DNA from: Octopus vulgaris
Taxonomy: Eukaryota
Direction: 5' to 3'
Length of the DNA: 64,000 nt
Assembly (NCBI GenBank): GCA_951406725.2
Contig: OX597819.1
Location: 744,001 to 808,000, forward strand
Shown here piece by piece: positions 1 through 64,000 of this stretch. The position numbers were made by a program, and so were the translations under genes. Position 1 is the stretch's first letter; every line of letters starts with the position of its first letter. The notes under the pieces were generated by a model. The model ran no database searches. It was not told the origin of the DNA and saw nothing but the letters and a program-made list of their open reading frames with translations.

Positions 1-460
1 CAGTTGGAATTGAAACATCAAACCTTGCTGTTAACTCACATGTAGTTTGAGATGTATCCACTTCCACTACAGTTTCCAGCTCATCATTATCCACCTTGGT
101 CTCAAGTCTACCATGGAGCTGATTTTCAAGAGTAAGGTCACCAGACTGGAACTTCTCACACCATTGACGTACAGTGCATTCATTCACCACATCTTCACCA
201 AACATCTCATTGATATTTCAAGCTGTCTAGGGAACTTATTCATAAACAACATGAATTTTTGATCTATCCAAGGGTTCATAAAAATATACTTACAAGAGCA
301 AACTCACAATATAATCAGACACCATGAATTGCATTTCAAAAAGTGATGATGTAATTCTTCAATGTTGTAAAACAAAGAACTGTCAGGATAAAACAGAGTT
401 AACAACTGTCAAACTTCATGCCTAAGAAAATTGGACACTTCATTCTTAATGACCTGATAT
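1..460 (-). mobile_element. Mariner transposon 5' fragment, degraded, truncated by window edge
   Basis: Minus strand of 1-150 reads FQSGDLTLENQLHGRLETKVDNDELETVVEVDTSQTTCELTARFDVSIPT, a mariner HTH/linker region; TIR-like end near 447-460. Confidence 0.8.
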
Positions 461-904
461 GAGGCTTATGAAACTGTATTACATGTATCTATCAATAGTT
501 TTCCACCTCATTTGCATGGCATCCTTCAAATCTGTGTCTTCCAAACTTCCATCACTTTAATTATATAAACTATCACTGACACACCAAAAAGGGTAGTACC
601 ATTGAATTTAAAGTCCTTGGACTTTAAATGCACAAAACTACACCAATTCTGGTTTCTATGGCTGAGAAAAAAAGTTCCATATTTAATTGTTTCTTTTTGT
701 TAACTGTTTCTATATTTCCACTTCAATTTTTACCACACATACACACACACACACGTTTATAGGCTTAGGCATGACTGCATGATTAGAAGTTTGCTTCCTA
801 ACTACTGTAAGTCAATCAAAGCCTTGTGAGGTGGGTTTGGTAGATGGAAACTGAAAGAAGCCTGTTGGGAGTGTGTGTATGTATATATATATATATATAT
901 GGTA

Positions 905-1358
905 CTAGCAATGACTACAACTACAATGCATGGATGCTATTTACATGGCACCAGCACTGACCATGACTACGACGATTCATGGGTACCCTTTACATGAAAC
1001 TGGCAACAACCACAACTATGACTCATGATTACATGGCACAATCAATGACCATGACTATGATTCATGGGTGCCATTTATATGGCACTGTCAAAGACCAGAA
1101 CAATTCATGGGAGCCATTTACATAGTTGTGAATCAAAGTTGTGGCTGTTGCTGGTGTCACATAAATGGCACCCATGCTGGTGGCACATAAAAGCATCCAT
1201 TACACTCCTAGAGTGGGTGGCGTTAGGAAAGACATCCAGCCATAGAAACCATGCCAAATCAGATTGGAACGTGGTGCAGCTCTCTGGCTTATTAGCTCCA
1301 GTCAAACCGTCTAACCCATGCCAGTATGGAGAGTGGACATTAAATGATGATGATGATA
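905..1358 (+). mobile_element. RTE LINE 3' end with (GAT)n tail plus adjacent ~50-bp degenerate repeats
   Basis: GGCGTTAGGAAAGACATCCAGC...CATGCCAGTATGG...TAAATGATGATGAT matches the 3' end of the RTE copy at 31081-32409. Confidence 0.7.
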
Positions 1359-1384
1359 TATATATACACACACATGCAAACATG

Positions 1385-1428
<44 letters not shown>

Positions 1429-1438
1429 TGCAAATATG

Positions 1439-1469
<31 letters not shown>

Positions 1470-1894
1470 GAATGCATGTGTGAGTGTGTGTGTTTGTGTC
1501 TGCTAGTCTTGTAAGATAGCTAACAGCTAACCATGGATACAAGTAATACAATATTACTCAAAAGTTCCACATTTTACTTGGTAGCAAATGCAGTTTGTGT
1601 GCAAAAACAGATTAGCATTGCAGTAGTGGTGACAGACTCATGAAACACTGGGTGAATTTTTTAAATAAAGTTCATTAAAATCAATCCATAAGTGTTTATT
1701 TATATCATTCTAACACAATGTTAAGAATTTAGTGAAAGTATTTAAAGGAAAGTGTTTACATTCTGTATTATGTCTTAATATCCTTACTTAGGGAAGGCTG
1801 ATGGCAGTATTTCCATATGTTCACAAGTAAATTTTTAAAAAATCATTTCTAAACAATAAAATGCAAAGGTCCATAATATATACAAGAAAAAGCA

Positions 1895-2275
1895 ATGAGC
1901 TGATAGAATCATTAGCAAGTCTGACAAAAAGGCTTAGTGGTATTTCTTCTGGCTCTTTATGTTCTAGGTTCAAATTCTGCTAAAGTTGACTACCTTTCAT
2001 CATCATCTAATGTTCATTTTCCATACTGGCATGGGTTGGATGGTTTAACATTGAGCTGGCCAGCTAGGGAGCTGTCCAGACTCCAGTTGTCTGTTGTGGC
2101 ATGGTTTCTATGGCTGAATGCCCTTCCTAATGCCACTTTACAGAATGTGCTGGGTGCTTTGAACACAGCTGATCACCCAGCTTTGATAAAATAAGTACCA
2201 GCTGAATATTGGGGCTGATGTAATTGACTTATCCTCCCTTAAAATTGCTAGCCAGCTGCCAAAATTTGAAACCAT
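1895..2275 (+). mobile_element. Nin/Deu-domain tRNA-derived SINE interrupted by an antisense RTE 3' fragment (about 1997-2160)
   Basis: GAGCTGATAGAATCATTAGC...GGTTCAAATTC...GTTGACTACCTTTCAT // GATAAAATAAGTACCAG...CCAAAATTTGAAACC; same family as 33196, 34470 and 54930. Confidence 0.7.
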
Positions 2276-3267
2276 ATTATACACAAGAGATGTTATAAGC
2301 AGAATTTCACATCCCTAAATTAGTGGTACACATTATACACAAGTATGTACTAAACACAAATACATATGCTAATTAGCAAGATTACTGTTTTCACCTATTT
2401 CAGACTGCTGTAGAGAATGTTGTTTAGCCCTGACTGAGCAAACCTATGATTAAAGGCACTCCAATCACAACAATTCCACCTTTTCTTTAAGAATAGTATG
2501 TCTAGGACTACGTTATCCAATGTGCCCTTTCTTATTTTAAAAGATAGAAGTTTCATGTTTTAAAAGTTTATATTGAAAGCATAGTTGATCAACTGTTTTT
2601 AGAATTTTTACCTAATGGATCACTGAACAATATTAAATCCTTTATTTACCTCAGTTTTTAATACTTTTGACACTAATAAGTGATTTCTTTCAAATTTCAT
2701 GAACTTTCCCCATTATGATACTATGAAAATGTTTTTCAGTTTTTAAGCAGATGTTTTCCTGATTCTAAAAATATGTACTGGAAATACTTTATAAAAACAT
2801 AAAAATGATGTATTATAAATCAAGGACAGATGACAATTTAAAATTTAAAAGTGAAATACAAAAATTGGAACAGCTAAATTACAATATATGGAATCTATAC
2901 ATTTTTATAATCATTTTACATCTCTTGTACTGAGGGACATTTCCTTTATGAGTTGTTGATTGGAAGTCTAAATGATTTTGACACTTTCAAATAGTACTGT
3001 TCCTGCAACTGTGTTGGGCAGTGTCAATGCTACCAAGAAAGTCCAGGTTCTTTCTTTTGGCCTATATTATCACCAATTTAAATTTAGCTGAGATAGGTAA
3101 AAATGAATAAAATTTCTGAAACCACCATAACTTGACCATAAAACAGTTAACAAAAACAAACTGGTACAGGTCAGAGTCTTAATAAAAAGGCAAGGTTCTT
3201 AATTACACTTAAATTTATGACTTAAAATCCACTCTGATATATTTAACACATATTAAATGAACAAATA

Positions 3268-3640
3268 GGTGCAGGAGTGGCTGTGTGGTAAGTAGCTTGC
3301 TTACCAACCACATGGTTCCGGGTTCATTCCCACTGTGTGGCACCTTGGGCAAGTGTCTCCAACTATAGCTTCGGGCTGACCAAAGCTTTGTGAGTGGATT
3401 TGGTAGATGGAAACTGAAAGAAGTCCATCGTATGTATGTGTGTGTGTGTGTGTGTCTGACCCCCAACATCGCTTGACAACCAATGCTGGTGTGTTTATGT
3501 CCCCGTCACTTAGCAGTTTGGCAAACGAGACCTATAGAATAAGTACTAGGCTTACAAAGAATAAGTCCTGGGGTCGATTTCTTCAACTAAAGGCGATGCT
3601 CCAGCATAGCCACAGTCAAATGACTGAAACAATTAAAGAG
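3268..3640 (+). mobile_element. tRNA-derived CORE-type SINE (Octopus OR-like), full length
   Basis: A/B-box head GGAGTGGCTGTGTGGTAAG...GGTTC, CORE-like ACCTTGGGCAAGTGTCT, internal (TG)n, tail ending GACTGAAACAA. Other full or partial copies near 761, 7675, 29142, 29600, 36460, 38980, 42505, 42825, 56985, 58370, 58945, 60315, 62030. Confidence 0.85.
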
Positions 3641-4577
3641 TAATTATATATTATAATTTTGAGTCACTTTAATATAATTAATATTCTTCAACAATTTATT
3701 ATTATTATTATTATTATTATAGCCTTTTGGAAAACTTAAATAGATATTTAGTTAACTATGTTATTAATAACTCTGACATATTTATATTTTACTATGTTAT
3801 TAACTGTAAATTGTGAGGAAATATATATTTTAAAAGGCTTGATATAAATGGAGAAGTTACTGTGGAATTCATTGTTTTTGATGTTGGTGGACTACATGTA
3901 AAGAATAGAATGTCATATTTAATGAGGAAATGAAACAGTTGAATACAAGGACAATTAAGTAGAGATGACACACAACTAATAAGTTCTGAAGAATTGAGTC
4001 CATTATAGAAGTGGTAAAAGAGAAAGGATATAAAGGGTCAGGAATTGGAGAGATTTACTAATTTACTCATCTTAGAGGAATAAAAAACAACTGGTGTAAG
4101 CAAGATTTGAATCACAGAACTGTCAGTAATAACAACCCAAGAGATTTTACTTCTCTGCCAACTGAACCATGAATAATATAATTCAATATTTCAAATGTAA
4201 TAATTGTGTTCTAATAGAATTATATAGAATCAAGTCATTCATTCAAAAGGTTATAATTATGAAATGAAAAAAGATTTCTAAAAGTCTTTTTAATCTTTCC
4301 CAGGTAATGTATATCTACGACTAATAATTATGCAATGCAAATGACTCTGTACACCTTTAATTGCAGTGTGAAAATGGTTTATTTTAAATTTCTATGAATT
4401 ACTAGCTGTTACATTATTACTATTAATTACTAGTGGTTATTTCAAATGTGGGAATCAGAAGAAATTGCCTGAAACAACTTAAAACCATTAACTTCCATAA
4501 ATTTTAAAGTAACTATAAATTTTAAACAGGTGCAGAAGAAAGAACAAATAATTCTAGGGTAGTAATATTAACACCAG

Positions 4578-5810
4578 TATGAGGGTTAGCTGAAAAGTTC
4601 AAGGGGTAACCAAGATAATCTCATGAAATGTGATCAAATGAGGTTTATTTTTCAACACAGTTCTTCTTACGGTCCACACACTTCTTCCAGTGGTATTGTA
4701 GTGTTTGGATTCCATTGGTGAAGAAGCTTTTGTACTGTTGGTCAAAAAAAGTCACTAACAGCAGATATGATGCCATTACCACTGTGACACTGGTTCCTAG
4801 CTAAGTGTTTTTTAATGTTGGGGAACAGATGATAGTCAGAAGGGACCAAATCAGGAGAATAAGGAGGGTGATCAACCAGTCCAATTCCACAGTCATGCAC
4901 AGTAGCCACTGAAACCAACACTTGTGTGCTGGAGCATTGTCCATGATGAAACAAGACACCTTTCATCAGTTTTCTTGGGCGTTTGGTCTTAATAACTTTT
5001 TGTAACTGCTTCAGCAAGTTGATATCGTATTCTCTCTTGATGGTGTGGCCCTTTTGAAGACAGTCAATACACACAATGCTTTTTTCATCCCCCAAAACGG
5101 AGACCATTACCTTTTTTGCAGATGAAATGACACTGGCCTTCTTTGAGGAGTGTTTCCACTGCATAGATTGTCTTTTCTCTGGCTCAAAGTGACGAACCCA
5201 ACACTAATCCTGCATTATAAGACATTCAAGGAAACCAGCTGGATCTGCCTCAAACAATGTCAGATTTTCCTGTGATGTGATCAGCCTGCTGTGCTTTTGA
5301 TTAGGTGTCAGAAGACATGGCACTCATTGAGCAGAATCCCTTGTCATTCTAAGCTCATGGGATATTCTAATAGCATTGGCTATTTGATTTATAGTCAACT
5401 GCCTGTCATCCATCACCATGTAGTGAACACAATCAGTGTTTTTCTCAGTGGTGGCAGTTGCAGGATGTCCAGATCTGGGGTCATCTTGAAGATTCTCACT
5501 TCCCTTTCTAAATTCAGTGGCCCATGTTTGCACTATTGACAAAACTGGAGCATCATCTCCTAATGTAGCAACCATAAATGTCATTGGAGGTTAAACCCTT
5601 TTTCTGCAGGTACACAACATGATGTTAAATTTTGTCCATCTTCAAGAGAAGTAGCTACCAGTTACTTTTGAAGTCTTCTTTGAACAGTCAGATGTCAGTT
5701 TACCTAGAAAGAAAGGCAGCAGTTGATTATAAGAAGAGCTGAAATTAATGCACAGCTCTAAGCAATACTCCTTCACAATCAGCCTATGAACATTTCAGTC
5801 CACCATTTAT
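4578..5810 (-). mobile_element. Mariner DNA transposon, near full length, pseudogenised transposase
   Basis: ORF fragments with DDPRSGHPATATT, SAKKVMVSV and DHPPYSPDLVPSDYHLFPNIKK (YSPDL motif); imperfect TIRs at both ends. Confidence 0.9.
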
Positions 5811-6424
5811 TAAGCAGCTAATTCCAAAGTGACTGTGACTGTTACTATGCCTGAAGCGGTACAAGAGGAGCATCAAATGGTTCTAAATTTTGATGCTAAT
5901 GTTTGTTTTTGCTCTGACACCCTGGCAAGACTAAAGAGAATTGAATGAAGAAGAGGAAGTAATGAAAGAGAAACAGAGCAAAATGGTGATATAAGAGAAT
6001 AATAAAAAGAACTAAAATGATAGGTGTGACGATGGAGGAGGTAGAGGAGAGGGAGAGAAAGATGGTTATTTATGGTGATTGAATAGACACAACTAGAAAG
6101 GAGGAGAGAGATTGAAGTGTAAATATTAAACTCATCAATGTGTGTTTGACACAGATTTGCTAAGGTAGCATGTAAGGGTGGTGAGAGTGAGAAAGAGCTG
6201 GATGCTGATAATTAACGGTACAGAAGGGAGAGAGTGACAGGCAGTAATAATGATGTGTAATGGTATGAGAGAAAAGGGAGGAGGTAATGTGTGAGAAAGA
6301 GAGGAAAGGGAGAGCGGGCATAAAACAAAGATGGTTGATGGCACATAAACTTCATGTGGACATGGCATACAGGCAAAATCCAAATATAGATATTTTACAA
6401 CTCAACCTCAAACGTCACCAACAT

Positions 6425-6835
6425 AATCACTTTTACATCTGCATTTCCATACATCTGTGGGTTGGGCAGGTTTTCTCCAGCGCAGCATTTCATCATGTGT
6501 TACATTTCTTTGTCATATCCTTTGTGAAGTTCAGTTTTTGAGATCAGTCTTTATACTTCCTCCCAGGTCTTCCTCAGTCATCTTCTTCCACAAGTTCCCT
6601 CTAGTTGGAGTACCCAGCATTTACTTTTCTATACAACAAACATCTGCCTCCTGACCGTATGCACTGGAACCTTCTCACCACATTTCTTTCCAGCCTTTGC
6701 ATATCTTCTGCATTCAAGACCCATGTCACACTATCATACAATATCACACTTTGTACACAAGCATCATATAATCTGTGCTTTAAGTCTGAAAGAGAAACCC
6801 TTTGTTATTAACTACTTCTAAGAAGCCTTTCAAGC
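6425..6835 (-). mobile_element. Degraded RTE LINE 3' fragment
   Basis: Minus strand encodes LYDACVQSVILYDSVTWVLNAEDM, homologous to the RTE C-terminus at 31081. Confidence 0.7.
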
Positions 6836-8199
6836 ATTTAAAAGAATTCATTTCACTTATAAATCTTACAGCTCACAATTCCTGTAGACCAGCAATAAAT
6901 GAAGCTTATCTTTGCTGTTAGCCTGCTTTTGATCCCATTACACCACTTGTGCATCTATTGTTTACATTATCACAAAGCACTGGCAAAGAAGCAAGATTTA
7001 GAATGATCAATATTATCTGAAACTGTTGCTAAAAGCAGAAGAATGATGATAGTGATTAAAGTGATAGTAAAAAATATCTTAAAATATTTAGTTTTGTTTC
7101 CAGTTGAAATCTGTTGAAGTTGACTTGATAAAATAACACCAATGGGGTCAAGTTAATTGACTGTAGCCTTCTCTGCAAATTGGCATATCAGTTTTCAACA
7201 TAAGACAAAACAAGAGAATTGAAGATCAATGAATATATATTCTTTTTCTTATTCCGAGAGATTGTAACCTAGAAGTTTTAGGGCAAATGACTCAGCACTT
7301 CTCTTTTGTCTGATATAAATCAAATGTTCTAATTACAGGCATAAATTATGTGCCATTTGATCTTAATCTAAGATCTAAGTAGCAGACACTATAAATTTGG
7401 TACTATAAAACTCTAGGTCCTTTTTCTCTTAGAAAGCTACTACCCAATTTAAGAGAAAAATAATATTCAAACACAGATGTTAAAAATAACAATACTTCAG
7501 AATTAGTTACTAATATTTGCCGTGGAGAAATTATACAAAAAGTTTTCATGCAACTATACCTCAGTTGTTCATTTTTACCTTTGTTTTTCCATGCAAACAG
7601 TGATTTTCAGCGATGTGTGAATGTAAATAAACACAAACACATACACACACATATAAATGTGTGTGTATGTGTATAATGGGCTTCTTTCAGTTTCTGTCTA
7701 CTAAATATCAAACCAACTCACAAGAATTTGGCCAGTCTGGGGCTAGAGTAGAAAGTACTTGCCCAAAGGGATGATTTTAATGTGGTCAAGGTTAAAGTAA
7801 TTTTGAAATAAGATAGACAATAAATCTAAAATGTACTCTATTTCTTTTTCTAAGTTACTTATAGGATAAATATAGCTGGACTTATGGGTAGCAAGTTAAC
7901 AATTGCAACAGCCCAGTTCGTATGATCAAGTTTTAATTTCAATTTAAATAAAGCCGATCATATCTATTTGTGTACATACTCTGTTATTTTAAGTAAAATT
8001 ACAACTTTGCAGATTTGTGAAAAGTAATTACTGTCATAGTATAAATTGAAAATAATAATTAATTTATAATTAAATGCTCAGAATTTCAAGCCTCTAATCT
8101 TCTTACAATATATTACTGCTTTAAAGGACGTCAATATCAATATCGCTTTTACATCTGCTTTTCTGGATGATATGTATGGTCAGAAGGATACAGAGACCT

Positions 8200-10250
8200 A
8201 TAACATTGAAAATAACTTGGAGTTTCCACAACACAACCTTTTGAAAGTGACAGAATCAGGTCCGGTTAGAACAATGTTCCAGCCACAGGAAAAGTAATGT
8301 GGTGGAATAGTACTGGAGATAGAACCATAAATGTCCAGAAAGAGTGGAAAAAAAGGTAGCAGCAAAGAATAGTGTCACGTGGCTAGAAGAGAAGCTAGGC
8401 ACTAAGACCAGAAAGCTGGAGGTTTGCCAATGTTCAATGACAAGAAGATCAGAAGTACAAGGTGTTCTGGATTGCAAAGCATTGAGTCAGGATAAATCAG
8501 GAACCTATCAGTGGAAATGCGTTTGAAATGACAGTAATGGTGCCGAAGCCTTCACTGATGTTGAAGAGAAAGAGGTTTGGAAATGTTATGAAGAGCAACT
8601 GCTTAGTATTGAAAATGGGTAGGAAGAAGAGAAACCACCGAAAGCATAACCAACAAATGGACCAGCTGCTAAAGTGGACAGTTGTATGAATAAAATGATT
8701 ATTAAAGATATATGGAGAAAACAGCAGATCCATCAGGTATAGTTGCCGAGATGCTGAAAATATCTGATGAAACAGGATTCAAGACAATTGCTTACATAGT
8801 CAAATAAGTAATATAGAGAAGTGTTATAAGCAATGACTGGCATAGTAAAATAATTAACAGTAGCTAGACAGATATTGGAGACACTCAAGAAATAAGCAAC
8901 TATGGAACTTTCAAACTGATAGATCTAGTTGTGAAAGTAACAGGAGTATTAGCACAATTGATTATAGAATCAATTTAAATGAGATATAGTTCAGATTACT
9001 ACTGATATGCTTTTCCAAGTAAGACAGTTGCAAAATGTTTTAAGAGTGAGCTTCTCTACCAAGCATTTGTTGATCTGAAGAAGACATTGACAGGGTACCA
9101 TGATCTGTAGTCTGGTAGCTTTTAAGAGAAATAGGTATAGATAAATGGCTTGTGAGAGCAGTGCAAATCATATAGAGACACAATCAACAAAAAAGAGAGT
9201 TGGCAAGGAATTGAATGAGGAATTTAGCATGCAGGTAGGTTTTCATTCTTCTATTATAATTCTCCAAGATATAATAAAGACATTCAATACTAGTAGTTCA
9301 CAAGAACTTTTTTATATGCTGATGACATCACAAGAACTTTTTTATATGCTGATGACAGTCTTTATAGTAAAGTCTGTAGAAGACTCAAAGAAGAAATTCC
9401 AGATGTGTAAAGAAAACATTGAATCAAAACAGTTTAGAAAAATCTTGGCGATGACTAAAATTTTAGCAAGTAGGGAAGAAGATTGCTGCCATCAAGGGAA
9501 TGACTTCTTTTTTTTATTGATATATAGAAAATGCATAGGCAAGAACTCTGTATAGTGTACCTGGTGCAAACTATGGGTGCAAGTGGTATAGTTCAATCAC
9601 AAGCAGGCTGCTAGTCAATAAAAATAATCAGCAGTCAGATCACCAATAAAAGGCTCCATAGAAGCAGCTGAGATACTGTTACCTAATCAGCTGTGGAGGA
9701 GGGTGCTCTGAAAGCATAGGAGCCAGACAGAATTAGAACAAAGTGGAAAAAGTCCATGGAACTATTTCCCTGCTGGCAAACAAGGGGATTCTCTCTTTGA
9801 GTTAAGGGTAGGCTGCACATTGCTAGTGATTGAAATGCGATGGTACATGGTAGTGAATGTGAGCACTGAATGGAAAGTGTTAGTGAAAGTTAAAGAGAAC
9901 TGAAACAAGCATGTTCTGTTGAATGTATAATGAATGATGTAGCACAGATAAACTGAGAGAAAAATTGGGATATAAGATGAATCAAGATGTAGTGTGCAAG
10001 ATGACTATGATGGTATAGACATAAAATGTGTGCAGATGATGACAGTTTGGTAAAGTATCAGGAGGTGCAAATGGAAGAAAATTGCTGAAGAGGAAGTTTA
10101 GGGAAGTCATAGGCAAAAATGGTAAAAACAAAGTTCAGAATGCTGAATATGACAGGAGATAACAAAGGAATGCAACAAGTGGTGAGACACTGTGTTGGAA
10201 AGGATCTTCTCGACCCATGAAAGCATGGAAAAGCAGGTGTAAATGATAAT
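8200..10250 (+). mobile_element. Old, heavily mutated RTE LINE
   Basis: Remnants of AFVDLKKT, EEFSMQVG, ELFYMLMT (decayed ELLYADD) and the RTE 3' end CCATGAAAGCATGGAAAAGCAGGTGTAAATGAT. Confidence 0.75.
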
Positions 10251-10383
10251 TCAAACCCTTTTAATCACCTCTTATGACACACGGGAATACAGTGTTCATA
10301 AAGATTAAACTTTGCAATAAGTTTCCAGTTTAAATTGTATTATATTGAACAGAAACAAATGAACAAAATGACTGGAATTGATT

Positions 10384-10562
10384 TAATCCTTTAGCATTTA
10401 AACTGGCCCAAATATTCTATCTGTTTTATGTTCAAACCTCCCACACCTTTCCTACAATATTCTAAAATAAACAACTGCATCATTAAAATTTTAAAGCTAT
10501 GAGATAATGTATGATTAATTCAAAACATTACATTTGGCAGAATATGCATACTAAAGAGTTAA
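10384..10562. mobile_element. piggyBac-like MITE
   Basis: Termini TTAATCCTTTAGCAT...TACTAAAGAGTTAA; related copy at 22478-22700 ends TGCTAAAGGGTTAA (TTAA target). Confidence 0.65.
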
Positions 10563-13500
10563 ATGACGATGATGATAAAGTGGATAGCTCTTACTTTATT
10601 TACCAATAAGAGTAGCTTTAAGATGTGTAATATATTAAAAGCATGTGCTGTTTCATATTTAGTAAATGACAGTATCTAAAATAGTCCAAAATTACAAAAT
10701 GGCTGTTCATGGTACGTTCAAAATTTGGAACCTTAATTTTCAATGCATCTTTGCCATGAATACCACTAATGGTGCTAGATAAAGATTGAAATCATTCATT
10801 GGAAAATTATAAAAGATTAGCAAAGTAAAAGGTAACTAAAGTGTTGAAATTTTGCAGTTCAAGAAACCAAAGTACTATAATTTTGTTCTTCTAGACGAAT
10901 TCTTCATTAGGTCTATACATGGAGCTAATGTAAGTAGACATGCAGTGAACATGCTCTTTTCAGAATGAATCCTAGCAATAACACAATCATAATTTGCATT
11001 GTAATTTTTAAACTCTGTAAAGTGCTTTTAAATGATACTGAAAAGAAAAACATAAAAGAATTGCAATGGACAATTTAGAAAATGAAACAATTGATAATAA
11101 TTTTGATATACTCAAGGTTAATGAATTTTGAAATGCTTCAAAGATTTGCATCAGAGACTTTCTCATGCAACAATTAGACCAGTAAAACTATGTACTAAAA
11201 TATTTATACTGAAAACCAAATAGTTATTAATTTCATTTTTTATTAAACCAAAATACTCAAGAGGTTAGGTTTAGAAAATCCACATAAAATATTGGCTTCA
11301 AATTTTGGCACAAAGCCAGAAATTTTGGGGATGGGTTAAGTTGATTTCATCAACCTCAGTGTTTAACTATTAATGCATTAATTACAATACTAAATTAAAC
11401 AATATTAAAAATCATTATATCTCAGATTACAAGAAAAACATAGGTGATAATCAAATATGTATTTTTAAGCAACAAAATTTTTTATGACTCTCAGCACTTC
11501 CACATGATCAAATATTCCATCAATTATTCCTTATTCTTATTATGAATCTTTAGCTTATTAGTCTAAAATTTGATTTACTAAATGACCCAGGATTTTAATA
11601 GTAACTATATAGTGTGTTAACATCATTGAGAAGTATATCTGTGTCCACAGCACATAGATCTATACAGCTGAACTCGTTGCAAAAAAATAAAAATGGTTTA
11701 AGCATCATCTCATAGTCTAAAACTGACATATTCACAGAATTAATCAATTTGTATCTTATGAAGCTGGAAGGCAACCGTAGAGAATATTTCCCCAAAATTT
11801 CACTAACAATTGAAAGGAACTCTCATTAATTAAAATCAATTGTTTTTTCATCTCTAAATTTCTCAGTCACATTAGTCCAGAACAAGGGAGTTGGCTGGCT
11901 AAAGTGTGTGGCAGAGAGAGACTTCAACCAAGACAAAGTTAAGGAATATAATCTCGTTCTAGCCTGGCGGTAGACACTGGGACACCAAAAGCATTAAATA
12001 AAAATGAAAAAGAAGCCCATGGTTGGGGCTCGGACTCCGCCGTGAAATCAATTCTACATTATTTATATATTATAAAATATAATTAGCTTGTATGCCATGA
12101 AGGAAGGCAGGACACTTTGAAACAAATAAGATAAAATAAACTGTATGTAGGAAGAGGACTATATTACTGGTCTTTGGAACGATAGAAATAGAAGAGTGCA
12201 TAGACTGAGCGAGAAAGGCCGAGCTGTCTCTTTCTGGGTATTCTCATTTCGAAATAGATATAGAACAGGGAGGGGCAGCTTTAGTCGGTGATGTCATAGC
12301 TGTAATTTTATTTTTCTGTCATTTAATAAATATATTGGAGTGAATGATATAATGCTGTTTGGCCATCTGAACGTTTATTGACCGCCTTCTTAAAAACAGA
12401 GGGCAGTGGATATGTCAAGGGTGGGGACCCTCAGTTTCAATAGTAGATTGTAATTGTTTTGCTTGCGCAATAAATATTAATATTCTATTACTTTGAATTT
12501 TACTATTTATTTTAATACCTCAAACAAAAAACAAATAAATGTGAAATATGATTTTTCATAACATCAAATTTATGGGATTATTTTATTATTTTGAATTATT
12601 AATATTTTGCTGCTTACTTTTTTGTAAATCATGTTATTTTTAGATAAATAAAACATGTTTTCAGGAAAGAAAACTATTACTAAATATATTGTTAATCATT
12701 ATGAATGAAAAAAATTAAGACGATTTATTAGATCTGCTAAGTGTTCTCGGCGATGTATTCAAACGAAAATAGTATTGTAGCTAAAAAAACTGTCAAAGAA
12801 TATGTTTATGGCAATACAATAATTTGAAGTTAAATGTTCTGCTTTGGATTAAGAATTGTGATAAATAACCCAAACCATTTTAATCATATTTAAAATACCA
12901 ATACAAAAGAGATCACCCGTACTTCTTTTCTTGGCAGTTAAGTGTATGAGAATATCTTAAAATGCACATTCATTCACAATGGAAATCATATGTTAAGTAA
13001 GGGTGTAACGATATGGTTTGCCATTGAGTCATAATAATCCCGGAGATCGAGCAAAAGAAAATATATCTGTTTTCTACATTACACACTAGCATTTATTATG
13101 AGTTAATAATTTAGTAAACAACCGAACACTGAAAATTAGTATTGAAAATCAATCTTATTTTAATCTATGCTCACCTAAAACAATTACAACACTCACAGCT
13201 ATTAATGTATGTTCACAGGACAGTCAGTGCTGTACTAACAGAATTTTGTTTCATTCCTACAAATGATATTATGCATTAAAAACAATCGGCAACCCAAAAT
13301 ACGTATTAATTAGGTCTAAAAGAAATATTAATTCTAAGTCGATCGCCTTCAGATCTCCCTTATTAAAACCATCAAATTCCAAACTCGTTCTAAAATGCCA
13401 CCTGCTTAAGTATTAGTGTACCGATTCGAAATAATCCACTGTACATTCTCTCCTACAAAATTGACATTACATCTACATCACGAAATGCAAAGATGAAATT

Positions 13501-15431
13501 TATACTAAATGCCTTCAATCGTCAGCACAGAACCAAGTTGAAAACCTGCTTAAATGAATCTGTCACATTCTGTTTGTCATATAGAAACTCGAGTGAATTT
13601 TGACTGGTTTTCAGATATGAAATATCTTAATATATGTCGCATAAATAGGGGGACTAAACTTGCCCCTCTAAGTTGAAGGGCTTTACTGAAAACAAGAGGA
13701 TTTTTGACTCCCAACAGTATAGGAACCTAGATAAAAACAGATAATTATGTAAGGGGTTGTACCTAGATCGAAGCAGTCTGGCTTCGTCTTTAGATGGAAT
13801 TGCGTTGTCGTTTTGCACACTTTATGAAAATGAAAAAAATCAAACCACCAAACAATGATATTCGAGCTAAATCATTATTTTCATTTGCCTGAATAATTCC
13901 TCGCTAAGCTAATTTCCTGATTGTGGGAAGACATATAAAATATGTACTCGTTTCCTATTCCATATTTCACAGCTCAGCAGAATTGAAAGTGAGGTAGTTG
14001 ACAGAAGGAAAATCAAGGCATTCGTTGCCTTTTCATGACAGCAGTTCAACAGGAAGGTGTGAAACAGCAAGAAGAAGAGGTCAATGAATAAAAAGCTGAA
14101 GCTAAAAACGTCACTGATGCAGAATATATTAAACTGAAAAATCCATATAATCTCATTGCTCGTAAAAATGTGTGTGTGTCGTCCATATCATTAAGTGTTA
14201 CACACGATTTTCACAAAAGATCAGGTAAAACGTCAAATTGGAAAGCAGATCGAACGCACGAAGGGTTTGATTTTTATCGCAATCATTATCAGTTGGAGGG
14301 AGATTAGTACGAGTGGTTCGTTCAGGTGTAGACATACCAAGTGTATATGGGTAGGGACCCTGGTAGACACACACATTTGGCACGTTTCTCCTATTTATAA
14401 TAACAGCTGAAGACGAACAAAATTTCGTAATAAAAGCAAAATGATTTCATATTCCAACACAAAACACACACTTTTCCGTTTGTGGATACATAAAAACAAA
14501 ATCGAATCTACAGAGAGTAAGGGTGTGATCAATAAATTTGACATTTTGGTTTATAATTAACCCAAGCATCAACCTGAAATTGCCAGAATGTGTAAAAATC
14601 AATGTGGAAAGGAATTTGACAGATTATCGAAGATATTAAGCTGGAAATGTGAAGTGAGAAGGAAATAGAAGAAAATGAATTACACGATTATGTATAAGAG
14701 TGTGTGTGTGAATGCATGTCTATGTATGTATGTATGTGATAGATAGAGAGATAGATAGATAGAGAGATCGATAGAGAGAGAGATCGATAGAGAGTGATAG
14801 GTAGGATAGATGGATAGGTGTTGTATTTGTAGGTGAGAGGGAGGCACGCCTAGAAATATGCATAACATTGCAAAAGGCTTATCACGAGAATCATGGTCGA
14901 GCAGAGCCATGATCAAAGATTTTCCATCCGTAACCATCCCGTCGTTTTTTTCATAATTATGACTCTATTATCCAACGTGTCCTTCATTTCAGTGAGATGG
15001 CAGGTGTTATTCGAAGAGATTTGGTTACTGCTATTAGCAGAGTGAGAAGCTTCATTATATAGAAAGTGACCCGAAAATATTTCAGAAAAAAAACATTATT
15101 TCTAAATTAAAATTAATTGTGTGTGAAAGGAAAACTTGATAAATTTGTATTTCCATGAGTCTGGTGCGAATGTTGAGGAAATTAAGAATTAAAGATGTCG
15201 AGGTTTCATAATTATATTCGTGAAATTAGGTCTGATTTTATTCGGTGTCTGTGGTTAATATGGGACAAATCTGATGACATTCCAGGATAAAACAGGTTTT
15301 TTATACAACAGTGGAAATGGGGAATAAATAAACGAGGCCTGGACGAGAAAAACAAATCAATAGGAACATTGTGTAGCAAAGATTAATAATATTACAGCTA
15401 TGACGATTGCTACCACAACAACTATTATTAT

Positions 15432-15486
<55 letters not shown>

Positions 15487-15777
15487 GAATGGAGAGTTTT
15501 CGAGGAATCCGCGGCCGAGTTTCTAAAGAGATTCGTTGAAAGGCCAACAGGTTTGACACAGAGAAAGAAAAAAACATTGGATAACAATCATTGCAAAGAC
15601 GCAAATAAAATAAAGGAAAAGGTTGGTTTCTCTTTCAGTAAATTAAATTTATAAATGAATTGTGAAAATTAGGAAACGGGAGAAATTTATTCCGATTTGG
15701 CAGAAGAAGACGAAACCAAAATAAATGACAGGAAAGCTTTTATATTGGAAAAGGAAATATGTTTATATATGACTTAC

Positions 15778-16109
15778 TGGCAATCATTCATAATTTCCTC
15801 TTGTGTTCGAATTTGAACAGGGGCGAATTTCTCAACTTTTTCTTCGAAATTACAAAAGCATTTCGTAATTTTTTCATCGAATGTATTAACCAAGTCTTCG
15901 AGTGATCCTGACACAGTTTCGCCGAAGTGATTCTCAGCCACTAAGTTATTGTCATTTTTTTCATTTGTTCCTTTCGAAGGCTTAGGGTTCTTGTTAGAAT
16001 TTTCTACCTCTGTAACTGTTTGAAAATCGTTAAAATCATTCCATTCCTCACTTTCAAATGTGGCCAAAGGAGCCTCAAACTGTAATTCCGCCATCTTTAG
16101 GCCCCGCAT
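15778..16109 (-). CDS. unc-76: First coding exon of fasciculation and elongation protein zeta (FEZ1/FEZ2/UNC-76 family, kinesin-1 adaptor)
   Basis: MRGLKMAELQFEAPLA...SGSLEDLVNTFDEKITKCF...APVQIRTQEEIMNDCQ is the conserved UNC-76/FEZ N-terminus. ATG at 16109; second ATG at 16094 in AAGATGGCGG context. Phase-2 donor CA|GTAAGT at 15777. Exon 2 not found in the window. Confidence 0.93.
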
Positions 16110-16384
16110 CCTCAGCACCAGACGACCTTCACCTTTGCAACGGAATCAAGCGAGGGGAGAAAACACGCAATTTTCACCCCAGCTCTCACTTTTCACTCGA
16201 AAAAAGAATGCTCTTTTTTTTTCTTGCCCTTTTTGCTCGCTTTTTTCTCCCCAAACTGTAAAAGATAAACGGAGGAATTCCTTACAATATTTCTCATCAA
16301 AATTTCCTTTCGTCTGCCGATTTGCGGTTGCGTGATGTCTGCTGCCTCTCGCCTTGCTACTCTCTGCACGACTATCCTGTCGTC

Positions 16385-16420
16385 TGCTTTTCAATGGCCG
16401 CCCATAGCTCCGCCTATAAT
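16385..16420 (-). promoter_or_regulatory. Putative core promoter of the FEZ/UNC-76 gene
   Basis: Minus strand GGCGGAGCTATGGGCGGCCATTG (two GC boxes and a YY1-like motif) about 290 bp upstream of the ATG, in a CpG-retaining region. Confidence 0.5.
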
Positions 16421-17434
16421 ATTAATATTCAAACTACAACGGTTGCAGATAATAGTAGTTGCAGTAGCAATGGGTTATGGCATTTAAACAAATATTATTT
16501 TTAAAACCTATCATATCAAACTACCGATAATACCGCAGTAATAGCAGTAGTACGTTAATTACACACTACCTATACCTGCAAATGAACCAGGACTCGAGTA
16601 ATTTTTCATTCAGTATGGCATTAGGTTTTTTTTTTAAAGCAAAAACCCGAGAATCTAATTAAGTCAGGCATATATGCATGAATGCATCCATACATGAATA
16701 TATACATACATACATGCATATACACTCAAACACACATGTATTTATGTATGTATGTATGTATATATATATATATATATATATATAGTACGTATGTATCTAT
16801 ATATACATGTATATATATGTGTGTGTTTGTGTGTGTATGTATGTATGAATATATATGCATGTGCATAGGTATGTATGTGTGCTTGTGTGGGTATATACAT
16901 ATACACACACACACATACATACATACATACATACATACATACATACATACATACATACATACATACATACATACACACACATACGCATACACGCAGGGAA
17001 AGAAAGAATTAATGAATTAGGAAAATTTTTGAATCAAAGATTGAGAGCAGGAAGATGATTGTACTCAAAATAAATGACTAACTACAGAGCAAATAGTTGT
17101 ATTTTACAGATGAATGTTTTAACTAAGATACTCCGCTTTTACTTATTCATAAATAATTCTGGAATATTTTCTTTCAAACTATTCTCTTTCAAAGGAACAA
17201 ACTTTGATTTAGCAAAAGAGAAAATTCTTTATTAAAACCTCAAATGTATGTATGTATGCATTCATGCATGACTTATGCATGTATTATGCATGTATATTTA
17301 AAAATATATGTATCGTGTATGTGTACTTGCATGCATGCAAGTATGTTTGTATGTCTGTATATGTGTGTATTGTATGTATGTGTGTATGTGAGTACATGTG
17401 AGTATATGTACATATTGTACATATGCAAGTACAT

Positions 17435-18645
17435 ACTGGGTTGGACAAAGTAATAGCATCATAATTTTGAAATATCTATAAAACTGTCAAAAGCTTGTTT
17501 ATTTTTATGTTTTTTGATTTATTATTAGTGTTGCTTAATGTTTTGCTAAAATTACTATTTCTTTTCAAATATCATCAGAAAAAGGTAATTAAAATTCATT
17601 AAAATGACAGATCTATCGAACTTTCAAAGAGGTCAAATTGTTGGTGAAGGTATGGTAGGTGCTAGCACAACAAAACCAGCCGAAATGTTTGGTGTATCAA
17701 GATGTACTGTCTTGAAAGTAATGATAGCCTTTGAGAAAGAAGGAAAAACCTCATCGAAACAAAACTCTGGAAGAAAACCAAAATTCTTATGCGAATTATT
17801 AGAAGGAATTACAAAAGTACAGCTCCCAAAATTACTGCAGAGCTTAATGACCACTTTGAGAACCCAATATTCACAAAACTGTTCGCCGAGAATTGCACAA
17901 AGTTGGATTTCATGGGAGGGATGCAATTGGAAAACCACTACTTTCAAAAAACAAATGTTGCAAAGCGTTTAGAGTGGAGTAAAAACCTACAGAATTGGTC
18001 CCTAGATGAGTGATCCTTTATCTTATTTCTGACCACTGGCCAAGTATACATGTGGAGACAGCCAAAAGAAGCATTTGACCCAGACTGTCTTCTTTCAACT
18101 GTTAGATATGGAGGAGGATTTGCGATGCTCTGGGTGGGGGTGGGGGGTATATCTTGGAAATCTGCCAGCCCAATAGTTTCCCTTCATGGCAGAATTAATA
18201 GGCAAGATTATTTAAGCATTTTATCTGATCAAATTCATCCTATGGTTGCAGAACTGTTTCTGGAGGGAAATGCAATCTTTCAGGATGATAATGCACCAAT
18301 TCACACAGCTAAAGTTGTTACTGAATGGCACAAGGAATATTCTAGTGAAGTTGAACATCTTATCTGACCATTACAGTTCCCAGATCTGAATATTATTGAA
18401 CATTTATGGCGCAGTTTAGAAAAACAAGTAAGGAGTCAATATCCTTCACCATTATCACTACAAGAACTGGAGAGTGTTTTAGCTGAAGAATGGACAAAAA
18501 GTCCTTTGGAAACAATTCAAACTTTGTACGAGTCCATACCTCATGGAATTCAAGCTGTAATTACTGCCAAAGGCAATCCTACCTCATATTAAAATAAATT
18601 TGTTTGAAATTTTAAGGTGTTTCTATTATTTTGTCCAACCCCTGT
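17435..18645 (+). mobile_element. Tc1-like transposon, near full length, frameshifted
   Basis: MTDLSNFQRGQIVG HTH, FQDDNAPIH, then (W)P..PDLNIIEHLW; TIRs GGGTTGGACAAA / TTTGTCCAACCC with TA flanks. Confidence 0.92.
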
Positions 18646-18899
18646 ATGTATGCATGTGTGTGTGTGTGTGTGTGTGTATTATTTAGTAGCCATATACTTG
18701 GTGATACATACATGGTGGCTGCCCCCTCGTTATCAAGTATGGCCATTATACGAAGCTTAATCAATGTTATTATCGTACAATGCCAGTGCAAGATGATTTT
18801 TTTTAAAGTGAGGAAAGGCTGTGCACTGAGTCAATCCCACTCACTAAGCAACAGCAGCCATAATCCGTAAAGAAGAACAAGTCAATATCATCGGTAACC

Positions 18900-19264
18900 A
18901 CTGAGCCGCAGGTTTTATGTCGGAGCTATCCCAGTTACCTGAGTTACCTTCTCCTAGAAGGATGCCCTAATAAAGGCTAGGAGTCCTTCACTCCCAATGG
19001 TTGAACCACGCGATCGGGTATTCAATCCGATTATTTCTATGTCCCCACACATGATACAGTCTTAAGACATTTATTGGATGGCCATTGACTCTCAAGAGTT
19101 CCTCCACCCTTTGACGTGTTTTGTTTTTCATCCCACAGGGTGTCCAATAAACATCCTCCTCACCAAGCAAGCTTGGTGGGGTTGCCGGTTTAGTCACCCA
19201 CGACCCGACCATGCAACAGGTTGTACTGGGTTACATGTTACCAGTAGCACTCGAAAGTGACCTG
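18900..19264 (-). mobile_element. Probable RTE LINE 5' UTR fragment next to (CATA)n
   Basis: GC-richer block with CTAGGAGAAGGTAACTC...TAAAACC, resembling RTE 5' regions; no ORF. Confidence 0.4.
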
Positions 19265-20734
19265 ACATACATACATACATACATACATACATACATACAT
19301 ACATACATACATACATACATACATACCCTGTTGTTGATGTTGAAATTCTAATGAAGGAGCCTAGGATCTTGGTTAGAAACTGACTCTCTCTGTTGGCAAG
19401 AAATCTTGAAATAAAACTGAATAAAGGCATACATACATACATACATACATACATACATACATACATAAAAGAATGGTTAGATGTGTTAATGTGTATATAA
19501 GCATAAATATATGTGTTGTGTGGATTCATGTTGAGTGTGTGAGTGTGAGCGTGTGGATGCTAAGTTAAAAGGGAAAGAGTAAGCTTTCATCATTTGATTA
19601 TCATATCAAAATACAAGTATTTATTTGGGTCATGTTATATACATGTCAGCAATGTTGTTTCCCAAGCTTGAATGAATTTTCATTTGAGTAGTGTCAAAGC
19701 TGATAACTTTCCTTATGTGTGTGTATGTGATGATGGTCATCATCATTTTTAACATTTGTCTTTCATGCTGGCATAGGTTTCTTGGTTTGACAAGAAATGA
19801 GGAGTTGAAAGATTGTATCATGCTCTAATGTTTATTTTGGCATGGTTTCTATGGCTGCATATCCTTCTCTGATGCCAACCACTTCAGAGAGTAGAGTGGC
19901 TGTTTTTTGTTTCTTTTTGTGTGTGGCAACAGCATTAGTGCACTTACCATATAGCTCACAAGAATAAGACTGAGTAAATATACAGTAGAGAGGGGAGGAG
20001 GCAGCCTCATGCTAGATAATGAAAAGTTAGAGCATGAAAGAAGGGGTTGGAACAGATTTCTTGCATTAGAGAACATATATGGCTACTCCCATTTTACAAG
20101 AGTAGATGGGAGAAAATGGTGTGAGACTGAAAAGAGAGATACGTATGGTGGTTACAAGGTGTCAGAGTGGATCCTGGAGGTAGAAAGATAGAAAGGGTGG
20201 CTGGATAGAGGTTGCAAGAATGCAAGGAGAGAGTGAAGGATGGTTAAAGATAGGGCAGAGGTGCAAATATATTGAATGATGAATAAGGGTTAATGATAAA
20301 TATGTGTTGGATGGAAGGTGGGAGAGATTAAATGATGTCTAGAGAATGTAATGAATAGTGGAAGAGGAATCAATGCTATACATGAGTTAGTGGAGGATGG
20401 AGGTAGGGATAGGCACTGAGTGGTAGAACAGAAAAGTGGAGAGCAGTAGAATAACAATTTTTATACAGTAGAGAGGAGAAGGATGAGAGAAAGGGAGATT
20501 ATGTGTGGGTGGGTAGGTTACAAGAGTGTGAATAGAGAGAAAGATGTAATATGTGGAGGGAGTGAGCGATATATCATGATATTGGCAAATCAGCAAAAAA
20601 CGGTTCTGTGAAGAGGGTGCCTAGCAATAGTATGAGATGTTTAACAGGAAGAGACTCAGATGGTAATTTGGTGACATAGAAGGTTGGGTTGATTCATGTA
20701 AAATGTGAATGGAAAGGAACATGATGATGATTAT

Positions 20735-21812
20735 CGTCATCATCGTTTAACATCCGTTTTCTGTGCTGGCATGGGTTGGATGGTTTGACTGAGGTCTGCA
20801 GAGCCAGTGGCTGCACTAGCCAGTGGCTGATCTAGCAATGTTTCTATAGCTGGATGCCCTTCCTAATGCCAACCACTCTGAGAGTGCAGTGGGTGCTTTT
20901 TACGTGCCACTGGCACAAGAGCCAGTCAGGCAGGCCTGGCATCAATCACTTTCAGATAGTGCTTTTTACATGCCACTGGCACAGGGGCCAGTCAGGAGGT
21001 ACTGGAACTGGCCACGTTCGGATGGTGCTTTTTATGTGCCACCAGCACAAGAGCCAGTCAGCGAGTACTGGCATCAACCACATTTGGTTGGTGCTTTTTA
21101 TGTGCCACTGGCACAAGAGCCAGTCAGGCAGACCTGGCATTGAATATGTTTGGATGGTGTTTTTTACGTGCCACTGGCATCGGAGGTACTGGCATTGGCC
21201 ATGTTCAGTTGGTGCTTTTTACGTGCCACTGGCACAGGAGCCAGTCAGTTGGACTTGGCATCGACCATATTTGGATGGTGCTTTTTACATGCCAGTCAGT
21301 GGGAACTGGCCACAGCTACGATATTGGTTTTACTTTACTCAACAGCTCTTCTCAAGCATATCATATCACCCGACACATCAGGGGAATTCTTAACAGGGCC
21401 AGACATGTGTGGCTACAATCTCACTTTAGTTGCTGAGTCTTCTTAATCACAGCATACCTCCAAAAGTCCCAGTCTCCTGTCATTGCCACTGTGAGGTTCA
21501 ATGTTTGAAGGTCATGCTTCACCACCTCATCCCATGCCTTCCTAGGTCTACCTCTTCCACAGCTTCCTTCTACAGTTAGGGAGTGACACTTCCTCACACA
21601 GCTGTCTTCATTCATACATAACACAGGACCATATCAGTACAGTTGCCTCTCTTGCTTGATGCCTCTTATGCCCAACTTTTCTTTCAGGGCACTTAACCTC
21701 TGTCATATATGCACACTGACATTATGCATCCAGTGGATCATACTAGCTTCCTTTTTTTCAAGCCTATGCATGTCCTCAACATTCATGGCCCATGTTTCAC
21801 TGCCATGAACAA
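20735..21812 (-). mobile_element. 5'-truncated RTE LINE with ~54-bp VNTR in the 3' UTR
   Basis: CVRKCHSLTVEGSCGRGRPRKAWDEVVKHDL C-terminus; repeated GGTGCTTTTTACGTGCCAC units 20890-21300; (CAT)n tail. Confidence 0.88.
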
Positions 21813-21951
21813 CGTTATGAAAACTGGAATACAAAAAACTGATCAGTCACATGAAAATTTTATATTATGATATTATGATATAGAAGTCAAGTTAACCAGT
21901 GAATATTTAACTGTTATATTTGTTATGATGATGATGATACACACACACACA

Positions 21952-22003
<52 letters not shown>

Positions 22004-22036
22004 ATATATATATATGTATATATATGTATGTATATG

Positions 22037-22115
<79 letters not shown>

Positions 22116-22477
22116 AATATTTAAAAGAAGTTTTATATATCAGCATTGCCAAAATATTCTGGAGTCATACCAGTTTGCATGAGGTTGAAGCATATTGGAA
22201 TAGGATGCTTCATGTCTGCTTCTCCAAAATAGACAGTCGTAAAGAGTTGTGATTGTAATGACAAAAGTTTGATAAGCTTGTAATACTAAATGAGTTATAT
22301 GTAAACAAGTTTCCAAGAATGATGTTTTAATCAGAAAATGATAAAAAAATTAATATCATGATAGAGAAATAACAACAAAAATATTTCATTTCCTTATCAG
22401 AAATATTCTCAAAATGTGACAATCTTAAAGTTTTAGTGATTGCTATTTTTATGTCAAATTGTGCAAACTGCATTTGA

Positions 22478-22700
22478 CACTTTAGCATTTGAACTGGCCA
22501 TTTTGGGCTCAAATATTCTGCATGTTTCATGTTCAAACTGGCTAGATCCAGCTTCTCACATCTAACCTACAATGCCATTCTAAAAATAAAGTCACTTCAT
22601 CGAAATCTCAAAGCTACAAGATAATGCATGATTAATTCTACAGAATGTGAATAAATAAGTATTATAATTAACAGAGTCATTTGAATGCTAAAGGGTTAAA
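22478..22700. mobile_element. piggyBac-like MITE (same family as 10384)
   Basis: CTTTAGCATTTGAA...TTGAATGCTAAAGGGTTAA terminal inverted repeats. Confidence 0.65.
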
Positions 22701-23449
22701 TTGTATGGGTCTATTGAAAGATAAACTGTGTCTGATAAAACAAATTGTGACGTATATAACGTGAATATCACAATAGTTATTTGATTTGATGCAAAATATT
22801 TCTCCACTTGTTTTCAGAAATAGAGGAGAAAAGGTTTTGAAACAATATATTGATAAAAGATAGAGAGAACAGCCTGAGCTTAGTTGAAGTTGAGGAAAAG
22901 AAATTGGCTTGGCGAGATTTTATTCAGTCTGAAAGCTGTAGAAAGCCTCAGTTGTCTTTTACATATTTTATTGCAGCTTTGTTTCCATCATTTTTCATCA
23001 GTATTTCATAGTTAAACTATTTGATTTCCTAGTTTTAGAGGATCTACTATTTAAATGGAACACAGGTTACTAATGTGCATTTGACAATATTGATCGGTAT
23101 TAACAATCAGTCAGTGACGATAGCAGACTCGGTGTGTGTAGGACAAATAAAGGATGCATAGCTAAATGGGCTTGTAGATTATTTATTTATTTATTTGTAG
23201 CTGAACAACAACAGGTATGGCAGAAAGTCAGCAAGCTGAGGCATGGATGAATAAGGTGAGAACATTGGTAAGCTTAACTGAAGCATCCTATTTGAAATGT
23301 ATTTAAAATAAAGTATAAAGCTATATTTAGGATAAAATTTCATACAATTGATGATTTGAAGATTTAATAATCATAAAAAAACAATGGTGTTATATTTACA
23401 TTGATTTGTCAATCGACATGAAGGACGTGCAAAGACATGCTTAGATACA

Positions 23450-23486
<37 letters not shown>

Positions 23487-23821
23487 ATTCATAATTATGC
23501 AGGCATTCATCTATATGCATATATACACATATGTAACATAACCACCACGACCACCACCATCATCATCACTGTTGTTGCTATCATCATGATATATATTTTA
23601 TGGCCTTTAAGTTATTTAAAGTTCTTACAACAGAGGATGTAGAACTCAGGTGGCTTTCTTTTATTTCTCACCTGTCTACTTTACTCTGAAGAAGGAACTC
23701 TAACCAAAACCCTGGATATTCCACTCCTCACAGCAATTTCACTGCACTCTTTCTATTGATTTATATATACGTATGTGTGTGTGTGTGTGTGTGTGTATGC
23801 ATATATATATAAGTATATATA

Positions 23822-24556
23822 TCATCATCATCATCATCATCATCATTTAACGTCTGCTTTCCATGCTAGCATGGGTTGGACGATTTGACTGAGGTCTGGC
23901 GAACCAGACTCCAATCTGATCTGGCAGAGTTTCTACAGCTGGATACCCTTCCTAACGCCAACCACTCCGAGAGTGTAGTGGGTGCTTTTACGTGCCACCG
24001 GCACAAGGGCCAGTTTGGTGGTACTGGCAACGGTCACACTCAAATGGTGCTTTTTACGTGCCACCTGCACAGGAGCCAGTCCAGCGGCACTGGTGATGAC
24101 CTCGCTCGAATATTTCACATGCCACCAGCACAAGTGCTAGTAAGGCGACGCAGTAACGATCACACTTGAATGGTGTGCTTAACGTGCCATCAGCACGAAG
24201 GCCAGCTTGTTGCTCTGGCAACGATCTCACTCGTATGGTACTCTTAGCGCTCCACTAGCAACGGATGCCAGTCACCGAATTTGATTTCGACTTCAATTTC
24301 ACTTGCCTCAACTGGTCTTTGCAAGCAGAGTTTAGAGTCCAATGAAGAAAAGGCACGCACAAGTGGACTGGTTACACCCCTAGCATAGGCCACAAGGTTA
24401 TGGCCACCCTTGCGCTTGCCGAGTCTTCTGCAGCACAGCATATTTCCAGAGGTCCCGGTCACTAGTCATTGCCTCGGTGAGGCTCAGTGTTCAAAGGTCA
24501 TGCTTCACCACCACATCCCAGGTCTTCCTGGGTCTACCTCTTCCACAGGTTCCCTC
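23822..24556 (-). mobile_element. RTE LINE 3' fragment
   Basis: (CAT)n tail, conserved CTGGATACCCTTCCTAACGCCAACC motif, remnant of the GRGRPRKTW coding end. Confidence 0.85.
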
Positions 24557-24557
24557 A

Positions 24558-25039
24558 AATTTATTCAATAAAATTGCCATTGGCTTCAACCACGGCCTCC
24601 AGGCGACTTCGGAATCTCCTGCAACTCTTCTGGATGGTCTCCTTGCTTAAGTTGGTGAATGCTGCCATAATCTTTGTCTTCAGTTCATCTTTGGTGTTAC
24701 AAGGAGTTTTGTTTTGTCTTTTGGTCAACTGTGACCCACACATAATAATCAAGGGGGTTGCAGTCTGGGGAGTTAGGTAGCCAGATGTTAGGGGTGATGT
24801 GGTCGCAGAAATTGTCTGACAGCCGTGACTGGGTTCCTCTACTCATGTGGTATGGGACAGACTCCAGTTGCCAGAAATAGGGTCTTACAGCAGCTACCCT
24901 CTTGACCCAAGGCCTCACAACCTCCTCTAGGCACCTGATGTAGGCCTCCGTGTTGAGTCTGAAGCCGTGTGGGAAGATGAATGGAGGCATAACAACATTT
25001 TGTGTAGTTTAGATGACAATTTAATCAACCCACTCTGTA
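24558..25039 (-). mobile_element. Tc1/mariner (maT/DD37D-like) internally deleted fragment
   Basis: WLPNSPDCNPLDYYVW and KSCRRFRSRLEAVVEANGNFIE; TIR at 25007-25038. Confidence 0.8.
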
Positions 25040-25133
25040 CATATATACATATATACATACATACATACATATATGTGTGTATGTATGTATATCTACAGTA
25101 TATATAAATATATATATATATATATATACATAC

Positions 25134-25220
<87 letters not shown>

Positions 25221-25299
25221 CATATATATATATATATCTACAGCCTCAAGAGAGCCTCCTGGGTATTTGAAAAAATCTAATTCCCATGTGTTCTTAGTG

Positions 25300-27385
25300 C
25301 TTATTGTTCCTACACATCTGCCACATACAAAGACTACTTTATCTGTTAATCTACCTGTGATTCCACTGCACCTAGTTTACACAGGGTACAGCGAATGGAA
25401 TTTCTTCCAACTCTTCTCCTACTTATTGAGCTGGGCCATTTTCCTGATGAAAAAAAGAGTTTTATCTTCTCTCTAACTTACGACAACTTTAGTCTTAGTT
25501 AGGTATACTTTAAGGCCCTTTGATTCCCGGTTTTGTTTCCATACCTGTAATTACTTCTCCAATTCTGCTAAAGATTCTGCAATAAGAGCAAGGTCGTCAG
25601 TGTATAGCAGTTCCCATGGGCACCCAGTTTTGAATTCTTTTGTTATGGCCTGGATGACTATAATGAATAAGAGTGGGCTGAGAATTGAGCCCTAGTAAAC
25701 CCCTTTATTCATGGCTGACTCTCACCTTACTGAGAGCACCACTGTACATGGCTTGTACAGCTCTAACAAGCCACTCTTCTACTCCTAACTTCCTTAGAGA
25801 CCGCCATGTAACAGAGCAGGGAACTGTCGAAAGCCTTCTCCAGGTCAATGAAGGCTAAGTACAATGGCTTACTTTTGGCCAAGTACTTTTCCTGCAGCTG
25901 TCTCACTAGGAAGATGGTATCTGTGGTACTCTTCCCAGGTACAAAACCAAACTGAATCTCATCTTGTTTCGTTCCATTTCTAATCCATTCAGCTATAACT
26001 CTCTCAGTAACTTTCATGACTTGGTCTAGCAATTTAACTGCTCTCTAGATGTTTCTGTCTAAGGCATCACCTTTACCCTTATGGCAGCTAACTCTAATAC
26101 TACTACTACACCAATCATTGGGGATGGTGCTTTCCTGAATAACCTGATTAACTAAATGGGTGACTAAGCTGTATCCTACACCACTGGAAATTTTAATCAC
26201 TTCAGCAGTGATTCCTGATGGCCCAGGGGCTTTCCCTCTCTTCATGTCCTTAATTGCCTTATCTATTATTCTCTTATCAACTCTGATGGCTGGTCCCTTA
26301 ACTGGTTCGCTATTTGGTAGACTCTCCTTCTCCCATTCATTTTCCACGTTTAGTAACCTTTCATAGTGACACTTCCATGCGTCTTTCATCTGTGAGTCAC
26401 TAAGTGCAAGCATACCATCATCCATTCGCACACATTTCTCAACTACCACATCTCTACTTTCTCTGATATACTGCTTTGCAATCCTGAACACCTCACACCT
26501 CTGATCCTCACGCTGTAGAACATTTGCAAATCTCTTACCTGCAGCTACCCCTTGTGCTATGTATACCTGACATGTAGCTACCCATTAGGCTACCTGATAT
26601 AATTCTCTGCTTCCAGTATTTTCAGCCAGTCTTTTTGCTTTTATAGCACTGTCAACCTCCTTGCTTCACTACCATGTCACCTTTGGTTTAGCTGGGACTC
26701 TGCACCAACCACAGAGTTCATCCATAGCCCTCAGTAGATTGTCCTGCGGTAGATTGTCCCCAACTCTTCCTCTCTTTCGTCAGAAGCATCCATTTGTAAA
26801 TCTCTAAATTTTTGTCTGTTTGCTGGGTCTTTGAGCTTCCATAGTCTTCTTTTCCAGATTGCTTTATTTCTAGCTCTAATTCTGAAGTCACTTACTAGTA
26901 ACCTATGTTGGGTTGTACACTCTTCACCTGGGAAAGACTCTGGGTTTTTAAGCATCCAACTATCTGGTTGCCTAGTGAAGAGGTAGTCAATCTGGCTTAT
27001 GTGCTCACCAGGCTGATAAGTGATTAGGTGGCTGGCTGGTTTTTTGAAGTTAGTGTTGCAGATCATGAGATCATTTGCATCACAGAGCTCCAGCAGTCTT
27101 GTTCCCTCCTCATTTCTAGGTCCAAAACCATAGCCACCATGTACTCCCTGGAATCCATGGGGGTACTATCCAACATGCCCATTGAAGTCACCAGCCACAA
27201 TAACAAAGTATCTGTCATTTGTCATTGAGGTGATCTGCAAAGGACTTCATAGACTTGGTCCTTCTGCTCATCAGTCAGCCAAGACTGAGGGACATAGGCA
27301 GAGATAAATTTAACTGTTAAATTACCTATGATAAATCTCATCTTAATTACAGAGTCAGCAGTGACCATTGTCTGTGGAATGGCAT
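25300..27385 (-). mobile_element. RTE LINE internal fragment (AP endonuclease + RT), pseudogenised
   Basis: ISAYVPQ, ICNTNFKK...QIDYL, GKAPGPSGI, QFGFVPGKSTTD...LAFIDLEKAFD, WELLYTDD. Confidence 0.92.
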
Positions 27386-27459
27386 TCTTGGTCATCATAG
27401 CATTGGGAAATGCAATACCAATGGTCAGCTTCCCCTGGGCCTTTACACTGAGCATGAAC

Positions 27460-28650
27460 TCATCATCATTAACTTCATATTTTGTCTCCCTACCTGACAA
27501 AAAAACGACACGGAGACACCCACGATCTAAACACTGGCACATCCTTGACTATGTTCTGACAAGATCCAGGGACAGACAAGATATATGCATCACCCACTCC
27601 ATGCCTGGTGAAGATGACTGCTGGACAGATCACCGCTTTCTTATTTCTTGCCTTGACATCAAGATCTGCTGCCCACCAAAGTGGATCTCAGCAAATATTC
27701 TTTGCCGGCGCTTCACTTGCACCAAACACCAGAACTTACAGGCATCTCAAGTCTTTAGAGAATCCATTGAGAGACACCTGATGGACCTCCCTGAGCCAGC
27801 CGCCTTTGAGGATTGCTGGGCCAGCCTTCATGAATCCATGATTGGGTTTGTTTGAAAGAAGGACCAAGACTGGTTTGACAAGAATGATGAAACCATCTCC
27901 CATCTTATTGAAGCCAAACTCCAGATGTGACTAGCCCTCAAGAACCATACCATTGTGGAGAACAAACGAAAACATCAGCAAACATCAACGGAATGCCAGC
28001 GAGGACTTCGAGAAGCTCAGAACAGGACTTCGAGAAGCTCTGGTGGCAGAGGAGGTGCAAAACTATGTGGGTCAATGAGACTTGCACAGCTTTTATGCCA
28101 CAACCAAGGAGATCTTTGACCCACAAGGTCATCAGTGGGTGGCCTGAAGAACACAGCTGGCTCTACGATAACCAACACCTAGGGAATCCTCGATTGCTGG
28201 AAGTCCCATTTCAAGTGCCTACTTAATGACCACTCATGCACTCCTGCCGATCTCCTCCAAAGCACCCCACAGCTCCCCATCCACCACTGGATGTCCCAGC
28301 TGCCCTCACGCCATGAGTTCAAGAAGGCACTTGTGTGCATGAAGCCGGAGAAAGCTCCAGGATCAGATAATATCCCATTTGAGTTTTTCACACACAGAGG
28401 TCCTGAGCTGAGAAATCATCTGATGCTCCTTATTCTCAAGATCTTGGAAAGCAAGACTCCACCCCCAATGACTTCCACGATGCAACTATCATCCCCATCT
28501 ACAAGAAGGGAGACTGAGAGGATTGCAACAACTATCAGAGCATTTCACTCCTGAGTATTGCAAGTAAGATCTTCGCCTGTATCATACTCAATTGCCTCCT
28601 CATCTTCATGGAAGATGTCTCCCCTGAGTCCCAGGGTGGCTTTTGAACCT
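27460..28650 (+). mobile_element. RTE (BovB-like) LINE fragment, endonuclease to start of RT
   Basis: TTRRHPRSKHWHILDYVLTR...DCWTDHR and KAPGSDNIPFEFF motifs. Confidence 0.85.
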
Positions 28651-28714
28651 CTCAGAGGAGGCAGTGCTGCCCTGGATCAAGAGGGCAGCTGCTGGAAGAC
28701 AGGACTCTGCACTA

Positions 28715-29127
28715 TGCCACATAAGCAGGAGAACCCAGTCATGACTGTCAGACAATTTCTGCAACCACATCACCCCTAACATCTGGCCATCTAACTCCCA
28801 AGACTGCAACCCCCTTGATTATTGTGTGGGTGGAACAGTTGAGTGAGAGATAAAAAAAAACTTGTTACATCAAAGATGAACTGGAAGCAAGGATTATGGC
28901 AGCATTCACCAACTTAAGCAAGGAGACACTCCAGATGAGTTGCATGGAATTCCGAAGTGGTCTGGAGGTTGTGGTTGAAGCCAATGGCGATTTTATTGAA
29001 TAAATTTACTCTTTAGTATTTAAAGATATTTTTATGTAATTTTGGTAAATATACCTATTAAAATGAGATGTCAGTATTATTTTCATTTTTGTGTAATTTA
29101 GATGACAATATATTCACTGCATGCTGT
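28715..29127 (+). mobile_element. Tc1/mariner 3' fragment (same family as 24558-25039)
   Basis: NIWPSNSQDCNPLDY, GLEVVVEANGDFIE*, 3' TIR TTTAGATGACAAT...CTG. Confidence 0.8.
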
Positions 29128-29337
29128 GTATATATATATATCTTTTATTTGTTTCAGTGATTAGACTGTGGCCACGCTGGGGCACTACCTTGAAGAATTT
29201 TAAGTCAAATGAATTAACCCCAATACCTTATCTTAAACCTGGCACTTATTCTTTCACTATCTTTTGCTAAGCTGTTAAGTTATGGGGAAATAAACACACC
29301 AACACTGGTTGCCAAGTGGTAGTAGGGCACGGACACA

Positions 29338-29416
<79 letters not shown>

Positions 29417-29974
29417 ACACACACGCATACTAAACAAACACACACATATTTATACAAGAGGCTTCATTCAGTTTCTGTCAACAAAGTTCACTCACAAGGC
29501 TTTGTTCAGCCTGAGGTTATTGTAGAAGACACTTGCCCTAGTTGCCATGCAATAGCACCTGATATATATATATATATATATAATCATACATATACATGGA
29601 TGTAGATGTGTGGTAAAAAGCTTGCATTCCAACCACATGGTTCCATGTTCAGTTCCACTGTGAGGTACCTTGGGCAAGTGTCTTCTTGGGCTGACTCAAG
29701 TCTTGTCTGTAGATTTGGTAGATGGAAAATGAAAGAAGTACATTCTGTGTGTGTGTGTGCATGCACATGTGTGTCTTTGTGTCTGTGTTTGTCCCCTGTC
29801 ACCGGTTGACATCCAGTGTTGGTGTGTTTACATCCCTGTAACTTAGCAATCCAGCAAAAAAGACTGATAGAATAATTACTAAGCTTAAAAAAAAAGTTGA
29901 TTCATTTGACTAAAAAAATTCTCCAAAGCAGTGTCCCAGCATGACCACAGTTTAATGAGTGAAACAAGTAAAAA

Positions 29975-30027
<53 letters not shown>

Positions 30028-30039
30028 CATATGTATATA

Positions 30040-30365
30040 TGGCTCAGTGGTTAGAGCGTCGAGCTTACGATCGTGAGGTTGTGAGCTCGAATCCCGGACT
30101 GGGCTGCGTGTTGTGTTCTTGAGCAAGACACTTTATTTCACGTTGCTCCAGTTCACTCAGCTGTAGAAATGAGTTGCGACGTCACGAGTGCCAAGCTGTA
30201 TCGGCCTTTGCCTTTCCCTTGGATAACACTGGTGGCGTAGAGAGGGGAGGCTGGTATGCATGGGCGACTACTGGTCTTCCATAAACAACCATGCCCAGAC
30301 TTGTGACTAGGAGGGTAACTTTCTAGGTGCAATCCCATGGTCAGTGTCGTGACCGAAGGGGGTCC
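30040..30365 (+). mobile_element. tRNA-derived CORE SINE (second family)
   Basis: A box TGGCTCAGTGG, B-box-like GCTCGAATCCC, CORE-like TGTGTTCTTGAGCAAGACACTTTA...CTCAGCTG. Confidence 0.8.
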
Positions 30366-30790
30366 CGGACATATACATACACACATACACTTATGCATAC
30401 ACACACACACGCGAGTTTGGTCATGTTATTTAGTAATAGTGGAGGCCGTAGATGGATACACCATTTCCCAAACATGTTGGCTCGTCATCAAATCATCTCA
30501 GGATTATAAGAGAAAGTGACTGAGAATGAAAAAGAGTGAGATCCAGAAGAAAGGGTAAGAAGCAAAGAGTGAGGGAGAGCTAAGGGATAGATAGCTAACA
30601 TGATAAATACTAATGGAAACAAGGAAATATATGTAATCATTACCTTGCTTATATATATATATATATATTAATAAAAGGAATTCCAACCTTGTCTGATTTT
30701 CACGTTTTATTTACAATCTTATAATGATATAATATAAGATAATATAATAAAATAAAATAAAATAATAGAATGTTAAATGTTCATTCTGAT

Positions 30791-30835
30791 TGAACTAGTA
30801 CTTTCATGCATTAAATTCTGCAATCTTCAGGTTCA
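30791..30835 (-). ncRNA. Minimal type-I hammerhead ribozyme, canonical core
   Basis: Minus strand TGAAC-CTGAAGA-TTGCA(GAATTTAA)TGCAT-GAAA-GTAC-TA-GTTCA: stem I TGAAC/GTTCA, stem II TGCA/TGCA, palindromic stem III AGTACT, cleavage triplet CUA. Confidence 0.8.
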
Positions 30836-30873
30836 TGTAGTAGTGGTGACAGTCATGCTTCACAATTTTTGAC

Positions 30874-32409
<1,536 letters not shown>

Positions 32410-32419
32410 TATATATATG

Positions 32420-32655
32420 TGGAGGCACAATGGCCCAGCGGTTAGGGCAGCGGACTCGCGGTCGTAGGATCGCGGTTTCGATTCCCAGATCGGTCGTTGT
32501 GAGTGTTTATTGAGCGAAAACACCTAAAGCTCCACAAGGCTCCTGCAGGGGGTGGTGGCGATCCCTGCTGTACTTTTTCGCCACAACTTTCTCTCACTCT
32601 TTCTTCTGTTGGCCTGCTCGCTTAGCAGGCCAACAAGCGCATTGTGACCAGTGAT
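32420..32655 (+). mobile_element. tRNA-derived SINE (third family); related copy at 35565-35855 on the minus strand
   Basis: TGGCCCAGCGGTTAGGGCAGCGGACTCGCGGTC...GGTTTCGATTCCC head followed by a non-tRNA body. Confidence 0.75.
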
Positions 32656-33195
32656 ATATATATATATATACCTGAAAATTTAACTCAGTCATATATGCAT
32701 ATAAGCTGGCTGAGATGTGTGTGTATATATGGATGTATGTGTGGTCGTGTGTGTGTGTGTTTGTGTGTGTGTGTGTACGTGTACATACTTAAATAATTAA
32801 ATGAAATACACAAAGCTGTACATTTGTATAAATGATACAAGTGTATTTGTACTGTACTGTGCAAGATTGTAGTTTGTTTAAGGTACCAGTAAGCTACTGT
32901 GGAAGCTGCAGATACTTGAAGTTCCTGCTCAGATATTAATGTGCACCTTCAATGTCTTGAAAGTCAGTGTTTTACTTGTCTTATAAAACTATATAATTAG
33001 TGTCTCATAAACATGCCATGGCAATAATAATCAGCCTATGTTTGCAAACCTATTATTTGTTTGTTATAAACTACCAATTAACTCTGAAAAAAAAAGACTC
33101 TTTCCCTAGATATAGAGATAGGTGGAGGGAAAGTAATCAAAATCTCACCCCAAACTGCTGTTGTAAGCAGGATTCATGAGACATATAGTGTACCT

Positions 33196-33417
33196 ATTTC
33201 TTTACTACCTGCAAGGAGCTAAATGCAGAGAGGACAAACAAATGGGTTAAGTCGATTATATCGACCCCAGTGCATAACTGATACTTAATTTATCGACCCT
33301 GAAAGGATGAAAGGCAAAATCGACCTCGGCGGAATTTGAACTCCGAACGTAACGGCAGACGAAATATGGCTAAGCATTTCGCCTGGCATGCTAACGATTC
33401 TGCCAGCTCGACACCTT
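33196..33417 (-). mobile_element. Nin/Deu-domain SINE; further copies at 34470-34667 (-) and 54930-55143 (+)
   Basis: Minus strand GAGCTGGCAGAATCGTTAGC...GAGTTCAAATTCCGCCGAGGTCGA...GCCTTTCATCCTTTC...GTCGATAAATTAAGTA. Confidence 0.82.
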
Positions 33418-34369
33418 AAAAGGTACACTATATGAGACATATAGTATACCATGATGTCAAAGATCTAAGAATATGTTACTAGTTATGTCAATGAAAAGCA
33501 TTAAAAAAATGTTGAGTTATCTGCTTAATAAATAATTGTTTAAAAACTTTAATAGTGAAGTAAGTTTATATTGGTCATATAACATCCTTTTTAATAATCA
33601 ATGCTGTCACCTCTCAGCTGTCTACATGTGTATGGTGTGTACATGTTTTGCAACCAGTGCACAAAAGAAATTAATATGCATTTAAGCAATTAATGGGTAC
33701 ACAAAATGTTATAAAATAAAATAATGTAGTAATTGATAATTATATTAATTGTATGTTCAGTGTTACACATACTTATGTTACGGAAACAAAATTTGCACAA
33801 CCAAAGATTTGTGCACAAACTGTTGAAATTTAGAAGGTACCATAGATGTACATCTGAACTCTAGAAATGACTGTGATACAGTATAAGCACAACAGAGGGT
33901 AAATTGTCTGTAAAGAAGCCTCATTATTGATTGAAAGTAACTATATAAATTTGATGTTAATTAAAGAGGCTATAATCTTCTAATAACAGGTTTTTATGCA
34001 AATGACAAATAATCATGTATTTAATATGATTAAAACAGAGAAGTCGCAGTATTATGTGGTCAGGAATTAAGTAAAAATGGGACAAGAAAATTGTATTAGA
34101 TGCAGTGGAAGCTTATTAATTCAGGTAAAAGTAGTACCAACAAAGGGGATGTTATTACTTGAAATAAAAATAATATGAAAGAGGTGTAAGGCCTTTATTA
34201 CCTTTGGTAAGTATAGTATGGAAAAGTTGGGGAGCAAGCTTCATAAATTTAGGGAAAATAATATGAAAACAGAAGGGATATCGTTAATTTAGATAAAAAC
34301 AGTATGAAAGAGAGATGTTACACTTAAACCTGGTTAAACAGACACTTAACCTTTTTTCTCCCATTCATC

Positions 34370-35970
34370 AAGGCATATTATTGTTCAGTCTCCTAGTCCA
34401 GGAGACACATTATTGTGTCTCCTGGACAACAGACACAATATAGTTAAGTCTCCTGGTCAAATAGATATACTGGTTTCAAATTTTGGCACAAGGCCAGCAA
34501 TTTTGGGAGAGGTGGGTAAGTCGATTACATTGATCCCAGTGTTCAACTGGTACTTATTTTATTGGCCTTGAAACGACGAAACACAAAGTTGATCTCTGTG
34601 GAATTTGAACTCAGAACATAAGACAGCTGATATGCCTTGTATGCTAACAACTCTGCCAGCTCACCACTATCTCTTGATCAAATAGATATATTGCAGTCAA
34701 GTCTTTTGTTTAGCAGACATGTTACTGTCAAAGTTCCTTTTCTAGAAGTCACATTCCTGGTAAGCCTCCTTGTCCAAGACACATTACTGTTAGGTAACTG
34801 TGTTCAGTAGAAATATAACTGTTTAGTCTCCTTGTCTGGTAGACATATTAATTTTCTTAGTGTATTAATCACATTAATGTTAAGCCTTTTTGTCCTTAGA
34901 AAATTGATTATTGAGTCACTTTGTCCAGCTGACATATTTTAGTGTCCAGTAGACACATTACTGTAGAGTTTCCTTGACTAGTAGTCACAGTACTGTTATG
35001 TCTTTTGGTCCAGTAGATACAGCAAAATTTCTAGTTACTTAGATACATTTTTGTGTCTCTTTGTCCAGTAAATACATCTCCATTAAGCTTTCTTGTGTAG
35101 AAGATAATGTACCTCTTTGATCAATAGACACATTATGTTCAGGTTTCCTAATCCACTGGACACACTGCTGTCTAGGTTAAGCCAATATATTACCGTTAAG
35201 GTTCTTGGTACAACAGTCATATTACTGTTAAGTCTTGTGATGCAGCAATCACGTTACTGTGAAATCTGTTCCAGCAGGCACATTGCAGTGATGTCTTCTC
35301 ATCCAGGAGACACATTCTGTTAAGTCGTTTTGTCCAGTAATCACATTACTATTAATCCTCCTTTTCCAACCAACACATTACTGTTAATCTGCTTCAGACC
35401 TTGATCAAGCAGACACATTACTATTAAATCTCTTAGCCCATTATGTTAAGTCTTCTTTTCCAGTAGACACATGATTGTTAATCACCTAGTGGAGAAAACA
35501 CTTTGTATTAACTCACTTTGCTCATTAGACACAACACATTACAGTTAAGTATCCTTATACAGCATGTTCCTTCTCGAGTCATGTCTGGCTCATAAGGGCT
35601 GGTTTCCTTGGAGTATAGGTTCCCCACATGGATGGGATGCCGGTCCGTCACAGGTGAGCTGCTAGATGCAGGAGGAAAGAGTGAGAGAAAGATGTGGCGA
35701 AAGAGTCAGCAGAAGTTCGCCATTACCTTCTGCCAGAACCGCGTGGAGCTTAGGTGTTTTGCTCATAAACACACACATCGCCCGGTCTGAGATTCGAATC
35801 CACGATCCCTCGACCGCGAGTCCACTGCTCTAACCACTATGCCATGTGCCTCCACCTTATACACTATACATATTGTTCTTAAATCTCTTGGTCTAATAAG
35901 CATATTTCTTAAGTCTTCTGGTTCATAGGCTAAATTATGACTAAGTCTTCGGGTCCAGCATACACATTAG
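34370..35970. repeat. Degenerate ~33-bp minisatellite interrupted by two SINEs
   Basis: Recurrent GTCCAGTAGACACATTACTGTTAAGTCT-like units. Confidence 0.75.
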
Positions 35971-36614
35971 GGTAGAGTAAAAATAAAAAATTGTAGAAAT
36001 TGAAAATACCTGAGGGCTAAAATGTTGCTATATTTAATTACTAGAAAAATGCAAAATTTTTGCTGAGATCAATCAAGGGCATTTACTCTCTCAAGTCCTC
36101 TAAACTCTGAAAATGGGGGAATTTTGTAACAATTTTTACAATAGCAGAGTTTGGAGGATATGTAGAAATTTTAAGAGTATCAGTTTGGAATACAAAAAAT
36201 ATTTTGTTTGTGAATTAGTGAACTGATGGAACTCTATGAAACAATATTGAATTTGTACCTTGGCTGAACCTAATCAAAAGAATAAAAGAGAAGATCACAT
36301 GTGACAATTTGGCACAAGGCCAGAAGTTTTGGTAGGAGCAAAATTAATTGCATCAACCACAGGATTTGAATACTAAATGTAAATGCTCATAGATATGTGC
36401 TGCAACACATTTAGACTAATTTTCAAAGAATTCTGCCCACTTATGTCATTATAAGTATAAGTATGGCTGAATGGTTAAAAAGTTTGCTTTGCAATCATAT
36501 GGTTTTGGGTTCAGTCCCACTGTGCAGTCTCAGGCCAATCAATGCTATGGGAATGAATTTGGTAGACTGTAACTGTGTGGAAGCCTGTTGTATATATATA
36601 ATATATAATATATA

Positions 36615-36688
<74 letters not shown>

Positions 36689-37572
36689 CAGGTGAGTATA
36701 TAAGTGCAAAAGAAGGTGAAAAAAATAGTATTCAATGTGTGTGTGTGTATCCTTGCTTGTCTTTGTCTTTGTCTCACCAATACTTGTCAACAAGTGTTGG
36801 TTTGTTTATGTCATTGCAACTTAGTGGTTCAGCAAAGATGACTGATAAAATAAATACTAAACTTTCAAAGTAAGTGATTTGGCAGCGTGGTTTCATTGAC
36901 TAAACCCTTCAAGATGGTGCCCCAGCATGGACACAGTCCACTGACTGAAACAAGCAAAACCAAAACCTTATCCAATCAGTCCTTTTATAAATACATTATA
37001 TACAATGTAAAAAAACCCAACATTGTTCACCTATTTCTACAAAGAATCAAGCATAGGCTATGAGCTGTTCAATAATTTCTTGACAATGAAACCAATCACA
37101 TTTTCATTAGATGCTTTTAGAAAATCAATTGATAACTTTTCTTCCTTCAAAGCAAATGAAGTTTAAAATTATTTTTGATCCTACTTCAAGAGAATCAATA
37201 GTGATTCTAATTAAAGCTTGGGGACTAATATAATTAATCTTTAAAAAAATGCATCTAGAGTTTTGAGCTAAATTTAATTGTTGTTCACATATTTTCCTTT
37301 CAACTTTCAAACTTTTTTTTATTAAATCAAATTGTCAGTGCTCCATAGAAATAATCTTAGTTATTTAAAATGTGCTTTTACAGGAAATAAGCCTTGAAAT
37401 GTATAACTGTATGTGTATATATTAACTAGAGACACACAAAGCAGTGTTGATTGAAATATAAATATGTACAATTATATATACCATGTTTGCGTATACTTGG
37501 ATGTGGAAAGACATTTTCAGTGGTAATTGTCTGAGAAGAAAGTTTATCTTATAGATAACATGTGTGAAAGTG

Positions 37573-37975
37573 CATCACTGGGCTATACGATGTAATTGAA
37601 CTGTAGGATGCATGCGTTTCTATATTGTTACACTTCATCAGCTATGGACATTGAATCTGTCATTTCCAACCCACTAAGAACAGCTGTTATATTTAGACAG
37701 TAAAAAGTACATTTGCTGATGTGCATAAATCTTTGTCAAGCAGGAATTAATTAACTAAAGGTGCATGAAGCAGTGTTGAGGGAAATATAGGTGTGTCTAA
37801 CAAATTTATGTTAAGTTTTGTACACATCAGCAAATGTTCTATTTGCTGTTTGAATATAAGAACTCCTATTTATAGCAGGCTGTGAATAATGAATTCAGTG
37901 TCTGTTACTGATGAAGCATAATGCAGAAATGCATGTGTCCTGTGGTCTGATTACATCATCCATAGCCCAGTGATG
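37573..37975. repeat. ~400-bp imperfect inverted repeat carrying two opposed degenerate hammerhead motifs
   Basis: Arms CATCACTGGGCTAT / ATAGCCCAGTGATG and ACATTTGCTGATGTG / CACATCAGCAAATGT; CTGATGA...GAAA cores at 37601-37647 (-) and 37902-37945 (+). Confidence 0.75.
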
Positions 37976-38059
37976 TTTTCATTGACTACAAAGAGAATTT
38001 TCTACCAAGACAATTTCCACAGCAGATGTCTTTCCATGTCCATGTGTACATACATATAC

Positions 38060-38090
<31 letters not shown>

Positions 38091-38162
38091 ATTATTTTCT
38101 TGAGGATGCATAACCGCATACACTTAAATGTATATAATATATAATGTATATAATATAAATAG

Positions 38163-38209
<47 letters not shown>

Positions 38210-39221
38210 GTATAAATATAAATATATGCAGAACAGTGTATTTGCATGCAGGAAAAAATATAAGAGAATTTATTCGAGGGTTTGAAAATGCACTTGAATC
38301 TCAAAATGTGTAGTCGTTTTAAAATTTTGTAATAGATTTATTCAAATACCAAACTGGTTTTGTCAATTTTTTGCTTATCAATAGTAAAAATAAATAAATA
38401 AAGGGTTTAAGAGAGTTTAAAGTTACAAGGTAAAATTTGGAAAAGCATGTTTAAAAGATCAAATGTTCAAATGTTCACAGCAATTTCAATGAGTTTCACT
38501 GAGATAGACAATATTATAAGTTTAAATGTTCAATGAATATCATAACAAATATACATGATTGAAAGTTCAGTCATATTGAGTTTTTATAAAGATAATGGAG
38601 AAAAAGAAAACGATGAAGAGAAAGAAAAAAATGTTTTTTACAATTTCTGTCATAGTGCATGAAGGAGTTCTTTTCCCAATTTCAGTTGTAGTGCATGAGT
38701 TTCTTCATCTTGGTTGCTTTTTAGAGTTCAAAATGTTTTTAGAGTTCATTTAGTATATTTACATTAGTATGCATTTACAGCAAAGTTTTGATTGGTTGTA
38801 AATTTAATGACGTTTTGTTGGTTTTCTTATGGGTGTTTTGGTCAAAATATTTTTGTTTTTGCAAAATAATCACCCACAACAAAAACAAGAGATGCCATCA
38901 AATTTACAAGCAATCAAAACTTGATTCTTTACATTAAAAACATATATATTTTTTAATGATTTTTACTTTCACACTGTGTGTGTGAATGTTTGTCCCCCAC
39001 TACTGCTTGACAACCAGTGCTGGTGTATTTATGTACCCTGTAACTTAGCAGTTTGTCAAAAGAGATTGATAAAATAAGTACCAGGCTTAAAAAAATAAAT
39101 TGAAAATCTACAGGGGTCAATTCATTCAACTTAAATTCTTTAAGGTGGTGTCCCGACCATGGCTCCAGTCTAATGACCGAAACAAGTAATAAAAAGAATA
39201 AAGGAATATATATATGTATGT

Positions 39222-40800
39222 ATCATCATCATCATCATCATCATCATTTAGCGTCCGCTTTCCATGGGTTGGATGGTTCAACTGGGGTCTGTGAAGCTGG
39301 AAGGCTTCATCAGGCCCAGTCAGATCTGGCAGTGTTTCTACGGCTGGATGCCCTTCCTAACGCCAACCACTCTGTGAGTGTAGTGGGTGCTTTTTACGTG
39401 CCACCTGCACAGGTGCCAGACAGAGCTGGCAAACGGCCACGAACGGATGGTGCTTTTACGTGTCACCGGCACGAGGGCCAGGCGAGGCTGGCAACGGGCA
39501 CGAACGGATGGTGCTTTTACGTGCCACCAACACAGGGGCCAGACAGAGCTGGCAAACGACCACGAAACGGATGGTGCTTTTACGTGTCACCGGCACGGGG
39601 GCCAGGCGAGGCTGGCAACGGGCACGAATGGATGGTGCTTTTACGTGCCACCAACACAGGGGCCAGACAGAGCTGGCAAACGACCACGAAACGGATGGTG
39701 CTTTTACGTGTCACCGGCACGGGGGCCAGGCGAGGCTGGCAACGGACACGAACGGATGGTGCTTTTACGTGCCACCAACACAGGGGCCAGACAGAGCTGG
39801 CAAACGACCACGAAACGGATGGTGCTTTTACGTGTCACCGGCACGGGGGCCAGGCGAGGCTGGCAACGGGCACGAACGGATGGTGCTTTTACATGCCACC
39901 AACACGGCGGCCAGACAGGGCTGGCAAACGGCCACGAACGGATGGTGCTTTTACGTGTTACCGGCACGGGGGCCAGGCGAGGCTGGCAACGGACACGAAC
40001 GGATGGTGCTTTTACATGTCACCGACATGGGGGCCAGACAGGGCTGGCAAACGGACACGAACGGATGGTGCTTTTACATGTCACAGACATGGGGGCCAGA
40101 CAGGGCTGGCAAACGGCCACGAACGGATGGTGCTTTTACGTGTCACCGGCACGAGGGCCAGACAGAGCTGGCAAACGGCCACGAACGGATGGTGCTTTTA
40201 CGTGTCACTGGCGCGGGGCCAGACAGAGCTGGCAAACGGCCACAAACGGATGGTGCTTTTATGTGTCACCGGCACGGGGGCCAGGCCAGGCTGGCAACGA
40301 ACACGAACGGATGGTGCTTTTACGTGCCACCTACACGGGGGCCAGACAGGGCTGGCAAACGGCTACGAACGGATGGTACTTTTACGTGTCACCTGCACGG
40401 GGGCCCTGATGTTGATCAACCTCAATTTGGTTTGATCTTGATTTTGACTGTTCTCACTGGTCTTGCCAGGTTTTCTCACGCACAGCATACCTCCAAAGGT
40501 CTCGGTCACTGGTCATTTCCTTGGTGAGACCTAAAGTTCGAAGGTCGTGCTTCACCGCCTCGACCCAGGTTTTCCTGGGTCTACCTCTTCCACAGGTCCC
40601 CTCAACTGCCAGGGTATGGCACTTTCGCACACAACTATCTTCAGCCATTCTCATCACATGACCATACCAGCGCATACGTCTCTCTTGCACACAACAACTG
40701 ATGCTTCTTAGGTTCAACTTTTCTCTCAAGGTACTTACACTCTGTCGATTATGAACACTGACGTTACACATCCATCGGAGCATACTAGCTTCATTTCTTG
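39222..40800 (-). mobile_element. Young 5'-truncated RTE LINE with a large 3' UTR minisatellite
   Basis: ARNEASMLRWMCNV...GRGRPRKTW...YAVREKT C-terminus, (CAT)n tail. Confidence 0.92.
39385..40405. repeat. GC-rich VNTR, about 20 units of 51-52 bp
   Basis: Unit GGATGGTGCTTTTACGTG(T/C)CACC...GGGCCAG...GCTGGCAA...CACGAAC with alternating variants. Confidence 0.95.
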
Positions 40801-40834
40801 CGATATATATATATGTGTGTGTGTGTGTATGTGT

Positions 40835-40898
<64 letters not shown>

Positions 40899-40900
<2 letters not shown>

Positions 40901-41490
40901 CTTTGTATCTGAAAGAAGTGTCAATGGAAAAGAGTAGGAAAGGAAAAAGGTGAGAGAGACTCTCTTTCACACACTCTCTCTCTCTCACCAGTCAATGATA
41001 AAAATAAATCCAGACAAAAAATTTCTTTGAAAAACAAGACCACCCCTTGGAGTGGCCACCTGATTTTACCATTTTTAAAGGACAAGAATCACTTTCTATT
41101 GAAAGAACTGACCAGCTGCAAAGATGTATACACATTTTTTTCTTTCTCTCTTCCTTTTTTTTTTTCTTCTCTTTTCCATTGACATGCCTTTCAGATAAAC
41201 AAGCACCCACACACGCATGCACACATACATGCACACACAAAAACACACACACACACTCACTCTCTCCCCAGACAATGATAAAAAGAAATCCAAACAATTT
41301 TTTGAAAAGTAACATTTACCCCCCTTGGAGTAGCCACCTGATTTTGCCATTTCTAAAGGCCAAGAATCACTTTCTATTGAAAGAACTGACCAGCTGTATG
41401 GAAGTAAACAATTTTTTCTTCTTTCTCTTTTCCTTCTTCCTTTCCTCCTCTTTTCCATTGAGACTTCTTTCAGATACAAAGGTACACACA
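40899..41490. repeat. Local ~283-bp direct duplication preceded by a short inverted copy of its end
   Basis: 40975-41200 resembles 41255-41480; 40899-40950 is the reverse complement of about 41437-41484. Confidence 0.7.
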
Positions 41491-41733
41491 CACACACGCT
41501 CTCTCTCTCTCTCACTTTCTCCCCATTCCTCACCCACTTTTACTATCCTATATCTCTCTCCATCCCTACACACTCAATAATACTATAAAAAGAGACAAAT
41601 CTCTTGAAAAAATTCAATCTGACGAATCCACTAGAGTGGATGCAAGCACTTATATATGATTTATAAAAACATGTGACATATTGATAAAAATCTGTAAATA
41701 TAAAACCATCCAGATTTCTGAGTACCTTATTTC

Positions 41734-41769
<36 letters not shown>

Positions 41770-41777
<8 letters not shown>

Positions 41778-42494
41778 AATTTAAATTTAAAATGAGGGTA
41801 AGAAATTAGATATTAGTTTAATTAACATCGATTTCACACCAGTGGTCTAGCATATAAAAAAACTGAAGTTTCCGTAAAATTGTATTACATACAAATTAGA
41901 GGGAAACCACAATTTGAACACCCATATGCTAGAAATAGATCCGCTATGGTCTTACCACTAAGAAATGTTCCCAAGAAAAATTGAACAAAACAACCAAAAT
42001 GTAATCGAGCAAGACAAAAGAAAAAGCAATAAAAATATGGATTCTTCACATACATGCTTCACTATTATATTAAAACTTTCTCTAACCGGCAAAGGCCACT
42101 GCAGTAAAGTATTTTCTGCAGCATCATTTTTTTCCAGTAGTTTAGCGTGCCAAAACAAGGACATTTGAAAGAGTAATCACAGGTGTAATGGGTAGAACTG
42201 TTTACAAGTATGACTTTGTGCGGATGTTCTAGTGTGCAGTCCTGCAAATTATATTCATTTGGACGGTCACATCGATGATCTACGGATATTTATGTAAGTA
42301 AATTATGTAATATGTTAATAGTGAAACATGTATGCGAATAATCCATATTTTTATTGCTTTTTCTTTTGTCTTGCTCGATTACATTTTGGTTGGTTGGCTA
42401 AATTTTTCTTGAGAACATTTCTTCCTGGGAAGACCATAGCGGATCTATTTCTAGCATATAGGTGTCCACATAATGGTTTCCCTCTAATATGTAT
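41770..42494. mobile_element. Non-coding element with ~180-bp inverted arms and a hammerhead-like motif, inserted in a (TA)n SINE tail
   Basis: 41888-42070 is the reverse complement of 42315-42494; TCACA-TCGATGA-...-GAAA-CATG-TA-TGCGA at about 42267-42338. Confidence 0.55.
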
Positions 42495-43084
42495 ATATAT
42501 ATGATTGTGCTTCTTTCAGTTTCTATCTGACAAATCCACTCACAAGGCATTGGTCCACCTGGGGCTATAATAGAAGGCACTTGCCAAAAGTGTTGTACAG
42601 TAGGATTGAATCTGAAACCATGTGATTAGGAAATAAACTTCAAAACCACACAGCCACACCTGTGCATAGCCATACCTCTGCATATACAAAAAAAGAAAAA
42701 AAAAACAGAAATCATTATCTGGAATTTAAAATTACTTATCAGTTTAATAACTTGAATATACTGGATTTAATTTTTTCTGTATTATTTCAGGAGTAAATTT
42801 AGTATTACAAATGACAGTTATCTTTTATCATTTATTTGTTTCAGTCATTTGACTGTGGCTATGCTGGGGCATAGGGTTTTAGTTGAACAAATCGACCACA
42901 GCACTTATTTTTCTAAGCCTAGTACTTATTCAATCATTCTCTTAGCTGAACTGTTAAGTTATAGGGACATAAACACACCAACACTGATTGTCAAGCCGTG
43001 GTGGTGGTGGTGGGGGTGGGGGGCAAACACAGACACAAAGACAGACAGACACACACACACCACACGCACACACACACACACACC

Positions 43085-43130
<46 letters not shown>

Positions 43131-43882
43131 ATGATGAGCTTCTTTAAGTTTGCGTCTACCAGATCTACTCACAAGGCCTTAGTAGGCCTGAGGCTATAGT
43201 AGAAGTCACTTGTCCAAGGTACCACTTAGTAGGACTGAACCCAGAATCGTGTTGTGAAGCAAGCTTCTTAGCATACAACCATGCTTGTACCTCTACAGTC
43301 ACTTATGTGTCATATCATTTCCCTGTACTGAGTTCACAATTTAATGGGGGTTGAATTTCTACTCTTTTGAAGTAGAAAAAAATAAGTGCTATTCTGGAAT
43401 AGTGTCAATGCATATTATATACAAATTAAAAAAGATATCAATCAATGTGAGAAATTGATATTTTAAACAATAACTTTTTTTAAGGATTCCAAAGTATCAG
43501 ATTAGAAATAGTTTAATTTTTTAAAATATTTCCTCACATACCAAAGCAACCTCTAATCTAAAAAGGTAATACAGATTGCTGTTATGATAATATACATCAG
43601 TTGTAATTCCCTGAGAAGATACACACACACACACACACATGTGTGTGTATATGTGTGTGTGTATATATGTATATATATACATTCATACATACATATGTAC
43701 ATACATACATTATATGCATAACTAGATGTATATAATGTATATGTGTAAATATGTGCATATATGCATATATATATATATATATATATAATATAAGTATGTA
43801 TATATGAGTGCATATATTTATATATGTATTTATATATATATACAAACATGAATGCATGTATGTATATATATATCTATGTCTA

Positions 43883-43929
<47 letters not shown>

Positions 43930-44053
43930 ATATATATATACACATATATATACATACATACATAAATATACATACATAAATATATATATGTATGTATATA
44001 CGTGTATATTTATGCATATACATATATATGCTTTATATATGTATATGAATATA

Positions 44054-44098
<45 letters not shown>

Positions 44099-44113
44099 AT
44101 ATATATATTGTAT

Positions 44114-44165
<52 letters not shown>

Positions 44166-44169
<4 letters not shown>

Positions 44170-44385
44170 ATTTAGGAATGGTCATTTAGCCAGTTTAGCC
44201 AATAAAAACACACGCACTATATATTCGGCGTTATTTTGCTTCAGTGATATTTATTTTTTACATTAATCTTAATCTTATTTCGGCCAGAGTTCTTTCGTCA
44301 CACTTCTGTGACCCCATCAGTGGTCCTTTGCTTTCTTCTTTCTTATTTGTGTGTCTCTCCTTACTAACCGTCAGCCATTTTGTAT
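44166..44385 (-). mobile_element. Solo Penelope-like terminal repeat fragment (copy of 49034-49251) with a hammerhead variant at 44282-44326
   Basis: Near identity to 49034-49251; GGACCA-CTGATGGG-GTCACA(GAAG)TGTGAC-GAAA-GAAC-TC-TGGCC. Confidence 0.75.
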
Positions 44386-44490
44386 ATAAATATACATACA
44401 TACATAAATGTATATATGTATGTATATATATACATGTATATTTATGCATATACATATATATGCTTTATATATGTATATGAATATATATAT

Positions 44491-44765
44491 TGTGGTGTGG
44501 TGATGAGGGAGTGTGACAGAGCGGGAGGGAGCGGAAGTGGGTCTTGCAGGACTCGCAGGGTGCATGCGCCGGCAGAAACAGAAGTGAGAGACAGAACGCA
44601 CGTGCGGCATCGACCAGGACAGAGAGACTTGAGAACGACGCCAAGACGAGAAGACGCTAGCAAGTTGGCTCAAGGCGAATCCGGTTTCATCTCTGCAGGT
44701 AAGACCAAATTACACTTCTAATTCTTTCCTTGTTCTGTTACGCTCCTTTCACCACACATATTACA
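44491..44765 (+). repeat. 5' LTR
   Basis: TGTGGTGTGGTG...CACATATTACA; 7 substitutions versus the 3' LTR by manual comparison. Confidence 0.95.
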
Positions 44766-44777
44766 AGCTATTTCGGC
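44766..44777 (+). other. Non-canonical primer-binding site complementary to the 5' end of tRNA-Phe
   Basis: AGCTATTTCGGC is the reverse complement of GCCGAAATAGCT (nt 1-12 of metazoan tRNA-Phe-GAA) and directly abuts the LTR. Confidence 0.75.
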
Positions 44778-44818
44778 AAAATAATCACTCGGTTTCGTAA
44801 AAAAAAAAAAAAAAAATT

Positions 44819-45574
44819 ATGCAGACTGCTATGATTTCACGCGACCCTATAACACCGTTTTGCGGCGACACCGACGTGGTCGCTTGGTTGAGGAGGATAA
44901 AATTGGTGGCGAAGCTACACGGCATAGCTGACCTGGCTAGTTTTATGCCGTTGTATTTGGATGGCCCGGCGTTGGCGTTATATCTGGAGTTGGAGGAGAC
45001 GGACCAACGCAGCGCGGACAAGGTGGAGATCCGACTTATGGAGGCCTTCGCGGAAGGAATGTTTGAAGCGTACACTCGACTGGGTAGAATGAGGTGGACA
45101 GGACAGCAGGTGGACGTGTTCGCCGGCGAGCTGAGAAGGTTGGCAAAACTTGCGGGATATGAGGGAGAGTCGCTAGAACGCACGGTCAGGTTAGCGTTCG
45201 TGACCGGCTTTCCCGACATCATGTCGGTCGAGCTACAGAAGCTCCTGAACGTGCGTTCGATGCCGATGGCCGAGATTATATCGCGGGCACGTGTACTGGT
45301 GTCGTGCAGCAGGTTGACGTCGGTAGCAGCGACTGCAACATCGAAAAGTGGCCCAGCTAGGAGCAACGGAGAGGGGCTGGGGAAAGAACGCGTGCGATCG
45401 TTTAAGGGACAGTGTTTCCGGTGCCAGGGCCCATACATGGTCCGCGACTGCGCGTCGCCCAAGCCCGAGGTGATTTGCTACCGGTGTCGAGAGCCGGGGC
45501 ATGTGGCCAGCGAGTGTCTGCGGGGAAACGGACCGCGGGAGACTACTGCGCCGGTAGTTGTCCCTTTGGATTAG
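44819..45574 (+). CDS. gag: Gag protein with two zinc knuckles
   Basis: 251-aa ORF; CFRCQGPYMVRDC (degenerate) and CYRCREPGHVASEC. Confidence 0.9.
   Translation: MQTAMISRDPITPFCGDTDVVAWLRRIKLVAKLHGIADLASFMPLYLDGPALALYLELEETDQRSADKVEIRLMEAFAEGMFEAYTRLGRMRWTGQQVDVFAGELRRLAKLAGYEGESLERTVRLAFVTGFPDIMSVELQKLLNVRSMPMAEIISRARVLVSCSRLTSVAATATSKSGPARSNGEGLGKERVRSFKGQCFRCQGPYMVRDCASPKPEVICYRCREPGHVASECLRGNGPRETTAPVVVPLD
45523..45565 (+). other. -1 programmed ribosomal frameshift signal
   Basis: G GGA AAC heptamer in the gag frame, 7-nt spacer, hairpin GGGA-GACTACTG(CGC)CGGTAGTT-G-TCCC; pol is -1 relative to gag. Confidence 0.8.
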
Positions 45575-48207
45575 TAGCGGCGCGTTTCTCATCGTTACCT
45601 GTGGTCGACATTCTGGTGAAGGGGAAGATGTCGCGAGCCCTGGTGGACCTGGGCTGTACGACGACCCTGATGACCACAGAAGTGGCAGAGACGTGGAGTG
45701 GAGGAAGCAGTGTCAGGGCAGTCGACGGAAGAGAAGTGCACTGCGAAGGGGTTACGGATGCGCAGATTGTGGTGCAGGGACTGCAGCTGACGTTGCGAGC
45801 GATTGTGGTCGGTCACTTGGTGGACGAGATCGACGTGGTGATGGGGATGGATGCGATCACCCGTCTGGGAGGTGTTACCGTCAACGAGGCTGGTGTTACG
45901 TTTGGGCTAGCAGGGAAGCCGTGTAGGGCGAGACCACGCACCGACAACAACCGTGAGGAAATGGATGCGGCGCACACCATTGAAGACCAGGATTTTCGGG
46001 CTGTCTTTGATGGCGAGAGGTGGACAGTGGAGTGGCACTGGAAGGGAGAGCCCCCGATGTTAAAGAACAAAGTGGGCTGCTATCAGCATACTCTAAAAGG
46101 AGATGCCAGAAGTGAGTTCGAGGGGGAGGTGGAGCGGTGGATTAAGGAGGGCATACTGATCCCCTGGGAAAAAGAAGAGAGTGGAGTCCTGCCACTGATG
46201 GCGGTGATACAGCCCACAAAGCGTAAGGTCAGGCCAGTGCTCGACTTCCGAGAGCTGAATGACCACGTGTCGTGTCATACAGGTGGCGAGGCCACGGATG
46301 TCTGCGGAGACACCTTGCGAGAGTGGAGGCAGACGGCGGGGGCCTCCATGATTGTTGATTTAAAGTCGGCATACCTTCAGGTTCATGTAGCTGAGAAACT
46401 ATGGAGGTACCAGCTCGTCAGGTATAGGGGCCGGACGTACTGTCTGACCAGGTTGGGATTCGGGCTGAATTCAGCTCCGAAGATTATGGCAACAATTCTC
46501 AAGGCCGTCCTGGGGAAGGTGGACAGAGTAAAAAGGGCCACCAATTCATACATCGACGACATTCTGGTGGATGAAACCGTGATACCAGCAACGGAGGTCA
46601 TAGGCCACCTGAAGAGTTTGGGACTGATCGCCAAGCCGCCAGAGGCTATGGAGGGAGGTGCTGCACTGGGCCTCAAGCTATGGAGAGACAAAGCCGGCGC
46701 CTTGGTGTTCCGGCGAGGGAATGAGATCCCTGAACTGGGTGCCAGCATGAGTAGACGGGAGCTGTTCTCTGTGTGTGGGAAGCTGGTGGGACACTACCCG
46801 ATTGCAGGCTGGCTCCAGACAGCATGCAGCTTCATCAAGAGACGAGCCGAAGGAGTGAAGTGGAATGATAAAGTGGGGGAGAGGACGATCGACATGATGC
46901 AGGAAGTCCTGGTCAGAGTAGGAGCAGAGGACCCGGTGAGGGGCAGCTGGTATGTTCCCAAATCAAAGAGCGGGATCGTATGGTGTGACGCCAGTAGCAT
47001 CGCAATAGGGGTTGTCTTGGAAGTGGGAGGTGTCACGGTGGAAGATGCGGCCTGGCTCAGGAAGATGGATGACTGCAGTCACATCAACGTGGCGGAGTTG
47101 GAAGCCGTGCTGAAGGGGGTGAACCTAGCCTTGAAGTGGGGGTTGCACACCATAGAAATCAGGACTGATTCAGCCACTGTACTTGGTTGGGCGACGGCAG
47201 TCATCACCGATGAGCGGAGGGTGCGGACCAAAGGGGCTGCAGAGATGCTGGTAAAGCGTCGATTGGGGATACTGCGTGAACTGACCACTGAGTTCAATCT
47301 GAAGCTGAGCGTGATCTTTGTGCCTTCCGAGAAGAACAGGGCAGACGTCCTGACCAGGGTTAAGCGAGCCTGGTTGCAAGTGCCAGAGGATGCGAAGCAG
47401 GATGTAGCTGCAGTATGCCATCTGAGCGACTCGGAGTTGCGGAGACTGCACACCATGCATCACATGGGTGTGGACAGGACGTTGTTCCTGGCCGGGAAAG
47501 TCGACTCCGATGTAACAAGACAGAGCGTGCGGAGAGTGGTTAGCAGTTGTGACAGGTGCCAGTCCATCGACCCTGCTCCGGTCGTGCATGAAGCAGGAAG
47601 TATTCCAGTAGACCAGGACTGGAGACGACTGGCGGTGGACATAACACACTACCGGCAGGGGACATACCTCTCAATGGTTGACTGCGGACCGGGGCGGTTC
47701 ACCATATGGAGGGAGATGAGGTCAGGAACCGCAGAAGAAATTGAGAAAGTGCTGAAAGTGTTGCCCAGATCAGGACAAGCCGAGGAGTCGGTGCCACACA
47801 GGGCAATATTCAGGTACGAGTGGAGGCATCCGTGTACTACATCAATGCGACCCGGGGCAGAGGAAGAGCACGCCTTCGTGCAGGTCGGGGAGGAAGTCTG
47901 GGTAAAACCCCCGAACGCACGGTGTACATCGCAATGGGGAAAGGGGACAATAACCTCCGTAAATTCAAAGAATAACATCTCGGTAGATGGTATGCCACGC
48001 CACGTTTTGGACATACGGAGGATTGTCCATGCCCCGGAGGATGGGACAAGCAACAGTGGGCAAGACGATAACAACAGACAGGATGACGAGGTCAGCAGCA
48101 ACACGCCAGAAACAAGTCCTAGGGTCGCACTGCGACCACAGAGGGAGCGGCACCCTCCTCCCTGGTTGGCTGACTACGAAACCAGTTTCAGGTGCGGGAG
48201 CGAGTGA
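45529..48207 (+). CDS. pol: Pol polyprotein: aspartic protease, RT, RNase H, truncated integrase
   Basis: ALVDLGC (PR), DLKSAYLQ and SYIDDIL (RT), CDASS...HINVAELEAV...RTDS...NRADVLTR (RH), H-x3-H...CDRC and LAVDITH (IN). Confidence 0.93.
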   Translation, partial: RTAGDYCAGSCPFGLVAARFSSLPVVDILVKGKMSRALVDLGCTTTLMTTEVAETWSGGSSVRAVDGREVHCEGVTDAQIVVQGLQLTLRAIVVGHLVDEIDVVMGMDAITRLGGVTVNEAGVTFGLAGKPCRARPRTDNNREEMDAAHTIEDQDFRAVFDGERWTVEWHWKGEPPMLKNKVGCYQHTLKGDARSEFEGEVERWIKEGILIPWEKEESGVLPLMAVIQPTKRKVRPVLDFRELNDHVSCHTGGEATDVCGDTLREWRQTAGASMIVDLKSAYLQVHVAEKLWRYQLVRYRGRTYCLTRLGFGLNSAPKIMATILKAVLGKVDRVKRATNSYIDDILVDETVIPATEVIGHLKSLGLIAKPPEAMEGGAALGLKLWRDKAGALVFRRGNEIPELGASMSRRELFSVCGKLVGHYPIAGWLQTACSFIKRRAEGVKWNDKVGERTIDMMQEVLVRVGAEDPVRGSWYVPKSKSGIVWCDASSIAIGVVLEVGGVTVEDAAWLRKMDDCSHINVAELEAVLKGVNLALKWGLHTIEIRTDSATVLGWATAVITDERRVRTKGAAEMLVKRRLGILRELTTEFNLKLSVIFVPSEKNRADVLTRVKRAWLQVPEDAKQDVAAVCHLSDSELRRLHTMHHMGVDRTLFLAGKVDSDVTRQSVRRVVSSCDRCQSIDPAPVVHEAGSIPVDQDWRRLAVDITHYRQGTYLSMVDCGPGRFTIWREMRSGTAEEIEKVLKVLPRSGQAEESVPHRAIFRYEWRHPCTTSMRPGAEEEHAFVQVGEEVWVKPPNARCTSQWGKGTITSVNSKNNISVDGMPRHVLDIRRIVHAPEDGTSNSGQDDNNRQDDEVSSNTPETSPRVALRPQRERHPPPWLADYETSFRCGSE

Positions 48208-48243
48208 GGAAGCCGGTTCAGTGATCTATAGATCAGGGGGGCG

Positions 48244-48518
48244 TGTGGTGTGGTGATGAGGGAGTGTGACAGAGCGGGAGGGAGTGGAAGTGGGTCTTGC
48301 AGGTCTCGCAGGGCGCATGCGCCGGCGGAAGCGGAAGTGAGAGACAGAACGCACGTGCGGCATCGACCAGGACAGAGAGACTTGAGAACGACGCCAAGAC
48401 GAGAAGACGCTAGCAAGTTGGCTCAAGGCGAATCCGGCTTCATCTCTGCAGGTAAGACCAAATTACACTTCTAATTCTTTCCTTGTTCTGTTACGCTCCT
48501 TTCACCACACATATTACA
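48244..48518 (+). repeat. 3' LTR
   Basis: Direct repeat of 44491-44765. Confidence 0.95.
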
Positions 48519-48553
48519 TATATATATATATATATGAATATATATATATATAG

Positions 48554-48585
<32 letters not shown>

Positions 48586-48686
48586 ATGTATGTATGTTTC
48601 TATATATATATATGCATTCATACATACAAACATACATTATATACATAACTAGATGTATATAATATATGTGCAAATATGTATGTGTA

Positions 48687-48746
<60 letters not shown>

Positions 48747-48756
48747 GGATAAATGA

Positions 48757-49023
48757 ATTATCTTGTTACGGATTATTCAAATTATAACCGATACCTGGGT
48801 AGCAAAAATCACAACGGAAAGATCACGGTTGAGGTTACGACCATGGGGTATCGCAACCGTGCCTTAGTGCGGATAATTGAAGTTTTATATATTTAGTGAG
48901 GGAAGAAATGGAGCTGAACGAAGATTTTACAAAATTCCTTTTTATTATTTTCTACATATGTTTCAAAGGCTGCAAATTCCCTAATTCGGATTGAATAAGG
49001 AGACCATTTTGCAGCTTTCTGCA
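48757..49023 (-). mobile_element. Fragment of a hammerhead-containing repeat; ribozyme truncated at its 5' side
   Basis: Minus strand AAGCTGCAAA...TTTGCAGCCTTT-GAAA-CATATG-TA; shares TTTTTGCTACCCA with the 491-bp unit. Confidence 0.5.
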
Positions 49024-49033
49024 ATATATATAT

Positions 49034-49477
49034 TTGTATTTAGGAATGGTCATTTAGCCAGTTTAGCCAATAAAAACACACGCACTATATATTTGGTGTT
49101 ATTTTGCTTCAGTGATATTTATCTTTTACATTAATCTTAATCTTATTTCGGCCAGAGTTCTTTCGTCACACTCCTGTGACCGCATCAGTGGTCCTTTGTT
49201 TTCTTCTTTCTTATTTGTGTCTCTCCTTATTAACCGTCAGCCATTTTGTATTTCTATTGTATGTCTTCATTTGCGCATGCTTATATCTCTATGTGCGTCT
49301 ATGTTTAGTTAGTGTGTGTGTAGGGGGAGATGCCTGTAATATTTGTATCTTCTGTTTATATACATTCGTGTAATTTGTTTTTGTTTATTCTTATTTTGTT
49401 CATGTGTTTACACCCACTTATTATTATCATCATCATCATCATTATTATTATTATTATTATTATTATTGTCATTATTA

Positions 49478-49508
<31 letters not shown>

Positions 49509-52000
49509 TATTATTATGTATGTATGTATATAGGTATGTATGTATGTATGTATAACAATAATAATAGTAATAATAATAATAATAATAAAAATAAAAATAA
49601 AAAATTTAAAAATATAAAATATATATATATATATAAAAAAATTTTTTTAAATGTATATAGTTATTGACTTCCATTTGTTTATTTATCTGTGTATTTTATT
49701 TTATTGTTTTCAGTTTTGTTTATATTGTAACCAGTTTATGGGGATCCTCTTCTGTCATATGTTGTGGTGTGTGCTAGTGTTCCATTCCAGTTTCCTATTC
49801 AGGCTAGGTTTATCTTCTATTATGTGTGTAGCTTCCGTAATTTGTCTGATTGTTGCATCTGTTCTATGTGTGGACAAGATTTTAACTTCTATGTTGTTGA
49901 TTGGGCCCCCGTGTTCAGAACCGATGAGCTCTTTCCTTCCTTAAGTTCTCTCCAATGTTCATTTACCCGCTCTCCTATGCTCTGTGCCGTTTCCCCTACA
50001 TATGTCATTGTCTTGTTACTGCATTGTCCCTCTGTACATCTTATACTATAGACTACATTTCTGGCTTTACAGTTTGTTTGTGGGCTAAATCTACACACAG
50101 TACAGTACCTATCCATACAGGGGGTTCTACTAAAAGGGTAGGTTCTACCGATTATGGATTTGATAGGGTTGCCTGGCTTTTCAACAACCTTAATCCTTCA
50201 CTTAAGTTTGTCTAGGGTCCTTCTAAAATGGTACGCCAGTTCACCTCTAGGGGTGGTGTCGATGAACAGACACTCTGGTATTTGTGGCTATCACACCAAG
50301 AGTTGGCCTTCCCTATTTTCTTCTTTGTCCTTTCAATAGTGTTCCATGACTTGCTCCTATAGAGTGAGCAAATCTCATTCCTATCATTACATAAGATAGT
50401 ATCAAATTTCTTCATGGCTCCTTTGTATACTCTGATCCTTTCTTTATGGCTGTAACCTGAGAACTGCATGCGGTGAACGAAATGTTGTATGTGTCTCTTT
50501 AACTCTGTAGACTCGCACATGTGGGACACATTTCGCATTATTCTGATGAGGTCTGCCATCAAAATATTGAATTTGGCATTGTCCACGATAGCTGAGTTCC
50601 AGTGGATCAAGTATTTGGAGGCCATAGGTTTGGCATAGTACGAATGAAGGATTCGGGTTTTATTATTCTCAATTTCTAGCCAGAGTTCTGTGTCTTGTAC
50701 TGGTAGTCTATGGTTAGAGTGTTTAGTAGGATAGTCTATTGTGACCTTAATACTCTGGTGGATGGAGTTAGCTATTTGCTGAATGCTCTCCATAGTATTA
50801 GTTTCTATTTCTATTTCAAGAGTACTCTCTTGTGGGGGTGCCTTTACCACTCTGTTGATATCATCAACATAGCGAGAGTACATGTTTATGAGTATGGAGT
50901 TCTGTGTTAGGCGTTCCTTAAGCCTTCTGTCCCACCATACCATGAAAAGGTTGGCCACATCACCAGCGATACTAACGCCAATGGCTGCCCCTTCGTCCTG
51001 GGCATATATTTTATTGTTAAACTTAAATGTGTGGCCTTTTAGGGTAACTATTACACTAGCTCCTAGTGCATGTGCAATCATTTTCTTTACCTGATGGACA
51101 TTTGCGGGGCTCCGTATGACTCTGGTCCATCCGCGCCATCTCTCTATATGGGTCTTCCAAGCCATAGAAATAATTGTGGGTGGTCTACCTCTTAAACGTC
51201 TACTGGGGCAGAAACTACTAAGATCATGCTTATCTAGGTATTCGTTGTCATATGTCAGTTTAAGTAAGAGGCCCAGTTCCTCTGTGTTGACATTGCGGAA
51301 CTCCACCTTGCTCTTGTTGATGATTTCCACGCACTTCTCCACCGCAAAATCCATGTCGATCAATGGGTATAGGGATACCACATCCATGCTACCCACCATA
51401 CATCCTGTCAGGTCGCAAGTGTTGTTACAGTCATTGATCCTGCTGAGTAGATCTTCTGTGCTGTCACAAACATCAGGTGACATCCGGATTATAGGGCGTA
51501 TGATCATTGAGAGGAAGTAGGAGATTCTGTAGTTGCTAGCGATATTCGCTCCACAGACTGGTCTTGTTGGTGGTCCTGCTACAGGGTCAGTGGTTACTTT
51601 ATGGTCCTTGCGAAGTCCATACAGTGCCAGGATATCATTGTTCCAGGCTTGGAAATTGTTAGCTGTGTGTTTCTGGGGTCCCAGAACAATTGTCTACTTC
51701 ATCATGTGGGTGTTGAGGACCTTTTCTCTCTCCTCATGCACCTGTAAAGTTGTTACTTTCATATTGGCGATATGAGGTTGCATTGCTTGGATGTAGTTCG
51801 GTAAGCTGTCCATTGACATCCTGCCGGACTTATCTGTGGGAAGGCATATCACCTCTCCATTCCTCATGTCCTGAATGAGCTTACATAGGCCACATGCAGG
51901 TTTAATCCCGAGTTGTTGGGCCTCTGTCTTATTCTGTCTCTGTCTCTTAGTGTATAATCCTAAAATCTGTCTAAGTCTGGTCCTAGCTATAGGTTTCAAC
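49034..52000 (-). mobile_element. Penelope-like element (Neptune-type), 5'-truncated, pseudogenised RT + GIY-YIG endonuclease
   Basis: LPTDKSG, YGLRKDHK...TRPV, SMDVVSLY, GAAIG, RYVDDI, Cys linker CMDRYCTVC, VVYSIRC...YVGET...R..EH; stops and frameshifts; 3' terminal repeat 49034-49251. Confidence 0.93.
49150..49194 (-). ncRNA. Hammerhead-like variant in the PLE terminal repeat
   Basis: GGACCA-CTGATGCG-GTCACA(GGAG)TGTGAC-GAAA-GAAC-TC-TGGCC; core differs from CUGANGA. Confidence 0.6.
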
Positions 52001-52151
52001 AATTTTTGACTAATTCTGAAATTGTATCAGCAGTTTATATTTGCTGCTGAGTAGTTGGCGCGGTTACGTTGGATTTCGAAAAATTAGGATATATATACTC
52101 GGGGCTTCAGTGGTATCGCCTCGTGTGTATATGGTCGCCTTTTCTTTTGGG

Positions 52152-52248
52152 ACTTTGCTGATGAAACAAACCAATCGTAAATGGATTTAATTTAATTTAA
52201 TTAAGTTCGATTGCGTAAAAATTGTTGAAACCGTGTAGGGTACAAAGT
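52152..52248 (+). ncRNA. Type-I hammerhead ribozyme with extended stem II
   Basis: ACTTTG-CTGATGA-AACAA...TTGTT-GAAA-CCGTGTAGG-GTA-CAAAGT. Confidence 0.8.
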
Positions 52249-52642
52249 TGGAAAGGATAAATGTTTTTATTTCTCCTTTAGCTTTCAGAATTACTACTAT
52301 TTTTGCGGTTTGAGTTTTGGCTGCTCTTTTCAAGTGAGTCGAACGACCTGTAAGGGTCTTTCCTTAATATTTTGTTGAATATATTATATAGTCTGTGACT
52401 ATTTCTATTTTCTCACTTGACCGCTGGTTGCAGAAAATTTTTCTTGAATTTTTTCTTGAATTTTTTTGCTACCCAATATTGATAAATTAATAATTTTTGA
52501 CTAATTCTGAAATTGTATCAGCAGTTTATATTTGCTGCTGAGTAGTTGGCGCGGTTACGTTGGATTTCGAAAAATTAGGATATATATACTCGGGGCTTCA
52601 ATGGTATCACCTTGTGTGTATATGGTTGCCTTTTCTTTTGGG

Positions 52643-52739
52643 ACTTTGCTGATGAAACAAACCAATCGTAAACGGATTTAATTTAATTTAATTAAGTTCG
52701 ATTGCGTAAAAATTGTTGAAACCTTGCAGGGTACAAAGT
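52643..52739 (+). ncRNA. Type-I hammerhead ribozyme (second copy), palindromic stem III
   Basis: ACTTTG-CTGATGA-AACAA...TTGTT-GAAA-CCTTGCAGG-GTA-CAAAGT; ACCTTGCAGGGT is self-complementary with G-U pairs. Confidence 0.85.
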
Positions 52740-52867
52740 TGGAAAGGGATAAATGTTTTTATTTCACCTTTAGCTTTCAGAATTACTATTATTTTTGCGG
52801 TTTGAGTTTTGGCTGCTCTTTTCAAGTGAGTCGAACGACCTGTAAGGGTCTTTCCTTAATATTTTGT

Positions 52868-52908
<41 letters not shown>

Positions 52909-53046
52909 CATATATAATTTACAATATAAGGGCAAAAGAAAAATTCTAATGCCAAATATGCCGAAAAAAAGACAAAGATTGTCAATTAACCATTATAATT
53001 TATGTGTCTTGAAACAAACCGATAGAAATTTCTAAAAAATTCGTTA

Positions 53047-53106
53047 TTACCGTATTGGACCAATTTCGGAGTTAATTCATAAGAATTTTCTCCTCTTCAG
53101 CGGCAA
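53047..53106 (-). ncRNA. Type-I hammerhead ribozyme, canonical core
   Basis: TTGCCG-CTGAAGA-GGAG...CTCC-GAAA-TTGGTCCAA-TA-CGGTAA. Confidence 0.88.
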
Positions 53107-53516
53107 ATACGCGAGATATAAGTGAAATACTTACTCATACCCATGGAAAAAGCAAACACCAAGTCCTGAGCAGACCTAAGTACCCCAAATATATCCAAAA
53201 TAGAAAATCTTTGGCATGTCTCAAGACACGTGTGATTCGAACTAGAAACTTTCACAGAGTGATAGAATCCGGAAGTGAACACTATTCAATTTATAACTAA
53301 TGTAGGATAAAATTTTTTTCGGGAAAAAAAATTTCATCAATGGCCAGCATATCAAAAAATACCTTTAAAGGTTAAATTTATAAATAATTTACAATATAAG
53401 GGCAAAAGAAAAATTCTAATGCCAAATATGCCGGAAAAAAGACAAAAATTGTCAATTAACCATTATAATTTATGTGTCTCGAAACAAACCGATAGAAATT
53501 TCTAAAAAATTCGTTA

Positions 53517-53576
53517 TTACCGTATTGGACCAATTTCGGAGTTAATTCATAAGAATTTTCTCCTCTTCAGCGGCAA
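53517..53576 (-). ncRNA. Type-I hammerhead ribozyme (identical second copy)
   Basis: Same sequence as 53047-53106, 470 bp away. Confidence 0.88.
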
Positions 53577-53977
53577 ATACGTGAGATATAAGTGAAATAC
53601 TTACCCATGGAAAAAGCAAACACCAAGACCTGAGCAGTTTGTTTCGAGACGCATAAATTATAATGGTTAATTGACAATTTTTGTCTTTTTTTCGGCATAT
53701 TTGGCATTAGAATTTTTCTTTTGCCTTCATATTGTAAATTATTTATAAATTTAACCTTTAAAGGTATTTTTTGATATGCTGGCCATTGATGAAATTTTTT
53801 TCCTGAAAAAAATGTTATCCTACATTAATTATATTACATATATAGAGAGGAAAGGAAGCCAGAAAGGGTGTAAAATAAGAAGGAGAGAGACAGACCAAGG
53901 TGGCCACTCCACATTTGGAAAATCAATAATCCAGAAAGACTTTGGAAACAAAGTTTCTGGAAAATCAATGTTGTAGC

Positions 53978-54010
<33 letters not shown>

Positions 54011-54071
54011 AGCATTTGATATACTTTGTAGTATATTATAGCTGCACAACAAAATATGGTGTCCCTACAAG

Positions 54072-54135
<64 letters not shown>

Positions 54136-54847
54136 ATTAAGTAATGCAAAATAAATGTCAGTTGTGATTGATGAAAATCAATAAAAATATTTTTGGTGTT
54201 AATATATATCTAGCAAAAGCATCATAAACAGAAGTATTGAATAGTTAAAGATATTGTGATTTTTCTGCTAAAATGGTATTTGTATTTAAGAGTGATGAAT
54301 GAAACAGAAATGAATTTTTTCTGTCTAGTGATCTTATATGTAAAAATAGTCATGATAGATTTGATTCAAAAGTTTTTCATTTTCCTTTTATTTAACATTA
54401 TCAATTATTGAAATGAGTTAATTTGGTAGAAAATGTTTTGATAAGAACTGGGTGAAAAAGAAAGAAATTAATAAAAACATGGTAAAAATTTGATTGCTCT
54501 TCTTAGAAGCTCTTTCATTGACTTGTGAAAAAAAAACCCAATTTTTTTTTTACATCAAGGATATCAAACCTTTAAGGCCTGGATTGAAGCACAAACTAGA
54601 TCTCATGATCTGAAAAGAGACAATTATTCCTAAAAACATTATTTGTAATGTTAATAAATGAATAAAGTACCAATGAATATTATTACAGCATTATTAACAA
54701 TAAAGAAAAGTAAAATTATAAGGTATTAGCAAAATTTATGGGGTGAAATGAATGGGAAAAACTTATCTACAAAGTGTATATGCTGCACTATTAGGGATGA
54801 GTTGTTAGGATTAGAACAGAACTTGAAATATGTCAAATGAATGCATA

Positions 54848-54898
54848 CAGCTCTGAAGAAGACTGATGCTTGCTAGAAAGCTTGCACTGCTTCAGCTG
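54848..54898 (+). ncRNA. Degenerate hammerhead-like motif
   Basis: CAGCT-CTGAAGA-(weak stem II)-GAAA-GC...GCT-TC-AGCTG. Confidence 0.45.
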
Positions 54899-55599
54899 GA
54901 AAAACTTTTTCAGTATTGTACATATGACTAAGGTGGTGAGCTGGCAGAATTGTTAGTACTATGGGCAAAATGATCAGCAGCATTTCATCTATCTTTATAT
55001 TCTGAATTCAAATCCTGCTGAGGTTGACTTTGCCTTTCATCCTTTCAGGGTTGAGAAAATAAGTGCCACTGAGCATTGGGGTTGATGTAATTGGTTTATC
55101 CCCTCCCTCAAACTTGCTGGCCTTGTGCCAAAATTTGAAATCAATATTATATATTTCACTAGAATCCATTCAAGAAAACGTATCTAACTTTAAAAAAATA
55201 GAAAAAATAAAAACTTATTTGGCTTAACAAAAGTGAAGGGGAAATATGTCGTACATTTAAGTATATGGATTTATTAACTTCTTTTTCATTGGTTATTATA
55301 ACAAAAGATTCCTTAAGGTGCGCTGATCTGACTAATTTGAAATGGCGTTAATCCTGACTCTAGCTGGGCTCTGAATGTATGTCAGTGAAATATATCTGTA
55401 TCTATCTATCTATCTATCTGTCTGTCTGTCTGTCTGTCTATATATATATAAATACATGAAACTGAGCCCATGGCCACAGTAAACATTGATGTGGACTGGA
55501 TCCAGCCTGCAGAACATATTATGTTTGACATCCTTGTTTAAATTCTATGGTGAATGAACTGAGTCTCTTAAATCAACTTTAGTAATTTATTTATGGCTT

Positions 55600-56260
55600 T
55601 ATAGACAAATGTTGAAGATACCCCTGTTAATACCAATGTTGAGTTTCAACAACATTGTATACCTGCTCTTTTATGTAGCCCCCTTCAGCTATCACTTTCT
55701 TCAACTTCTCAGGACAATTAGTAGCAGCCTCTGTATCAGTGCTTCCAGTTTCACCTGTCATTGTTATGTTGTGCAAATTCATGCATTTCTTAAACTTTTC
55801 AAACCAGCCTTTACAAACCAAAAAGGGATTTTCAATTGAAGTTTCACCTTCCTTTTTCTGCAAATCATATAAACTTTTGGCTCTTTTTTTCTGCATTACC
55901 ATCATGTTTATCAGCAGATTATGCTGATTCTGATTCTCAATCTACACACTCAAAAGTCATCCCATTTTAAGTATTACATTAGATCTAATGAAAAACAATG
56001 TTTGGGCAGTTAATAAAGTAGCTTTTTAAGCATTTCACATAATTTTATCTCTGTTATCATGTATTGTTCTCACTGTAGATGTTGCAACACTTTATGTTTT
56101 GGCAATACAACTTACTTTTTTTCCTGCATCAAGCCTTTTTTCGAACATCAAGTTTAATATCCAGTATAATCCCTTTACAATTCTTTTTCACACTAATTTC
56201 TTCAGTTCTACTTGATAGCATTCTTTCAGACATCTTAAAAGGTAAATCCAACCATAGTGG
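55600..56260 (-). mobile_element. Tigger/pogo-like transposase fragment
   Basis: KGWFEKFKK...GETGSTDTEAA...GGYIKEQVYNVVET (CENP-B HTH to start of DDE). Confidence 0.8.
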
Positions 56261-56328
56261 TTATCAATTATTCCCAACATATTGTTTGTCTCCATTTTAG
56301 ATTAATCCAAAATGGAAACAAATACCAA

Positions 56329-56370
<42 letters not shown>

Positions 56371-56469
56371 AGAGTAAGCACATAAATGTGAAACAAGGTG
56401 GAAAAAATAGTACTTGAATACTGGAGGTAGAGTAATATGCTTTATTAATAAAGCTGCAACGACATCCCA

Positions 56470-56515
56470 AAAACTGTTACTCAAAGTTTCACATTCCCAT
56501 TTGTCGGACAGTTTT
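56470..56515 (-). ncRNA. Degenerate hammerhead-like motif in a short repeat next to (TA)n
   Basis: AAAACTGT-CCGACAA-ATGGGAATGT-GAAA-CTTTGAG-TA-ACAGTTTT (8-bp stem I, mutated core). Confidence 0.5.
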
Positions 56516-59263
56516 GGTTCTGTCCAAAACTGTCCAACGAACAGTTTTATAACAAAATCCAGTGACTACAGAAATCTGGAGATATTAATTTGCATAATGT
56601 ATTTAACATTTTATTTAATATCAGAAGCGTGTCAATGGGGATTTCAGTGCACACAGTATCAGGGTATGATTAAAAGTTGAAGGTCAGTTAGTTTCTGGTC
56701 ATCCCAACCTCTGTTGTGCCACTGCTTTTGTAGCTGATTGTGCTGCAATGTGGCTTCAGTGCTGTGCAACACTTTATCCACTTAAAACAGATTCAGGAAC
56801 ATTTTGGACTTTCAGAATGTTTACTCAGACTTACAGTGTTTAGGAAGTAGTGTTACTTGGATATTAGTTGATTTCCACCTAATACATATATACACATATA
56901 TATGCAAATGTATACACATACATGCTTAATACACATACACACATATTAAATTACAATATTGAGAGAATTATATAGCTGCACAAGTGTGGCTGTATGGTAA
57001 GAAATTGCTTCCCAACCACTTGGTTCCTGGTTCAATTCTTCTGGGGAAGAGTTTTGTACTAAAGCTCCAGGCCAGCCAAAGCCTTGTGAGTGGATTTGGT
57101 AGATGGAAACTGAAAGAAACCTGTCTCATATATATGTGTGGTGGTTTGTATGTGTATGTGTATGTATGTGTGTGTAGGTGCTTACATGCGTATCTGTGTG
57201 TGTGTGTGTGTTTGTCCTCCACCACTGCGTGACAGCTGATGGTGCATTTACATCCCTGTAACTCAGCAGTTTAGCAAAAGAGACTGATAGAATAAGTACC
57301 AGGCTTATAAAAAAAGAACTAAGTACTGGAGTTGATTTGTTCTCCAAGGCAGTACCCCAGCATGCTCACAGTCTAAGGAGTGAAACAAGTAACAGCAAGA
57401 ATAAATATACAGCTATCAATTGCAAAGAGCTTTCTCAGTATGTTGTATGCGTTTAATTAATTAGTTGCAATACTGTGGAGGCAACATATAATAATCAACA
57501 CCTGAAGGTATAACAGATTATATGAGAGATTAGAGTTGACATAATTAATGTAGTGAACCAAGGAAATTTAACTAATTGCAATTACATCAATGATTAAAAT
57601 TACATCTATAAAGTAACATCAACTTATTTATCAAATGGGTGAATAAAGAAAGGGGAGACAACCTATAGTTAAAAAGTATGTTCTGGGTAGTAAGGTTAGA
57701 CAACTCTGAATATATTTCTGTATTATTAGATCTCCTTAGCAAAGTATAGCATTTCCAGTGATGATAGATTGATAGAGTATATGGGAGCAAGATGAAAGGT
57801 ACAGTATTCATTGATAAAAGCTACAATGTTTTCATGACTATTACATTTTTGTTGAACCAAAGTGGTCACTTGTGGAAATTGTAAAACTTATCTTCAGACA
57901 TTGTATTAAAATTTACATGTTTTTTCTTAATGTTCTATTCAAAATACTAAGTTAAATATTTGATTTTCCAATGGCCTTAAAACATAATAATACAAAAGGA
58001 CAACTACAGATTGCTTGCCTAACACTTACATTAATTAGAACACCTATTGTTAAACAATATGCTAAACATTATGCCAGAGATGAAAAAAAAGTCTTGTTTT
58101 AAAGTATTGATATTCTCAAACACCAAAGTATTTATACTTCTATTTCATTAGTTTAATCTGCTGCTGTCCTCTAGATCAAAACTTTCTAAATCTTTTTTTC
58201 CTCCATAATTATTGATTATCAAATACAAAATCAATAACTTTTCTTCTCAAAATATCTTTACATCAATAGATTCAGTGACGTTACTGTTGACATTACTCCA
58301 ACCCCTTATTAATTCCATTAATTGCTTCAGTGTGATATTATCTAAGACTTCATTTATTTTATTGTTAATCTTTTATCTTTTACTTGTTTCAGTCATTGTA
58401 CTGTTGCCATACTGGAGCATCACCCTGAAAGGTTTACTTGAACAAATTGGCCTCAATACTTACTTTTAAGCTTGTTACTTATTGAATCACTCCTTTTGAC
58501 TAAACTGCTAAGTTATGTCAAGTAATGGTAGTGGTGAGGAAAAGACAATCACACACACAAATTGTTAGATATACACCACACCACAACACACACACAGATA
58601 CACTTACATATATATACATATAAATATATATATGTACATGCACACACACACACATACATATTTTATATTTATATATATATATACATACATACACATATAT
58701 ATACATATACATATGTGTGTGTATATATATATATATATATATTATATGTATGTATATATATGCATATATATATAAATACACACACACACACACACACCTA
58801 CACACATATACATATGTATGTATGGAGCCTGGTGCAGCCATCTGGTTTGCCAGTCCTCAGTCAAATCGTTCAACCCATGCTAGCATGGAAAGCAGATGTT
58901 AAACGATGATGATGATGATGATGATGATGATATATATATATATATTGGCAAAAGAGACCGATAGAATAAGTACTAGGCTTACAAAGAATAAGTTCGGGGG
59001 TCGATTTGTTTGACTAAAGGCAATACTCCAGCATGGCCGCAGTCAAATGACTGAAACAAGTAAAGTATGAAACAATAAAAAAATATATAAATAATGAAGA
59101 TATTATTAATAAATAATAATAATATAGGTGGCTAGTTAGCAAAATAACCAAAAGGCAAAAATATAAACAAGAGTACTTCGGAAAATGACTTAGGAAAATA
59201 GTGCTATTATGTGGAACCAACACCAATACTAATGCTTTTGTGTGGCACCTTGGATTTTGGATG

Positions 59264-59411
59264 TCAATTCTGCTGTGGTGATCGGGTCTTCTTGAGTGCA
59301 ACAATGAACCGCATATCTTGGTCCTCTGTCAATTCCTTCAGAAGGCTCTCATTCGTTAATTGCACAGTCTCATTTTCCTTCACATCTGCATTCTGATGAT
59401 TCATCAGCTTT
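59264..59411 (-). CDS. Probable terminal coding exon of an unidentified gene
   Basis: Acceptor TTTTATAG|A; only one open frame, KLMNHQNADVKENETVQLTNESLLKELTEDQDMRFIVALKKTRSPQQN*; non-repetitive and GC-richer than flanks. Confidence 0.5.
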
Positions 59412-60465
59412 CTATAAAATTTGATATAATTTTTTTCTTAGAAATAATAAGTTAAATTAGCCTTACTTAATTTTGTGTCAGATAATTTCAAGCTTTATGT
59501 GACTGCAAGTATGGTTGTATTTTAGGAAGTTCCCTTGGCCACCATGGGGTTTTTGTTTGATCCAATTGCACAACACCTTAGGCAACTGTCTTTTACCATG
59601 GTATTGTGTAGGCCAATCCTTTTAAATGGAATTAGGTAGATGGAAACTGTGCAGAAGCCTACCATATGTGTTTATCTTTAGACATTGTATATCCTCAAAG
59701 GGTATAAAAATCAGAAATAAAACTAAAAAAAAATGTTTTTTAATGGAACTCCTTGTGATATTTGTTCTGCCTTAGTTTTATACTCACTACTTCCTTTTCC
59801 CAGTTGGCAGTGAATCAAGAATTGGATAGTTGGAACTAAATAACAAACTGAAAAAGAAGAAAGAAAATTGAAACAGTTTTAGTTTTGCATGTTTAAATAG
59901 TTTCTCATGAATTTTAGATGAGAAGTTTAGTAGAATTTATTATTTTTTTAATCTTAATTGCATTTGAAGCTTTTAAGTGATTAAGACATTTTGTTTGTTT
60001 TTTCTCTCATCTTATTTCAAATTTTGGTTGTCATTATGGACAGAAATTCTATAAATGGCTATTCTTCACTCCATTATGGACTTTGTTTTTACCAATACCA
60101 TTATGAGTATTGATTATCAGACTATGTCTTGTATTTCCTGGCAATCACATCTTAGTAAACCATAACCCTTTTGATATTAGCCTTCCTGAAAATGTCCCTG
60201 GATTTATGATACAATCTACCTGTTGTAAATGTTAAAGCTCTCCATCAAAACATTTTGTTAAATTATGTTCCAAAGATAAGCTTAAAATAAATTAAATAAA
60301 ATTTTCAGCAGCTTTGTGGTAAGAAGTTTACTTTTCAACCTTATGGTTCTGGTTTCAGTCCTACATGTGGCACCTTGTGCAAGTTAGGGTTAGGGCTACT
60401 ATAGCCTTGGGCCAACCAAAGCCTTGTGAGTGGATTTGGTGGAGAGAAACTGAAAGAAACCCATC

Positions 60466-60562
<97 letters not shown>

Positions 60563-60602
60563 CATACATACATACGTACACACACACAGACACACACACA
60601 CA

Positions 60603-60641
<39 letters not shown>

Positions 60642-60676
60642 AGACACTCATACATATATATGCATGTATGTATATA

Positions 60677-61908
60677 TAGGGGCTGGGCAAAATATTGGAA
60701 AAACCTTAAAATTTCAAAAAAATTAATTTTAATATGGGGTAGGACCACCTTTGGCAGTAATTACAGCTTGAATTCTACCGGGTATGGACTCATACAAAGT
60801 TTGAATTGTTTCCAAAGGACTTTTAGTCCATTCTTCAGCTAAAACACTCTCCAGTTCTTGTAGTGATGATGGTGGAGGATATCGACTATTTACTTGTTTT
60901 TCTGAAATGTATTGAGATCTGGGGACTATGGTGGCCAGATAAGATGTTCGACTTCACTATAAGGTTTCTTGTGCCATTCAGTAAAAACTTTAACTGTGTG
61001 AATTGGTGCATTATCATCCTGAAAGATTGCATTTCCCTCTGGAAAATGTTCTGTAACCATAGGATGGATTTGATCAGATAAAATGCTTACATAGTCTTGA
61101 CTATTAATTCTACCATGAAGGGAAGCCAGCGGATTTCCAAGATGTAGACCCCCAGATCATCGCAGATCCTCCTCCATGTTTAACAGTTGGAAGAAGGCAG
61201 TGTGGGTCAAATGCTTCTTTTGACTGTCTCTACATGTATACCTGGCCGGTGTTCAGAAATATGGTAAAGGATGACTTATCCGAGAAAATAACATTCTTCC
61301 ACTGCTCTAGGGAACAATTCTGTAGGATTTTATTCCACTCTAAACACTTTGCAACATTTGTTTTTGAAAGTAGTGGTTTTCTGATTGCAGCCCTCCCATG
61401 AAATCTGGCTTTGTGCATCCCCTGGTGAATAGTTTTTGTAGAAACTGGGTTCTTGAGGTGACCATTAAACTCTGCAGCAATTTTGGGAGCTGTACTTTTG
61501 TGATCCTTTCTCACAATTCGCCTAAGTGTCCAACGGTCCCTATCTGACAGTTTTGGTTTTCTTCCAGAGTTTTGTTTCGATGAGGTTTTTCCTTCTTTCT
61601 CAAAGGCTATCATTACTTTTGAGACAGTTCTTCTTGATACGCCAAACATTTTGGCTGTTTTCATTACGCTAACACTGGCCATACAATCACCAATAATTTG
61701 ACCTCTTTGAAAGTCTGATAGATCTGTCATTTTAATGAATTTAAATTACCTTTTTCTGATGATATCTGAAAAGAAACAGCGATTTTAGTAAAACATATTA
61801 AGAAACACTAATAATAAATCAAAAATTATAAAAATAAACAAGCATTTGACAGATACTTCAATATTATGATATTATGATGCTAGGCGTTTCCATTAATTTG
61901 TCTAATCC

Positions 61909-61912
<4 letters not shown>
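60677..61912 (-). mobile_element. Tc1-like transposon (same family as 17435-18645)
   Basis: MTDLSDFQRGQIIG...WKNVIFSDKSSF; TIRs at both ends with TA flanks. Confidence 0.92.
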
Positions 61913-61969
<57 letters not shown>

Positions 61970-61977
61970 CACACACA

Positions 61978-62013
<36 letters not shown>

Positions 62014-62740
62014 TCTATGAGTGTGTGTGTGTGTTTGTGTCTGTGTTTATCCCCACTGCTGCTTGACAACCAGTGTTGGTGTGTTAATGTCTCTGTAACT
62101 TAGCTGTTTGGCAAAAGAGACCACTAGAATAATTACTAAACTTAAAAAAGAATAAGTCCTGGAGTCGATTTGTTCAACTAAAACCCTTCAAGGCAGTGCC
62201 CCAGCATGGCCACAGTCCAATGACTGAAACAAGTGAAAGATAAAAGATAAAAGATCAGTTGAAACAAACAAAGTGCACGTCAACAGAAATATGGTAGCAA
62301 AAGGGTTAAACCACTTTATTTGTTGTATCAGGAAATAAACTAATTGATCATAATGGAATTATTTTAAAAATTAAGGAACAAAATGTATATTAGTACTTCA
62401 AATGAAAGTAATGTTACTTATTTTACATTATTATGATAGATACTGACATCACCTAAACTTCAGATAGGATAAAGTACCGTGTTAGGTTCTATTAATTGAC
62501 AATAAGGACACGTATAACGTTTATGATCTGTTTAGATGGCTTGCTAGATGTAGCTGATAGTTTTTGTTGTTGGTGGAGGCTGTTGTGGAAACATAATAAC
62601 TGGAATAAAGTAAAGGAGAGGAGATGTTCAGGGAATAGATTTTTACAAATGTTGTAACAAAGGGTTATCGTTATGGATGCTTTAAGGGGGAAAAAAGTCA
62701 TATTCCACAAGGTAACTTAAAGATATACTAGATCACTTAC

Positions 62741-62787
62741 GCTACTTTTTGTGTAATTTTTTCTGATTAGCTATTTTAGTAGCCAAT
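62741..62787 (-). CDS. Putative small exon of the same unidentified gene
   Basis: TTTTTATCAG|ATTGGCT...AAAAAGTAGC|GTAAGT; reads (x)LATKIANQKKLHKK*. Confidence 0.4.
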
Positions 62788-63377
62788 CTGATAAAAACAG
62801 AAGTAAATTCTAATATCATATAACAGTCCTGTACACAACAAAGGAAGTAGGACATTAAAAAAAAAATAGATAAAAATATCAAAGGAAATAAACCATAGGG
62901 AAACAGAAAATTGGTAAACATTTGTATCCAACACAAACTAAGTAATCAAGTAGTAAAACAATATTCAAAATAATTAGTACAGTGCTGCCACCACCACCAG
63001 TGCCAAATTTCCTTCCACTTCCATCACCAACAATAATAGCCATACCACATCATATGTTGATCATGGCTTCAAGCCCTCTCTTCGGGCATCAGAAAATCAA
63101 TAGTGAAATAAAAGAAAAAAACACTCAGTGCCTGATAAAACTTGCACCTAAACCACGGATGGATCTCTATAATATCTGCAACTAATCAGCTTAAACTGCC
63201 AAATGAAGCTGCAACCCCCAAACCCTTTATGTCATTTGGCACAGCCTCAAACATTTTAGAAAGATTTATTCTTGATACCACAAACACTCATCTTGGCATC
63301 ATCATCCTTGTCATCAACATTATCATTACCATTGCTGCTGCCACCAACATCACCTCCACCACTGCCACCACCACCAG

Positions 63378-64000
63378 ATGAGGCCAAATCAGGAGAATAG
63401 GGTGGGTGATCAACCAATTCAAAGCCACAGTCATGCACAGCATGAAGATTTGTGATGAAGAAATGAAGATTTGTGTGCTGGAGCATTGTCCTGATGAAAC
63501 AAAACTCTTTTGTCAGGTTTCCTGGGCATTTGGTCTTGATAGCCTTTCGTAACTGCCTCAGCGAGTTGGCATAGTATTCTCCATTGATAGTGAGACTCCA
63601 TTGATAGTGAGACTCTTTTGAAGATAGTCAATAAACACAATGCCTCTTACATCCCAAAACCTGAAGCTATCACCTTCCCTGCAGATGAGATGAACTGGCC
63701 TTCTTTGGATCTGATGAGGAATGATGTTTCTACTGCATGGATTGTTCTTAGTTTCTGGCTCAAAGTGATGAAACCAACACTCATACTGAGTTAGGAAACG
63801 TTCGAAGAAACCACCTGGATCTGCCTTAAACAACATCAGATTTTCCCATGATATGATCAGGTTGTTATGCTTTTGATCAGTTGTGAGATGTGGCACCCAT
63901 CAAACAGAAACCTTTGTCATGCCAAGTACACTGTGCAGAATATTCTCAACTCTCTCATGGGATATGTTAATACTATTGGCTATTTGATTTATTGCCAATC
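63378..64000 (-). mobile_element. Mariner transposon fragment (same family as 4578-5810)
   Basis: HHFEPETK, LFHQDNAPAH, DHPPYSPDLASS. Confidence 0.88.

Follow-up and report, generated by a model that had tools for sequence, protein, structure and literature searches.

The window, a stretch of 64,000 nucleotides of the Octopus vulgaris genome, contains an LTR retroelement flanked by a target-site duplication (TSD). Its features are as follows.

44486..44490, no strand: left TSD TATAT, 5 bp, within a (TA)n run (from the sequence; 5-bp length set by sister copies)
44491..44765, +: 5' LTR, 275 bp, TG..CA (direct-repeat comparison)
44766..44777, +: primer-binding site (PBS) AGCTATTTCGGC, adjoining the 5' LTR; exact reverse complement of host tRNA-Phe(GAA) nt 1-12
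44819..45574, +: gag ORF, 251 aa, with two zinc knuckles at the C-terminal end
45413-45451, +: Gag knuckle 1, His replaced by Tyr in the window copy
45476-45517, +: Gag knuckle 2, CX2CX4HX4C
45523..45529, +: slippery heptamer (G GGA AAC, read in the gag frame), with a predicted stem downstream; pol in the -1 frame
45604..45864, +: aspartic protease with DLG at 45646 (the PF13975 match, E 0.006, falls short of the cut-off; the family profile matches the Ddi1 protease)
46048..46695, +: RT fingers/palm, RPVLDFRELN at 46231, DLKSAYLQV at 46357, YIDD at 46549
46750..46920, +: DUF7047 (PF23088, 81 bits), putative RT thumb by position and model
46972..47358, +: RNase H (RH; CDASS, HINVAELEAV, TDSAT, RADVLTR), directly after the thumb, without a tether domain
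47437..48204, +: integrase, defective: HHCC finger, core start, in-frame 228-bp deletion at ~47756, C-terminal part
48222-48235, +: short palindromic hairpin, within the 48222..48243 block upstream of the 3' LTR
48235-48241, +: G-tract PPT, followed by a CG dinucleotide (to 48243) and the 3' LTR
48244..48518, +: 3' LTR (direct-repeat comparison)
48519..48523, no strand: right TSD TATAT (from the sequence)

The preliminary description of this DNA had recognised an LTR element with TG..CA ends, gag and the domain order PR-RT-RH-IN, and all of these, as well as the motifs it quoted, lie at the expected positions in the window copy. Similarly, the GC and CpG richness that it had reported relative to the host was borne out (GC 0.56 and CpG o/e 0.86 in the element vs 0.36 and 0.39 in the rest of the window). 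The two LTRs, 275 nt each, are 97% identical (7 substitutions, K2P 0.026), and the pol frame, which overlaps the gag ORF, is open over 933 codons (45406-48207). The heptamer G GGA AAC was found in 32 of the 34 copies with an exact PBS, from both major families, and the layout of hairpin, G-tract and CG is identical in all six copies shown, again from both families. The DUF7047 segment, which is helical in the structure model, was aligned by hhalign to the beginning of the BEL Peptidase_A17 region. No tRNA gene was detected within the 64-kb window.

The window copy is defective but its family is young

Compared with all 20 sister loci examined, the window copy lacks 228 bp at ~47756, and relative to foreign homologs this deletion removes ~76 residues of the integrase core. 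A search of the window-copy proteins with PF00665 gave no match. There is no complete DDE integrase in the window copy because the integrase core is deleted in frame, and the copy could be mobile only with integrase from another copy. It had been stated that both ORFs are open; this is correct for the frames but passes over the deletion. Moreover, the first Gag knuckle has Tyr in the window copy vs His in 17 of the 18 matched copies.

The full-length family element is ~4.25 kb. LTR pairs are identical in five of the 18 complete sister copies, and we conclude that the element family is young; the recent activity attributed to the element thus applies to the family but not to the window copy with its deleted integrase core. 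All 18 complete sister copies have TG..CA LTR termini and a TSD of 5 bp, a count that omits loci L049 and L050, in each of which one LTR is partial; 14 fit 5 bp only, while through repeats two also fit 3 bp and two also fit 2 bp. In a second set of 20 loci, read by eye, an exact 5-bp TSD was present in 12 and a 5-bp TSD with one mismatch in one; three loci sharing one flank gave 4 bp, one was ambiguous and three were unreadable. The preliminary description had regarded a 3-bp or other odd-length TSD as special and had proposed a check on further copies; the sister copies gave an ordinary 5 bp, not 3 bp.

The PBS matches the 5' end of tRNA-Phe

The PBS is the most unusual feature of the element and had previously been missed.

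The 12-mer AGCTATTTCGGC directly follows the 5' LTR and is complementary at 12 of 12 positions to nt 1-12, i.e. the 5' end, of host tRNA-Phe. All six genomic tRNA loci checked are tRNA-Phe(GAA) genes according to ARAGORN, the first base of the gene being the matched base. The exact 12-mer was present immediately after ..ACA in 34 of 38 element loci, and with at most 2 mismatches in 37 of 38. A 14-mer combining the LTR end with the PBS had 287 matches genome-wide vs 14 for the reversed control, and a family protein lay downstream in 26 of the first 30 of these matches, with Gag identities of 43-98%. The PBS is invariant across families of this genome with Gag identity as low as 43%. Conservation stops exactly at tRNA position 1, the base following the 12-mer in the first 30 14-mer matches being A in 18, G in 5, C in 5 and T in 2. 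In 6/6 elements, the 12-mer is the longest complement to tRNA-Phe(+CCA), the next best being 8-9 nt. By arithmetic, one of ~60 tRNAs would match the site exactly with its 5' end by chance with a probability of ~4e-6. The PBS comparison covers one genome, Octopus vulgaris; IMG/VR and GTDB yielded no foreign DNA loci of the lineage. In total, these sequence matches within one genome suggest that minus-strand synthesis is most likely primed by a 5'-terminal fragment of tRNA-Phe. The match to a tRNA 5' end is new here, and the proposed priming mode was not found in the literature searched.

Alternatively, the 5' strand of the tRNA might act as an anchor only, with the freed CCA end priming at a second site of a bipartite, Ty3-like PBS and without an internal cut. 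Ty3 has a split PBS with D-arm contacts (PMC5371799), and pairing of nt 1-7 would be expected to displace the 3' acceptor strand. However, nothing complementary to the tRNA 3' end lies near the LTR, and the complement of the 3'-terminal 8 nt of tRNA-Phe is absent from 5/5 elements tested; the sole 8-nt match (nt 68-75) lies within gag in two of six elements and is missing in the other four; and the 12-mer is placed exactly where the 3' end of the primer must be. We therefore consider an anchoring role improbable. Self-priming by the element RNA, either plain as in Tf1 or via an LTR splice junction, with a coincidental tRNA match, is highly improbable: although a donor-like AG/GTRAG site is present in 8 of 14 LTRs, the best match of the PBS in these 14 LTRs is 6-8 of 12 unspliced and 8-10 of 12 spliced, shuffled LTRs score 8.2-9.0 vs 12 of 12 for the tRNA, and the PBS is constant though the LTRs vary.

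The family likely belongs to an unnamed sister lineage of BEL/Pao

PF23088 was matched by 18 of 18 family proteins, and this domain, DUF7047, marks a lineage of 462 clusters (50% identity, E<=1e-30) from sponge, molluscs and arthropods, the members of which mostly score below the Pfam RT cut-off; a search for longer fused forms gave 2 matches only. Hosts of PF23088 members include Argonauta, Aplysia, Plakobranchus, Oratosquilla, Petrolisthes, Nymphon and Sycon. By contrast, PF17917, PF17919, PF05380 and PF18701 were matched by 0/18 family proteins. PF05380 (Peptidase_A17) and PF18701 (DUF5641), both present in BEL/Pao, are what we take to be BEL markers.

Trees were built with 5-8 Gypsy references, BEL references mostly from one clade and DIRS references from one metagenome scan, and without Copia, Troyka, Odin/Loki, Ngaro and VIPER; Copia was left out because only three decayed matches were present in the same genome and none in IMG/VR. 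Tyrosine-recombinase loci of the octopus genome gave no RT match. The RT tree excluded the family from Gypsy+Caulimoviridae (97/94; 99/97 without BEL). The RT+thumb+RH tree united it with BEL (96/96), a grouping flagged as one in which two long branches meet; upon addition of divergent members, support for BEL rose to 100/98 and the length of the stem fell from 2.13 to 1.33. Within the narrow BEL sample, the family came out as sister to, and outside, BEL. Moreover, AU tests rejected the family with Gypsy on RT+RH (p 0.012 and 0.003), with a Mag-like pair (0.001) and with a CsRn1-like element (0.002). Thus, the phylogeny of RT and RNase H that had been proposed as a check places RT/RH outside Gypsy, in agreement with the earlier view of a poorly characterised lineage. 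Altogether, these observations suggest that the unnamed lineage is likely the sister group of BEL/Pao and that the family of the window copy likely forms an unnamed branch of its own.

It is unlikely, if conceivable, that the lineage is a chimera in which a DIRS-type RT/RH was joined by the protease, DDE integrase and LTRs of a Gypsy-like element, its grouping with BEL being caused by long-branch attraction. In hhalign comparisons, the RT core scored highest with DIRS (122; Gypsy 109; BEL last, 77) and the integrase highest with Gypsy (142; BEL last, 68). The RNase H motif HIN..EL.AV is common to the family and DIRS, AU tests did not reject the family with DIRS (p 0.07, 0.11 and 0.19), and in the integrase tree, which is poorly resolved, lineage integrases fall into two separate groups. 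The motif likeness to DIRS noted earlier is also real, the DIRS-1 alignment containing RPVLDLKRLN and PFGLSTAPRIF. However, thumb+RH and RH scored highest with BEL (52.5 vs 47.8 and 49.6 vs 44.3, respectively), removal of BEL left the family without a supported union with DIRS, and BEL support grew once the stem was broken up. The description of the RT as DIRS-like thus captures the RT-core profile scores, but thumb+RH scores and all BEL-containing trees favour BEL/Pao.

We give little credence to a fast-evolving clade of Gypsy (Metaviridae), perhaps one that Repbase already lists or that is one of the 16 MolGy clades. Such a clade would account for the Gypsy-type domain order, the lack of a tether, the D,D(35)E integrase (spacing read off foreign homologs), TG..CA and the 5-bp TSD; in an Atlas search with whole Gag-Pol, the nearest language-model neighbours were Gypsy clusters, and AU tests rejected neither the family with Gypsy on RT only (p 0.11) nor the family within the Gypsy+Caulimoviridae side (p 0.14, 0.18 and 0.19). 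Nevertheless, union with Gypsy was rejected on RT+RH, the RT profile score of the family to Gypsy (109) is below those of DIRS to Gypsy (206) and Gypsy to caulimovirus (400), the Gypsy RNase H Pfam gave no match in 18 proteins, and the family motifs are missing from two published reference alignments. In the Atlas search with RT-RH, the nearest clusters were unnamed and partly euglenozoan.

Fold searches against a structure set without BEL or DIRS recovered the RT-RH fold at 10-20% identity, the best full-length match being the tetherless CaMV RT 8r0s (TM 0.69), and therefore do not bear on the position of the lineage. In PDB sequence searches, a single protein gave RT matches only at E>=0.007, and the family profile had retroviral integrases as top match.

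Horizontal transfer, for which the element had been named a candidate, is unsupported: CpG o/e ranges from 0.47 to 1.05 among young Gypsy loci of this genome, the genome also contains several diverged families of the lineage, and the best foreign protein is 72% identical.

Discussion

On balance, the locus is probably best explained as a copy, with a deletion in its integrase, of a young 4.25-kb family that belongs to an unnamed DUF7047 lineage, likely sister to BEL/Pao, and likely uses priming by a 5' fragment of tRNA-Phe. A -1 frameshift at the G GGA AAC heptamer would yield Gag-Pol. Within the particle, the 5' acceptor strand and the first D-stem bases of the tRNA would pair with the PBS, and the 3'-OH would come from a cut after nt 12 or from a ready-made fragment; alternatively, the cut may follow nt 10 if the two LTR-adjacent bases are an extension trimmed by integrase, comparable to the CG that precedes the 3' LTR. 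The RNA duplex would most likely be cut by RNase H of the element itself; failing this, a host nuclease would do so, as in Ty5. In Tf1, the primer cut is reportedly made by the element RNase H acting on an RNA duplex. Plus-strand synthesis would begin at the G-tract and run off the 5' end of the primer; we propose that this run-off rewrites exactly the PBS in each cycle and that conservation therefore ends at tRNA position 1. Finally, a D,D(35)E integrase would carry out the insertion, with a stagger of 5 bp.

Only a few deep LTR lineages exist, and the recent additions Odin and Troyka/Kuafuorterviruses each altered taxonomy. Standard pipelines, among them PBS finders restricted to tRNA 3' ends, would overlook or misassign the lineage described here, and a BEL/Pao relative with DIRS-like RT motifs bears on the relationships between LTR and tyrosine-recombinase retroelements. 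If true, tRNA 5'-end priming would mean that very short 5' tRNA fragments take part directly in reverse transcription; it would also join Tf1-style RNA cleavage to tRNA priming and predict evasion of silencing by 3' tRNA fragments.

Comparison with known systems

Troyka, with which the element had been tentatively identified, is defined by 5'-CG..CG-3' LTR ends, a 3-bp TSD, Gag CX2CX8-10HX4C and RT I/V/LADD (PMC12440569), and is contradicted by TG..CA, a 5-bp TSD, CX2CX3HX4C + CX2CX4HX4C and YIDD; it is set apart by this published definition. Troyka/Kuafuorterviruses resemble the family as a small LTR lineage of aquatic animals with PR-RT-RH-IN and no tether, outside Gypsy, but they also have mostly one Gag-Pol ORF and a length of 5-6 kb, neither of which applies to the window element. 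They provide a precedent for an overlooked superfamily.

The family shares with DIRS the RT-core motifs, the RNase H HIN..EL motif and the top RT profile score; unlike DIRS, it has a protease, a DDE integrase, direct LTRs, a TSD, a PBS and a PPT. Neither a tyrosine recombinase (PF00589) nor a methyltransferase-like tail was seen in the family or its homologs, and PF00665 and protease matches are present in the homologs. Unlike in Retroviridae, Loki and Odin, there is no tether between RT and RNase H, and unlike in Pseudoviridae (Copia), the integrase is not upstream of RT. With Metaviridae the family shares the domain order, the -1 frameshift signal, the D,D(35)E integrase, TG..CA and the 5-bp TSD, but its RT/RH lies outside the sampled clade (5-8 references) and PF17917/PF17919 are absent. 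Domain order, TG..CA and a 4-6-bp TSD are common to Gypsy and BEL and, therefore, not diagnostic.

Belpaoviridae are 4.2-10 kb, may have overlapping gag and pol, and have an 18-nt PBS that is complementary to the 3' end of tRNA-Arg or tRNA-Gly (PMC8742986). The family resembles BEL/Pao in PR-RT-RH-IN, LTRs, overlapping gag/pol and thumb/RH motifs, with a size at the low end of the range. It differs in integrase spacing (D(35)E vs D(49)E in BEL P0125), in its 12-nt PBS to the 5' end of tRNA-Phe, in a Gag with two knuckles, and in forming a separate clade on a long stem.

Ty5 primes from an anticodon-loop cut in tRNA-iMet, and Tf1 self-primes without a tRNA. In half-tRNA priming, as in Drosophila copia and yeast Ty5, and in Tf1, the primer 3' end comes from internal RNA cleavage (PMC5371799), as would be the case here; unlike in these elements, pairing in the octopus family is limited to tRNA nt 1-12, and the tRNA is tRNA-Phe.

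The window copy is a defective member of a young family

The window contains an LTR retrotransposon of 4,028 bp with a gag ORF of 251 aa and a pol frame of 933 codons. Its repeats and primer-binding site (PBS), in forward-strand coordinates, are:

44491-44765 and 48244-48518: direct repeats (LTRs), 275 bp each
44766-44777: PBS, exact reverse complement of tRNA-Phe(GAA) nt 1-12

Pfam matched protease, RT, RNase H and the integrase zinc finger weakly; the single strong match (81 bits) was DUF7047/PF23088, between RT and RNase H. At about 47756, 228 bp are missing compared with all 20 loci examined, i.e. ~76 residues of the integrase core as measured against foreign homologs; therefore, the window copy is defective, and the preliminary description of an LTR element with both ORFs open holds for LTRs, gag and pol frame but not for the integrase core. 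An 18-A run lies just upstream of the gag ATG (44799-44816), and A-rich leaders are present in other families too. A 230-bp repeat, 95% identical, lies on both sides of the element (44156-44385 and 49024-49251), and the insertion site is a (TA)n run between its two copies. Elsewhere in the window, GC-rich stretches (0.45-0.54 vs a background of 0.33) are found at 24001-25000, 27001-29000, 31001-33000 and 39001-41000.

An LTR search of the genome (2.8 Gb, 227 contigs) gave 40 scored matches out of 143 candidates. We fetched 20 loci, 18 of which have two full LTRs and were used for target-site duplications (TSD) and LTR ages. All 18 have TG..CA ends and an ordinary 5-bp TSD, the longer of the two odd lengths (3 or 5 bp) suggested earlier; because three share one flank, they represent 16 independent insertions. 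LTR pairs are near-identical (K2P 0-0.0185; five pairs identical) and 12/18 copies keep a pol frame of at least 988 codons; thus, the family is young. Recent activity as proposed previously therefore fits the family but not the defective window copy, the LTR pair of which differs by K2P 0.026. Searching the genome for PF23088 revealed at least 150 places (521 candidates), in at least two major families, ~70-77% identical in DNA. Compared to locus L405, four loci (L407, L408, L414 and L420) show an apparent LTR swap: the LTR start resembles the window family, and the interior matches the other major family at ~95% identity.

A predicted primer site for the 5' end of tRNA-Phe

The window 5' LTR is not followed by TGG. 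The tRNA-Phe 5' pattern, i.e. the 12-mer plus three more tRNA bases, occurs 94 times in the genome (control, 0), and tRNA-Phe genes start at the matched base in 6/6 loci checked; the pattern is matched in each unit of a tandem array of 200-bp period at contig position G000:C18:30147732-30157146. The PBS 12-mer directly follows the LTR end ..ACA exactly in 34/38 element loci and with at most two mismatches in 37/38, and conservation stops at the first base after it. The 14-mer spanning LTR end and PBS occurs 287 times (control, 14), and 26 of its first 30 occurrences have a family protein downstream, with Gag identity as low as 43%. Moreover, tRNA nt 12 would abut the last LTR base, the required place of a primer 3' end.

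tRNA-Phe nt 13-18 showed no pairing into the LTR, and no complement of the tRNA-Phe 3' end was found in the elements at a position suited to priming. Similarly, LTR RNA, unspliced or spliced, paired with the PBS no better than shuffled controls. A splice-donor-like AG/GTAAG followed by a pyrimidine-rich stretch is present in the LTR (44697-44703 and in the 3' LTR; 8/14 LTRs tested) and does not build a primer. In total, the PBS is apparently of an undescribed kind, predicted to accept a tRNA 5' end.

The lineage is probably a sister branch of BEL/Pao

Among 8,000 scored candidates, 777 proteins were relatives; the best was 72% identical, none was near-identical, and the nearest named homolog is from Argonauta hians (69%). 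In clusters at 50% identity, the lineage numbers 462 (E<=1e-30), 1,586 (E<=1e-10) or 3,103 (E<=1e-3). Named hosts are Argonauta, Aplysia, Plakobranchus, Oratosquilla, Petrolisthes, Nymphon and the sponge Sycon; most members are unnamed. PF23088 was present in 18/18 lineage proteins scanned, and RVT_1 matched 16 of them at only 17-45 bits (cut-off 29.6); Gypsy RTs of the same genome (n = 12) scored 60-120 bits, and seven DIRS-type RTs scored 76-92 bits. A Nymphon gene model (P0123) in which lineage pol is joined with GCN2 kinase is probably an artefact of annotation. One branch (P0426, P0442 and P0449, including a Sycon protein) has an integrase unlike that of the other members, which hints that integrases have been exchanged inside the lineage.

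Tree references were own-genome Gypsy elements (chosen by PF17917), BEL proteins, IMG/VR records, LINEs and DIRS-type metagenome loci; among 10 candidate ORFs of the latter, four had PF00589 over cut-off, two a weak recombinase match and four none. The references that we take to be caulimovirus, retrovirus, hepadnavirus, Mag-like and CsRn1-like were labelled from motifs. In the RT tree (57 rows), Gypsy and caulimoviruses grouped (97/94) with the family outside, and the family joined BEL and DIRS (96/95) and BEL (87/72). Without DIRS the family joined BEL (99/94); without BEL it was unplaced, yet outside Gypsy+caulimoviruses (99/97). RT+thumb+RNase H gave family+BEL at 96/96 with a long-branch warning, which disappeared (100/98) when members 36-42% identical were added.

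On RT+thumb+RNase H, AU tests rejected family+Gypsy (0.012, 0.003), family+Mag-like (0.001) and family+CsRn1-like (0.002), in support of the proposed poorly characterised lineage, here outside the Gypsy elements sampled, and left family+Gypsy+caulimoviruses (0.18, 0.19) and family+DIRS (0.11, 0.19) unrejected; on RT alone, no alternative grouping was rejected. The suggested DIRS-like RT/RNase H is reflected in RT profile scores (DIRS 122, retrovirus 112, Gypsy 109, caulimovirus 89, BEL 77; controls, Gypsy-caulimovirus 400, DIRS-Gypsy 206) but thumb+RNase H scores (BEL 53, DIRS 48, caulimovirus 31, Gypsy 29) and the trees with BEL favour BEL. Integrase scored Gypsy 142, retrovirus 117 and BEL 68. 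The predicted structure (pLDDT 85.5) best matched the tetherless CaMV RT (TM 0.69). Altogether, these sequence comparisons suggest a superfamily-level branch, in none of the tested families and probably sister to BEL/Pao.

Horizontal transfer, also proposed, was rejected: own-genome Gypsy loci reach equal richness (CpG o/e 0.47-1.05, GC 0.37-0.57), so high GC and CpG are no sign of transfer, several diverged families are co-resident, and near-identical foreign proteins were lacking among the candidates scored; transfer in the deeper past is possible. The tentative Troyka identity was dismissed, as the family, with TG..CA ends and a 5-bp TSD, has neither the CG..CG ends, 3-bp TSD and CX2CX8-10HX4C knuckle of Troyka (PMC12440569) nor the I/V/LADD RT motif given for this group under the name Kuafuorterviruses (PMC11673190). 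Four own-genome elements with Gypsy-type RNase H (L217, L222, L225 and L229) have IADD; thus, IADD alone is no marker of Troyka.

Discussion

The window element belongs to a deep LTR lineage that is still unnamed and whose predicted 5'-tRNA primer site is apparently undescribed. DUF7047 was named in no paper found by full-text literature search. Within the full texts that this search covered, neither the lineage nor 5'-tRNA priming was described; the comparison included the available parts of PMC12859917, PMC6238403, PMC7472051, PMC12786077, PMC3587641 and PMC3118150. The alignments in the supplements to PMC11673190 and PMC9040795 showed no family motifs, although gaps or cut lines could mask them. 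The PBS 12-mer is in print in three papers that, by title and start of the abstract, concern tRNA-modifying enzymes. Possibly, the lineage is already catalogued under a Gypsy or BEL label, in Repbase, the Troyka Figshare files or a subscription journal.

From the sites observed, we infer all steps of the following mechanism. A -1 frameshift at G GGA AAC, present in 32/34 copies, would give Gag-Pol. The tRNA-Phe 5' strand would anneal to the PBS, its 3' end being provided by a cut after nt 10-12 or by a ready-made fragment. Plus-strand synthesis may be primed at a G-tract behind a small conserved hairpin, and run-off copying of the primer would rewrite the PBS. Finally, a D,D(35)E integrase (spacing counted from homolog integrases) would insert the DNA with a 5-bp stagger.

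In Tf1, an RNA duplex is cut by RNase H. Known priming modes, as far as covered in the available text of PMC5371799, use an intact tRNA 3' end, bipartite sites or, in Tf1, no tRNA; copia and Ty5 use a half-tRNA cut in the anticodon loop, whereas the window family is predicted to pair with tRNA nt 1-12. By contrast to the BEL PBS, described as 18 nt matching a tRNA 3' end (PMC8742986), that of the window family has 12 nt matching the tRNA-Phe 5' end.
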